From positions 18,106,001-18,170,000 of the forward strand of contig CM119371.1 in NCBI GenBank assembly GCA_051294905.1: a stretch of 64,000 nucleotides of DNA. Reading direction: 5' to 3'. Each line of letters begins with the position of its first letter. Position 1 is the first letter of the stretch. A program made the position numbers and the translations under genes. Positions 1 through 64,000 of this stretch are shown here, one piece after another. The stretch is from Botryllus schlosseri (Eukaryota). The notes under the pieces are model-generated. The model was not told where the DNA came from. It did not search any database and was given only the letters and a program-made list of their open reading frames with translations.

Positions 1-1937
1 GTTCCGGCATACGGTCGCATTCCAGCAGAGAGTGGCTGTGACCCGTTTTGACGTCATATGCTCATGTTAAATTGGCTACTGAGAACTTCGCACCGCGTAA
101 AGCGCTTGTGGTGTTCTGTGACATCACTCATTTCTTGAGATATACCTTGCGTATAAGTTTTTAATTGTTGGAGCAGAACATCCCCGCAGGCGTGCTATCT
201 ATGCACCAAAATCGTGAGTATAAATGTTAAGAAAAGTTATCTGGATTCCCATTCTTGTCGCGCGGACCGCAAAAAAAAATTACATTTGGAAAATTTCATT
301 AGTCGATGATATTGGTGGTTTGATATATTACTGTCAATCATTTATCCATTTTAGCCCACGCCATCAGATTAAACGATAGAGCTGGTGATCTTCGAAAATG
401 TTGGGCACAAATTTATGATGATGCATCACCTTCCGGTTTTTATTAATCACTTTGTTGTATGTTGTTATTTTTGACCTCCTATAATGATTGTAAGCATAGT
501 CGAAATATACGTTGGAATCGAATAACGTAAGAGAAAAACTTTCGTTACTGAGACGCTCACGATTCCGAATTGGTATTTCTTTATGGGATGTATCATTTTG
601 CCCTGCGGTTCGCATTTGTACAGTCACCCTGAATCGCGCGAAGCGCGAATAAAATTGTTAAGTTTAAAATCTCTAAACGATTTGAGAGCCAATTCCTTAA
701 TGTAAATTGCATATTAACGGTCGCCAACACACGCCGAATAATTATTGTTCAACGGCTGCATGCGACCGTACGTCTGCAGGCTGGCTACCTCTGGTCTGTT
801 GAAATAAGGCTGCAACTTATTTGCAATGCTAAATACTAATTAGGACTCGAGGATACCGGACCACCTTCTAGCACAGTGGTTTTCAAACGCGACCCCCTGA
901 GACACTCTGTCTACGCCCCTGCAATTATGGGCATTGCCCTATTTGTATAAGCATCTCGCAGATAGTACCAATTCACTATCTCTTAGCTCTCGCGGTGCAT
1001 GGTTTCCTCGAGAATCATTATAGACAGATATCGCAAGCGGAACATATGTCAATTTAATCCTGTTGTACTCCAGAAGGAACCAATTAGTCCATTATCAGCG
1101 TTTAAATAATGGGGAGAAACTCAGAAACATTTTGTTATGATATCACAAAAGGAATGTAACTTACAAGCAATACGTACAGCTGATATGAACATAGTACGAC
1201 ATTGCACACCCGGTCAACATGTTATGAAGCGCAAAGTTGCCAGTTTATTGAGATAGCTAGTCATCGGTCCATTTTAATTCGGATCTGGTACCCCCCTGTA
1301 CACCACATCTGAGAGGTACACCCTTTCCAAAATTTGGTGCACTCCTGGGTGTACGAAACACCCGGTTGAAGAGCCCTGCTGTATATAATGTTTAACAAAT
1401 GCGTTTATTCCCGCAACCGGTTGGGAGCCACTTTTCTAAACTGTAGAAGTGGATATTTCGTTACCGGCCACCACTACATTTTTATCTAGGCTTCACCACG
1501 GCCATCTGAACCGCGTAACCCAAAGCGGTGTCTTTAAAAACAGTGAGGTGGGCCGTAGTCGGCAGGTACTGCATCAAAATGAAGAATACCGGCCTGGTTT
1601 AAATGACCATTGCACTCGAAAACGCCATGAATACCACAAACAACAACACCTATGTATTTAGCAATGCGTAACACTTCGCCGAGCCGTCTCCGGTCCCAAC
1701 GAGAAAATGTACAGTACACATTGAGAAATGTAGCTCCATGTTAGCCTCACTTCTTTTCAGGTGGCGTGCGATGAGGAGAAATCACCCAAAGTACCGCTAG
1801 AAGACTGGTTGGTGTCAGATCTGTCTAAGATGACACGCATGAAGTGTTATATCGCGCTTTACAGAGAAACCTATCCTCCATTGCAAGCGCGCCAAGTAAG
1901 ATGATGCGGACGTCTATCAGCAAGATATGGATAAATG
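1..1937 (+). repeat. Segmental duplication, copy A (paralog of 60367-63988)
   Basis: Colinear, highly similar to 60367-63988. Carries the empty site (ctcctggg 1342-1349) for the hAT insertion at 61910-63377. Confidence 0.92.
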
Positions 1938-1940
1938 AAG
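1490..1940 (+). pseudogene. Decayed ORF/exon of unknown family (MLASLL..WR..HP.Y..KTGWCQIC), copy 1
   Basis: Acceptor-like ttttatctag at 1480-1489. Frame from ATG 1738 reads MLASLLFRWRAMRRNHPKYR*KTGWCQIC, followed by stops and frameshifts. Confidence 0.4.
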
Positions 1941-2854
1941 ATAATAAGGAGTGTTATTCGATAAGACTTAAATTAGACGAAGAAGGGAGAATTGTTAGTG
2001 GTTAATATTTGCATTTTGTTCGTAGATACGTGAGTAGGTTATATATCACGTTGATATACGGTCAAAGAAGCCGTAATACAGCCTGCGTAGTTCATACTTC
2101 ATAGTAGTCAGCGTTGCTATACTCAAGCAGAAACAGGAGTGCGCTAATGCCGTGAACTTCTACTCAATTGCAAGAAGAAGTAGCTATTTTCAATACATGT
2201 TGTTATCTGTTCACCGTAGCTTGATATAGTGATGATTCGTGTTTTAGGGTGTCAGTTTGCAATTCAACTGTTATCCTTTATCTGTATTTCGTTTTCCTGT
2301 CTCGTTTTTCTAATCAACAATTCTAAATGTCCGTTTGTATTTAAATTGATTGTTCAAGTACTGTTTTACGTGTCTTTTTACTCGTGCTACACATTGTCGT
2401 CGTGAATCTTTTCGCACTCCCTATTGCAGCAGATTGGCATACCTACTTGCTCTGCCTAAAGTACAATGGTGGCTAACCCAATATTATGGGTTGCGCTGTA
2501 TCAGTAACTTGACCTACCACGTCCTTTGCTGTCCTGGTATCGCGAATTCTCAATCCACAGATACACTCAATGCGGTTTATTTAGATACGTCACCATTGTA
2601 GGTAGCATGAAAGAGTCTCACATCTTAAAACCTTGGAAGCCGCTTTGTATACTCAGGGTTCATCATGTAATAATGAGATAATATCGAAGTGCGAAGTAAG
2701 TTACACTGATATGGTGAGTAGTAGGGCGATCACGTGGTAAATTATTGTTACTAAGAAATTGTAATATTTCCTTAATATCAGATACATTACCGCCTTACTA
2801 TTCTTCGAGCACCGGAGCAGACTTAGACAGCTGGAAAATATATAGCTTTTCCAA

Positions 2855-3630
2855 ATTAGATGAGAATTAGAATCATAGCTACACAGTTGCTTCCGTATTA
2901 GACGAAGAATCAGAGTTATAGCTACACCGTTATTTCCCAAATAGACTTAAATTAGAATTATAGCGACACAGTATCGTCCGAATTAGATTAGAATTAGAAT
3001 TATAGCTACACAATTGTTTTCATATTAAACAAAGAATCATAATTATAGCTACAAAGCTTTTTCCCAATTAGAGTCAAATAAGAATTACAGCTAGACAGAT
3101 TCTTTTAAATTAGATTATAATCAGAATTATAGCTACACAGTTGTTTCCGTATTAGACGAAGAATCAGAATTATAGCTACACCGTTATTTCCCAATTAGGC
3201 TTACATTACAATTATAGCTACACAATATCGTCCTATTTAGATTAGAATCAGAATTATAGTTACACAATTGTTTCCATGTTAAACAAAGAATCATAATTAT
3301 AGCTACAAAGTTATTTCCCAATTAGAGTCAAATAAGAATCATGGCTAGACAGATTCTTTTAAATTAGATTATAATCAGAACTATAGCTACACGTTGTTTC
3401 CGTATTAGACGAAGAATCAGAATTATAGCTACAAAGTTATTTCCCAATTAGAGTCAAATAAGAATTACAGCTAGACAGATTCTTTTAAATTAGATTATAA
3501 TCAGAATTATAGCTACACAGTTGTTTCCATATTATACTGAAAATCAGAATTATAGCAACACAGTCATTACCCAATTAGACCCAAATTAGAGTTATAGCTA
3601 CACAGTTTCTTCCAAATTAGATTAGAATTA
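2855..3630 (+). repeat. Minisatellite of ~42-bp monomers arranged as a 254-bp higher-order repeat
   Basis: Monomer core gaattatagctacaca. The variant tagctacac(a)gttg(c/t)ttccgtattagacg recurs at 2876, 3130 and 3384. Confidence 0.9.
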
Positions 3631-4029
3631 TAAGTACAGAATTCTCGAAAACTTGGATATTGATTGAATGAAGTTCAGCCCATATAAAATCATAGCTCGT
3701 TCTCATCAGAATGAGAGCAGCAAATGCCTTTTAGCCTAAAGCAAGCGTGACGCTTTTCGCATAGTTCTCCTTTATAGCATTTACAGGAAAACCCGGATTA
3801 GATTAGAATTAATATTAGAGCAAAGAAAAATTTCACCGATCAGATTACTGAGAGATCAATTTGGATACTCCGCACACGCGCTGATCAGAAATATTCAGGG
3901 TTAGGATTTCGGGATCAAATCGGATATGCCATTTCGGGATTTCTCAAGATTAGCCTCTACTCCATATTATCCCAGGATTTTTCGGGATTTGCAAAATATA
4001 ACAATCTGCAAGCTACACAAATCTTATTT

Positions 4030-4535
4030 GTTAAGTCAATCGATTCAAGTCATTTTCTATTCACCGCCGAGTCAAATCCGAGTCCAAGTCAGCTAGTAGA
4101 GGGTTGAGTCAGAGTCAGAGCGTTTTGACTGACTCCGAGTCCAAGTCAATATGGTCACTGTGCAGTTTTCATTTCATTCCGGTTCAACCCTCTCTTTTCA
4201 ACTCTGCTCGGGTGATACAGAATGGCTCGCATTCAAAATATAGTAATTTTCCTCAGTCTTAACAGTTTCTGGCCAAATTTTCCGAGTATCAGGACTGATA
4301 GACGAAATACCAATAATGTGGTAACTTTACTATTCTTCGAAGTTACAATGAAATGTCTGCCTTGGCCGTCCTTGTCTCGAGTCATATGACCTGGTTCGAG
4401 TCATGCGCGATGACTTGAGTACAAGTTGAGTCAATTCGAGTCAATTCAAGCCCAGTCGAGTCATTTTACGTATTTGAAAAATGACTCGATTCAAGTCGAG
4501 TCACCAAAAATCGTGGCTCTAGTCGGACTACATAA
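4030..4535. mobile_element. Degenerate DNA-transposon remnant with GAGTC/GACTC subterminal repeats (related piece at ~9700-9960)
   Basis: Dense clusters of gagtc/aagtc motifs. No TIR pair or TSD could be recovered. Confidence 0.4.
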
Positions 4536-4680
4536 TATAATCTACTATCATGCAGATTGGTACGGTGTCATAGTGCTATAGATTGGGGATAATGTATCTA
4601 TCTGTGTTACTGAAAGTCAAGGGTTTGTGGACGAGCGTAATTCCTTTGGAATCGGGAGACTGTATTACAGGATTTGCTTG

Positions 4681-5799
4681 TTAGCGCACACGAATGGCTT
4701 GCAGAGGGATTATTTCCGGTCTTCCGTGATGGGCTCTTCGACACAAGAACACCCAGGGAAGAAATTTTAATTTCCAGTCGTTTGCAATTAAATTGACGCA
4801 AATTAGATTGATCATCAAGTTTAAAGCAACAATACTTGTAAGTGGGTAAGCAATTTCAATGAACATCAAAAGTAATATCGCTACGGCTGTGTCTGTCACT
4901 AAGGTTACTGTTGTCAGAACAGTCACTCTTTTTAGTAATCGAACATATTTATGGCAGGTTGGAAGACTTGACTTGCGATTATATTGCATGTTCCTAATCA
5001 ATGGATAGATGAATAAAATCAGGAGTGAAAATTGGATGGTCCACGGATGTGCCATCAGCATCCAAGTGAGGCGTCCGGACGCTAAATGCGATACGATTCT
5101 GTACGACTCCCATTCCATTAACATAAAGACAGTTAAAAAAATGATAACGACTGCCATATAAACGATGAAATATTTGCTGGTGAATCTTGCTATCTCATTC
5201 GAAAGATGAGCCAGTGTCTTTTCCCGATAGAACGATCTTTGCCTTTTCCAAATCACTCCGTATATGGTTAGACGCACAATTCCCCAGACAGATATCAAGT
5301 AAATAGATACTGACGACAGAAAATTGAAAATAGATCTACATTTGTCAGGATATAGAGAATTCATGTATTCCGCGTGCTCTTTAGTTAATCCTCCGCCAGC
5401 AATAAAATCGTATACATCAGACTTGCTCGGATTGCTTTCAATAAACTCAATCAGAGTTCTTTGAGCCTCGAACGACATTTTATTTGTACTGTTCAAATTC
5501 CTAATAGAATCATCGATGTCATTCCATTCGTCCGTCCCGAGAGTGCAATACTGTTTAATTAATATCCCACTTGCTATATCCAGCATTAATAGAACAGCGA
5601 CGAAAATGAAGCTAACAGCCAGCAGAATGTTTTCAACCCTCTTTCTTGTGACCTTACAATCCCAACAAGACGGCTCGGGTTCGCGAATCACATGCAACCA
5701 TAGTACAAAACAGATGTAGAGAACAATACCACACGCCACTGATTCACACGGTAACACAATGTCGACAGCACCAAAGGTTATATCCATTTGCTCTTGCAT
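4681..5799 (-). CDS. Intronless 7-transmembrane GPCR-like protein, paralog 1 (372 aa)
   Basis: Intact ORF with seven hydrophobic segments. Motifs IW(K/Q)RQRxFY..LAHLS after TM3, IQFxLLILFIYPLI in TM5 and DWKLKxxPW after TM7 are shared with the two paralogs. No canonical DRY or NPxxY motif. Confidence 0.85.
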   Translation of the reverse strand: MQEQMDITFGAVDIVLPCESVACGIVLYICFVLWLHVIREPEPSCWDCKVTRKRVENILLAVSFIFVAVLLMLDIASGILIKQYCTLGTDEWNDIDDSIRNLNSTNKMSFEAQRTLIEFIESNPSKSDVYDFIAGGGLTKEHAEYMNSLYPDKCRSIFNFLSSVSIYLISVWGIVRLTIYGVIWKRQRSFYREKTLAHLSNEIARFTSKYFIVYMAVVIIFLTVFMLMEWESYRIVSHLASGRLTWMLMAHPWTIQFSLLILFIYPLIRNMQYNRKSSLPTCHKYVRLLKRVTVLTTVTLVTDTAVAILLLMFIEIAYPLTSIVALNLMINLICVNLIANDWKLKFLPWVFLCRRAHHGRPEIIPLQAIRVR

Positions 5800-6927
5800 A
5801 ATTTCTTGAGTCTGCTTATAACAATATCAATACAGTTAATCTGTCAAAAGTAAAAGGCAATTTGCGTCGTCAAAATTCAAGTTGCAGATAAAGTAGTAAT
5901 ATATCCTCAACTTATAACGCCCATTTATAAACGAAATAAAATGACGATTAACACTGAGATGTATATATAGGCTGTGCAGTATTCGGACATGGTCAATGTA
6001 GTGAAGGAGGCTCCTCAAGTAGAAGTAGGATAAGCGTGGCATCATTCTACTCAAGTACGAGTAGAAGTGCATGGTGATATCGGAAGGTTCTGTAAATCAG
6101 CCTAAAATACGCCCTCGCTGAACGTCGAAACTGTAAAGTGACATATGCGTAAGGCGGATCGGAAAAATTATTCCCTGGATTGCGTATTATCAGTTACAAT
6201 CTTTGGTGATCATTGCGCATATTTTAAAGAAGACCATCGTTCGACATGCGCCGACATTTTACCTGACTATATCGAGAGACACGGAACGATCAACGCTGTT
6301 TTACTAATGCATCGCTGTTATCAGGAATCTGTTCATGTTATCCGTCGACCGATAAAGTGTAGGTCAACTTATTCTTCGACTCTTGTTGCGGACCCTAAAC
6401 GGAACGCGACGTTTTCTCGTACTACTGTTGATAGCCGAACGCGCACCATGTGCGTACTGTGTAAAGCAGGTATGGGTAAACTTTTCAAATCTCGGACCGC
6501 ATTCAACATCTGAATCACTTAGCGGGCCTCATTATAGTATAGTCGGAATTATAAGCCACGTCGCAAGCTTTCATTTGATTATGTAGTAACCAAATAGCAA
6601 CCGAAGACACGCAGACAATACACAAACCATCTAAACATTGATTTGATGAACGCACATGCGTCAGAAACATTAACGATATTTTACAAGCTGGCCATCCTCA
6701 ATCACTTCGTCAAAATTAGGCGTGAAAGGAGGTTGCGCCACTTCTCAATAAAGGATGGGAATTTGAATGGGAGCAGTGATCGGCTCGTAGATATATGTTG
6801 AGTCTGCGTTTGGTCAACTTCATAACGCACAATGCCGACAGCGTCATAAGGAGCATATCACCTGTAAGCAGAAACCAAATGATAACGAAGAAAAGCCAGA
6901 GGCAGTCTGACAGAGACGTATATCCAT

Positions 6928-9011
6928 CAGACGTGGGGTAATCGCGATTAGTAATCATAATCGATTACGACGATTATAGCATTTCCAAGTAATCGTAATC
7001 GCGATCGATTACATTCGAAAAAAATCCAAAGTAATCGTAATCGCAATCGACTATTTCACATATCTCATCGATTTCTTTGTGAAGGAACGATTACTTTTTA
7101 TTTGTGCAAGGATTATATAACATGAACTGAACCGTGATCATTCTTGAACAATGAAGAATGCGATATTATACCAGGTTATTGCTGGCAGAAACGTCGGCTT
7201 TTCAGATGCTACCGCCCATTATTATGTCACATTAAGTATTAGCTTTGCACGTCCTTGCGCAACGAATTATCCACTCGCAGTAAATAGATATTCAATTTAC
7301 ATTATACATGTCGTTGTGTGATTGTAAGAACACGCTCCATGCCTTATACCAGGTTATCAATACACTCAGAAGTCACTAACTTGTAGCAGGATAATAATCA
7401 CCACTCTGCCTAGTTTCAAATGGTAACTTACGTATTGATGTTTTTACTATATGCTTGGTTAAATCCAGTTTGACTGTTTCTGCTTGACGAGCAGTAGGCC
7501 TACTTACGTACGCCGGAAAAAGATTTGAAATTTTGTGCTCGTCAAATTGAACATGACGATTTCCATATCGAAGAATTAAATATCAACCGCGGCTGATATA
7601 GATCATAACGGCGTCGTTATTTGCCGTTACGCGTAACGGTATTTCACAATATGTGGATTGTAGGCCGAACACTGTGTTCCATTTATCTTATTCTCATATG
7701 GCCCTACTTGAAACGGGCACCAATCGTTGTTTCGCAATTCTTTACTCTTCATTTGGATCTACCACCATAGCTATCCGCTTATACAACATCCTAGCTTGGA
7801 TTGCAGCTAGAATCTGGACCAACACAGTATTGGTACCCAACACGTTGGGCTCTGGCCCCCACAGGATGATCAATAAAACTTATGGCGGGCGTAGTCCCCC
7901 TCGCTCCCCTTTTACGGCCTGGCTTTTAGCCACAACAGGAGAGCACGACCTGTGGATTTGATGTGTATTTGCTTTCAACTCGCGCCAATTTCTGCGAGAA
8001 ATATCTCAAATTCATGACTGAATTCCGTCTATAATATGGGTAATTGCATATATTACTAAATATTTTTGATCCTCTCTGAGCCCCGTGGTGAGATATACCG
8101 GTCGATCTGGGGATGTGGTGTCTATGAAATTTAGGGCACGCAATTTATAATTATAACTCGGGTGGGCTAAATCCGTGGCCTCCCGTCTGCAATAATTAAG
8201 AAATATTGGAGTTACCCCAACGTAGCAGACTATAAGAAAACTAAACAAAATCTTTCGTGAGATGCTCACACAAATTGTCGTATGTTCACGGGCGCATTTT
8301 CCTCTGTGGGTGACCTGGGTGGCAATTGTATCGTGAGGCTCAGATTGAGAGGACAAGATTATTCGTCGCATCCATCCTGCGTGGTTATGGACAATGGATA
8401 CACACACAAAATTTCGCCCAAGCAAAGTCTTTCTTTGGTAGAGTGAAGTCACAGGTTGATCGAAACTGCATAGCCTATGTCTTGGCGCATCGTGGCGCGG
8501 TAGTGTCCGGCACCGAAATGCCTATTTGTATAAATTATGCATATTTTTTTTTTGGGGGGGGGAGAGGTATGCATTTCAAAATCAAGGTATTTAGCGACAT
8601 TCAATCGCAAAGCGCAAAAAAATTAAAGTTACTTAAATCACTCGCCAATACCCTATAATTTATGTTGATTTCGAAATAATTTTGTGTCGCCTTCGAATTT
8701 GTTCCCCACCCTCTTGGGAGGTTTGGTTATGGCCCTGGCTAGAATGCAAATAGTCATGACGTCTCTTACAAACGGATGTTGTTCTCTCATGAGGCCTTTT
8801 CATCACAATCCTACTATTGTCTTCAAATATGTGTTTAAAGAAAATTCTGAGAAACGAAATAAATGTAATCGCGAGTAATCGTGATTACTTTTCCAATGTA
8901 ATCGTAATCGACTACTTCCTGATTTTCCTGTACTCGTAATCGTAATCGCGAGATTTAGAAGTAATCGTAATCGCAATCGATTACATTCATAAAGTAATCA
9001 CCCCATGTCTG
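6928..9011. mobile_element. Non-autonomous hAT element with GTAATC/GATTAC subterminal repeats
   Basis: TIR cagac(g/a)tggggt. Perfect 8-bp TSD atatccat (6920-6927 and 9012-9019). Confidence 0.9.
7814..8737 (+). mobile_element. Diverged Tip100-like hAT element nested in 6928-9011
   Basis: Perfect TSD gctagaat (7806-7813, 8738-8745). Right end gttatggccctg. Internal similarity to the CAGGGCCGTAAC family. Confidence 0.75.
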
Positions 9012-11674
9012 ATATCCATAGCGGCTATGACATGTCATAGACATGTCCTTAAGTAACCGTGTCATCACTAGAGATGGCATAAGGGTAATATTACTTTTAA
9101 AACAGAAATCTATTCAATATTCATATTTAAGGGGGCACTACTAGTTGAAAATGAATTTTACAGGTGTTCACGTTTGTGGGCATATCTCCCACAAGGTAGA
9201 TGCGAGGTCCATGATCCATATATTGTTGGAAAGGGCACGAAATTTCCTTTCCGAATATGGTCTTTATGTTAAAATATAAGCATACCCCTCAAGGGGATAA
9301 GAACTCAAAAAGTTATGTAAATTTTCACCACCCGTTCACCAAAATCCTAAAAAGTTTAAATGCTCTATAGATACTCATCTCAAAATTGATGGAGGGATAG
9401 TACAGACATATATCTATAAGCCAATGTGGGGATTTTCAAAAAAACGTTTCGTTATTTTTTTGTTTTGAGTAATGAATTCCCACAGACTGCCCTATAAGAT
9501 TTCAATACAGCGGTTCGCGCGAGTGCACGGCATGTAGTGCTCGAATGCGGTTCCTGTATCAATGAAATGTCATTGTAACGATGGATACATGTATCTATTT
9601 CTTACTACGAATATATTGGCTATTTTTGTCAGAAAGTACACCAGTATATCTACAAGTGTCGCTACCTCCGATTCACACGTCATATCGAGCCAATGCAGAT
9701 TCTGACTCGAGTCAAGTGATACCAAATTATACAGTACGAGACATGATTGAAGTCATTGGATTTTTCATGATGTTTAAAGTACAGATTGCGTTGGTATCTA
9801 TTCTGAAACGAGAAACGACTCGACTCGAGTCGCAATTTTTCGGTTTCTCGACTTTCCTCTATTTATTTTGTTCAATCTCGAAACTGACTCGGCTCAACTG
9901 AAGTCACTTTATGTATTCACTTGACTTGACCAGCGATATTGCTATGACTCGACTTAGTAATTAATAACCTTCCTTTTGTATCTCATATTTTGTTACATGA
10001 TTTAAAGATGCGATAATCTCATCATTGTTGCATGATGCGTGAGCATTGAGCAGTTGAGCACTCTGAGCAGTCAATACACCACGAGTAAGCGCACTCATGG
10101 TCATCGTGCTCTTAGTTGTGGTGCAACATGCGACGACGCAATGCAGTTCACAGTTTTATTAATTTGAATCAATGGTTCTTAACCTTTTTCCGCCAGCACC
10201 ATCTTTCAGGGAATTTCATGGTCTGGCGACCTCACATTATGAAGAGGGCTGTACTGAAGACGATGGGTGATCGAAGACGGATTTGCAGATTCGGGCGTGT
10301 ATTCCGAAGAATCTTCAGGCCCTAATCGTGACGGATGGTGGTTGACTATCGAACGATGCGAATATTGTTTATAATATATGTTTTGGGCAATCAAGCTGTT
10401 ATTAAAACATTGGGGAACTGTCTTAAATCTACATTACTCAATTTCACATTTACTTCCGATATGGCCATTACAAAACTCCAAGCATATGCTCATCAGTCCT
10501 GGTTAAATAAATAAATGCAGACTATATAGCAAATTTCTGAAAACGATACATGCAGTAGAGATTATATAGCAGGGTGGGCAAACTGCGGCTCGCGAGCCGC
10601 ATGCGGCTCTTTCAGCCTTTGATTGCGAGTCTTTAATGACCGCACAATGCACATGAGTTTCGTCATTTTGCTAGAGAGGTTTCACCTAATTATAAATTGA
10701 TGCATTCTATCGCGTATTAAAAATATACGTATTGATCTCTTGTTGTTTCTTTCCATCTGGTTTACGCAATCAATGATATTGATAAATGATTGTAATCAAG
10801 TACAGATAACTCCCGTACGTAGGTTAGTTCTATAATGAACTTGATAATTAATCACGCCTGCGCAAATCCAATCATTTCCAGGCTAACAGTGGTGTATCAT
10901 GCTCTTCCATTTGTATTGTAAAGGCTAGTAATAACTGCAGAGTTTGTCCATGAAAAATCCGTCGAGATTACCGAGCTGAAATCTTCCTTGAATTTACATC
11001 ATGACTTGAAGGTGCTGCTCTGCACTGCTCGGACGTCATAGCAGACTGGTTTCAAACAACTTGCATCTCAGGTGGAGACGCATCGTATCACCTCACAATA
11101 ACAAAGTCATTCAACTATGGTTACGCGAACGTAAACCTCATGACGTCATGTGACTTCATATTGCTTATTCCAACCCTACATTTCAGTGAAGTGATATATT
11201 AATGTACGTGATACCTAGCGACGACTCGGGCCAGATAATGCCAAAATGCTGAAGTACATACTGACCTTTTAAACGTCGCCAAATGTCTCAACTGTGGCAA
11301 TCAAATGATATAATAATCCTATAAAATCGATATTTTTTGTCGCCTTTCCAGCAATTTCGACGAGGACTTGCAAGGGAATATAAGCTTACGCTTTAACAGT
11401 CTAGGTCAGACGACGTATCCGGCGTCTGAGTGTTGCTACGTTTATATTGAGCAGAGTGTAAACGGGTCTCCATAGTTGCTACCGATATTACTCCATTAAC
11501 AAGTTGTGTACAGCAGTAGCCAAAACCCCAATCGCGCGGATTTGGTTTGTATAACACAACAAACATATAAAATGGATATGGAGCCCGTAAGCTTGCTAAA
11601 TGCTTTACCTCAGACAACGATAGCCATTTCATAAATTGGTTGAATAAGCATCATTCACAGACTATAACTACAGA

Positions 11675-12780
11675 CAGGGCCGTAACAGCACTTCGCCAGC
11701 CCCTCAAAAAACGTGGGTCTTGGGCCCCCCTATGTTGATGAACCGAACTTTTGGGGGGCTTCGCCCCCCAGTCCCCCTCATGCTATTAGATAATTACCGC
11801 GACTTACATATCATCTACATTTAGAGCCGTTTAGTAGGTCAGCTTTTCTCGCCTAAACGCGCGAGGCGCGAAATTTTTCTATAATTCATGATTCAATCGG
11901 TTAATATGATCGGGAATTGCATATCTCTTGTTATCAATTTTTATCCTCTCTCTGCTCACGTAATCAGATTTACAGGTAGAGGTGAGTGAGGTGTGTTTGA
12001 AAAGGTAGGACCCCTCAATATTATAATTAAACATCTTCGGGCGTATACCCGTTGGCAGGAACGAAACAGCACTTCGTCAGGCCCCGCAAAAAATCTTAGT
12101 CTTGGACTCCCACGGGGTGATAAACCTACGCCACATGATCTTGTTCGCTTTTGCCACGAAATGAGTGGTAGGCTACTGCCGAGTGAGCCAGCGCCAAGCG
12201 CGAAAATTTTCGAAAATTCATGATAAAATCGGCGAATAAGATCGGGAATTGCAAATATATTGCCATCAACTTCTTGTCCTCTCTGCTCAGGTAATCAGAT
12301 TTACCGGTAGAGCTGAGTTAGGTGTTTTGGAAATTGTAGGGCCCGTTGGTATAAATCCTTAACATTATGTTATTTCGTGACCTCCTGTCTCCTATATAAA
12401 AAAATATATAGAATCGCCATAACGTAGGCTAGGAAACTAAAAGACGCAGACGATTTCAAATTAGTATTTCTTCACAGGCATATAATTTTTCCCTGCGGGA
12501 TGGTATTGGTCTTGTGAGGTTCGGATTGCCAAGACAGTATTTTGTTTTCGGTCAGCATTTAGGCGGTCCTTTACGGCCAAGATTTTCTCGCTGTCCATCG
12601 TTCTGGCACACTTCTTGTAGTTCCATGTTACATGGCCTACTTGGTGCGTCGTGGTGGGGTAATGGTCAACGCCGATATGCCCTTTTCTATCAATCTTGCG
12701 TATTTTTTCTTTGGGGAAGAGTACCCAAAAATCAAGATAATTGGCAACTTGAAGTTGCGCGGAGTGGGAGTGAACTTCAA
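11675..12780 (+). mobile_element. Tip100-like hAT family (CAGGGCCGTAAC end), right end lost
   Basis: Starts cagggccgtaacagcacttcg and is colinear with 56400-57746. Confidence 0.75.
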
Positions 12781-13589
12781 CCTCCAAATTTCTGAGGTTC
12801 ACACACAGAACGCGAACGTGAACCTCACGTTCATACTATCCCTAGTGTCTATTACACAATAATACAGTATACCAGGGGTCGGGAACCTATTGCTCGCGAG
12901 CCATATATGGCTCTTTTGGGTATAGGATATGACTCTTTGCCAAATTTGTAGACCCAATTTATCAATATTGCAGCAACTCGTTAGTAAATTTCAGCACGGT
13001 CAGAATGATTATTCTTGTGACAGTACAAAAAACATGTCTTTGAGACGTCAAGACCATGAGGTATTCAGGGTGAGGGGCTAGGACCCCCCGTTTCAAAATC
13101 ATCATTTTTGATTATTTCGATTTTACTATCTGCGTCTCACGAATGGATTTCGGTACAGTACTATACCATTTTTGATAAAAGAACTCAAAGATTTTCAACC
13201 AAACTATACCGAATTACTTTAGTGATAACCGAGTTGTTAATGATACGATTGTGCGTGTTTTTAATGAGAGTTTGATTCCAAGGCGACAAATTAAAACAAT
13301 GATTGAATAATCTCTGGATTCCTGTCGCATATAGGCAGTTGGTATTGATCCTATAATTGTGTGAAAACAGCGGAATGGCGGTCGCGGGAATAATCCGAAA
13401 CTCAACTGGGTGAAAGTCGACAAAGTCAATTGTAATATTCAGGTTACGATTCAACTTGTCACGCTAGCTCAATCAAATACAAAAGAGTTAACCTCTCAAA
13501 GGATTAGGGTTAGAACAGAGTATACTTTTCAGACCATTTGTTATCGAGTCATGATTGAAATCTGATTCTATGATTTCGTAATTACAACC

Positions 13590-14090
13590 TTACCAGCGAT
13601 CGTAGGGTTTTGCAACAAACTAATCACTTATTATCATCTCGCAGCCCATCGTAGGGTTTTGCAACACCACAAACTAGTTATTTGTTATTATCTCGCGTCC
13701 AATCGTAGGGTGTTCACTGTACACAGATCTCTGCCGATAGACAAATGTCTGGAAAACCAAGCCATTAGCGATTCCTATGTCTGTATCGTTATCTTGCTAG
13801 CGATAGTAGGGTTTCGTAACAAACTAATTACGTATTATTATCTCACGACCTGTCGTAGGGTTCTGAGACAAACCAACTACCGATTAGGGTTTTAGCTCAT
13901 TATTATCTCGAGGCTGAAAGCCCACCTCATCAGCGATCGATATCTCCAAAGTGTTAGTTCAAACCCGATCGTAGGGGATTAAACTCACCACCGGCCCCAT
14001 TATTTGATGAAGTGTTAGTTCACCACCGAGCCCTATTGAAGTACAGCCACCTTGTCAGCGATTAATACTACTGACGAGCCTACGATCTCT
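13590..14090 (+). repeat. Degenerate ~50-bp tandem repeat (atcgtagggttttgcaacaaacta...)
   Basis: Recurring cgtaggg and ttattatctc motifs at irregular ~50-bp spacing. Confidence 0.55.
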
Positions 14091-14461
14091 CGTGTAAATA
14101 GTAGATTCACGCTTTTACTACTATCTAAATCTGTTGGAAATCAAAATTTTAATTTTCTTGAGCCTCGTAAAATATCATACGGCTCAAACAAGCTGTAACT
14201 TACAAAATAACTATGTAACCCAAGTTTCGCATGCTCAAATAAGTCCACCAGTATGATTAGTACAAGTTTTTACAGAGAATCGACGAACCCCATGTAGTGA
14301 GTTTGAATTAGTGCTACCCTAACATCACGGATTTTTAATTGTGGCGTAGCAGTTGGTTGACATGTGTGGCATAGGCTCTGAACTCTTATTTTCCGTCGTT
14401 AAGCGGGATCAATGACGTCACAGAGAGGTGATGTCATAATACGTCAGAATTGACATATGAG

Positions 14462-15573
14462 TAGGGTTACCATATTTTTGTGAAGCAAATTCCGGACACT
14501 CTTTAGCGCCCACTAGCGGATTTTAAAATAAGGTGTAACACAAAGTCCGTCTATATGACGTCATACTAGCAAAGCATCGCCCATCGACTGTGATACACTA
14601 TACAGGAATGGAGTGGAACATAGGTCATGAATTGGGCCATCTGTACTGTGAGCTCTGGTGATTGCTACTTGCTACGGTCTGCAATAGATTCCTCCACGGG
14701 CTGGATGAAATCGTCAGCGGGCCGTGTCTGGCCTGTCAGGATTGTGATTGAAAGCCCTGCTATACTGTTAGGTCGGTGCGGCCATCTGGTTATGTGTTTT
14801 AATCAGGTCCGAAAAAACATTTTTTTGCCCCCTTCCGCCCAAAAGAGCACTGATCTTGGGCCCATCATAGGGTAGTCGATGTAGCCTGTTGTGCACTTAC
14901 TATATGCATTTGGCTGTTAAATTTTATGTATGAATTCTGTCAATAATATTGATTCTTTCGTAGGCTACTATAAAATGCACCAGCAGGTTACACATCTGGT
15001 GATTTCCAACCTTTCATGGTCGCGACCTCATTTCGCACTTGAAAATGTTCCGTGGCAAAAGCTCAAAACTTGATAAGCTGATTACTAAAAAAATTCAGCT
15101 TGTCCAAACTTACTCATGGCCTAGGAATCTGATTACGTCTAAAGCCATCGCGATCCCCAGATAAAGGCAAACGACCCCAAGATTTGGAACCACTGTCTGT
15201 GACTGAAGCATCCCATCGGCCTTAACCAACTCTAGGAATAGCTTATTATTGCGATTACAATCAGACTTATTTCAGTAAATGATGGTTATTTATATATATT
15301 TTGATTGCATTTTTGACGAGGGTGGTGCCTGGTGCCCATACTAATATCATTATACGTTGCACCAAGTCGCGCGCGGCGCGAATAAGAGTTTTGAATAACA
15401 TAAATCTGCTTGAAAATATTATTGTTTATGTTGATTTACGAAAAACTTTTGAGCCTGTTTCGAGCCATCAAAATTCCGGACATTTTGGCATATTTTAGAA
15501 ATTCCTCCCGGACGCAGATTTTTCATTGGAATTCCGGACATGTCCAGGAAATTCCGGACGTATGGCAACCCTA
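14462..15573. mobile_element. Non-autonomous hAT, Blackjack-like
   Basis: TIR tagggtt(a/g)ccata, ccggac subterminal repeats, perfect TSD catatgag (14454-14461, 15574-15581). Confidence 0.9.
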
Positions 15574-15869
15574 CATATGAGCCGACTCGAACGTGTTCAT
15601 TCTGTTCAATATAAAAAATCACCTGTCGCTCGTATATGATGAAAGACAAAATTACGATACTATCATGCAGGCGCATTGCCAGTCGACCGCCGGCTGTATT
15701 GATTGAATTTGACTAGCGAGTCCGACTGCCGCCAATCGGGTTGCTCGCGATCTCCGTCAATACGCAACGTATTTGTCAGGGATAAGGGGATATAGGGATA
15801 TCTAGTAGTTCTAGATATTCCTGGTATTCGCCAACACGCGCGCCGAAAATCACAAGATTTCAATCACTC

Positions 15870-16228
15870 CGTCTTGAGAACAAACGAATACGCATCTTCG
15901 GCGACGGATAATAAACTGATTTTACAGGAATTATTTTCACAAATGCGAAATCTGTTCAATAGTGACACTAATTTCAGAGGAGTCTATCGATCTCGCTTCC
16001 CATGACATGCCGCCCTATTTCTTGTCGCATTCTTTTTCTATACTATCTTCTTTACTTTCATTCAGTGTGCATGCCTCTTCTTTACATCGCCTAGGCCAAG
16101 GTGGGTGTCAGATTCCATAGACTACTCCTTGTCGCTTCGACATCTTCCTGTCTTTTCATTGTATCGCATTTTTTGTGGTGTATTGAACTGATAAAATTGC
16201 TAATAAACCAATGATGATGATGATGATG
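15870..16228 (+). mobile_element. Probable 3' end of a CR1/L2-type LINE
   Basis: T-rich 3' UTR-like tract, aataaa at 16202-16207, then an (atg)6 tail. Upstream coding similarity is only faint. Confidence 0.4.
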
Positions 16229-17498
16229 AGTCAGAACTTTCCATATCAAGCGTCTAATTCTGCTTACTGCTACGCTTCAGTTACGCACGCATGCTCCCAG
16301 GTAAGCGTTGCCTTTTCTTTTTTGAAATTATGTCACACACGCAATCCTTCGCAATAACTACACGTCGTTGGGGATATTTTGGGTTCACGTGGTGTGTAGC
16401 GTGTACTCTCAAGTCAGTTTACCCGTCAACCGTTACAGCCCTAATTATACTCTTCTACTCATATATGTTGTTCGTTCAGATGCCCAGGATTTATTTGTTG
16501 GACTTGGATTGCTTACGTCCTTACGACATTCGTAGATTTGTGCTTTCCAACATTCCATGTTCACAATGTCACCAGCGTTTCAGCCAATTATATTGCATCA
16601 ACAATTGTACATGGGCATTACGTCACACCATAAACACATTTTAGATCTGTATTGCTCATATCGGTCGCTTTGTGACCGAGCCCTCGTATTTTCAGATTCT
16701 TTCTCACCTGATTGAACACGAATATGTTTTATGTTAGATCTGACGAGGGGTTCAGTCACCCCATCTCAGAACATGTGATCATGTGGCTTTGCTGATGTTC
16801 TGTTACCGAGTCATTAATTTAATTTTTGTATATTTATCAACTTCAAGCAGAGCATTTGGAACGGCACGTATAGTCTCACCATGACCCCATTCGCTCTTTA
16901 CTCCTTGATCATCGCTGCCGTATAATTGCGAGACGACGATTTCCTGTTGTTTGGGAGTAACACGCCACCTCCTATTTTTCTAGCGAAACCAGTTCACTCT
17001 TCGTGCTCTTAGCATTTTCACCCTAGTTATGATGCGCCTATCTCCTTAGCAACTACAAAATCACACAATCCTATTAGTTTCGCATTTCCTACAGTGTACG
17101 ACATTCCGTTAATTATCACATCTTATCAAACGTATCATATCAACCGGTGCCGTTGTATTTTATTAATTTAACCTTCGATTCATGTATATTTTCATTTATT
17201 TCATTTTAAACTACCTCTTAAATGATACGACACCCGTTATATTTCATTACATCGCGCGTACACATTTCACAGTCTTGCAAAAGGCATCAATTACGTACTG
17301 CACGCCTACTTTACGCATTGCAATTGAATAATATATATTCATATTGAAATGAACCCGAACTCCTTTTGTTGACACAGCCTTGGATGGTGTATTTTGACAA
17401 ACTTCGACTCTAAGGCACACCGATGTGTCTGCACAGTGTACACTGTACACACACACGGTTACCACATCGACAAGATATCGGTTGACATAGCGCTAGGC

Positions 17499-18322
17499 CA
17501 GCGGTTCTCAACCGGGGGTCCGCGAAGCCTCCAAATAGTTGATAAGCTAATTTGTATTTTTTTTAATTCGGAAAATCACGAGGCAGTTTCGCTTCATTAC
17601 TATAGTTAAACTCCAGAGCTCACATCAACAGAATGGCAGTCTGAGATTAAATATTCTACTGTGCAGACTCATTTTAATTGCTAAATTGTCTATAGCCCAC
17701 GGATACAAACATTTTCTTGTTTAGAGATGTTTTGTTGGGGATTGTGGAAAAAAAGTTGGATGAGTAAGGTCGATCACGGTGACTTCGAAATATTAAAAAA
17801 AAATACATTTTCTCCTGTGATATGTATAACCATTTTTCCATAATAACTTTAAGATAAGCTGCTAGATAGAAATGACCAGGTTTGACGTCATATGTTCATT
17901 AAAAAAATTGTTTGTCAATTTCGGTGCCATATTTGTTGCGATGATACCCAAATGGGACGTCGGAAGCGTTACGAGTTATTATTATATTCGCCACCACCTA
18001 TATTTGTGGAAATGGATTTTCGACACTCGGTAATATCCTATCGAAGGCGCGGATTTTCAAGACAATACTACTTGTTTCACGAAATGCAATTGTAGAATTC
18101 GCTTTGAATTTATAGAACTCAGCTCAATTTCTACATGTATGATTATTTCCAAAGAAAGTCGTTTGTTGCTGTTTATCACTAAGCCTACAGTTATAATTTG
18201 CGCAAGACAGATGACGATTGCACGATATGTAAGCTAAAGTTGAACTAAAACTTTGTGGGGTCCGCGGGGGTCCGTGACGATCTGGAAGGGGTCTGCGAAT
18301 ACAAAACGGTTGAGAACCACTG
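17499..18322. mobile_element. Non-autonomous hAT (Buster/Charlie-like); partial copy at ~46080-46392
   Basis: TIR cag(c/t)ggttctcaaccg. TSD cgctaggc/ccctagac (6/8 match). Confidence 0.8.
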
Positions 18323-18546
18323 CCCTAGACCTTTCGCACATTCATGTAATCATGCATCATGACAGCATGGACTACCACGGCTACGCTCACACGCGTTAAT
18401 TACGCGCACTTTCATCACGGTTATTTTCTTGTTTCATTTCACGAGTCACACCCTATTACACTCGTGCGGTCGGGTACGCCATGCACACAGCGCGCATGAC
18501 GACATTTAATACATTAGCCTACATCATTTATTACATAACAATACAT

Positions 18547-19660
18547 CAGTGCTTCTTAACCTCGTCGGCAGCGCCCCCCGAGGAGCGATTTGTATTTTGA
18601 AGGGTGTGGAAATGCTAAGGGGCGCTGGGCTCAGGGGGCGGTTTGGGTGGCACAGAAGACAATTGGTGTCGCAGTAGAAAGGGTGCAGTAGGGACATACG
18701 ATTAGATAGTAAAACAACAGTTCTATTTATTCCTGAGTTCTCATTGCAAATTAACATTCAACACAATCTGTCAAATCTCGAAATTTGTCTCGCGCTGCGC
18801 TCGAAGTATATGCCGACAATCTTTGCATGGATGCAGTGGGTTATTGTAAAAAATGAATTATATAGTGGAATAAATATGACAATATGAACGTATTGTTTGC
18901 TGCAGTAAAATGAATTGCGTGTACATTTAGATCGCCAATTCCCCGTTAAAATACTCACATCACTCTAGCTTGGATTATTTTACGCAAAATGTTTCGATCT
19001 CAGAGGTATTTTATCCCGCACCGTATAGCGTGTCGAAATCGAAGAGGTACTGTACCAGTTTGGGAGTGAGAGCCCTTCGTACATCAAAGATGCTTTGAAG
19101 CTTCTTGGTCAAAATGATGAACTAAATATATTTGTATTTGACAGCTACAAAATTTACTTTTCAGACTATTTCCTAATCGTATCATGGAGTATCATGGGCT
19201 GCATTGTTTGGAATACATTCATGTTGAAGTTACTAACTGGGTGCAGTACTAAACTCAATCTAAGCAAAATCTCTATCACTATCTCAGTTTATTAGTCACA
19301 GAAGGCAATAAAACAAAACCCAATATAATTAGCGTCCCCGTATTGCCAGTTGCAGAGGTGAATTCTGGATGCGTACGTTGGGCTCGAACCAGATGATATG
19401 AACCCGTGCCCGATGGTTGTTGTAGCAACCTTGATTTGATCCCGAATATAGCGCATACAGTTATTATAGCGTTAATCAGTCGAGTGGTCCTCGGGCGCGA
19501 TTCAAGCTATTTGCAATAGTCAAGTCCCCACCCAAAAAGACCGGCCGGACTTTGAACTGTTACTCCTTGTTCTTACTACCGTCCTTAAATTATATGGGGG
19601 AGCTAGACTTGGGCAATTGTCGGAAAGGGGCGCTGCAGGGGAAAAGGTTACGAACCATTG
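18547..19660. mobile_element. Non-autonomous hAT (Buster/Charlie-like), degenerate
   Basis: Ends cagtgcttcttaacct and aggttacgaaccattg. TSD caatacat/cattgcat (6/8 match). Confidence 0.6.
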
Positions 19661-19901
19661 CATTGCATCATTACACAATATATCCATTTTTCTTATTCAC
19701 TGCGCCGCGTTACAGCACCCTATCCCGCAATCATCGGGCTTTTCCAAGCATCATGATACAGGCCTGCTTCCGTCTGGTTGTAGTTACTATTGCAGTGAAA
19801 TTGTATTTTACTTCCGTTTTCATTTTGTACATAAATCGTTTCCAGGCTTAGTAATCATTTTAATTGTTTGTATCTCGTGATGCTGTCGCAAGCTTATTTC
19901 A

Positions 19902-20224
19902 GCCGCGAAAGATACCCAGCCGGACGATCGGTACGCCGCAGATTCGTGGATGACACCGGACGCTCAGGCCACAAGTACATTGAAATACAATCGTCTCACG
20001 CTAACGTATCTCGCCCTGACACAGCGACTTCCGAACAACTGCGGTTCACGGCTCAGTCACAAGGTGCCCGATGCAAGTATTCAACAACCTACTTCAGCAA
20101 TCATCTTCGACGCCGAAGGCAACCGACACGTCACGAGCAAGCAACGCATCGCATCTGATACCAGCTGGCGCACAGCTACGGGGCCACAGATGTTAGCCTC
20201 ACTTCTTTTCAGGTGGCGTATGCT
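19902..20224 (+). pseudogene. Truncated copy 2 of the decayed unknown ORF
   Basis: Open S/T/A/Q-rich frame running into MLASLLFRWR at 20190. The rest is deleted relative to the 46.7 kb copy. Confidence 0.3.
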
Positions 20225-21458
20225 GATTCTCAACCACTAATATTTGCATTATATATATATGTACATAGTTTAAATGCATCAAATTACATGACTCTATTGG
20301 TTAAACAGCGTTAAGAACTGGTAAAATATACTGTAAAACAGTCAGAGTTGGTCAAAGCAGTTCTACTGAAGTTCAAGTAGAAATAATGCCGTAAATTCCT
20401 CTTCAATTGGAACTAAAAGCAGCGATATCCAGTTCGTTCCAAAACTATATCAATTGAAAGCCGAAAGTGAAAGGTCTGATAGTGTAGTTTCAAAGAGTAG
20501 AGTTGTTGGAGACTTGGAGGGTACTTTGACCAACTAAAAACTGTTAAGCAGCAGTGATAGCGTAGACTAAAATGCATGAGCACTTGAGTAAGTTGTGCAG
20601 GTAGTAAACGCCTATAAGACTGAATAGTTCAGAAATGTAGAAGTAGCCTATTACGTTGCTGACCAACTATGATTTGAAGTTATGGAATGTTCTGTTCGAG
20701 ATTTACTCTTGCTTGCGTTAGCAATAATAAGGAATGGAAACGTCAACACGATTGCTATGCAAAAAGTTTATTTAATATACACTGCACATTTTTCAGGATC
20801 GAACATAAGTGTTGAAAATAACAATTATAATTATAAAGGCTTATCACGGGCAGCATCAGTCACGGCGAACGAAATTACGCATCCAAAAACCCAAACATGA
20901 AAATATATATGCTGCGTGCCATGAGTGTCAGTGCCATTGCATCACGCGGAAACAGCGTGCGGGACACACAATATTTTTCACGTAATAGCCTAAGTAAATG
21001 GGACTGTAAGATTGAAGTCGCGTCGATAAACTGCAACATCGATGAATACATGCCAGAGCATGTATAGACAAAGGGTTGAGAAACCGTGACATGCGATGGC
21101 GATTAACCTCGACACTACCGAGATTTCTTCATGTTGCGTATTATCAAAATCGTTTAGCTGCAGTTCCAATGCGGTGGTTCCTCGAGAAAATGGTTCGCTG
21201 CAAATGTTTTTCCCAATTTTATCTACAATTTGAGACCACGTCATATTTAGAGAGCTCTAGATATGAACATAAATACAGTACACATGTACGAACATAGGCA
21301 TATCCTGCATTGCCTACAATGTGAGAAGTATCGAACGACCTGAACTAACGAGCGTATCATGCTTACGGCGTTGCAATATAATTGAGCGTAACGAATTCAT
21401 TGCAGCTGGGCCATATCATCATAACGACAACCTTTGACGGGTCTAATATCATTTACCG

Positions 21459-23043
21459 CAAGGGTCGGCAACCTACGGCCCGCGGGCCGGATCCGGCCCG
21501 CCAAGCGAAATCGTCCGGCCCGCGACATGATAATTAGTTATCACAAGAATACGGCCCGCCGCTTCATAAAGAGTTTCAATCTGCAGTGCAGCGCTGCATG
21601 AAAGAAATGCGGCATTGCTACGATATAATAGTAGCCTACATCGTATTAGTCTATTGTTACGCCATAAAACGAAGGTGGTTGAAGTAGGAGATGGAGTTAG
21701 ACTAGACTGGATCAGTGCTTATCAATCGGGTGTATCTCGCAACCGAAGGTGTTCCATGCTTTTTAAAGGGCTGATCACTCTAACGGGGTGTGACAATAAA
21801 GGTGTTCTTCCGTAGCTTCAAAAGCGCTTGGAGCATCTCAGACGCAATGACGGAATCTCAAACTATTCAATTATAGATAACTGGCCTCCGTATGTTAGAT
21901 AGCCTGTCTACAGTTTGATTTTCCAGAAGGCATTGTGTGCCAAGACAAAAAAACCTGAATAGTGTTTTGGCCACAATGGTGAAAACTGTTAATATGATTT
22001 TTGTCTCATCAACTGTATCAGTTACGCCATATATCACTAGATGCAGAGAATCAATATGGCGATGTTATGTAGGCCTATATATCTATCATGTTCGCTCATT
22101 GAGTCGAGCAGCTATGCTTACACGAGTGTATGATCTGCGAAATGAAATAGCAACTTTCCTCAAAAATACAAATATCGCCGACTCATAATCTTGTAATCGA
22201 AAATGGGTATCTCATCTTGCCTTCCTGGCACATTTAACGTCACATCTGAACAAATTGAACTTGCAACTTCAGGGGGAAAACAACTACATAATGAGATGTT
22301 GAGGCGCATTCAAAACAAATCTGTGACTCTGGAAATGCCAACAGTACAACGAAAATTATGCTCACTTTCCTATACTGGAGGAGAGAAAACCTAGTATCAA
22401 CACTACATTTGTAATTGTGATACGAAATTTAACTACTGAATATTCACCCGCTTTTCCGACATTTCTTGTCTACAAAATGAATTCTGACTATTCAGTACTC
22501 TGTTTAATATGGACGCCAATACCATTGCCTGGAAATTTCAAATGGGCCTTTCTGAAATGCGATGCAGTTGAATTGAATGACATATTTCATACAAAGAGCA
22601 TATCGCTGCATGACTTTGACAAAGAGTACGTTCTTGAAATTGGTCTTTATCCCAGCTTGACCAGCAATGCAAAAAAATTGCATCGATTTTTGAAAGCACG
22701 TACGCATGTCAACAATAGTTTTGAACAATGAAATTCACGAAGAGCAAGCTAAGATCACGTATTTCGGACGTCCGTTTTGAATAGGGTCTGATTCTTGTTT
22801 CATCTGACTTGTTACCAGAAGTTGAAAACCTTTCACAAAGCAAGCTGCGTCAATTGTCACAATTATTCTGTGTCGTTGAAGTGTAAATACATGTGTCTTC
22901 GGATTGGTATGATTGAGATTGCAGCAATGTAGGATAATATACCGAAGTGAGCGTAAAATATAGTAATAGGAAAAAATCCGGCCCGCCGAAAGGTTGTACA
23001 CCCGAAATTTGGCCCGCGACTAGCAAAAGGTTGCCGACCCCTG
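21459..23043 (+). mobile_element. hAT Buster/SPIN-type deletion derivative with GTF2IRD2-like transposase remnants
   Basis: TIR ca(a/g)gggtcggcaacc, TSD atttaccg/atttacag. Remnant peptides LTRVYDLRNEIATFL and KWVSHLAFLAHLTSHLNKLNLQLQG. Absent at the paralogous site near 49865. Confidence 0.92.
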
Positions 23044-23697
23044 ATTTACAGCAATATAATTTAGAATATGGAATGAATAGTATCCGTAAACATCATATTG
23101 TCTATAATGCCAGATACGCATATGGATGTGGGAAAATGGTCTACGTAACTGATTATAACAGACCCCAAATATTTTTAGGACTTCGGCTCAGTTCGTTTTG
23201 GTTGAAGCGGTTTCCAACTCTGCCCACAAATATGATTGACAGGGCGTCCTTGATGCTCTCGCGGGCCACATAAAATTACGCATCTAAGATGGAAAATATA
23301 AAATACTTATTCTCGAGTTTGATATATTTGCGTCAATGATAGTTGGGCGTGTGCAAAGAAATGCTGAGGATAAATAAACTACGATTTATACATAATTTAC
23401 TCTCTATAATGCTCATTTCATGATAAAGTTATGAGGGTAAGGGATGCCGATTGACAGTTTTGTTAGCATTTTGTCAATATCCACTGTAAAAACGCCGTAA
23501 GAGAACAAAAGTACCACGACGCCTCCAATGATTACATTTGGCCCCCGATAAGTGTCGATGGCGAAGAAAAATGCTATTTTAAAATATTTTCTCATACATA
23601 ATTACAATGTCCAAGTCATGGATAGGGGATTCATGTAGCCAATATCTGTGTCACTGAAAGTCGGTGGTTTGTCGACGAAAGAAAAAACATTGCAAGT

Positions 23698-24840
23698 TCA
23701 TACCAGGAGCTTATGTCTGATGAATTGCTTGTTGGCGCACATGGTTTCCAGAGGGAGTATTTCCTGTCTCCCTTGATGGGCTCTTTGACATAAGACTAAC
23801 CATGGAAACAATTTTAATTTCCAATCGGTTGAAATTAAATTGACGCAAAGTAGATTGATCAGCAAGTTCAGGCCATTCATACTTTGCAAGACGTTAGTGA
23901 GTTCCAACAAGTTCACAAGTAATACTGACATAGTTGTATCCGTGACTAAGACTACAGTTGTCAGGATGGTTACTCTTTTTAGCAATCGAACATATTTACG
24001 ATCGGTTGGAATATTTGACTTGCGATTATTTTGCATGTTCTTAATCAATGGATAGATGAATAAAATCAGGAGTGGAAACTGAATGGTCCACGGAACCGCC
24101 ATCAACATCCACGTGAGCCGTCCGGCCACCATATGCGATATGGTTCTGTGCGATTCCACTATCATGAAGACAATTGCAAAAACGAAAAAGACTGTCATAT
24201 AAACAATGAGGTATTTACTGATAAATCTTGTAATCTTATTTGAAAGATGAGCCAATGTCTGTTCCCGATAGAACGTTCTTTGCCTTTGCCAAATCACTGC
24301 ATATATGGTTAGTGTCACAAATCCCCATACAGGTGGGATGTAATGTGACACTGACATCATATAATCGTAAACCAATCCACATTTGGCAGGTAAGAGAGTC
24401 GATAAAAGATGGTACATCTCTGCAGTATTTTTTCCGGTAGCAAAGACATTGTGGAAATCAGACAGGTTCCATTTGTTTTGAAACATCTCAATCACAGTTC
24501 TTTGACCTTCGGACAAATTCTTATTTGTACTATTGAAATTCAAAATCGAATACCGAGATATATCTTTTCGTTCGTCCACCACGAAAGAGCAATGTCGTTT
24601 TAATAATATCGCACTTGCTATAACCATAATTTCTGAAACAGCGAAGACAGTGCAGCTAACAGAAAGCATAATGCTTTCAATGCGCTTCCTTGAAATCTTG
24701 CAATCACAGCAAGGCTGCTCTTTTTCACGAATCAGATGCAACCATAAAACAAAACACATGTAGACTGCGACACCACACACCACGGATTCACACGCGATTA
24801 GAGTATCGACACCAGGAAAGATATCTTCTTGTTTGGCCAT
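23698..24840 (-). CDS. Intronless 7-transmembrane GPCR-like protein, paralog 2 (380 aa)
   Basis: Intact ORF, colinear with paralogs 1 and 3, same seven hydrophobic segments and motifs. Confidence 0.87.
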   Translation of the reverse strand: MAKQEDIFPGVDTLIACESVVCGVAVYMCFVLWLHLIREKEQPCCDCKISRKRIESIMLSVSCTVFAVSEIMVIASAILLKRHCSFVVDERKDISRYSILNFNSTNKNLSEGQRTVIEMFQNKWNLSDFHNVFATGKNTAEMYHLLSTLLPAKCGLVYDYMMSVSHYIPPVWGFVTLTIYAVIWQRQRTFYREQTLAHLSNKITRFISKYLIVYMTVFFVFAIVFMIVESHRTISHMVAGRLTWMLMAVPWTIQFPLLILFIYPLIKNMQNNRKSNIPTDRKYVRLLKRVTILTTVVLVTDTTMSVLLVNLLELTNVLQSMNGLNLLINLLCVNLISTDWKLKLFPWLVLCQRAHQGRQEILPLETMCANKQFIRHKLLV

Positions 24841-25270
24841 ATCTACTTCAATAAGCTTTTAAATTATCAAGTAATTAAATCTCTGTAAAATGCAACGTCA
24901 AAACGCAAGTAGCAGATAAAGCAGTAACATATCATAAAATTGTAACGCGTAATTAAACGAAGATTAACACTAAACATGGTATAGGCTACATGTAGTATGA
25001 TATCCTAACCAAGTAAAACTAGACGGCCGGTGAATGGCTATAATACACAATGCTCCATTGGGTAACATATGTGCAGATTTGCTTCAGGTGATGAGAGGTC
25101 GTCTGAGGTGTGGTTTTGTAAATTGACTACAAATTTACGTTGTGAAATACTTCACACCGCTCTTTGATGTAAAGATACAGAACAGTCAGAGGTAAAGGTA
25201 TATAGCGAATTCCGAAAAGCTCTTCCATGTGGTATATTGCTAGATTTTCTAAAGTGCAGTCGTATCAATT

Positions 25271-26559
25271 CAGAGGTGGTCAAAGTAGTCAAGAAATCTA
25301 CTCAAGTAGAAGTAGAAGTAGCGACGAAAATATCTACTCAAGTACGAGTAGAAGTACTTCTTCCATTAGCAACCTAAAACTACTTGAAGTAGAAGTAGAA
25401 TTGACTAAATTTAAAAGTACTCAAGTAAGTAAGTAATTATGAAAACGATCCTAATTCGTTCACATGGATTGTAAGGTGCAAATTGAGCTATAGGTGACGA
25501 GCTTGATTCATATTGATGCATACCAGCAGGTATCCTTTTCGATAGCATAAGTATTCGTCCACATCATGGGATGAAAATGATAGAAGTGATATGGAAATGC
25601 GATGCTAATACTCTGTTTTTTCGAACAGCACGTTTTAGAAAATAGCATGCGTTATGGTGCCATTCCCCATATTATAAGGCCCGTAGTTTAGTCGAAGAGC
25701 AATACGGAGAAGTTGTATAGGATACGGTGTAAACACTTTGCGCGATTGGTAAACGTTAATAAAAAATATGGTGGACCGTAAAAATGCCATATTGTGTAGC
25801 TTTATTTCCAGAAATTAAAGGCATTACTACACTTGCTTTTATACTTCAACATGTATGTTATCCAGACAAAAGAACTGATAATAATTATAACTCAAAGTAT
25901 ATGATACTGGGAATTGAAAGTGTAATGTAAATACTACTTCTAAAATCAGAACACGTATTTCATGTTTTAGTCCAGAAAGGTTCAAAGGTTGTGTGCTAAA
26001 ACAGCTCTAAAACTAAAAAAAGTCATAGTTCACTTTTCCAGATTTGGACACGCCATGGACATGCTAGATTACGATATGACAAGTAAATGCTAGATTGCGA
26101 AACATCAATTTCAAACGTTATGATGAGCTATATATACTGAAATGAATTATTTGATATGGACGAAGGGCGACAATGTGGTGTGAACGGAACCACGCCAACC
26201 CTCCACCTGAATTATATTCACCGATACTTTCGTGAAATCATACTGGTCACTCCGTATCCAGCACTGCACGCGAAGCGCGACGAAAATTCTGGGCTTTACT
26301 AAACTTTTATGAAAATTTAATGTTGATACTCCGTGAAAACAGCCCCGAAATTCCTCAGGCTATCTTCCTGATTGGAAGATTGAACTACTTCTACTTGACA
26401 AACTGAAAATAGCGAAAAGTAAGTAAGTAGATCACAAAATATTACGAAGTAGAAGTAGAAGTAGCGAAAATCAGATCTACTTGAGTAAGTACCAGAAGTA
26501 GAGGAAAACTACTTGAGTACTTCGAAAAAGTAGAAGTACTTCGTTACTGACCACCTCTG
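25271..26559. mobile_element. Non-autonomous Tol2/Ac-like hAT element
   Basis: 12-bp TIR cagaggtggtca and many (A/G)AGTA subterminal repeats as in Tol2. Imperfect TSD cgtatca. Empty site at ~53063 in the paralog-3 unit. Confidence 0.88.
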
Positions 26560-27072
26560 CGTATCATAGACATTCACATTTTTCTCCATCGCCGTGATAA
26601 TCTTGCCACTTCATCGCATCTCGAAGAGGATTAATGTTTTCCTGAAAAAAGCCTATTTGTCCGCGGCGTTTTGCAGCGAGTTAACAAGAATATCCCTCTA
26701 GCGCGTGGAAATCCATTGCCAAGCCGCCATTACAGTACTTACACCGTACCCAGTCACAGTAGCTAATGTGCCACGAATAATAGCCATTTTGTGAGGGCAT
26801 AGTAGCTTGTAGTCTGCGAACAGCATTCTAGTTTCGATCACAAACAGAACAAAAGCAAAGAAAAAGGGATAGTTATCAAAGGCCGTCTTATATGCGTCTC
26901 GGTCTTGTCAGTGTCTGGGCCATTGCACATCTAGGCAATATGCTTATTTATCGATGTGTCGATGACCCCTGGTATAGTGTAAAAGGAGCCATGTTTGGTG
27001 AACACACGGAGCGCATTGTGATTTGATATGAAATGAACTTTTTGCTGTATTTATTCATCATTCACAATTTCA

Positions 27073-27400
27073 GTCAATTTCCAAGTTTTTGCGAATTCAG
27101 TAATTCTAATTCCAATCTAATTTGGAAGAAACTGCGTATCTCTAATTCTAATACTATTCTAATTTGGAAATAACTTTATAACTCTAATTCTAATCTAATT
27201 TTGAAAAAGCTGTGTAGCTGTAATTCTAATTCTAATGTAATTTGGAAAAAACTGTATAGCTCCAATTCTAATGTAATTTGGAAAAAGCTGTGTAGCTCCA
27301 ATTCCAGTTCTAATGTAATTTGGAAAATACCTGTATAGCTCTGATTCCAATCTAATTTGGAAAAAGCTGTGTAGCTCTAATCCTAATTCTAATATAATTA
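27073..27400 (-). repeat. Reverse-orientation array of the same ~40-bp minisatellite family
   Basis: Units ctaatttggaaaaagctgtgtagct. Shares the unique flank (aaaacttggaaattgactg on minus) with 3602-3666. Confidence 0.8.
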
Positions 27401-29638
27401 TGAAGGGCTGAAAATTTTCTAATTGTTAAAGTCTGCAAATAAGCCAGAGTATCCCAATCCTTACAGGCAATGCTATAATTAGTTACATCGTCACATGTGT
27501 TTTTATTGAGCTTTTGAACTAATTGAAGTAGAGCGCTTTTCATTCGTTTAAGCCTGTCCATATATGCCATATTTTTAATATTTCTACAGTTTTTTACGTT
27601 CCAGAATGATTCGCAACACACCTGAGCATCTGTGACGGTACACATAGCTTGGGAATCACTGCATATAAAATGTAGGTTTATGCGAAAAGCAAATACACCA
27701 ACATAGTTGCTTGTAAAACAGCTCCGAAATCCAATCTACATCTGTTATTGATACCGATGCTATTGCCGACCGATGGTATTATAAAACATTTTGCGCAAAA
27801 ATCTTTCTGATAGCTAATATTCTAAAGAAGGAAACAGGTTATAACTTGGCCCTACCGTCTGTGCTAATGGGATTCGAACCTGGTTGCGTTTCTAGTTAAA
27901 CGTATCATATCAACATCGTGCACTTACGCTTTATGTGGAAAGGAATCATGGCCACGCTTTGGTTTATATTTAACCCGACGCTCGAGACTCGCAGACCGTG
28001 TTGGGTTAAAAAAAATCGTGAACTTTTTTTACTGTTATGACGCACCTTCTATTGTGGTATTCACACGAAAACCAGAAATTAGATTAGGATTAGAATTAAA
28101 TTTGGAGCAAAGAATAACGTCAAAAATTAGAATATCGGCATTTCGGTCTAATTGGTCTTTCTAATTAAGACAACTAAAAGTCTGCATCGGAGGAGCAAAA
28201 GAAATTGATCATTTTGCAAAAGCATCGTTGTGTTTCAAACAACTAAATCACAATTCTATATCATTATTCGATTCGGATTCTTTATTTGGATTATGCAAAA
28301 GTCAAGACCGGTACGCAACGTTTCCCTCGTGTCCGAAAACTGGTATCAGCAGACAGCTAGGATTGCCTCTCATTAGCGCTTGAGTGTCGCGTCGCAAAAA
28401 CTACGTCAAGTGACAGTACGAAATGATGGGTTTGAAAAATGTAGGCCCTGTCAATGAAGTACTTTCCGAAAGCAGATTTAGCCGAGGAGTCGTGTGATTT
28501 TGACAATTAATCGCAGATAGCTATTTTTCGTAAGTGCCAGATGTACATTCGCAGTGAGTAGGCGTAATTGTGACATCGACGGTCAGCTACTTAGGCGCAG
28601 TGGCGTAGCAGCCACATGTCGGCTATGGCTCTGCGCCAGCGGCGACAGGCTGCAAGGGGGTGAAAAAATGAGACTGCGCAGTGCGCACATCATTGAGAGA
28701 TGGCCAATCACGGTCAACACTTTTTAAAGGTTGGCTTTTTTGAGATATATGTGGAAATTGATAGGGATGGTGTGAACCCCAGAAAGGTTCTGGTTTGTGT
28801 GAAAGCGAACCTTTTTGAAAGGTTCTGTGTGAAGGCGAACGAAGAACGTGAACGTATGACGTCACCCGAAGTCACATCCTCAATTCTAACCCTACATTTC
28901 CTACAAGTTATTAATGTACATGATAACTAGTGACGACTCGGGCTACATTATGTCACAATGCCGAATTACATGCTGACTTTTTAACCTTCACCTAATGTAT
29001 CCACTGGAACAATTAAATGCTATAATAATTCCACAAAATCAATATCTTCCGTCGCTTTGCCAACAATTTCAAAGAAGATTCGACTGGACCGGAAGGATGA
29101 ATTCTTACGAGTGAAACACCAGTTTCTATACTTGCGCCAGATATTATTTCAAAAACAAGTTATACAGTAGCCAACACCCGAATCGGGTATCCAATAAGGA
29201 TAGTAAATGAAGATAGATCCCGTACGCTTGATCAATTTTTTACATTACGCATCGATGTATCAATTTCGTTCATTTAAATATAATTGATTGGTTGACTATA
29301 AGCACAATTCGCTGACTACCTACATGTCGTGTGTTTCGTTTTGCTATTGTGTGATTGCGGGCAAAGCTCACATCAGAGAGTCGCAGAAGATTCACTCACA
29401 GAAAGCTGAATATTTCAAGCAAACTTTCGAGAAAATAATATTTGAAATAGGCAAGGTGCATACTCGTTTAGCGCAGAGTTTCTTTGCATGCTACCAGGAC
29501 CTTATGGAGAGTGACCCAAAGTTGAGAAGCAAAGAATTTCAATCAAATACACGTTATAATGACGTGAAAAATGGTAATATATTGAAAAGGTTCACAGCTC
29601 AACTACCAAGGATCGTTTGTGAACGCGAACCTATTCAT

Positions 29639-31224
29639 CAGGGATCGGCAACCTTTTGCTAGTCGCGGGCCAAATTTCGGGTGTACAGCTTTTTGGCGGG
29701 CCGCAAGTTTTCTTAGTACTATATTTTACGCTCACTTCGGTATATTATCCTACATTACTGCAATCTCAATCATACCAATCAGAAGACACACCTATTTACA
29801 CTTCAACAACACAGAATAATTGTGACAGTTGACGCAGCTTGCTTTGTGAAAGGTTTTCAACTTCTGGTAACAAGTCAGATGAAACAAGAATCAGACCCTA
29901 TTCAAAATGGACGTCCGAAATACGTGATCTTAGCTTGCTCTTCGTGAATTTCATTGTTCAAAACTATTGTCCACATGCGTACGTGCTTCCAAAAATCGAT
30001 GTAATTTCTTTTGCATTGCTGGTCAAGCTAGGATAAAGACCAATTTCAAGAACGTACTCTTTGTCAAAGTCATGCAGCGATATGCTCTTTGTATGAAATT
30101 TGTCATTCAATTCAACTGCACCGCATTTCAGAAAGGCCCATTTGAAATTTTCAGGCAATGGTATTGGCGTCCACATTAAACAGAGTACTGAATAGTCAGA
30201 ATTCATTTTGTAGAGAAGGAATGTCGGAAAAGCGGGTGAATATTCAGTAGTTAAATTTCGTATCACAGTTACAAATGTAGAGTTGGTACTAGGTTTTCTC
30301 TCCTCCAATATAGGAAAGTGAGCATAATTTTCTTTGTACTGTTGAAATTTCCAGAGTCACAGATTTGTTTTGAATGCGCCTCAACACCTCATGTATTTAG
30401 TTGTTTTCCCCCTAAAATTGCAAATTCAATTTTTTCAGATGTGACGTTAAATGTACCAGGAAAGATGAGATACCCATTTTCGATTACAAGGTTATGAGTC
30501 GGCGATATTTGTGTTTTCGAGGAAAGTTGCTATTTCATTTCTCAGTTCATACACTCGTGTAAGGATAGCTGCTCGACTTAATGAGCGAACATGACAGATA
30601 TAGGCCTACATGACATCGCCATATTGATTCTCTGCTTCTAGTAATATCTGGCGTAACTGATTCAGTAAATGAGACAAAAATCATTTTAACAGTTTTCACC
30701 ATTGTGGCCAAAACACTATTCAGGTTTTTTTGTCTTGGCACACAATGCCTTCTGGAAAATGAAATTATAGATAGGCTAACTAACATACGGAGGCTAGTTA
30801 TCTATAATTGAACAGTTTGAGATTCCGTCATTGCGTCTGAGATGTTCCAAGCGTTTTTGAAGCAAAGGAAGAACACCTTTATTGTTACACCCCGTTAGAG
30901 TGGTAAACCCATTAAAAAGTATGGAACACCTTCGGTTGCGAGATACACCCGATTGATAAGCACTGATCCAGTCTAGTCTATCTCCATCTCCTACTCCTAC
31001 TTCAACCACCTTCACTTTATGGCGTAACAATAAACTAATACAATGTAGGCTACTATTATATCGTAGCAATGCCGCATTTTTTCATGCAGCGCTGCACTGT
31101 AGATTGAAACTCATTATGAAACGGCGGGCCGTATTCTTGTGATAACTAATTATTATGTCGCGGGCCGGACGATTTCGCTTGGCGGGCCGGAACCGGCCCG
31201 CGGGCCGTAGGTTGCCGACCCTTG
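29639..31224 (-). mobile_element. Second, inverted copy of the 21459-23043 hAT element
   Basis: Full-length reverse-complement match. TSD ctattcat/ctataaat. Dimerisation-domain remnant IFGSTYACGQ. Confidence 0.92.
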
Positions 31225-31606
31225 CTATAAATAAAGGTGGTTTCGGCTTAATCTGGCCAAATATATGCAAGTGCTGGAAATGCACGTTGGCCTAATACTT
31301 TTCAATGATGCATAAAAATGGCATCGCCTTATTTTGCTTGCTTCATATAGGAGATTTTTCCTCTAGCGTCACGCGAGCGCCTGTATTACAGTTTTGTGCT
31401 TCAGTTTCAATTCAGTTTGTTATTCGATTTCATATTCTGCTGCGACGCCAACAGGCGAAAGCATGAGCTAAAGTCGTTTCCGTGTCACCGTCATGAATGC
31501 TATACGGTCATATTTCCATTAGGATACGATTCCAAGACATACACGACGTACAATGCGATAAGACACAATGCGATATTATGAACAGATAGGAGGATGCCGA
31601 ACGACC

Positions 31607-31871
31607 AGTTGCAGTTGCAGTTGCGGTTGCAGTTGCGTTCTCGGCCAAGAGCACGGTGTCACAGTTCTTTCTTCGGTGTTTGTCTCTATCGCTGCTCTTT
31701 ACATTTCTTGTAAGTGCGCTCTTCTCTTCCATCAGGTCTTTTACAGGTCTTTTTCTGTCGCCGTAGAAACAGCGATGCGGGGAAGAGGAACCCGAAATAA
31801 CCTCCGTCGTGGAATCGAACCCGGGCTGCTCGGGTGGCAGGTGCTCATCGCCACCACTGCGCTATCTCCCT
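31607..31871 (-). mobile_element. tRNA(Asp/Gly)-like pseudogene or SINE head with body and (gcaact)n tail
   Basis: Minus strand has A box tagcgcagtgg, loop cctgccac and B box ggttcgattcc. The acceptor stem does not pair. Ends in gcaact repeats at 31607-31636. Confidence 0.6.
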
Positions 31872-31964
31872 TAGGGCAATGTGAAGAGCGGTAAGCTCAA
31901 CAGATAAATAACTTGCTTTTGCAACTTTACACAGCAAGCGATCTTTCTCGCTCTCACATCAGCT

Positions 31965-32020
31965 TTCCAGTCGGTCTATGGGTCAAGATCCCTGGCTTTC
32001 ACCCAGGTGACCGAGGTTCG
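31965..32020 (+). tRNA. tRNA-Glu(TTC), 5' 56 nt of an interrupted gene
   Basis: ttccagt acceptor strand, D arm gtct/agat, perfect anticodon stem cctgg/ccagg around ct-TTC-ac. Breaks off at ggttcg. Confidence 0.85.
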
Positions 32021-32086
32021 GGCTACAACAACTATAAGCCGTCTTGAGAAACCGATTGAAATCTGGCACCCTAAGAAGCGATATAT

Positions 32087-35000
32087 GGGCCGTATGCACC
32101 AACATGTTTTGAACCCAAACTGGAGCTCAAACAGGGGTTCAGGAGATATTTCCAAAGCACCAACACCGAAACGTCAATGATCTAGCGTTCACTCGCGCCG
32201 AATTTGATCGAAAAGTAAACAACCGCGGGAGGTTGTTTAAAATGTAGTTCAGTGCTTTGGCATGGTTGTCGCTGATTGTGGTCTCCTGTTTCTCGCGACT
32301 GGTTGACTGTAAATTGGTTCATGTTGAAGACGTAGGTGCACAATTTGCTATCTTTCCGTAAATTAGCAGACTTTCTAAGCTGTAGGAATAGATTTTAGAT
32401 GTTTCCGAACCCAGTTTCACCAATGTGAGGCCGAATGGCTTACAGTTTACTGTTAGTTGATCGGTATACCGGTATTAGCGAGTATAGTGGTGAGCCAGGA
32501 AATCCATATGACTGCCTCAAGGTACCGGTAATGAAGATGCAATATTCTTGTCTTGCGCCTTGTAGGTTTGAATGAAAGACCTTCGGGTCAAAAATGAATG
32601 AAAATTATGACCAAGTCTGACGTCTGTATACAGTGTACAGTTTTTGAAGTACCCTGCGGGGTGCAATTGATGAGGCGTGTTCCCTATAAAGTTTGATATA
32701 TTTCACCATCATTGAAGCTATGCCAGTACAGCCGATATTACAGTAGATTGTCCTCATAGCCCAAATGACCGGGTTGGAATCCCGGTACGTTTAGCGTAAT
32801 ATATTTGGTGTACCACGACGGTTTTCAGCGTCACACCTGTGTATATTAGTAGAATCTTTGATGTGCACGAGACACCGATTCCATATTGGCGAAATGGAAA
32901 GCACGTAGCTGCCGGCTGCCAATGTCACGGCATGTCATGAATTGCTGAATCCTCTTTTATGTAACTGTTCCAAGTTTAGTATGAAGTATGAGTACGGAAT
33001 TTAGTAAAATGGACCCAAAACAAAACTGAAAGTTGATTTGCTTGCCAATGATGTAGGTTGTCGATTGAGTTATGGGAGCAGAAGCTGTATGGATTTGTAC
33101 CAGACGTCAGGAATCGTGGTCCTGTGATTTGCGCTCGCGGTCGACTGTAGATAGGTTGAGTTTGGAGCCGCATGTCTTGCAAATCTCTATATTATAGTAA
33201 TTTTACAGGTTTTAGGTTACTTGAGTGAAATATATACACGTCCTAACAACGATAAAGCGTTTCACTAATCTGGAGATTCTCGGATTAGGTCACAGTCAAT
33301 GAGAACCGGCATCATCAAGTGATGTCGGCCAAGAGACCATCCTAAAAAATGTGCATAATATGCAATAATATTATGTTGGAAGAAGACACATATACATATA
33401 CAAAAGAATCACCATGAAACTGAAGGTTATCGATTCCGATTTTGATGTACTTCGCAAAGAAGAGGGGACTAACTCTGGCTCGTATATCAATCGCTAGAGA
33501 TTTTGGCTGAATATCATTACAAAGTTATCTGTCTGAGTCAAATTCCCCAAAAAGTCAATGACTGCAAGAGTACTCTAGTGATAGGACCGAGAAATCAAAA
33601 AACCAGTCATGGAAATGTGCATAATATGACTGCTTTGGAATTGAATCATGTTGGGGGAAGGTAGCCTACATCAACATGGACCACATTCATCTCGATTTCT
33701 ACAATATCATCAACATGTAACTGAAGGTCATTCATTCTGATATTGATTTACTGCTCATGCTCAAAGAGGTGACAAACTGCCCTGGGTCGCACGTCAATTG
33801 CTAGAGATTTGGGCTGAATATCATTACAAAGTTTGCTGTCTGTGCCAAATTCCCCAAAAAGTCAATGACTACAAGAATACTCGAGTGGTAGGACCGTGAA
33901 ATCAAGAAACCAGTCATGGAAATGTGCAAATATGACCGATTTGGAATTGTACCATGTTGGGGGAATGTTGCCTACATCAACATGGACCACATTCATCTCA
34001 ATTTCTACAATAGCATCAACATGCAACTGAAGGTTGTCCATTCTGATATTGATGTAGCCTACTGTGCCTGTGTGATGATGGGACTAACTACCTTGGTCCG
34101 AAAGTCAATTGCTTTATATTTTGACTGACCGTCATTCCGAAGTTTGATGCTTGAGTCAACTCGCCAAAAATATGAATATACCACCAATCGAAATATAGTG
34201 AATGATTAGATCGACTCTGAAAAATGCTTCGGTTGGCACTATGATAAGGGATGTACAAATCTTACATATTCTATAACAAATAATCTTTTATCTCAAGCAA
34301 GGTGCTTACAATAATGCTTGAAAGTATGAATAGCATGGTATTTTATCTTGTCTAGAGCAGAAAATGTTAGGTGTGCACACTGTGCAGTACTCATGATTGA
34401 ATGAAAAGGTTTTTACTTGGATGAGTTTGTATTTGTAGACTATTTTCATTTCATGTGTTTGGCTATCATGATAATTTATTGTGCGATGATGAAGACCAGA
34501 CCCTGGAGATTCCTATTTACTTGACAAAAATGCAAATTGAAGGATTTCAGTTCTTTTCAAACTGTTCAAGTATACAACATGATCATGAACAATGAAATAA
34601 GTCTGTCGATTTGTGTTACTTTATCAGTTGAGAATGTTGAATATATGCTGTGCAGATATGGTAGTTGGATGTGATTGTCGGGCTATTGAGAGAACACAGT
34701 AATGGTGGAATCTCGGCAAGTTTTGCGCAATTGATTAGGGGAGCACTGATGATTCTCAAGGTGACAGTAAGGTACTCCCAAGAAATTAAGGAAGCACAGG
34801 ACACTCATTCCGTTCGGGTTAGATTCGAATGTGGGTAAAACAACTGTTTTACCCACATTAGAATCTAACCCGAAGGTGATATTCCACACTGTGAACACAC
34901 AGAACAAGTTGTGCAGGGTGAGGACAGTGGGTGAAAAGAGCCATTGGCCCTCGATTTTTACAGACAGTGTGGTGTCAAATATATATTCATAAGCCAGGAT

Positions 35001-35444
35001 ATTGTAAATTTTCGCCATGTCCTTCAATTTACCTCCTGGCAGGGCATCGCCAGTAAAGCCATGACTAAATTTTGGAACTTTAAAAGCATGATGGCAAAGC
35101 TAGCAATGGTATTTGATTCGAAAATGGTTACAGAAATATAGCCGGAGTTTTGTGAATGTGCTCAGCTGCTCATCATTGAAATGGACATCGCGCTAGCGAC
35201 CGCTGAGTTCCACAAAAACCTTGTTTTGTTTACCATTCGGTCGGCCTTGAGTAGCTTTTCAGGGTGCAAATTGAGCATCTATTTACTGAACGCTAGCTCG
35301 TCTCAATGATCATCAGTTCGTCTGAACGGCGTTTAAATATTGATGGTGCATCGCGAAAAATTTTGAACTGATGTTTCGTTTGAGTTATGTTCGAGCGAAC
35401 AGACGATCAGACTTGAACGTGTTCAATGTTGGTGCATACGGCCC
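32087..35444. mobile_element. PIF/Harbinger-type element, decayed
   Basis: Perfect 19-bp TIR gggccgtatgcaccaacat and 3-bp TSD tat/taa. Faint transposase remnants (GAID near 32660, RSTVDR near 33140). Confidence 0.85.
33350..34170 (+). repeat. Internal ~305-bp tandem duplication (about 2.5 copies) inside the Harbinger element
   Basis: catg.aactgaaggt anchor at ~33414, ~33714 and ~34020. Confidence 0.8.
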
Positions 35445-36939
35445 TAATCTGACAACGAAGGTGAGAGATATAAATTGCAATTTGTATAACAACTTCTTCC
35501 CTCGGCAGTGGCTACTCGTCCGGACCCGGACGAATAATTTTCTCAGGCTATTCGTCCGGCACCGTGTGACGTAGGCCCGTTACTATGGAGACTGTATGCG
35601 TTTTTGACAGGCTTCGGTTTTGTACATTATTTATTCGCCCTTCTGGTTACTGATTTCAATGGTTACTGTTACTGATTTGTATGCTCATCATTATAGCTCC
35701 GAGGGAAAGTTTACGCCATACTAATAATTGCAAATAGCTGTGTTGAAAGTACCAGAACTTGACGCCCACCTTTACCTTTACAAGAGATGTTTACCTACGC
35801 TTAATGTAGTGAGAACAAGTAGGATAGTGATTTGTAAGCTCATAATTGGAGCTCCGAGGGAATGTTTGCGCCATACGAAGAGCTCCAAAGTGCTATCGTT
35901 AAATAACCGGATGCAGTCAGAACACGAACGATTCGCTGAAATTCTTGCTGTCTCCACCTATTTCTGAACTCATGCAAGCGCCATTGACCTAACCAATTGT
36001 ACGTGAACTTGCACAGCTAAGACGGAATTGTCACCTCTGCTGTACTACGAGTACTCATACTTGATGTTGCTGTGCAGTAATGATTGGAATACCAACTGAG
36101 AGAGACTGTGCGTCTTTATTTTCATACAACAGAAATACAGAACAAATGGACAGCAGCAATGATCATACAGAAAACATGTGCATGCACAGTATTTGATGTC
36201 GGATAGAAGAGATCGATACAGCCATGGAAGTCAAGTGGTCTGATAAAACCCGCATGAAACAAGTATGCCTACATTGTCTCTGCATCATCTGACTGTAACA
36301 AATCGTAGTTGAAAAGATGAAGAAAAATTAAATGATAGCAAATGAATGAATGAATGAAGCAATGTCTGGGCAAAGTAGGGCAACAGTGTTAATACGACTA
36401 TCAGAGGTAATCAGGTAGGTCAAGAGTGTTAATAGGACTATCAGAGGTAATTAGGTATGGCAAGAGTGTTATTACGGTGACAAGAGGAAATGAGGTAATT
36501 TTTTTTATAATCTGCCATACAGCAGTTCACAGATGGTAATCCATTCAAAATGATCGGTCAGTCGATAGATCTCTTGGTTAGGTAACTATTAAATGGGCCC
36601 AAGTAGATATTTCCCTTCGATGAGGGTCCTGTATTAAGGGAGTGAACAACTTAAGCAGGTATGAAAAAGTCATCGAACACATACGACAAACTGTTCGAAA
36701 AATATTTGTGTACAACTTCAATGTTTATATGATCATTGGGTGTTAATCTGGTATGCATGCTGGTATTTCCGCACATTCCTTATTGCAGGTGACAGTAAAT
36801 GCTGTGCATACAATTTGCTGCTTTCAAGATATTCAAGCATTGATAGCGTGTTTTCACTGGGAACATCAATCATGAAAACTAAGTAGCCTACTTTCAATGT
36901 CAAAGTTGCCGCTACACATTTTTCTAACAGAGGCATCTG

Positions 36940-37667
36940 TTATTTTTTGCAGCGGCCACAGAACCATTTGTTTTGTTTAGGGTAAGTGTTTAGTCCAGCA
37001 CATAGAAGATGATCCCGGTTGAGACAGGAGTCGCAACGAATTGAATTGCTCTTTGTAAGTTGAAGGTCGCATACTCCACAGTACCAGTCTTTCTGACTAT
37101 ATTTACTTTGGAATGCCTTCATCACAGCAGCCCATCCATCATATGCGAAGTAATTCTTGATGTGGAGTATATTCACAGTCTCATCAAGGCAGCTGTTGGG
37201 GATGAGACGAGTGTCAGACGTGACAGACTTACTGCCCAATTTCTTTCCATACACTGCTTCATTAGTGTCAGATGGTGATACAAACCATGACAGCATCACT
37301 GTGAATAAGGCAGAAGTGAAATTTGCTGAAGTTCTGCATGAAATAAACTTACATCGGTCTCTGTCTTTAGGATGTATTTTTTTAAATGGAACTGGAGTGT
37401 CACATTTCTTCTTCTTCGGAAGGCCAACCACAGTTTGTTCCAAGCCTTTTGGGCGTCCTCTTTTTTTCAGTTTTGATGGCAGATGAATGTTGGAAAGATC
37501 TGAAACAGCAAGATCAGTTTTACTATAGTGTAGCAAGATAAAGTTTGGATTTATTTGACACCAACCCGTGAACTTGTCTGGTGTCATGGTGATTTTGCTA
37601 CAGTCTACGGACACTGCTGGGGTGCTATTTTCTGCATCACAGACTTCGGACACTGCTATAGCGCAAT
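36940..37667 (-). pseudogene. MULE transposase C-terminal exons with AT-hook and PHD finger
   Basis: KKRGRPKG and CGVC..CDSC..H..C..WFCGRC. Acceptor ccttcag at 37668. A 54-nt in-frame GT-AG intron lies at 37299-37352, and a probable 75-nt upstream exon at 37995-38069. Confidence 0.75.
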
Positions 37668-38317
37668 CTGAAGGTAAACAAACATGCAAACATCATGAAA
37701 TTGCAACATACATCTAAATCCAGTGAGTATAGTGACCTGGTCTGTGATTTAAGATAATTTCTTTATTGTAATCAAATTGCAACAAATATAGAGTTTATTG
37801 ATACTGATATTTTGTGAAAGCAGTCCTAATAACATGATGTCTGGTAGCTTAATTAACCTGAGATGTTGCTTGTGAATAGTGTATGTATGGTTGATTGATT
37901 GAATGAATGACTGATAGGCCTACATTACTTGGTGATGCAGTGTTGTCTGCAACTAATAGACTAGAATAACATTTCAAGTAAAATGCTAACTAACCTGATG
38001 TCTCAACAATCACCACCGTCTTTTCCTTCGCAGAGGCATGAGATCCATCTTTGTTCGAATCAACACAACCTACCAGAAACGGAGAGGATACCGAAATAAA
38101 TACGTGATACGTTACCCTGTATTTCAAGCGTAATGCACAGCATGTGTGGCAGTGCTGCTACTCGTAGTCCAGTAGCGAGCTAAAAAGGGGGCACTTCTTC
38201 GTTATTCTCCACACATCAGGAAGTGGTCTCCATGAAACCAATGCTTCCTATGAACATGTGAGAATTTATAAACGTTAAAATAAATTGATTTTCGCGTTGG
38301 GGTGGGGGATATTAGGG

Positions 38318-39360
38318 TCGGGTGGGTTAGGATTGGGGTGGCGGGATTGTGGTTGCATGTGTGGGGTTAGGATTGGGGGGTCAGCACGCGTGGGTTAGGA
38401 TTAGGGTGTCGTAAGATGAGGTTGCATGTGTGGGGTTGCGTATGCGTAAAATGGGGTTACAGTTGCATGTGTGGGGGTTGCGTATGCGGGGTTAGGATAG
38501 GGGTGGCACGGTTGCACGTGTGGGGTTGCGTATGCGTAAAATGAGGTGGTGGGGTTACAGTTGCATGTGTGGGGTTTGCATGTGTTGGGTTGCGTATGCG
38601 GGGTTAGGATAGGGGTGGCAGGGTTGCGGTTGCATGTGTGGGGTTAGAAGGGTGTCGTAAGATGAGGTTGCATGTGTGGGGTTAGGATTAGGGTGTCGTA
38701 AGATGAGGTGGTGGGGTTGCAGTTGCATGTGTGGGGTGGTGGGGGTGTGGTTGCAGTTGCGTGTGCGGGGTTGCGTATGCGTAAAATGAGGTGGTGGGGT
38801 TACAGTTGCATGTGTGGGGTTTGCATGTGTTGGGTTGCGTATGCGGGGTTAGGATAGGGGTGGCAGGGTTGCGGTTGCATGTGTGGGGTTAGAAGGGTGT
38901 CGTAGATGGGGTTAGGATTAGGGTGGGGGTGTGGTTGCAGTTGCGTGTGCGGGGTTAGGATAGCGGTTGCGGTTGCATGTGTGGGGTTAGGGATTGGGGT
39001 GTCAGCACGTGTGGGTTAGGATTAGGGTGTCGTAAGATGAGGTGGTGGGGTGTGCGGGGTTGCGTATGCGTAAAATGAGGTGGTGGGGTTACAGTTGCAT
39101 GTGTTGGGTTGCGTATGCGGGGTTAGGATAGGGGTGGCAGGGTTGCGGTTGCATGTGTGGGGTTAGAAGGGTGTCGTAAGATGAGGTTGCATGTGTGGGG
39201 TTAGGATTAGGGTGGGGGTGTGGTTGCAGTTGCGTGGTTAGGATAGGGGTTGCGGTTGCATGTGTGGGGTTAGGGATTGGGGTGTCAGCACGTGTGGGTT
39301 AGGATTAGGGTGTCGTAAGATGAGGTGGTGGGGTGTCATAGGAATGGGTTGGGGTTTAGG
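38318..39360 (+). repeat. G/T-rich complex tandem array with telomere-like GGGTTAGGATTAGGG variants
   Basis: Shuffled modules ggttgcatgtgtggggttag, ggttgcgtatgcg and gtgtcgtaagatgagg, with extreme G skew. Confidence 0.9.
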
Positions 39361-39478
39361 CTGAGGCTAATTTAACCCTAATTTCACGATACCAAGACTA
39401 CAAAATGCTCATGGGGAACATTGCTTGTTCATGTGGTTGTGGACCCGGTGGAAATTCCGTATCATACGTAACGCTTAC

Positions 39479-39760
39479 TTACCGTTGGTTAGGTCGTAAA
39501 CCCTTAGATAAGCTCTGAAATCTACGGCCGCCGTGGATGCAGTGAAAAGATATCTGGCCATACTTGAGCGCATCATTGAAATTTCGCTGAGTGGTTCGCT
39601 TTCTTACTGCATCGAGCGTACGTGAATCTCTCTTGTAGAGCTGGACGTAATTTTCTTTCTGGTATTTCTCCAAAGCACTTTTTAAGTCTTCATAAGAGGC
39701 GAACCTACTCTCGGAATCCATGCCGCAGTTACGGCCCACAGTTCCGGAAATCGCCGGCAC
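39479..39760 (-). pseudogene. MULE transposase exon 1, FAR1/ZSWIM3-like N-terminal DNA-binding domain
   Basis: FASYEDLKSALEKYQKENYVQLYKRDSRT...FHCIHGG...SKGLRPNQ, ending at donor CG/GTAAGT. Confidence 0.75.
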
Positions 39761-40885
39761 CCATTCTACAGTTGCGGCATGCTTACACCGGACGAATAGC
39801 CTGAGGAACTTTATTCGTCCGGGTCCGGACGAGTAGACACTTCCTCTTCCCTCACAGAAATACCTTGACGGAGGACTGGAGGAAGGAAAAGAAAATCTTC
39901 GATGGATTCAAAAGCCCATCGCAAGAAGTACAAGAACTAAGCCAGAAAGAAATCTACCAGATCGTAGTTTAACAGAAGACACATTCAGGAGGAAACCGCA
40001 TTGCTGACTGGAAATAAATATGGCTATACCAACCCAACATCAAATATCACACTGATAACCTGCAGCGTGAAATTTCATACCGCAATAACATTGAAAGTTA
40101 GTTTACAGGCTCCAGAAAAATCAACGCAGGTTGGGTACGAAGGTAAGACACCTACTTGAGTAACAGATGCAAATTCTGCCCCATACCTTCGCGGATTGTG
40201 CAACTTACAGAAACCTAGGATGTCGAGAATGACCTGCAAACCACTATCGACGATACACCCGACGAAATCATGCGCAACGTATACGACGGACCGCTTGCTC
40301 CGACCATAACAAAAACTTTTACGAACGTCAAATCCCTAGTGTGGGAATGGAAATATGCACTCGATATTCAAAACGAATACGGCCTAAATATTGACCAACG
40401 CATCAGCGATATAAGAAGTAAAACATACCGCAAAATTTACGCGGGACCAACCAACTGAACACTCCGATGATATGCGATAAATCGTATTTATCGTCCAACA
40501 AAACCCAACCATTTCACCCACAACCTCTCCCAAACACCCTAGCCTCCCATCCCATCCCATCCTCTGAATCCTTCCCCTTCCCATATCACTTCTCCGCCAA
40601 TAACCCTCCCCCTACCCGAATACCCAACACGCCTACGCAAACCATACATCAACGATCATAAACGATACAATTACGTCTACAATAACTTAATATGAACAAT
40701 AAACGCATACGAACGCCAGCTAGCGGCGATTTTTACTTCGCCTCTACTACAAATTCGACTTCGACAACGACTGCGATGAGATGAATCGATGGTGGGAACG
40801 AAAACGAACCAAACCGAATTTTATGCATTGATGATAATATTGCTATTTCATGTACATACAAAAATAAACATCACAAAAACCGTCG

Positions 40886-40901
40886 ATTCCCGGACTGGGA
40901 A
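40886..40901 (+). tRNA. tRNA-Glu(TTC), 3' 16 nt of the interrupted gene
   Basis: attcccggactgggaa completes the T loop. actggga pairs with ttccagt (one G.T pair). Joined length is 72 nt. Confidence 0.8.
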
Positions 40902-40903
40902 CG

Positions 40904-40910
40904 TTTTTTT
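40904..40910 (+). terminator. RNA polymerase III terminator (T7) of the interrupted tRNA-Glu gene
   Basis: Seven T residues 2 nt after the tRNA 3' end. Confidence 0.7.
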
Positions 40911-41010
40911 GTGGGGAAGTTGAAGGGACACTGCATAACTATAGCTTATTGAACTTTCCCCTATTGCATTTTAGCTGTAGTAGTCTACCGTTAAACCTCT
41001 TCCTCAACAC

Positions 41011-41270
41011 CAGGGGTCAGCAACCTTTTGCTCGTCACGGGCCAGAAGTCGAGCGTAAAACTCTTTGGCGGGCCGGAATTTTCATTATCGCTGTAATTCA
41101 CACTCACTTCAGTGCATCACGCTACAATGCTGTAATCTCAACCACACCAATCACAAAAAGAGCAACATATATGTATTCACACTTCAACAACATTGCATTA
41201 TTGCTACACTTGGTGCTGCTTTCTTTGTGACAGCTTTTTCAACATCTGGTAACCAGCCAGATGAAGCAAA
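41011..41270 (-). mobile_element. Diverged terminal fragment related to the 21459/29639 hAT family
   Basis: caggggtcagcaaccttttgctcgtcacgggcc aligns with 29639-29890. Confidence 0.65.
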
Positions 41271-41854
41271 AACCACAGGTCTAGAATAAGTAGCATCCTG
41301 TAGCTGGAGTTGAATCAGGGTGCGGTGAGATTCCACATCAACTTACACTTCAAAATTACTCGATTCCATTGAGCTAAAACGGACTCAGGCTCAGAGTTGC
41401 GGCATTATGCTTGGAATCACTCAGTACCCCCTACTTTGACCACGTTTCATATAATAGCCTATATGCCCCATTGCTCAGGCTTTGTTACATTTCCACAGAG
41501 GCATAAGGCTTTCACCAGCATAACACAATTGAACTGAACCCCAGAGACACGCACCATAGATTACTAACCTACGTAGGTTAATGTTCTAACCAGAGGTTGT
41601 CAGTAAACAAGTACACCTACTTTTTCATAAAACTTTTGCCTACACACGTGATTACTGGTTATGTTCCATACTATATCCGCTCAGATTATCAGGCAAAACA
41701 ACTTGGGCGCATCTTCGATTTTCTCAGGTAGTTGAGGACATAGGCGCCGAGTTACGGGAGGGCAGGGTGGCGCAGCCACCCGATAACACATTTAAGGGAG
41801 GGCGGCCATACCCCATACAACCGGATTAAACGCCCGCGGTCTGTGATTTTAAAT

Positions 41855-42907
41855 CAGGGGTCACCAACCTTTTTGCAGCCGAGGGCTACTTTTGCGTAAT
41901 GATTGAAGCGGCGGGCTACTATTTACTCCCGCCGTTGACCCGTACCACACCGTATTTCCGCTTTGATATTTATAGCACTGGGCGGGACTGGACATCATGT
42001 TATCAGTTTCTATAGCAGTCAGTGGGAAGCCTGACATTGTATGATATCAACTAGTGCACTGTACTCTGGTATGTCACTTGACGCTGCATGCAATTCTGAG
42101 TGAGTGTTCCAGATGTGCATTAATTAAGCGTGTTTTGTGTTTGTTTTTGATGAATTTCATGTCCGAAAAGGCTGATTCACAACGATAAGTTCAACCATAG
42201 ACGCTTGCAACCTTCATAGCTGCTGCGCATACACCACTGTGCTTTTCCGTATCAACAAGGCCCCAAACGTTTGCTGCAGACTGAGGTGGGGATCATTTTT
42301 CAGTGTTACAATTTCAATGTCCAACTGTTCAGCATCCAGAAATGACAAGATTTCATTATACCGGACAACGGTTACATAAAGTTAGTAACATGGTATACTA
42401 AACTGCGTTGAGTGTAACAGAAACAAGCTGTGTCAAAAGATGCAATACGTAATGGGTATACAGATATTCAAAATCTGCTAGTACTTCACGGCCATCTAAC
42501 TCCGAATAGTGATATTGTTTACTACTTTGGCATTGTCGTGGACGTCGAGCCATCATAACGGAACCCCCGCCATTTCAAGAAGACCGTGAATGGCATTCCG
42601 TCATGTCGCCTGTATAGGCAATGCGCCGTATCTTCAATTTCTGGTGATTCTATCACATACATCTATATATTACTAATTGTAATTGAGGATATTTATAAGT
42701 GTTTATATATGTAAGTTACATGTCAGTGTATTTTGAAACAAGAATAGCTGAATCAATCAAATCTATATATTTAAAAGCTCACTGGTAATAATCAGACGAA
42801 TATTGGTAAATGCTGCTATTCCGCCTTTTTTAGAACGGGCTCGCGGGCTACTCATCTAGTCCTCGCGGGCTACCTGGGGCCCGCGGGCACCGGGTTGGTG
42901 ACCCCTG
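41855..42907 (-). mobile_element. Non-autonomous hAT (Buster-type) with dimerisation-domain remnant
   Basis: Perfect 15-bp TIR caggggtcaccaacc and TSD ttttaaat. Minus-strand AMKVASVYG*TYRCESAFSDMKFIKNK at ~42140-42220. Confidence 0.92.
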
Positions 42908-43755
42908 TTTTAAATCATCATCGCTGTCAATTAGCGAGTCCGTGATGACGCGTAAATGCCAACTATTTGCAATTAACCGATCCGGGCGCGGATAATTGAA
43001 TACGTACGCAGCTATACGTTGGCGACGACGAACTACCATTGCCGAATCTGAGTATTTAGGTATGACTAGCGCACCCTGTAATTGTAATTATTGCAGGTTT
43101 GCTGCATGTCTGCAATTTCGTTATCAGCGCAACTTTGCCGGCCGATTGTACAGTCCGATAAAATTAATCGCTACTATGTATTTCGCACAGCGTACTGATG
43201 CCGATCTCAGCAAATTACCGATTCTTTATAGATGTACAAATTCGACCTCATCGTTAGAAACGCAGATTTCATCGCGAGCTCTGAGAAATACCATCTCCTA
43301 TCCTACGAATTTAAGTGCATTATTTGCAACGATGAGGGCCGCAAGCCGCGTTTAAAATATTTTGTGAACCATTTTTGTGATAAATATTCTCGGGGCGCAA
43401 AGTTGAACAGTGTTTTATTGTGTGTGCCTGCTAGTTGGAAGTTATTCCAGTGCCCATAATATTAATCCAATTATGCTTTGCGAACGTAAATCGGACGTAA
43501 ATCGGGAAATGCATCGATGCAGTCGAAATCGATGTTTTAATAGCAACCAATTGTCGCGATGCGAGCTACTCAATACCAAGTAAAAACCCATTGTGTTGGC
43601 GGTATAAGATAATTACTAATTGGCCGCGCGCGTTTGTAATCATAATTCTTGTCTGTCTTCCGCGTTCCAGAATTGTCGCGCTGTGCTACTGCTCAGTCCA
43701 GCGACGTATGCCAAGCGCGCAGCAATCAATGACCTAATTTGGCAAGCATCTAGAG

Positions 43756-45779
43756 CAGTGGTTCCCAAACTTTTTCGGTGTGAGGGCCAAATTTAGAATT
43801 TCAGAGTACGGTCGGGGCCGCACGAACACTACGGCTATGAAACGGACGCAAACAGTCATCATGGCTATTTCGGAGTAGTTTCTTGCCCTAGCGAGATTTC
43901 AAAACTGTACACTGTTTACGGCTATACTTATCTGTTGCATTGGGTGTCCGTTGAGTGAATCAGCTTTTCGCGCATAAACGCGCGATGCGCGAGAAATTTC
44001 TTTAGTTTCATGACTGAATCGGTCAATATGATCGGGAATCGCATGTATTGCTATCAATTTTCATCCCGTCTCTGTTCACGTAATCTGATTTACCGGTAAA
44101 GCTGAGTGAGGTGTGTTTGTAAAGGTATAGGCCCCCTCAATAGTAATTAAACATCTCCGGGGTATACCAGTTGGCAGGAACGTAACAGCACTTCTTCAGG
44201 ATCCAGGGCTCCCATAGGGTGATAAACTGACCCCGCATCACGTTGTTCGCTTTTGCCACGAAATTAAAGTTGTACTGTTTAGTGAGACAGCGCGCGACGT
44301 GCGAATATTTCGATAATTCATGATAAAATTGGTGACTAAGATCGGGAATTGCATGGTTGTCCTCTCTGCCCACGTAATCAGATTTACCGGTAGAGCTGAG
44401 TGAGAGGTGCCTTTGAAACTGCAGACCCCGTTAAATCAAACATCATCGGGCGGGCGGACCCCTAGGTATGACTTCTTTACATGATGTTATTTCGTGACCT
44501 CCTCCTGTCTGCTATATCAAAAAATGTAGAATTGCCAAAACCTACTAAACTGAAAGATCACACGATTTCAGATTGGTATTTCTTCACTGGCATATAATTT
44601 TCTTTCCTGCGGGATGGTATTTGTCTTGCGAGGTTCAGATTGCCAAGACAAGAACATTCGGCGCCAGTCATTTAGGCGCGTATATGGACAATTAAAACTA
44701 TATGTATTTTGTATACATAACGAAGTTTTTGGTATTTCGAAGTTTTTGGTCAGCATAAAAGCAGTCCTTTACGGCCAAGGCTTTCTCGCTGCCGATCGTT
44801 CTGACACACTTCTTGGAGTCACATGTTACATGGTCTAAAACTTTATATGTCTTGGTTCGTTGTGGTGCGGTCATGGCCAACGCTGATATGCCCATTTCTA
44901 TAAATCTTGCGTATTTTTTCTTGGGGAAGAGTACCCAATAATCAAGATATGTGGCGAATTGAAATCGCGCATGGCGCGAAAAATGTTTGAAAAAGTTGCA
45001 TAAATTTTCCAAAAATGCTCTGTAAAACATGCTAATTCACGAAATAATTTTGGGCCCTTTCCGAGCTCGGCCCCCCTCAATTGGGGGTTTGGGGTGCGGC
45101 AGTTACGGTCCTGACTATATAGGACTACCAAATGTGCTGCTTTTAGCCGGCTAAGCAGTATGCATCTCGTCGTATTCAACCGTAAGTCACGTGTTGCAGA
45201 TCTAGTCATCATAGGTTCTCTTTTTTGATTTTTTTTTAAATATGTCCTCGGAGGACGCCCAAATGTCTTATTTTTTGAGGATTTTCGTCACATATAGGGC
45301 CCAATTCGACTGATATACATTAAGTCAGCTCTGTAGGAACGCTACGGTGGCTATTTAGGGAGCTGGACCGGAAAGTTGACCTTTTTTTCAGTCAACCACC
45401 TGTTAGTGTAAGAGAAAAACTGTATTTTCCGGGAGTTGGGCCTCTTTTTCTCTTTTAGTCAAGCGACCACGAAGTGGGAAAAATTTACCATTTCTTCAGG
45501 ATTTTTCTCCGATTTTGAAAGTTATCAATACCTATTTATATCTATAGCTACTGCTCGTTCAACTGGAAAGTTAGGGCACATTGCATTGAAAGAGCAGTGA
45601 CGTAACGTTAGCAGTCTATACTCACAACTTTCCTGCAATTCTGTAATCAAAAACTACAGAGACCAAGCCAAACAAGAGTGTTTTATAAATATAAATTTTA
45701 TTTTTTGTCATAAATCGATTTCTTAATATATTTTGGGGGCCGCAAGAAGGCTATCTGGGGCCGCACTTGGGAGTCACAG
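43756..45779 (+). mobile_element. Non-autonomous hAT host element (same family as 56003-57991) containing a Tip100-like guest at ~43910-45113
   Basis: Left end cagtggttcccaaac, perfect TSD atctagag (43748-43755, 45780-45787). Guest right end gttacggtcctg at 45113. Confidence 0.85.
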
Positions 45780-46592
45780 ATCTAGAGGGAGATCGCGTCG
45801 CGTTGCATTGTGCGATGCGATATGCTTGCACAGACGGATCTCGCTAATTGATCGCGGCCCCGCGTAACACTGATAATACGACTTGATGAATTGCAACTGA
45901 ATATTAGCGTCTGAATGGTGTAACCGGGTGAGTAAGCCAATGTAACGTAATATGTTCTCAAAAATTGAACCCTTCGCTGTCATTGGTATAGCTATATAAG
46001 CAACATATCCGCCAAACCCACCTGAAGGAGTAGCCAACTTTCCTTCACTTCAATATTCACTTAAGGCATAACGCTAAATTGAAATTTATGGATTTTCGGC
46101 ACTCGTCGATGTGAAATCGACGGCGCAGATTTAAAGAAACAGCAGCAGTAGGCCTACAGAATTCGCGTTGAAATGACAAAGGCATTCTCAATTTCTACAG
46201 AAATAGTACTATATGATATTTTAAAGAGAGGTCATTTTTTTGCTGTTCATCACTAGCCTACAGTTACTATTTGCACACGACTGATGACGGTTGCACGATG
46301 ATAGAGCTAAATTTGAACTAAAACTAAGGGATCCGACGGATCCGTGACGGTCCAAAGGGGGTCCGTGATGATAGAAAGGTTGAGAACCACTGCACTAAAG
46401 TAATTAGGAGTAAGTAGAGCAAGTAGGCAAAATCTATTTCATTACCCTACTCCTAAATTTATAGCTATATTTCGTTACTGGCCACTTCTTCATTTTTATT
46501 GAAGCGGCACCTCGCCATCTGATCCGCGTAAGCCGTATCTTAAAAAACCTAGAAGTTAAGGAATCATAATATAGAATATCCGCCTGTTACAA

Positions 46593-46955
46593 ATGACCAT
46601 TGCTGTCGAAACACACATGGATACAACAAACAACAAGAACAACAACAACACCTCTGCATTTAGCTGTACACTTCGCGGCGGCACATAGTCCCCTCCTCCC
46701 ACAAAAGAGAATGTACTAATTGGGAAAGGTTGTCCGATGTTAGCCTCACTTCTTTCCGGGTGGCGTACGCTGAGGAAGCATCATCCAAACTACCAACAGA
46801 GGACTGGTTGGTGTCAGATCTGCCGGTTTTTCCACGGTATCAATGTAGACGACGCGTATCAAGGCCCTATCGCTCTTTGCAAATACATATCTGTCCTTCA
46901 TTACAAGCACAGCAAGGCAGATGATGCGACATTCTATTCGCAGGACACGGATTAA
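46593..46955 (+). pseudogene. Best-preserved copy 3 of the decayed unknown ORF
   Basis: One frame from ATG 46593 to TAA 46955 with a single internal TAG: MTIAVETHMDTTNN...GKGCPMLASLLSGWRTLRKHHPNYQQRTGWCQICRFFHG...SQDTD. Confidence 0.45.
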
Positions 46956-47110
46956 GGAAGATAATACGCAGTGCTATTCGATGAAACTTAAATTAGACAA
47001 AACGGGGAGATTCTCAACCACTAATATTTGCATTATATATATATATATATATATATATAAATGGTTTAAATGCAGACAATTATACGAGTACATTGGTTAA
47101 ACAGCGATAA

Positions 47111-48062
47111 CCCTTACGAGGTGGGGTCATATTTTGAAGAACTGACCATCAGTTTTCAAATTCACAGCGTGACCTCACCGTTCCTGTTTAAAAGTGGGCG
47201 GAGTATAGCTATGTACCGATTCCGCCCTTGATCGACACCCTTTGATATGTCTAGGGTTTTTTAATAAACTTGAATAAACAAACTTTTTCTCCAAAAATTA
47301 TCTCTCATTTACATCTCAAGGCTGACATCATGGCAGACTCCCTCGATGGCGTCAGAGAGACAAAAATAATGCTTCATTGCGTAGCCACCGTCGCCTGGTT
47401 TCAAACAAGCCGTCAACGATGGTTGTAAACCGCGCGGTTTTCTCAGATATCGAAAAATGGAAAATACATGGAAAATTCACAAATGGGTGTAGTCAGTGAG
47501 TGGTGATCAAGGTCAAGTTCATGATCAAACTTCAATCGAACCCCTACCGTCCGGTTTATGGCCTAAAAAAAACAATATACTTTCTTTTGTCATATCCAAC
47601 CATTAGCAGACATAGTAAACCAGTTTATGACTCATATGCCGTCACGAATTTATAATGCAACTTGACCTAGATCTTGAAAATCGCTGAAACGTGACTACGA
47701 TTAACAACCCGCCTCAGAAAACTCTCCAGTACACGTTTTGAACTTTTGATGGTTCGATACGGTGAAAATTTACACAGAATAGAATACCGTGCAACTTCGG
47801 ATGTTCTGGCAGAATTTCCGACAATATTTCTCACATGGAAAATATCTGGAAATTTTAGGTGATAACCATTTTTCAGGGATTTTTTATTTCATTTAAGCAA
47901 ACCAAGATTTTTGAGTTAGGTACTAAATGAATTGGAAAAGTCTCAGCTTTTCAAAAAACGTAGTACCCAATGTCTAGGCTCTAGGGCGTGTCAACATGGA
48001 GAAATCGGCCATGGAAACATGTCATATCATATATGATACATGATACACCCACCTCGTAAGGG
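47111..48062. mobile_element. Non-autonomous piggyBac-like element
   Basis: Perfect 15-bp TIR cccttacgaggtggg, flanked by ataa and ttttaa. The empty paralogous site is TTAA at 20311-20314. Confidence 0.88.
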
Positions 48063-49524
48063 TTTTAAGAACTGGTAAAATAAACCGTTTAACGGTCGGA
48101 GTTGGTCAAAGCAGTGCTGCTCAAGTTGAAGAAATAATGCCGTAAATTTCTCCTCAATCGGAACTAGAAGCAGCGATATCCAGTTCTTTTCAAAACTATT
48201 TCAATTGAAAGCACAAAGTGAAAGGTCTGATAACGTAGTTTCAAAGATTAGAGTTATTGGAGACTTGGAGGATACTTTGGCCTACTAAAACTGTTAAGCA
48301 GCAGTGATAGCAGTCTAAAATGCATGTGCACTTGAGTAAGTTGCGCAGGTATTCAACGTCTTTACCTGACTATTTCAGAAATGTAGAACTATTTCGTTGC
48401 TGACCAACTCGGATGTGAAGTTATGCTCTGTTTGAGATTTACTCTTGCTTGCGTTAGCAATTATAAGAAATGGAAACGTCCACACGATTGCTATGGAAAA
48501 AGTTTATTAATATAGTACACACTGCATATTCATCAGGATCGAATATTCTCGCAAGTGTTGAAAATACCAATTATAATTATAAAGGCTTATAATGGGCGGC
48601 ATCAGTTACGGCGAACGAAATTACGCATCCAAAAACCCAAACACAAAAAATATATGCTGCATGCCATGAGTGTCAGTGCCATTGCATCACGCGGAGACAA
48701 CGCGAGGGACACATCATATTTTTCACGTAATAGCCTAAGTAAATGGGACTGTAAGATTAAGGTCGCGTCGATAAACTGCTGTTTCGACGCGACACTCCGA
48801 GGTCAATGAGTGCCGATTTACCAGGCTTCGAACCCTGTCTGCTGCACTAAATCTGCTTCGGACTATGCGAACCTTGTGTATCTTCTTCCCATTCTATTTA
48901 ATCCAACCAAACAACCCGAGTCGAAGAATCATATAGACTGCAGATTTCGTTGTCAGATATGCAAAGATGCTAAGTGTAACCGAGTGATTCGCAATAGTGC
49001 CCGCTCGTCCGTTGCTCGATGGAATGGAGGACGAGACAGCAGTAACGAGGGCAATTTATGCAAGCGAAAAAGACAATTCAAACAGTAATCTAACAATCAA
49101 ATCACTGAAATCGTACAAATACAATTAGTAGAAACACGAAATACGTGTCAGAAATTTGGCAAAGAGTGTCAGAAATTTGGCAAAGAGTGGGGAAACCGTG
49201 ACGCGCGATGGCGATTGACCTCGACACTACCGAGATTGCTTTATTATGTTGCATATTGTCAAAATCGTTTCGCTGCAGTTCCAATACGGTCGTTTCTCGA
49301 GAAAATGGCCGCTGCAAATAATTTTCGCAATTTTATCTATAATTTGAGACCGCGTCATATTTAGAGAGCCCTAGATATGAACATAAGTACAGTATACATT
49401 TACATCATGTGAGAAGTATCGAACAATCGGAAAAAACGAGGTTATGCTAACGGCGTTGCAATATAATTAGGTGTAACGAATTCATTGCAGCTGGCCGATA
49501 TCAACATAACGAGAACCTTTAACG

Positions 49525-49846
49525 CAGTGGTTTTCAACCTTTTTTTAGACACGCCCCCCTTTTTGATAGTGAAAAATTTCGCGCCCCCCTTATTTATCGT
49601 CATATCACAAAATCCAACTGGGATGGTAGCAACCCCAACAGATTGTTTGATGGTATGGACGGTTATGAATGTTGATGAGAGAATAAAAATATATGAAATT
49701 GGGTCTATATAGAGAGAAACACGCGTGCATTGGAGGTAAATCGCGCGAAGCCCGAACAATTTTTTCAGGTGACCGCATCTTCGCGCCAGCTTCAGATGTT
49801 TCACGCCCCCGCACGGGGGGCGCGCCCCACAGGTTGAGAACCCCTG
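49525..49846. mobile_element. hAT MITE (322 bp)
   Basis: Ends cagtggttttcaacc and ggttgagaacccctg. Perfect TSD ctttaacg. Empty site ctttgacg at 21432-21439. Confidence 0.92.
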
Positions 49847-50492
49847 CTTTAACGGGTCAAATGCTATTATGAGCAATATCAATTGGAACTTGGATTGAAT
49901 AGTATCTGCAAACATCTATATTGCCAGATACGGATTGTCGGATTGTCTATATTGCCAGATACGGATATGGATATGTGAAAATGGTCCACGTAACTGATAA
50001 TAACAGACCACAAATATATTCAGGATTACAGCTTAATTCGTTTCGGTTGAGTACAGTTTCCAACTCTGCTCACAAATATTAGGAACAGAAACTCTTTGTA
50101 GCTCTCGCGGGCCACATAAAATAATAGTTTGGCGTCAGTAAAGAGATGCTGAGGGTATATAAACTACGATTTTTACATAGGTTACTCTCTATGCGCCGTT
50201 GATTTCATGATTTAGTTTATTGAGTGTAAAACAATGCTGATTGACAGCTTTGTTAGCATATCGTCAATATCCAATGTAAAAATACCGTATGAGAACTAAA
50301 GTAACACGACGCCTCCGATGATTACATTTCGCTCCCGATAATGTGTTGATGGCGAAGCAAGAATGCTATTTAAAAATTTATTCTCATACAGAATTACAAT
50401 GTCCATGTTCTAGATCGGGGAATACTGTAGCCTATATCTGTGTTACTGAAAGTCAGTGGTTTCTGGACGAGCGAAATTACAGTGGAATGAAT

Positions 50493-51623
50493 TCATACCG
50501 GGAGCTTATGTCTGGCGCACAGGAAGGGTTTCCAAGGGAATATTTCCTGTCTCCCTTGATGCGCTCTCTGACATAAGACTAACCATGGAAAAAATTTTAA
50601 TTTCCAATCGGTTGCAATTAAATTGACGCAAATTAGATTGATCATCACGTTTAAGCCACCAATACTTTGCATGACGAGAGCTAGTTCCACGAAGTTCAGA
50701 AGCAATAGTGACACAGTTGTATCCGTGACCAGCACTACGGTTGTCAGGATGGTTATTCGTTTTAGCAATCGAACATATTTATGATCCGTTGGAATATTTG
50801 ACTTGCGATTATTTTGCATGTTCCTAATCAAAGGATAGATGAATAAAATCAGGAGTGGAAACTGAATGGCCCACGGAGCTGCCATCCACATCCACGTGAG
50901 CCGTCCGGACACAATATGCGCTACGATTCCCCGAGAGTCCACCAACGTGAAGACAGTTACAAAAGCGACAACGACTGTCATATAAACAATGAAGTATTTA
51001 CTGATCAATCTTGTAATCTTATTTGAAAGATGAGCCAATGTTTGTTCCCGATAGAACGCTCTTTGCCTTTGCCAAATCACTGCATATATGGTTAGAAACA
51101 CAAATACCCAGACAGCTGGGACGTATTGTGACACTGACAACAAATAATCGTAAGCCAATCCACATTTGGCAGGTAAGATAGTCGACAAAAGAAGGTACAT
51201 CTTAGCAGAATTTTCTCCGGTATCAAATAAATTGTTGAAATTAAACTGCTTTGAATTGTTTTGATACATCTCAATCAAAGTTCTTTGACCTTCGGACAAA
51301 TTCTTCTTTTCACTATTCAAATTCAAAAACGAATGCCGGGAAATGTCTTTCCGTTCGTCCATCATGAAAGAGCAATGTCGTTTTAATATTATCGCTCCTG
51401 CTATATCCATAATTTCCGAAACAGCGAAGACAGTGCAGCTAACAGAAAGCATAATGTTTTCAACCCGCTTCTTTGTCATCTTACAATCACAGCAAGGCTG
51501 CTCATTTTCACGAATCAGATGCAACCACAGAACAAAACACATGTAGACTGCGATGCCACACACCACAGATTCACACGCGATTAGAGTGTCGACGCCAGGG
51601 AAGATATCTTCTTGTTTGGCCAT
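50493..51623 (-). CDS. Intronless 7-transmembrane GPCR-like protein, paralog 3 (376 aa)
   Basis: Intact ORF, closest to paralog 2 (identical N-terminus MAKQEDIFPGVDTLIACESVVCG). Flanks are also homologous to those of paralog 2. Confidence 0.87.
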   Translation of the reverse strand: MAKQEDIFPGVDTLIACESVVCGIAVYMCFVLWLHLIRENEQPCCDCKMTKKRVENIMLSVSCTVFAVSEIMDIAGAIILKRHCSFMMDERKDISRHSFLNLNSEKKNLSEGQRTLIEMYQNNSKQFNFNNLFDTGENSAKMYLLLSTILPAKCGLAYDYLLSVSQYVPAVWVFVFLTIYAVIWQRQRAFYREQTLAHLSNKITRLISKYFIVYMTVVVAFVTVFTLVDSRGIVAHIVSGRLTWMWMAAPWAIQFPLLILFIYPLIRNMQNNRKSNIPTDHKYVRLLKRITILTTVVLVTDTTVSLLLLNFVELALVMQSIGGLNVMINLICVNLIATDWKLKFFPWLVLCQRAHQGRQEIFPWKPFLCARHKLPV

Positions 51624-51887
51624 ATTTTCTGCAATAAGCTTTTAAGGATATCAATTAATTCAATATCTGTAAAATGCAAGTTGCAACGTCAAACTCCATG
51701 TAGCGGATGAAGCAGCAACATACCAGCAAATTATAACACCTGATTAAATGAAGATTACCACTGAGCTTGAGCATGATATACACATAGTATGATAACCAAG
51801 TAAAACTGGACGGCCGGTAAACGGCTATACACAATCCATAACCTGCATAATCCTCATATGACGAGATTAAGGACAAAAGCTCTACAG

Positions 51888-52138
51888 CCGTGGTTTTTAA
51901 CCGTTTTCGTCCAGCGCCCCGTTTCAAAAATTGTCTATGGCGATGACGATTTAATTTTGTATCCCTCAAATACAAGTACATTTAGTTAGTCATTTTGGCC
52001 AAAAAGCTTCCAAACATCTTTAATGTGCAAACCCCCTGGGCCCAGTGCCCCACATAGCTCGCCTGGACGTTCCGTTCCCTTAAAAATTCAAATTTCCCCC
52101 TGGTGCGGGGGCACTGTAGCCATAGGTAAAAACCGCTG
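51888..52138. mobile_element. hAT MITE (251 bp) upstream of paralog 3
   Basis: Ends ccgtggtttttaacc and ggtaaaaaccgctg. TSD ctctacag/ctctgcag. Confidence 0.75.
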
Positions 52139-53714
52139 CTCTGCAGCTATCGTGGATTAGGTGCTGACTGTCGGGAAAAATTATACGTCCACGATGTCAC
52201 AATTTAAATCAAACTAATTCTGACACGAATTCTTCATGCGAGCAGTAAATTTGTCAATGTGATAAATGCCAGTCACCATTACATATTCAATTGTAGCTCA
52301 TTCTTCAGACCACCTGACTCGTGCGCTTGCATGGGGTGAGTGTCGTCCTCATTACAAACCCTGGATATATATGTATGTATGTACCAATGTACCATTGTAC
52401 CTACGTCCTGTACAGGATACTTGATTATTTGTACTTAGACTCTTAGAACTGCATTAGCAATGAGCAATTGAGCATACACAATCAACTTGGCCAGTCCGTT
52501 GGGGTTAGTGCATGGACTGGATCCTGTCATTGATCGTGTCGTTGATCGTGCTAGTCCTATCTCGAGCATCGATCGTTGACGGCTAAGCGAAAGGTCGATG
52601 AGTCGGCGCTGCAACTTTTTCCCAGGCGCGAAATCTAATTACTAAATAATGTCATTCGTCGCTGGAAAACCAAACTGTGTCATGTTCACCTTAAGTAATT
52701 TTGAATCTTTTTTTCTTCTATTACTATTTGGACATATGTCATTTGTTTTAAACGGGTTCCAAGTTCCCTAAGTAGCATGAATTTCTAGTGAAGTTGCGAT
52801 GTGAATCTAAATCTTCAAGGTAAATTGAAAACAAAACTGATTTATATCCAAATGAAGGTCAAAATTTCCAAAAAATGGACATAAGACTGTTTGGTTTTCC
52901 AGCGACGATATGGTTTTGTATATTGACTGCAAATTCACGCTGTGAAATACTTTACACCGCTCTTTGATGTAAAGATACAGAAAAGTTACAGGTAATGGTA
53001 AAATAAAGAGAATTCCGAAAAGTTCTTCCATAGGATAGATTGTTTGATTTTCCAGAGTGCAGACGTGTCATAGACCGTCACATTTTTCTCCATCACAGCG
53101 ATAATCTTGCCATTTCATCGCATCTCGAAGAGGGCCAAGACAAATCCTTATATCAACATAAAGCATAGAGTATTTTGCTGGGATATTTCTTCAACTTGAA
53201 AATTTTCTCCGCTCGATTTAGTTTCGCTACATTTCCCAATTTTAGTATGGAAGCTCACCCCGCCAAGAAAGGGATAGGCATAATTTATAGAAACGAAGCC
53301 TAATCCCCAATTATCAGAGAACGGTATTTTAGTAATATCGCTTGATACCGTTAAGATACCTGATTATAGGGTCAGACATTTCGGCGCCGGCCATTAACAG
53401 CGTCACGACACACCAAGACATGTGACTTCGTGAAGTGTGCAGACAAAAAAATATCGACGGGAGGAAACTTTAGCCGAAAACAACTAGCTGAAATGAGGCA
53501 TGTTTGATGAAATGCCAATTTGGAACCGTGTGCACTTGACTGAAGAAGTGTTTCTTTTGGTTTCGAGTGGTACGTTTGGGCGATTCCAATCATATTTGAA
53601 TACAGCGACAATCCTGACGGGCGGTCACGAAATATCAAAAAGTAACAAAGTATAGCCTACTAAATTATAACAACGCGCCGACCAGAACACGAGCCTAAAT
53701 CTGATTATGTAGAC

Positions 53715-55381
53715 CAGGGGTTCTCAATCAGCGGCCCGCAGACGTTTCTTTTGCAGCCCGCGATATCTTTCATTATAAATGCAATTGTTACTGACACGAT
53801 ATTGTTACATATTAATTTAGCTACTCAGCTCTCTTATCGCACCGTCTCTGTCTCGTTTGATAACTCATTCTTTGATGTGTTATGGTTTCTTGATATATGC
53901 TCGAGTGTAGATTGTTATTGTTTGGAATCGGTATTCGGCTGGACTGGTTCAAGGAACGGGAAATTAAACGGCGGGATCTGGGTTTGTAACTCTGCGTGGA
54001 ACAATCAATTTGCTTACTCAGATATAAATGGAAAACCGATGTGACATATTTGTCGAAGAACAGTTTTCGTAACGAAGCGTAGAAGGTTAAAACTATATAC
54101 TTGCTCGCTCACTCATTGACACAGAGAGTTCCGTTCTCTGGTGGAAGGTTATGACGGTGCATATACTTGCTCGCTCACTCATTGACACAAAGAGTTCCGT
54201 TCTCTGATGGAAGGTTATGACGGTGCATATACTTGCTCGCTCACTCATTGAAACAGAGAGTTCCGTTCTCTGATGGAAGGTTATGACGGTGCATATACTT
54301 GCTCGCTCACTCTTTGAAACAGAGAGTTCCGTTCTCTGGTGGAAGGTTATGACGGTGCATATACTTGCTCGCTCACTCATTGACACAAAGAGTTCCGTTC
54401 TCTGATGGAAGGTTATGACGGTGCATATACTTGCTCGCTCACTCATTGAAACAGAGAGTTCCGTTCTCTGATGGAAGGTTATGACGGTGCATATACTTGC
54501 TCGCTCACTCTTTGAAACAGAGAGTTCCGTTCTCTGGTGGAAGGTTATGACGGTGCATATACTTGCTCGCTCACTCATTGAAACAGAGAGTTCCGTTCTC
54601 TGGTGGAAGGTTATGACGGTGCATATACTCGCTCGCTCACTCATTGAAACAGAGAGTTCCGTTCTCTGATGGAAGGTTATGACGGTGCATATACTTGCTC
54701 GCTCACTCATTGAAACAGAGAGTTCCGTTCTCTGGTGGAAGGTTATGACGGTGCATATACTTGCTCGCTCACTCATTGAAACAGAGAGTTCCGTTCTCTG
54801 GTGGAAGGTTATGACGGTGCATATACTCGCTCGCTCACTCATTGAAACAGAGAGTTCCGTTCTCTGATGGAAGGTTATGACGGTGCATATACTTGCTCGC
54901 TCACTCATTGAAACAGAGAGTTCCGTTCTCTGGTGGAAGGTTATGACGGTGCATATACTTGCTCGCTCACTCATTGAAACAGAGAGTTCCGTTCTCTGGT
55001 GGAAGGTTATGACGGTGCATGTACTAATTGTACTTGCTCGCTCACTCATTGAAACAGAGAGTTCCGTTCTCTGGTGGAAGGTTATGACGGTGCATGTACC
55101 GACTTGGCAACTAATGCAATGCGCGCTCCATGACGGGATATACTTGCGTCGCTGGAAGATTATACTCTCACAAAAAAAAAACTGCGAACTTACGAACTCT
55201 GTCCATTATTGCTTTAGAATGCACGAAAATGTACTGAACGCCCGTATACGACTGGTAAATAGGCTACAGTAGCCTAAATGCATTAGTAGCCCACAAATAC
55301 ATGGAAATAACGTTCTACGGCCCGCAGCGTCTTTTGCTTTTAAATAGCGGCCCGTTATACAAGGGAAGTCGAAAACCCCTG
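53715..55381 (+). mobile_element. hAT element (same family as 61910-63377) carrying a 66-bp minisatellite
   Basis: Ends caggggttctcaa and tcgaaaacccctg. TSD atgtagac/atgttgac. Both arms align to 61910-63377. Confidence 0.9.
54096..55095 (+). repeat. 66-bp minisatellite, about 15 near-identical units
   Basis: Unit atacttgctcgctcactcattgaaacagagagttccgttctctggtggaaggttatgacggtgcat. A 9-bp insertion precedes the last unit. Confidence 0.97.
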
Positions 55382-56002
55382 ATGTTGACTGATATAAAAT
55401 CAAAAATTAATAGCAATTAACAGTTTGGAAATCACTGCATATAAGCTGTAGGTTTATGCGAATAGCAAATTCACCAACATATATGCTTACATAACAGCTC
55501 CAAAGTTCATCAATCTACATCCATGCCATCTGCTACTGACCGATGCTATTGTTGACCGATGTAAATATAAAACATGTTGCGCGTTAATCCTTCTGATAGC
55601 CTATATTCTAAAGAAGAGAATATGGCATTTGTCCTCTCTTCTGGCCGTGTTTTTCCTGCCATATCATAGCTCGACATAAAAACGAGTTTTTAAGAGTCGA
55701 TGTATAGGTTCCAAACTGGCACCACCGTCTGTACTAACGAGATTCGAACCTGGTTACGTTTCTATTTAAACGTATCATATTAACATCGTGGACTTGCGCT
55801 TTATGCGGAAGGAAATCATGTAGCCACGCATTGGTTTATATTTAACCCGACGGTCGAGACTCGCAGACCGTATTTGGTAAAATAAAATCGTGAACTTTTT
55901 ACAGTCGTGACGCACCTTTTGTTGTGGCATCGAAATACTGAAAACAATATGGTCTTTGTGACGTTATAGTAACAATTAAACTGACTTTCGAATGGTGTAT
56001 AT

Positions 56003-57991
56003 CAGTGGTTCCCAACCTTTTTCGGTTGCAGGGCCAAATTTAGAATTTCAGAGTATGGCCGGGGCCGCACGAATACCAAGGCAATGAAAGGAGCCCAAAA
56101 TAGTCACCAAAATACGAAAATTGGCATTGTTCCGATCATTCGCTTGACGCCATTGGCCATTGTGTTGCCGCGCTCCCGTTGTTCAGAACAATCAACCTTT
56201 GCTGGCTATTTCGGATTAGCTTTATTGCCCTGGCGAGATTTCAACTCGTATTTTTGGAATCAGTGCGACACTTGCTTTCGATAAACACCGATATATCAAA
56301 TTATACGCACGCTTGTATACGCATCTCGGCGTATTCAATCGTGAGTCACTTGTTGCACATGCACAATGCACATCTATCCGTAAATTAGTTATCAATACCA
56401 AGGGCCGTAACAGCACTTCGTCAGCCCCCCCAAAAAAAAACGTTTCTCTTGGGAGCCCCATAGGGTGATAAACAGAACTTCGAAACCCCCAGATCTCCTC
56501 AGGCTAGATGGCTATTTACCGCTATTTATCATCTAAATCGGGTGTCCGTTTTACGCAGCATCTATCGATTAATCGCGCGAAGCGCGAAAAATTTATAAAA
56601 TTCATGATCAATATAATCGGGAATTGCATATATATTGGTATCAATTTTTATCCTCTCTCTGCTCACGTAATCAGATTGACCGGTTGAGCCGAGTGAGTGA
56701 TGTGTTGTGCCGAGTGAGGTGTGTTTGAAAAGGTAGGACCACTCAATAATAATTAAACATCTTCGGGCGTATACCTGTTGGCAGGAACGAAACAGCACTT
56801 CGTCAGCCCCCCCAAAACACTTAGGTCTTGAGCTCCCATAGGGTGATAAACCGACCCCCGTGCCTTTGTTCGCTTCTGCCGCGAAATCAGGATCCCCGTT
56901 TAGTGAGCCAGCATGGAGCGCGAAAATTTTCGATAATTCAAAATAAAATAGGTCAATAAGATCGGCAATTGCATATATATTGCTATCAATTACTTGTCCT
57001 CTCTGCTCACGTAATCAGATTTACCGGTAGAGCTGAGTGAGGTGTCTTGGAAACTGTAGGGCCCGCAAATAATAATTAAACATATTCGAACGGGCGAACC
57101 CGTTGGTACGACTTCGTTACATGATGTTATTTGTTATTTCGTGACCTCCAGTCTGCTATATCAAGAAATATAGAATCGCCCGAACATACTAAACTAAAAG
57201 ATGCACACGATTTCAAATTGGTAGTTCTTCACTGGCATATAATTTTTCCCTGCGGGATGGTAGCCTATTTGTCTCGCGGCGTTCAGATTGCCAAGACAGG
57301 AACATTCGGCGCCAGTCATTTAGGTACCTATGGTCAATTATACCAATATGCAGTTTCAATATACATACCGAAGTTGTCGGTCAGCGTAAGGGCAGTCCTT
57401 TTCGGCCAAGGTTTTCTCGCTGCCGATCGTTCTGGCACGCTTCTTGGAATCGCATGTTACATGGCCTAAAACTTTATATGTCTTCGTGCGTCGTGGCGCG
57501 GTAATGGCCAACGCCGATATGCCTACTTCTATAAATCTTTGCGTATTTTATCTTTATCGAAGAGTACCGAATAATTAAGGTACTTGGAAACTTGAAATCG
57601 CGCACAGCGCGAAAAATCTTTGAAAAAGTTGCATAAAATGTCATAAAATACTCTATAATTTATGCTAATTCACTAAATAATTTTAGGCCCCATTCGAGCT
57701 CGCTCCCTCCAATTGGGGGGCTTGGGGTGCGGCAGTTACGGTCCTGTCAATACCTATATCTATAGGTTTACTGCCCATTCAACTGGAGAGTTAGGGCACA
57801 TTGCATTGAAACAGCAATGACTTAATCTTAGCAGTCTACTCACAACTTTCCTGCAGTCCTAATTGAAAACTCCAGACTCCAAGCCAAGCAAATTTTTTTC
57901 ATAAATCGATTTCTCAATATTTTTGTGGGGGCCGCAAGAAGGCTAGGTGGGGGCCGCATGCGGCCCGCAGGGCCGCGGTTGGGAATCACTG
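56003..57991 (+). mobile_element. Non-autonomous hAT host element
   Basis: TIR cagtg(g/a)ttcccaacc and perfect TSD gtgtatat (55995-56002, 57992-57999). Confidence 0.92.
56400..57746 (+). mobile_element. Complete Tip100-like hAT guest element nested in 56003-57991
   Basis: Ends aagggccgtaac and gttacggtcctg. Perfect TSD tcaatacc. Empty site at 45525-45532. Confidence 0.92.
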
Positions 57992-58624
57992 GTGTATATT
58001 CAATATTCATATCCTATGTGTATATGACAGTATAGCAATATTTCATCAGTGTTGTGACTTGTGTTGGTTTCAGTGAATTTTGTTATCTAATTTCCATCTT
58101 TCGCTGACGTGGATTGTGCTTCTGGCCTTCATAATTTTCATGTTAAAATCTGAGCTACAATTTTATCGCTGTCTGAGAGCAAAATACGTTAAGTCTTGGA
58201 TGAAATGTACACGGATTGTAGGGCCCAGCAGTGACGTGCAGTCAGGGGAGGCAACTGAGTCAGTTGCAACTTGCCAGTTGGCAAAACCTATTTCTGTACT
58301 TCTATAAACCAGTAGTTCCCAACGTTTTTGCCTTAATTCCGCACTTCAGATTTATTCCGAGTCTTCATTACCCACTATCCGAAACTATCGCCGTATATCT
58401 TTCAACTTTTGTCATCACGGAGCATCTCTTTGCTTGTTGAATATTAGACACACAACCACGCCAGTACGCAAGACAATCGCTTATAACTGCAACATAAAAA
58501 GTATTGTGAAGATGTGAACCGATACCCGTAGCCCTCAAAATTAAGCGAAAGGGTTATTTTACGTCATACCGATTGTGCTGGATGCGTTTGTGACGCCATG
58601 ATGGGTTATTCAGAGTAGGAATGA

Positions 58625-60210
58625 TAATCCCATCCCAAACCCCCCAATTGGGGGGGGGCGAGCTCGACGGGGGGCCCAAAATTATTTCGTGAATTAGCAT
58701 AAATCATAGAGTATTTTTTGAAAATTTATGCAATTTTTTCAAAATTTTTTCGCGCTGCGCGCGAATTCACGTAGCCATTTATCTTTCTTATTGGGTATTG
58801 GGCCATTACCGCGCCACGACCCACCAAGACATACAAACAAGTTTTAGGCCATATAACATGCGACTCTAAGAAGTGTGCCAGAACGATTGGCTGCGAGAAA
58901 AGCTTGGCCGAAAAGGTCTATGCCCTTATGCAGATCAAAGACTTCGCTATATATACAAAATACATATAGGTTTAATTGTCCATAGGCGCCTAAATGACTG
59001 GCGCCGAATGTTCCTGTCTTTGCAATCTGAACCTCACTAGACAAATACCATCCCGCTGGGAAAAATTTTATGCCAGTGAAGAAATACCAATTTGAAATCG
59101 TGTGCTTCTCTTAGTTTAGAAGCCTACGTTTGGGCGGTTCTATATTTTCTGATATAGCAGACTGGAAGTCACGAAATAACATCATGTAACGAAGTCATAT
59201 CAACGGTTCCGCCCGCCCGAAGATGTTTAATCATTATTTACGGGCCCTCCCGTTTTCAAGACACTTCACTAAGCTCTACCGGTAAATCTAATTACGTGAG
59301 TAGAGAAGACAATAAATTGATAGCATATTATATATGCAGTCGCCGATCTGATTTACCGATTTTATCATAAATTATCGAAAATTTTCGCGCTTGGCGCTGG
59401 CTCTCAATACAGTACGGGTAATTTCGTGACAAACGTGAACAACGTGATGGGGGGGTCGTTTTATCACCCTATGGGAGCCCAAGACCCACGTTCTTGGGGG
59501 CCTGACGAGGTGCTGTTTCGTTCCTGCCAACGGGTATACGCCCGAAGATGTTTAATTATTATTGAGTTGTCCTCCCATTTCAAACACACCTCACTCAGCT
59601 CTACCGGCAAATCTGATTACGTGAGTAGAGAGGACAATATATTGATAGCATATTATATATGCAGTCGCCGATCTGATTGACCGATTTTATCATAAATTAT
59701 CGAAAATTTTCGCGCTTCGCGCTGGCTCACAATACAGTACGGGTAATTTCGTGACAAACGCGAACAACGTGATGGGGGGGCGTTTTATCACCCTATGGGA
59801 GCCCAAGAACCACGTTTTGGGGGGCCTGACGAGGTGCTGTTTTGTTCCTGGCAACGGGTATACGCCCGAAGATGTTTAATTATTATTGAGTGGTCCTACC
59901 TTTTCAAACACACCTCACTCAGCTCTACCGGCAAATCTGATTACGTGAGCAAAGAGAAGATAAAAATTGATAACAATGTATGCAATTCCCGATCATACTG
60001 ACCGATGAAATCATGAATACTAGAAATTTTGATCGCTTCGCGCGCTTAGGCGACTAAAGCTGATTCACTAAAGAAACTCCCAATGAAAATGATGAATAGT
60101 GGTAAACAGTGTATCGCCGGAGGGGGGTCTATAACGTTCGGTCTATAACACTATGGGGGGGCCCAAGACCAAAGTTTTGGGGGGCCTGACGAAGTGCTGT
60201 TACGGCCCTG
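58625..60210 (-). mobile_element. Tip100-like family copy, reverse orientation, with an extra ~325-bp module
   Basis: Terminus gttacggccctg at 60210. Module anchors at 59272, 59597 and 59921. The other end is degenerate. Confidence 0.8.
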
Positions 60211-60366
60211 CTAGTAATGGTAATCATGCTTGTGTCTCCGTAAAAATGTAGACTATCCTGTATATCAGTGCTCGTCGTCGTACACCCCTGACCAGATAAC
60301 GCATTGATTCATCCGTACAGTAAGCCTAATCCAGGAGGGTTCAGCCTCGTTGTTATTCACGGCCGT

Positions 60367-63300
60367 GCTTCGGCATACGGTCGCATTCCGGCGGAGAGTC
60401 GTTGTGACCCGTTTTGACGTCATATGCTCATGTTAAATTGGCTACTGATAAATTCGCACCGCGGAGAGCGCTTGTGGTCTGTGCGATCACTCATTTCTTG
60501 AGATATACCTTGCGTGTATAAGTTTTTAATTGTTGCAGCAGAACATCTCCGCAGGCGTGCTATCTTTGCACCAAAATCGTGAGTATAAATGTTCACAAAA
60601 GTTATCTGGATTCCCATTCTTGTCGCGCGGACCGCGAAAAATTTACGCCTGGAAAATTTCTTCAGTCGATGATATTCGTGGTTTCACATATTACTGTCAA
60701 TCATTTATCCATTTTAGCCCACGTTATCAGATTAAACGATAGAGCAGGTGAGCTTCGAAAATGTTGGGAACAAATTTATGATGATGCATCACCATCCGGT
60801 TTTTATTAATCACTTTGTTGTATGTTGTTATTTTTGGCCTCCTATCATGATTGTAAGCATAGTCGAAATATACGTTGGAATCGAATAACGTAAGAGAAAA
60901 ACGTTCGTTCGTGAGACGCTCACGATTCCGATTTGGTATTTCTTTATGGGATGTATCATTTTGCTCCGCGGTTCGCATTTGCACAGTGGGACTCAGATTA
61001 CACCATTAAATTAAAAATGAAAATTCCGAGTCACCCTGAATCGCGCAAAGCGCGAATAAAATTGTTAAGTTTAAAATCTCTAAACGATTTGGGAACCAAT
61101 CCGTTAATTCAAATTGCATATTAACTGTCGCCAACACACGCCGCATAATTATTGTTTAACGGCTGCATGCGACCGTACGTCTGCAGGTTGGCTACCTCTG
61201 GTCTGTTGAAATAAGGCTGCAACTTATTTGGAATGCTAAATATTAATTAGGACTCGAGGTTGCCGGACAGCCTTCTAGCACAGTGGTTTTGAAATGCGAC
61301 CCCCTGAGACACTCTGTCTACGCCCCTGCAATGATGTGCATTGCCCTATTTATATGAGCATCACGCAGATAGTACCAATCCTAACTGTTGGCGAGAAGCG
61401 AAATCGTACATAATCGCAGATGTCTATTTTATGAGCATCGGCCTGTTAGCTCTTGCCGGTGCTCTGTGCCAAATAAGGCCGTAAATATCGTAGGCCCCGC
61501 ACCAATTCACTATTTCTGAGCTCCCGCGGTGCATGGTTTCCTCGAGAATCATTATAGACAGATATCGCAAGCGGAACATATGTCAATTTCATCCTGTTGT
61601 ACTCCAAATGGAGCCAATTAGTCCATCATCAACGTTTAAATGATGGGGAGAAACTCAGAAACATTTTCATATGATATCACAAAAGGAATGTAACTTATAA
61701 GCAATACGAACAGCTGATATTTACAAGCAATACGTACAGCTGATATGAACATTGTACGATATTGCACACCCGGTCAACATGTTATGAAGCATAAAGTTGC
61801 CAGTTTATTGAGATAGCTTGTCATCGGTCCATTTTAATTTGGATCTGGTGCACCCATGTACAGCACATCTGAGTGGTAAACCCATTTAAACTTTTGGTAC
61901 GCCCTAGGGCAGGGGTTCTCAACCCGCGGCCCGCGAACGTATGTTTTGCGGCCCGCGACATATTTCATCATGAACGCAATTACTATTGGCACGATATTGT
62001 TACATATAAATTTAACTATTTATCTCTCTTATCGCACCGTCTATATGTTTCGTTTGATTACTCATTCTTTCATATGCTCTGGTCTCTTGATATATGCTCG
62101 ACTCTCGTTCAAGAAAACCCCGCTGCGTAATACTCATTTGAAGATTGTTTCACTCACTGCGAATAGTTTGAACACAAACGAGAACAAGGAACGGAAATTA
62201 AACTGCGAACACTGGGTTTGTTTGTAACACTGCGCGGGACAATGTATTTGCTTTCTTAAAAATATATGGAAACCCGATGTGTCATATTTGTAGAAGATCA
62301 GTTGTCGTAACGAAGCGTAGAAGCTTAAAATAATACCACGACGGTTTCTTCTGGAGCTATACACATCGCCTGATCTCCGGAAAAACCGTTGCTAGCTAGG
62401 TGTCAAGCCCAGCAATCCATATTTCAAGCCATTGGTAAAATTACCGACGACGTTACTGACGCGTCTTTCAAAATTGCTTGGAATATCGCTAAACCCAAGA
62501 AATTTGTCGGAAAAGATGTGATTCTACTAAGACTTTAACATACTGTTGGAATATTCGCCGTTTCCGGAACCTAGCAGCAAGGACAACATCACCTGACAAA
62601 TTTTGAAGCTACAGTTTTCTGATTCAACCGCGCCCAGAAGAGTAACAGCAATATCAGCAGATCTTCTATCGCATATTCTGAAACATACGTTGCCGCGTAG
62701 CCTACTTTATCCTAGCATTGGACGAAACCACCGACATACATTGCATACCTAATTATCTTGGTGCATTTGATCGGAGTGGACATATTTGCAGAGGAAATGC
62801 TGACAGGGAAAACGTGGGGAGGGATTAGCGAAAAACATTAGCTTGACAAAGCTGACTTCTGTAGCTAACTATTGGTGCAGAGCTCCAGATATGGCTGGAA
62901 AGGATAAAGGTTGATTGGTATGCTCAGAAATGACCCTGAACGCCAGACTTCTTCTCATATCACTGAGAGCTCAAAGTGATCATGGTCTTTGCAACAAAAA
63001 CGCTACCGTCATTTTCTACTTGCTCGCTCAGGCATTTAAACAGGCATTTAAACAGTTCGGCTCTCTGGTGGAAGGGTTCGAATGGGTATGTACTGACTTG
63101 TCAAAGAATGCAATGCACGCTCCATGAAGGGATTTACTTGCGTCGGTGGAAGACACATATTTTCACAAAAACAGCAACTGCAAACTTACAAACGCTGTCT
63201 ATTAATGCTTTAGAATGCATAAAAATGTATTAAGTGCCCGTATACGACTCGAAAATAGGTTACAGTAGCCAAAATTTAATAGTAGCCCACAAATACAAGA

Positions 63301-63988
63301 TAATAATGTTCTGCGGCCCGCGGCGTCTTTTGCCGTTAAAGTGCGGCCCGTTACACAAGGGAAGTTGAGAGCCCCTGCCCTAGGGTGTACGAAACACCCG
63401 ATTAAAAAGCCTTGCTGTATATAATGTTAAACAAATGCGTTTATTCCCCACCAGAAACCATTGAATTCCCCACCGGTTGAGAACCACTGTTTTAAACTGT
63501 AGAAGTGGATATTTCGTTACCGGCCACCACTACATTTTTATCTAGGCTTCAACTCGGCCATCTGAACCGCGTAACCCGAAGCGGTGTCTTAAAAAACCTT
63601 AAAAGTGAGCCGTAGTCGGCAGTTACGGAATCACAATAAAGAATACCGGCCTGGTGTAAATAACCATTGCACTCAAAAACGCCATGAACACCACAAACAA
63701 CAACACCTGTGTATTTAGCAATGCATAACACTTCGCCGCGCCGTCACCCGGTACCCACGATAGAATATACACATTGAGAAAGGTAGCTCCATGTTGGCTT
63801 CACTTCTTTTCAGGTGGCGTACGATGAGGAGACATCACCCTAAGTACCGCCAGAAGACTGGTTGGTGTCAGATCTGTCGGAGATGACGCGTATAAAGTAC
63901 CCTATCGCCCTTTACAGAGAAACCTGTCCTCCGTTGCAAGCGCGCCAAGGAAGATGGTGCGGAAGTCTATTAGCAAGATATGGATAAA
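60367..63988 (+). repeat. Segmental duplication, copy B (paralog of 1-1937) with extra insertions
   Basis: Direct alignment to 1-1937 at offset 60366. Extra sequence near 60986-61030, 61377-61503 and 61910-63385. Confidence 0.92.
61910..63377 (+). mobile_element. hAT Buster/SPIN-type deletion derivative
   Basis: TIR cagggg(t/c)tctcaac, perfect TSD ccctaggg, empty site at 1342-1349. Remnants VTDASFKIAWNIAKPKK and LALDETTDI. Confidence 0.95.
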
Positions 63989-63990
63989 GG
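63546..63990 (+). pseudogene. Copy 4 of the decayed unknown ORF
   Basis: Frame from 63791 reads MLASLLFRWRTMRRHHPKYRQKTGWCQICRR*, then a frameshifting deletion relative to copy 3. Confidence 0.4.
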
Positions 63991-64000
63991 ATATTAATTA

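Follow-up and report, generated by a model that had tools for sequence, protein, structure and literature searches.

The window (the whole 64,000-nucleotide stretch of Botryllus schlosseri DNA that was analysed) contains a dead tRNA-Glu gene split by a 5′-truncated LINE of the L1/Tx1 group, and the family of this LINE seems to home to sites of the form ...GCCCGG(G)|TT(A/C)G in Pol III genes (the vertical bar marks the junction). Judged from sequence comparisons, this reading has a probability of roughly 80%. The LINEs concerned are a real target-preferring family, probably a new one among the LINEs already known to target RNA genes.

The Split tRNA-Glu(TTC) Gene

The interrupted locus, at window positions 31965-40910, is a dead tRNA-Glu(TTC) gene belonging to the minor tRNA-Glu(TTC) variant found in the genome. 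Its parts, and those of the DNA that lies between them, are the following.

31965..32020, + strand: tRNA-Glu(TTC) pseudogene, 5′ part, from the acceptor stem to the TTCG of the T-loop (alignment to an intact paralog; ARAGORN on the rejoined halves)
32017-32020, + strand: TTCG target duplication, 5′ copy, inside the tRNA 5′ part
32021..32086, + strand: LINE piece 1, with the 5′ truncation point; enters ORF2 near residue 872 of a full-length relative (paralog alignment through 32086)
32087..35444, no strand assigned: nested DNA transposon 1, 3358 bp, TIR type (the paralog is an empty site)
35445..35503, + strand: LINE piece 2 (paralog alignment; blastx of the joined pieces)
35504..39844, no strand assigned: nested DNA transposon 2, 4341 bp, MULE-like (TIRs, TSD; the paralog is an empty site)
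39845..40882, + strand: LINE piece 3, with the remainder of the ORF2 C-terminus (zf-RVT region), then the 3′ UTR and, as the terminus of the family, ...aaacatcacaaaaaccg
40883..40885, + strand: TTCG target duplication, 3′ copy, remnant tcg (the duplicated-insertion paralog has ...aaaaacggttcg|attccc at this position)
40886..40902, + strand: tRNA-Glu 3′ part, comprising the remaining T-loop, T stem, acceptor stem and discriminator
40904..40910, + strand: T7 run, serving the tRNA gene as Pol III terminator

The rejoined halves are called by ARAGORN (default settings) as a tRNA-Glu(ttc) of 73 nt, while in the window as it stands no tRNA is found by ARAGORN, nor by Rfam at the gathering score. An intact paralog is located 92 kb away (L024, C1:18230312-18230384), with a tRNA-Glu ttc called by ARAGORN at L024 1529-1601. 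Positions 1501-1584 of this locus align to window 31936-32020 and positions 1585-1650 to window 40886-40946; the two alignments meet, so the halves abut exactly at L024 1584|1585, and the flanks are homologous. Compared with the intact minor variant, 9 of the 56 bases in the tRNA 5′ part are different, against 0 of 17 in the 3′ part. T-runs are also present at the position of the T7 in intact tRNA-Glu paralogs. The preliminary description had taken the two halves for a single tRNA-Glu(TTC) gene ending in a T7 terminator, and both points are confirmed by the ARAGORN call, by L024 as the empty site and by the run at 40904-40910.

A different view is that the element itself brought the tRNA pieces, either as a tRNA-derived 3′ end of the LINE or in a chimeric retrocopy formed when reverse transcription switched template, from LINE RNA to tRNA. 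Some loci (L003, L078/L079 and L082) do show a tRNA-like 3′ part with no 5′ part nearby, and these copies could be 3′ transductions instead of insertions. Against an origin within the element, the outer flanks in the window are both homologous to an intact tRNA-Glu gene with abutting halves, the tRNA 3′ part varies with the local gene (ACTGGGAA, TCTGGGAA, CCTGGGAA and the Gly-like CCAGTGCA), and in other copies 5S or unrelated DNA comes after the same LINE tail, all of which makes this view very unlikely. For the window, it is contradicted by the L024 empty-site alignment.

The Interrupting LINE and Its Nested Transposons

The 8.9 kb between the halves had been described as a single 5′-truncated LINE, but they turn out to be a composite of approximately 1.16 kb of LINE and two nested DNA transposons. 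LINE sequence is restricted to 32021-32086, 35445-35503 and 39845-40882, and these pieces, once joined, align by blastx in one frame with residues 872-1115 of P0001, the ORF2 protein of the full-length relative, at 68% identity and with stops; there is an 18-residue alignment gap, which covers the second half of the CCHC motif, lost in the window copy. The original insert of approximately 1.16 kb consisted of the last 244 ORF2 codons and the 3′ UTR. Over ref 1-819, piece 3 shares 78% identity with a copy in the 5S array. No long + strand ORF was found between the tRNA halves, and the window copy is a decayed fossil only.

The LINE is in sense orientation relative to the tRNA gene. At the 3′ junction it ends in ...ACGG and the tRNA resumes at T54 (GG|TTCGATTCC); the 5′ junction, GGTTCG|, sits 4 nt beyond the 3′ junction base, which implies a TTCG target duplication. 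The duplication had been noticed as tcg; its bases are in fact TTCG, of which the tcg of the window is a mutated remnant. The orientation, the ORF2 C-terminus and the aataaa-bearing tail were also correctly read at the outset, but not the A-rich end, given that the 3′ terminus of the family is fixed as ...TCACAAAAACGG, without a poly(A) or A-rich tail.

The same insertion is found in duplicate 82 kb downstream (C1:18219536-18222345), with a 5′ truncation point and a junction (GGTTCG|GGCTACAACAA) identical to those of the window, and with a clear TTCG duplication (...AAAAACGG TTCG|ATTCC). This paralog aligns to window 31535-32086, 35445-35503, 39845-40033 and 40026-41012 only. The order of events was one LINE insertion, followed by duplication of the locus and then by the arrival of two DNA transposons in the window copy.

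The first of these transposons has perfect 19-bp terminal inverted repeats (arms 32087-32105 and 35426-35444) and contains a 307-bp tandem repeat; copies that are 96-99% identical exist elsewhere. The second has imperfect 39-bp TIRs (90% complementary) and a 9-bp TSD, TCTTCCCTC (left 35495-35503, right 39845-39853), of which the paralog holds a single copy. MULEs generate TSDs of 9-11 bp, and by its long TIRs and its 9-bp TSD the element at 35504-39844 is assigned, provisionally, to the MULE-like type. It carries decayed - strand ORFs, with ZSWIM3_N at 39479-39907 (44.1 bits, cutoff 27.8) and PHD at 36940-37692 (23.2 bits, under the cutoff of 24); the domain search of these ORFs found no catalytic (MULE transposase) domain. 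A G-rich tandem array was located at 38452-39314 by tandem-repeat and GC-skew analysis.

Proteins and Classification of the Family

The full-length relative has two ORFs, ORF1 with a zf-CCHC and ORF2 (P0001, 1115 aa) with Exo_endo_phos at residues 31-240 (51.6 bits) and RVT_1 at residues 514-729 (104.1 bits). The zf-RVT match of P0001 reaches 21.2 bits, under the cutoff of 27.5, and a C-x2-C-x8-H-x4-C string is visible. The nearest solved relative is human L1 ORF2p (E 3e-71, 243 bits), compared with 3.8e-19 (71 bits) for R2, and the endonuclease part is closest to L1 EN and its LR1/LTX chimeras in the PDB, where the matches at E <= 0.01 include no R1Bm or TRAS1 endonuclease chain. Homolog and Atlas searches matched unnamed LINE proteins only. 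On the strength of its domains and nearest solved relative, the family is considered an AP-endonuclease LINE of the L1/Tx1 group, in line, at group level, with the L1/Tx1-like assignment made earlier. Target-specific insertion, a trait of the Tx1 clade, was found here at constant positions in 5S genes and tRNA T-loops. Copies of the family range from 38 bp to approximately 5.3 kb, with the ...ACGG end in common and a variable 5′ truncation, and their TSDs are TTCG, TTAGTAC or none.

Insertions in tRNA Genes

At least six independent insertions of the family are found at one position, ...ACGG|TTCGATTCC, of different tRNA-Glu genes, and their 5′ truncation points differ. Those that retain both tRNA parts are the window, L049/L067, L112, L113, L114 and the units of an array on C3. 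The C4 copy at L049/L067 is a 1.6-kb fragment whose 5′ junction, GGTTCG|CACATATG..., reads AHMLKPVIKILGLYHGE of ORF2, and whose end is ...AAAAACGG TTCG|ATTCCCGGTCTGGGAA. The tail measures approximately 75 bp in L113 (C16), 62 bp in L114 (C5) and 105 bp in L112 (C4:1365541), where the tRNA is partly deleted; in the C3 units a Glu(CTC)-like pseudogene is joined to a 38-bp LINE tail and amplified 18-fold in tandem. Gly-like and SINE-like T-loops are also among the targets, and one copy (L104) ends 1-2 nt ahead of an intact tRNA-Ser.

A search for the junction pattern fetched 20 places, of which 17 have the LINE tail, all running into T-loop-like sequence, and the other three are chance matches without the tail; this set was chosen for the junction itself, and 17/20 is not a frequency. 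For most copies of the family it is the 3′ side of the target that was seen, not the upstream side.

It could be argued that a non-specific LINE landed by chance in a 72-bp tRNA gene, and the unrelated flanks of many family copies would agree with this. However, the independent tRNA-Glu insertions share base and orientation while differing in truncation point, and one 5S base is hit repeatedly by the family. The genome contains approximately 150 tRNA-Glu genes (152 pattern matches, control 0), and counting one base and one strand in each, over 2 x 495.5 Mb, the expectation is approximately 1.5e-7 per insertion, against at least six events. Chance is therefore an exceedingly improbable explanation. 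The same had been supposed for the window from the size of the target, and the case is now made by at least six tRNA-Glu genes hit at the same base, with the tRNA 5′ part at the other junction.

Insertions in 5S rRNA Genes

Among the matches listed, five of the six open-ORF2 copies that belong to the closest young sublineage (1112-1115 aa, 89% identity to P0001) are inside 5S rRNA gene sequence, as seen from their 3′ flanks. The junction falls between nt 71 and 72 of the 119-nt gene (GGGCCCGG|TTAGTAC). The 5S array at C9:3506461-3568482, with a unit of 1041 bp, is broken up by same-strand LINE copies, one of which is full length (approximately 5.3 kb), with junctions ...CCCGGTTAGTAC|GAGAG and ...AAAAACGG|TTAGTAC and with TTAGTAC as its TSD. 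A 5′-truncated copy in 5S has the junction ...GGGCCCGG| followed by ORF1 sequence, and 5S variants on C1 and C11 contain further copies.

Copies within 5S genes share 97% identity with the C4 tRNA-Glu copy, and the site in the tRNA-Glu T arm, GGCCCGGG|TTCG, resembles the 5S site. This resemblance is suggestive but not proof of a common mode of recognition, because the alignment of the two sites around the nick has no more than 8 matches in 14 positions. Where the upstream side could be read, in three targets, GCC(C)GG(G)|T is common to all.

Degree of Specificity

The specificity of the family is not absolute. Among 13 exact AAAAATCACAAAAACGG (A-type) tails, three continue as TTCGAT... and ten are outside T-loops, and 15 of 16 exact B-type tails have unrelated flanks. 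The C4 copy has at least 41 body matches, and of 20 3′ flanks fetched, nine are 5S, two are one SINE site, one adjoins tRNA-Ser and eight are other sequence. Sister sublineages, with tails ...CACTCAAAAGG and ...CACTAAAACGG, have mostly unrelated flanks, among them those of the B-type tails and the eight other flanks just mentioned, and have diverged in ORF2 by only about 11%. All these family counts, drawn from searches that scored 40-47 candidates each, are lower bounds rather than a census. Short motifs cannot account for the targeting, because they are too common: CGGTT occurs 91 times in the 64-kb window, and CGGTT[AC]G three times.

The proposal that the family targets the T-loop of tRNA-Glu genes holds, then, as far as the recurrent hits at one base are concerned, but not as an exclusive preference for tRNA-Glu, given that 5S and Gly-like and SINE-like T-loops are hit too. 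The 3′ flanks of other copies are tRNA halves in several cases and unrelated DNA in many, and for the latter part of the family the proposal fails.

How the Site May Be Recognised

By comparison of its copies, the family homes to the GC-rich sequence ...GCCCGG(G)|TT(A/C)G in Pol III genes, at nt 71/72 of 5S and at nt 53/54 of the T arms of tRNA-Glu and Gly-like genes. The ORF2 endonuclease would nick the bottom strand opposite the target site, reverse transcription would be primed at the nick from the non-polyadenylated end of the RNA, and the top-strand cut would follow 0-7 nt downstream. The T arm of tRNA-Glu may be hit owing to its resemblance to the 5S site. Old copies would persist in dispersed tRNA genes and have probably been purged from the homogenised 5S array.

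Other proposals place the targeting outside sequence recognition by the endonuclease: either in base-pairing by read-through transcripts, where LINE RNA from a 5S- or tRNA-seated copy bears downstream 5S or tRNA sequence, or in tethering to the Pol III machinery (TFIIIC/TFIIIA/TFIIIB). The clear targets are all Pol III genes or tRNA-like SINE heads, and the sites fall within internal control regions or border on them (the B box, GGTTCGANTCC, in tRNA and the neighbourhood of box C in 5S). Furthermore, L098, a dispersed copy, runs on into TTAGTA as in 5S before it diverges, which fits a short carried-over 5S tag; the L104 copy stops just before its tRNA-Ser; and R2-type elements are said to gain specificity from being co-transcribed with their target (PMC4494074). 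On the other hand, tethering elements such as TRE5-A insert near their targets and not at a fixed internal base (PMC3706591), which argues against tethering. Pairing is at odds with the C4 tRNA-Glu copy, so similar to the 5S copies, where a 5S read-through tag would not pair, and the GCC(C)GG(G)|T common to the three targets fits DNA recognition. Pairing or tethering is thus unlikely, although less so than a chance landing or an element-borne tRNA, and recognition of the DNA by the endonuclease is the preferred reading.

Comparison With Known Systems

R1 and R2 settle at one constant position in the repeated 28S rDNA, use target-primed reverse transcription, are frequently 5′-truncated and do not rely on poly(A). 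The present family follows the same strategy, but it differs in clade and target, and for P0001 L1 ORF2p is a far stronger match than R2 proteins are.

By description, the closest parallel in 5S genes is Mutsu of zebrafish (Tx1 clade; Repbase L1-2_DR and others), which is also a two-ORF LINE with endonuclease and RT (approximately 5.5 kb); it inserts into 5S genes at one set position and breaks up their tandem arrays (PMC5340908). In both families the intact-ORF copies are in the 5S array. The Mutsu site is placed approximately 20 nt from the 5S 5′ end, and copies were searched for there by a poly(A) stretch at the 3′ end (PMC5340908), whereas here the site is at nt 71/72 and the end is ...ACGG without poly(A). 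The family described here also has a second target, the tRNA T-loops; the word "tRNA" has 0 occurrences in PMC5340908.

Dewa, Keno, Kibi and Koshi are likewise APE-type LINEs of the L1/Tx1 group with repeated targets that include small RNA gene loci (PMC4494074, PMC3706591). Nevertheless, Dewa targets the tRNA-Leu spacer (PMC3706591) and not the inside of the tRNA-Glu T-loop, the target of Keno is U2 and those of Kibi and Koshi are microsatellites. Non-LTR retrotransposons specific for tRNA genes, tRNA-Glu included, are described for the NeSL clade: LIN25_SM in tRNA-Glu, LIN15_SM in tRNA-Arg and NeSL-1_TV in tRNA-Pro (PMC4640811). Their endonuclease is restriction-like, while here it is of the AP type (Exo_endo_phos). 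The use of tRNA or small RNA genes as a safe haven is shared, according to PMC3706591, with Dada and with TRE5-A of Dictyostelium; Dada, however, is a DDE-type DNA transposon, and TRE5-A goes near tRNA genes by protein tethering (PMC3706591).

Implications

A further reading, tentative and somewhat less probable than its opposite, is that this is a living APE-type lineage (open ORF2, sense-strand RNA reads) with one core, GCCCGG(G)|TT(A/C)G, and two Pol III targets, 5S at nt 71/72 and tRNA-Glu/Gly at nt 53/54. If true, the sister sublineages at unrelated sites would offer a natural series in which to follow how the specificity of AP-endonuclease LINEs is gained, relaxed and switched. In that case, the very short LINE tails in T-loops would rebuild the B box (CGG plus TTCGATTCC) and keep the A box and the terminator in place; chimeras of this kind, with a tRNA head and a LINE tail driven by Pol III, would constitute a direct route to new SINEs, and the 18-fold tandem unit on C3 would be one such chimera already amplified.

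The split tRNA-Glu gene and its empty site

The source assembly is eukaryotic and comprises 495.5 Mb; in it the window occupies C1:18106001-18170000. Reading of the window identified two parts of one tRNA gene:

31965-32020, + strand, tRNA-Glu-like 5' part, ending ...GAGGTTCG
40886-40902, + strand, tRNA-Glu 3' part, reading ATTCCCGGACTGGGAAC, then T7

In the uninterrupted window no tRNA is found by ARAGORN, and none by Rfam at gathering score; once the halves are rejoined by coordinates, ARAGORN at default thresholds calls a tRNA-Glu(ttc) of 73 nt. The split gene of the preliminary description is thereby confirmed. Intact tRNA-Glu genes are numerous in the genome: the major TTC variant has the acceptor TCCCAGA...TCTGGGA, the minor TTC variant, to which the split gene belongs, has TCCCAGT...ACTGGGA, and CTC genes are also present. 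An intact gene of the minor variant (locus L024), homologous in its flanks too, lies 92 kb downstream of the window's gene. Window 31936-32020 aligns to positions 1501-1584 of this locus and window 40886-40946 to positions 1585-1650, and since the two alignments meet at 1584/1585, with the halves exactly abutting, L024 represents the empty site. The split gene, which differs from the intact variant at 9 of 56 positions in its 5' part and at 0 of 17 in its 3' part, is a decayed pseudogene.

Two other tRNA-like sequences are found nearby. One of them, roughly 100 bp upstream from the split gene (window 31790-31875, - strand), is called neither by ARAGORN nor by Rfam; by eye it has a Gly(GCC)-like anticodon region, and its T arm is intact (...GCCCGGGTTCGATTCC...). 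The LINE's preferred motif is present, yet it carries no insertion. The other (L027, C1:18095015-18095062, a short way upstream of the window) is a minor-variant tRNA-Glu copy in which a short deletion lies between the anticodon stem and the T stem. ARAGORN calls it tRNA-Gln(ctg), but it probably belongs, as a pseudogene, to the same local gene family.

Structure of the insert

The 8.9 kb between the halves had been described as a single 5'-truncated LINE. There is no long + strand ORF between them, and the split locus has a second copy 82 kb downstream (C1:18219536-18222345), with an identical 5' junction (GGTTCG/GGCTACAACAA, the slash marking the junction here and below), which aligns only to window 31535-32086, 35445-35503, 39845-40033 and 40026-41012. 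This alignment pattern and the shared junction show a single insertion followed by segmental duplication, and the stretches that are absent from the alignment are later arrivals:

32087-35444, DNA transposon 1, perfect 19-bp terminal inverted repeats (TIRs)
35504-39844, DNA transposon 2, MULE-like, 39-bp TIRs and 9-bp target site duplication (TSD) TCTTCCCTC

Copies of the first element that are 96-99% identical exist elsewhere in the genome; no TSD is discernible around it, the flanks being a TATATA run. The TSD of the second is single in the second split copy, and this element holds a ZSWIM3_N domain in a decayed - strand ORF. The lack of a long + strand ORF, the TIRs, the TSD and the empty sites of the paralog rule out one LINE: two DNA transposons are nested within it. 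The MULE-like element also contains a G-rich tandem array (window 38452-39314, periods 15-245 bp), which gives the window's strongest GC skew, 0.41 (38001-40000).

Without the two transposons 1157 bp are left, and these align in a single frame with ORF2 residues 872-1115 of a full-length relative (68% identity, five stops, an 18-residue gap), which bears out the zf-RVT-like C-terminus noticed at the outset; a 3' UTR of about 450 bp comes after the ORF2 part. A poly(A) tail, or the A-rich end of the preliminary description, is ruled out, since the copies end at a fixed terminus without poly(A), ...TGAATAAA(A/C)ATCAC(A/T)(A/C)AAA(A/C)GG. The window insert is an old, decayed, triple-nested fossil without present function.

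The two copies of the split locus (31535-41012 and C1:18219536-18222345) diverge unevenly: identity is 98% over 121 bp around the tRNA 5' part, 94-97% in the short LINE pieces, 85% in the LINE 3' kb and flank, and about 80% in the upstream flank, which may reflect gene conversion or indel-rich stretches.

Identity of the LINE family

The full-length relative (L065, on C10) encodes an ORF1 of 332 aa with a CCHC knuckle and an ORF2 of 1115 aa (P0001) with Exo_endo_phos and RVT_1 domains, zf-RVT being below threshold. The best solved relative of this ORF2 is human L1 ORF2p (E 3e-71), R2 proteins scoring 4e-19 or worse, and its endonuclease part is nearest to L1 EN among solved structures. On these similarities we place the family in the L1/Tx1 group; a homolog search and an Atlas search for a clade beyond 'L1 group' returned unnamed LINE proteins only. 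Other LINE families with an open ORF2 of about 1100 aa, 45-56% identical in protein to this one, are also present (e.g., C1:5174396, C4:11102275, C10:856223).

Recurrent insertion at one base of tRNA-Glu genes

Further tRNA-Glu genes have the family tail attached at this very base, with the tRNA 5' part seen at the other junction.

Table. Family insertions in tRNA-Glu genes outside the window
L049/L067, C4: 1.6-kb LINE fragment; 5' junction GGTTCG/CACATATG..., translating to ...AHMLKPVIKILGLYHGE of ORF2; 3' end AAAAACGG TTCG/ATTCCCGGTCTGGGAA
L113, C16: tail of ~75 bp; both tRNA parts there
L114, C5: tail of ~62 bp, too short for a BLAST match to the LINE reference, junctions read by eye; both tRNA parts there
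L112, C4:1365541: tail of ~105 bp; tRNA deleted from anticodon arm to T stem
C3 array units, G000:C3:34422000-34468400: 38-bp tail in the T-loop of a Glu(CTC)-like pseudogene; 18 junctions

In the C3 tandem array (units of 1338 and 1751 bp) the tail-bearing pseudogene has been amplified and is interleaved with intact tRNA-Glu TTC and CTC genes. The genes, truncation points and tail subtypes all differ, and with the window included the independent events number at least six.

Further tails run into Gly-like 3' parts (L078/L079, ATTCCCGGCCAGTGCA), into other tRNA-like ends with T-runs (L003, L082) and into two repeated SINE-like flanks that begin like a T-loop (L071/L072/L084, and L077/L006); they come from a search pattern that itself contains the T-loop, and so do not give a frequency. 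No tRNA 5' part is visible upstream of the Gly-like copy L115. Chance matches without a LINE tail made up 3 of the 20 places fetched from the junction-pattern search. In a sample unselected for flanks, 3 of 13 exact AAAAATCACAAAAACGG tails continue TTCGAT.... The short tail pattern is noisy (1910 matches vs 1337 in the reversed control), and only rows with 0 and 1 mismatch were used; the search with the tRNA-Glu 5' half gave 38 matches and missed known copies, the C16 and C3 units among them, so that it is no census.

The genome holds about 150 tRNA-Glu genes (152 pattern matches vs 0 in the reversed control), and the chance of a random insertion at the tRNA-Glu base, taking one base and one strand per gene, is about 1.5e-7 by our own arithmetic. 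Nor can short motifs explain the concentration, since CGGTT (91 occurrences in the 64-kb window) and CGGTT[AC]G (3 occurrences) are far too common. The idea that short-tail tRNA-Glu units give birth to SINEs finds no support here: among the 100 listed of the 152 matches, there are no dispersed retrocopies with a tRNA-Glu head and a LINE tail beyond the three known interrupted genes.

Insertion into 5S rRNA genes

The main target, unexpectedly, is the 5S rRNA gene. With the C4 fragment as query, many copies are found that are 92-97% identical, and with ORF2 as query, six copies with open frames of 1112-1115 aa and 89% identity to P0001. The 3' flanks of 20 body matches were fetched: nine are the 3' part of 5S rRNA (...AAAACGG/TTAGTACTTGCATGGGTGACCGGCTGGGAATACCGGGTG...GTAGGC...TTTT), two share a single site in a SINE-like repeat (CGG/TCATACCAAA) and eight are unrelated. 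The remaining match (L104, C1:36066021-36066171) ends 1-2 nt before the start of an intact tRNA-Ser(AGA), an association with a Pol III gene in another geometry. Flanks of 5S type are carried by 5/6 of the copies with an open ORF2. The Rfam 5S model locates a tandem 5S array with a 1041-bp unit at C9:3506461-3568482 (47/47 scored matches), and this array is interrupted by LINE copies on the same strand:

C9 5S array, LINE copy of ~5.3 kb: junctions ...GGGCCCGGTTAGTAC/GAGAGAGG and ...AAAAACGG/TTAGTACTTG, TSD TTAGTAC
C9 5S array, 5'-truncated LINE copy: 5' junction ...GGGCCCGG/, then ORF1 sequence, without TSD

In the 119-nt gene, the 3' junction separates nt 71 from nt 72.

A cluster of at least six LINE copies, several with an open ORF2, occupies C1:18851000-18976000, some 0.7-0.8 Mb away from the window. 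All of them are joined to a variant-type 5S 3' part (...GGGTGTAGTAGGCGGCTTTT). Since Rfam's scored 5S matches all fall on C9, a second 5S locus, variant or degenerate, may exist here. Other LINE tails, of the ...CACAAAAACGG type, continue into two kinds of repeated flank (L116-L119 at C1:5915883, C1:6252709, C3:32980318 and C3:33305813; L120-L122 at C5:20957723, C7:22697178 and C8:14776381). Both kinds start with TTACAAC (cf. 5S TTAGTAC), one going directly into a T5 run, and they represent either additional targets of a repeated kind or composite repeats of which the tail is a part.

Target choice and a possible mechanism

The upstream sides are readable for three targets, 5S (GGGCCCGG/TTAG), tRNA-Glu (GGCCCGGG/TTCG) and the SINE-like repeat (GGCCGGG/TCAT), which have GCC(C)GG(G)/T in common; in our alignment, 8 of the 14 positions flanking the nick are the same in the 5S and tRNA-Glu sites. 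From this we infer that the T arm of tRNA-Glu and tRNA-Gly may serve as a look-alike of the 5S site. Specificity could instead come from pairing of read-through RNA or from tethering by Pol III factors, explanations that we regard, even taken together, as improbable. The C4 tRNA-Glu copy shares 97% identity with copies within 5S genes, which indicates that the same young sublineage uses both targets. In sister sublineages, whose tails are ...CACTCAAAAGG and ...CACTAAAACGG, the flanks are mostly unrelated (15/16 exact tails in the sample unselected for flanks, with the same picture in other sets of fetched flanks), so that either specificity varies within the family or it amounts to a preference. 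The idea of a LINE that targets tRNA-Glu T-loops was right in kind, as the recurrent insertions at the same base attest, but too narrow, since 5S genes are also hit.

The insertions are in sense orientation, with a fixed 3' junction and variable 5' truncation; their 5' junctions lie 0-7 nt downstream or are accompanied by deletions, and CGG+TTCGATTCC is rebuilt by the 3' junction. Insertion would start with a nick made by the ORF2 endonuclease in the bottom strand, facing the site; from the ...ACGG end of the RNA, target-primed reverse transcription would then proceed, and second-strand cleavage would follow a few bases further downstream.

Expression

Reads of one single-cell RNA run were mapped to a 1251-bp stretch made of the LINE 3' end and a 5S part. 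At a likeness of at least 95%, 314 reads map there, almost all in one direction (first_mate_on-), which the mapping tool's guidance for stranded libraries equates with RNA from the LINE sense strand. Depth is highest in bins 1009-1134 (88-114), roughly 100-200 nt short of the end of the LINE, and variant letters at 25-35% of reads indicate that several copies contribute. Members of the family are transcribed; the reads neither tell which copies these are nor show that they transpose.

Relation to known elements and significance

Among retroelements, target-specific LINEs are rare natural cases in which DNA is written into multicopy sites where it does no harm, and R2 is their main model.

According to the excerpts available of the publications cited here, target-specific LINEs with an AP endonuclease (APE) belong to the Tx1 and R1 clades (PMC4640811), with Mutsu inserting into 5S, Keno into U2 and Dewa into the tRNA-Leu spacer (PMC3706591), whereas the LINEs specific for tRNA-Pro, tRNA-Arg and tRNA-Glu belong to the restriction-endonuclease NeSL clade (PMC4640811). 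The tRNA-associated LINEs of these excerpts thus differ from the present family in endonuclease type or in inserting into spacers (PMC4640811, PMC3706591). Mutsu, listed in the table of a 2024 review as the sequence-defined LINE 'into 5S' (PMC10946416), is the one 5S-specific APE-type LINE of the L1/Tx1 group in the literature searched; its insertion site in zebrafish is about 20 nt into the 5S gene, counted from the 5' end (PMC5340908), and differs from nt 71/72. In that same body of literature there is no APE-type LINE inside tRNA T-loops or at nt 71/72 of 5S.

The family is a member of the known class of LINEs that target RNA genes, with a dual preference for 5S and the T-loop; that it is undescribed, as first proposed, is unproven. 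This dual preference is worth a specialist's look, the window's own result being more modest. What the genome adds is a new 5S site, a second recurrent site within tRNA T-loops, copies with open ORFs and close relatives that insert elsewhere; with these, one can test on which endonuclease residues or RNA features target choice depends, and why tRNA-Glu genes are hit.
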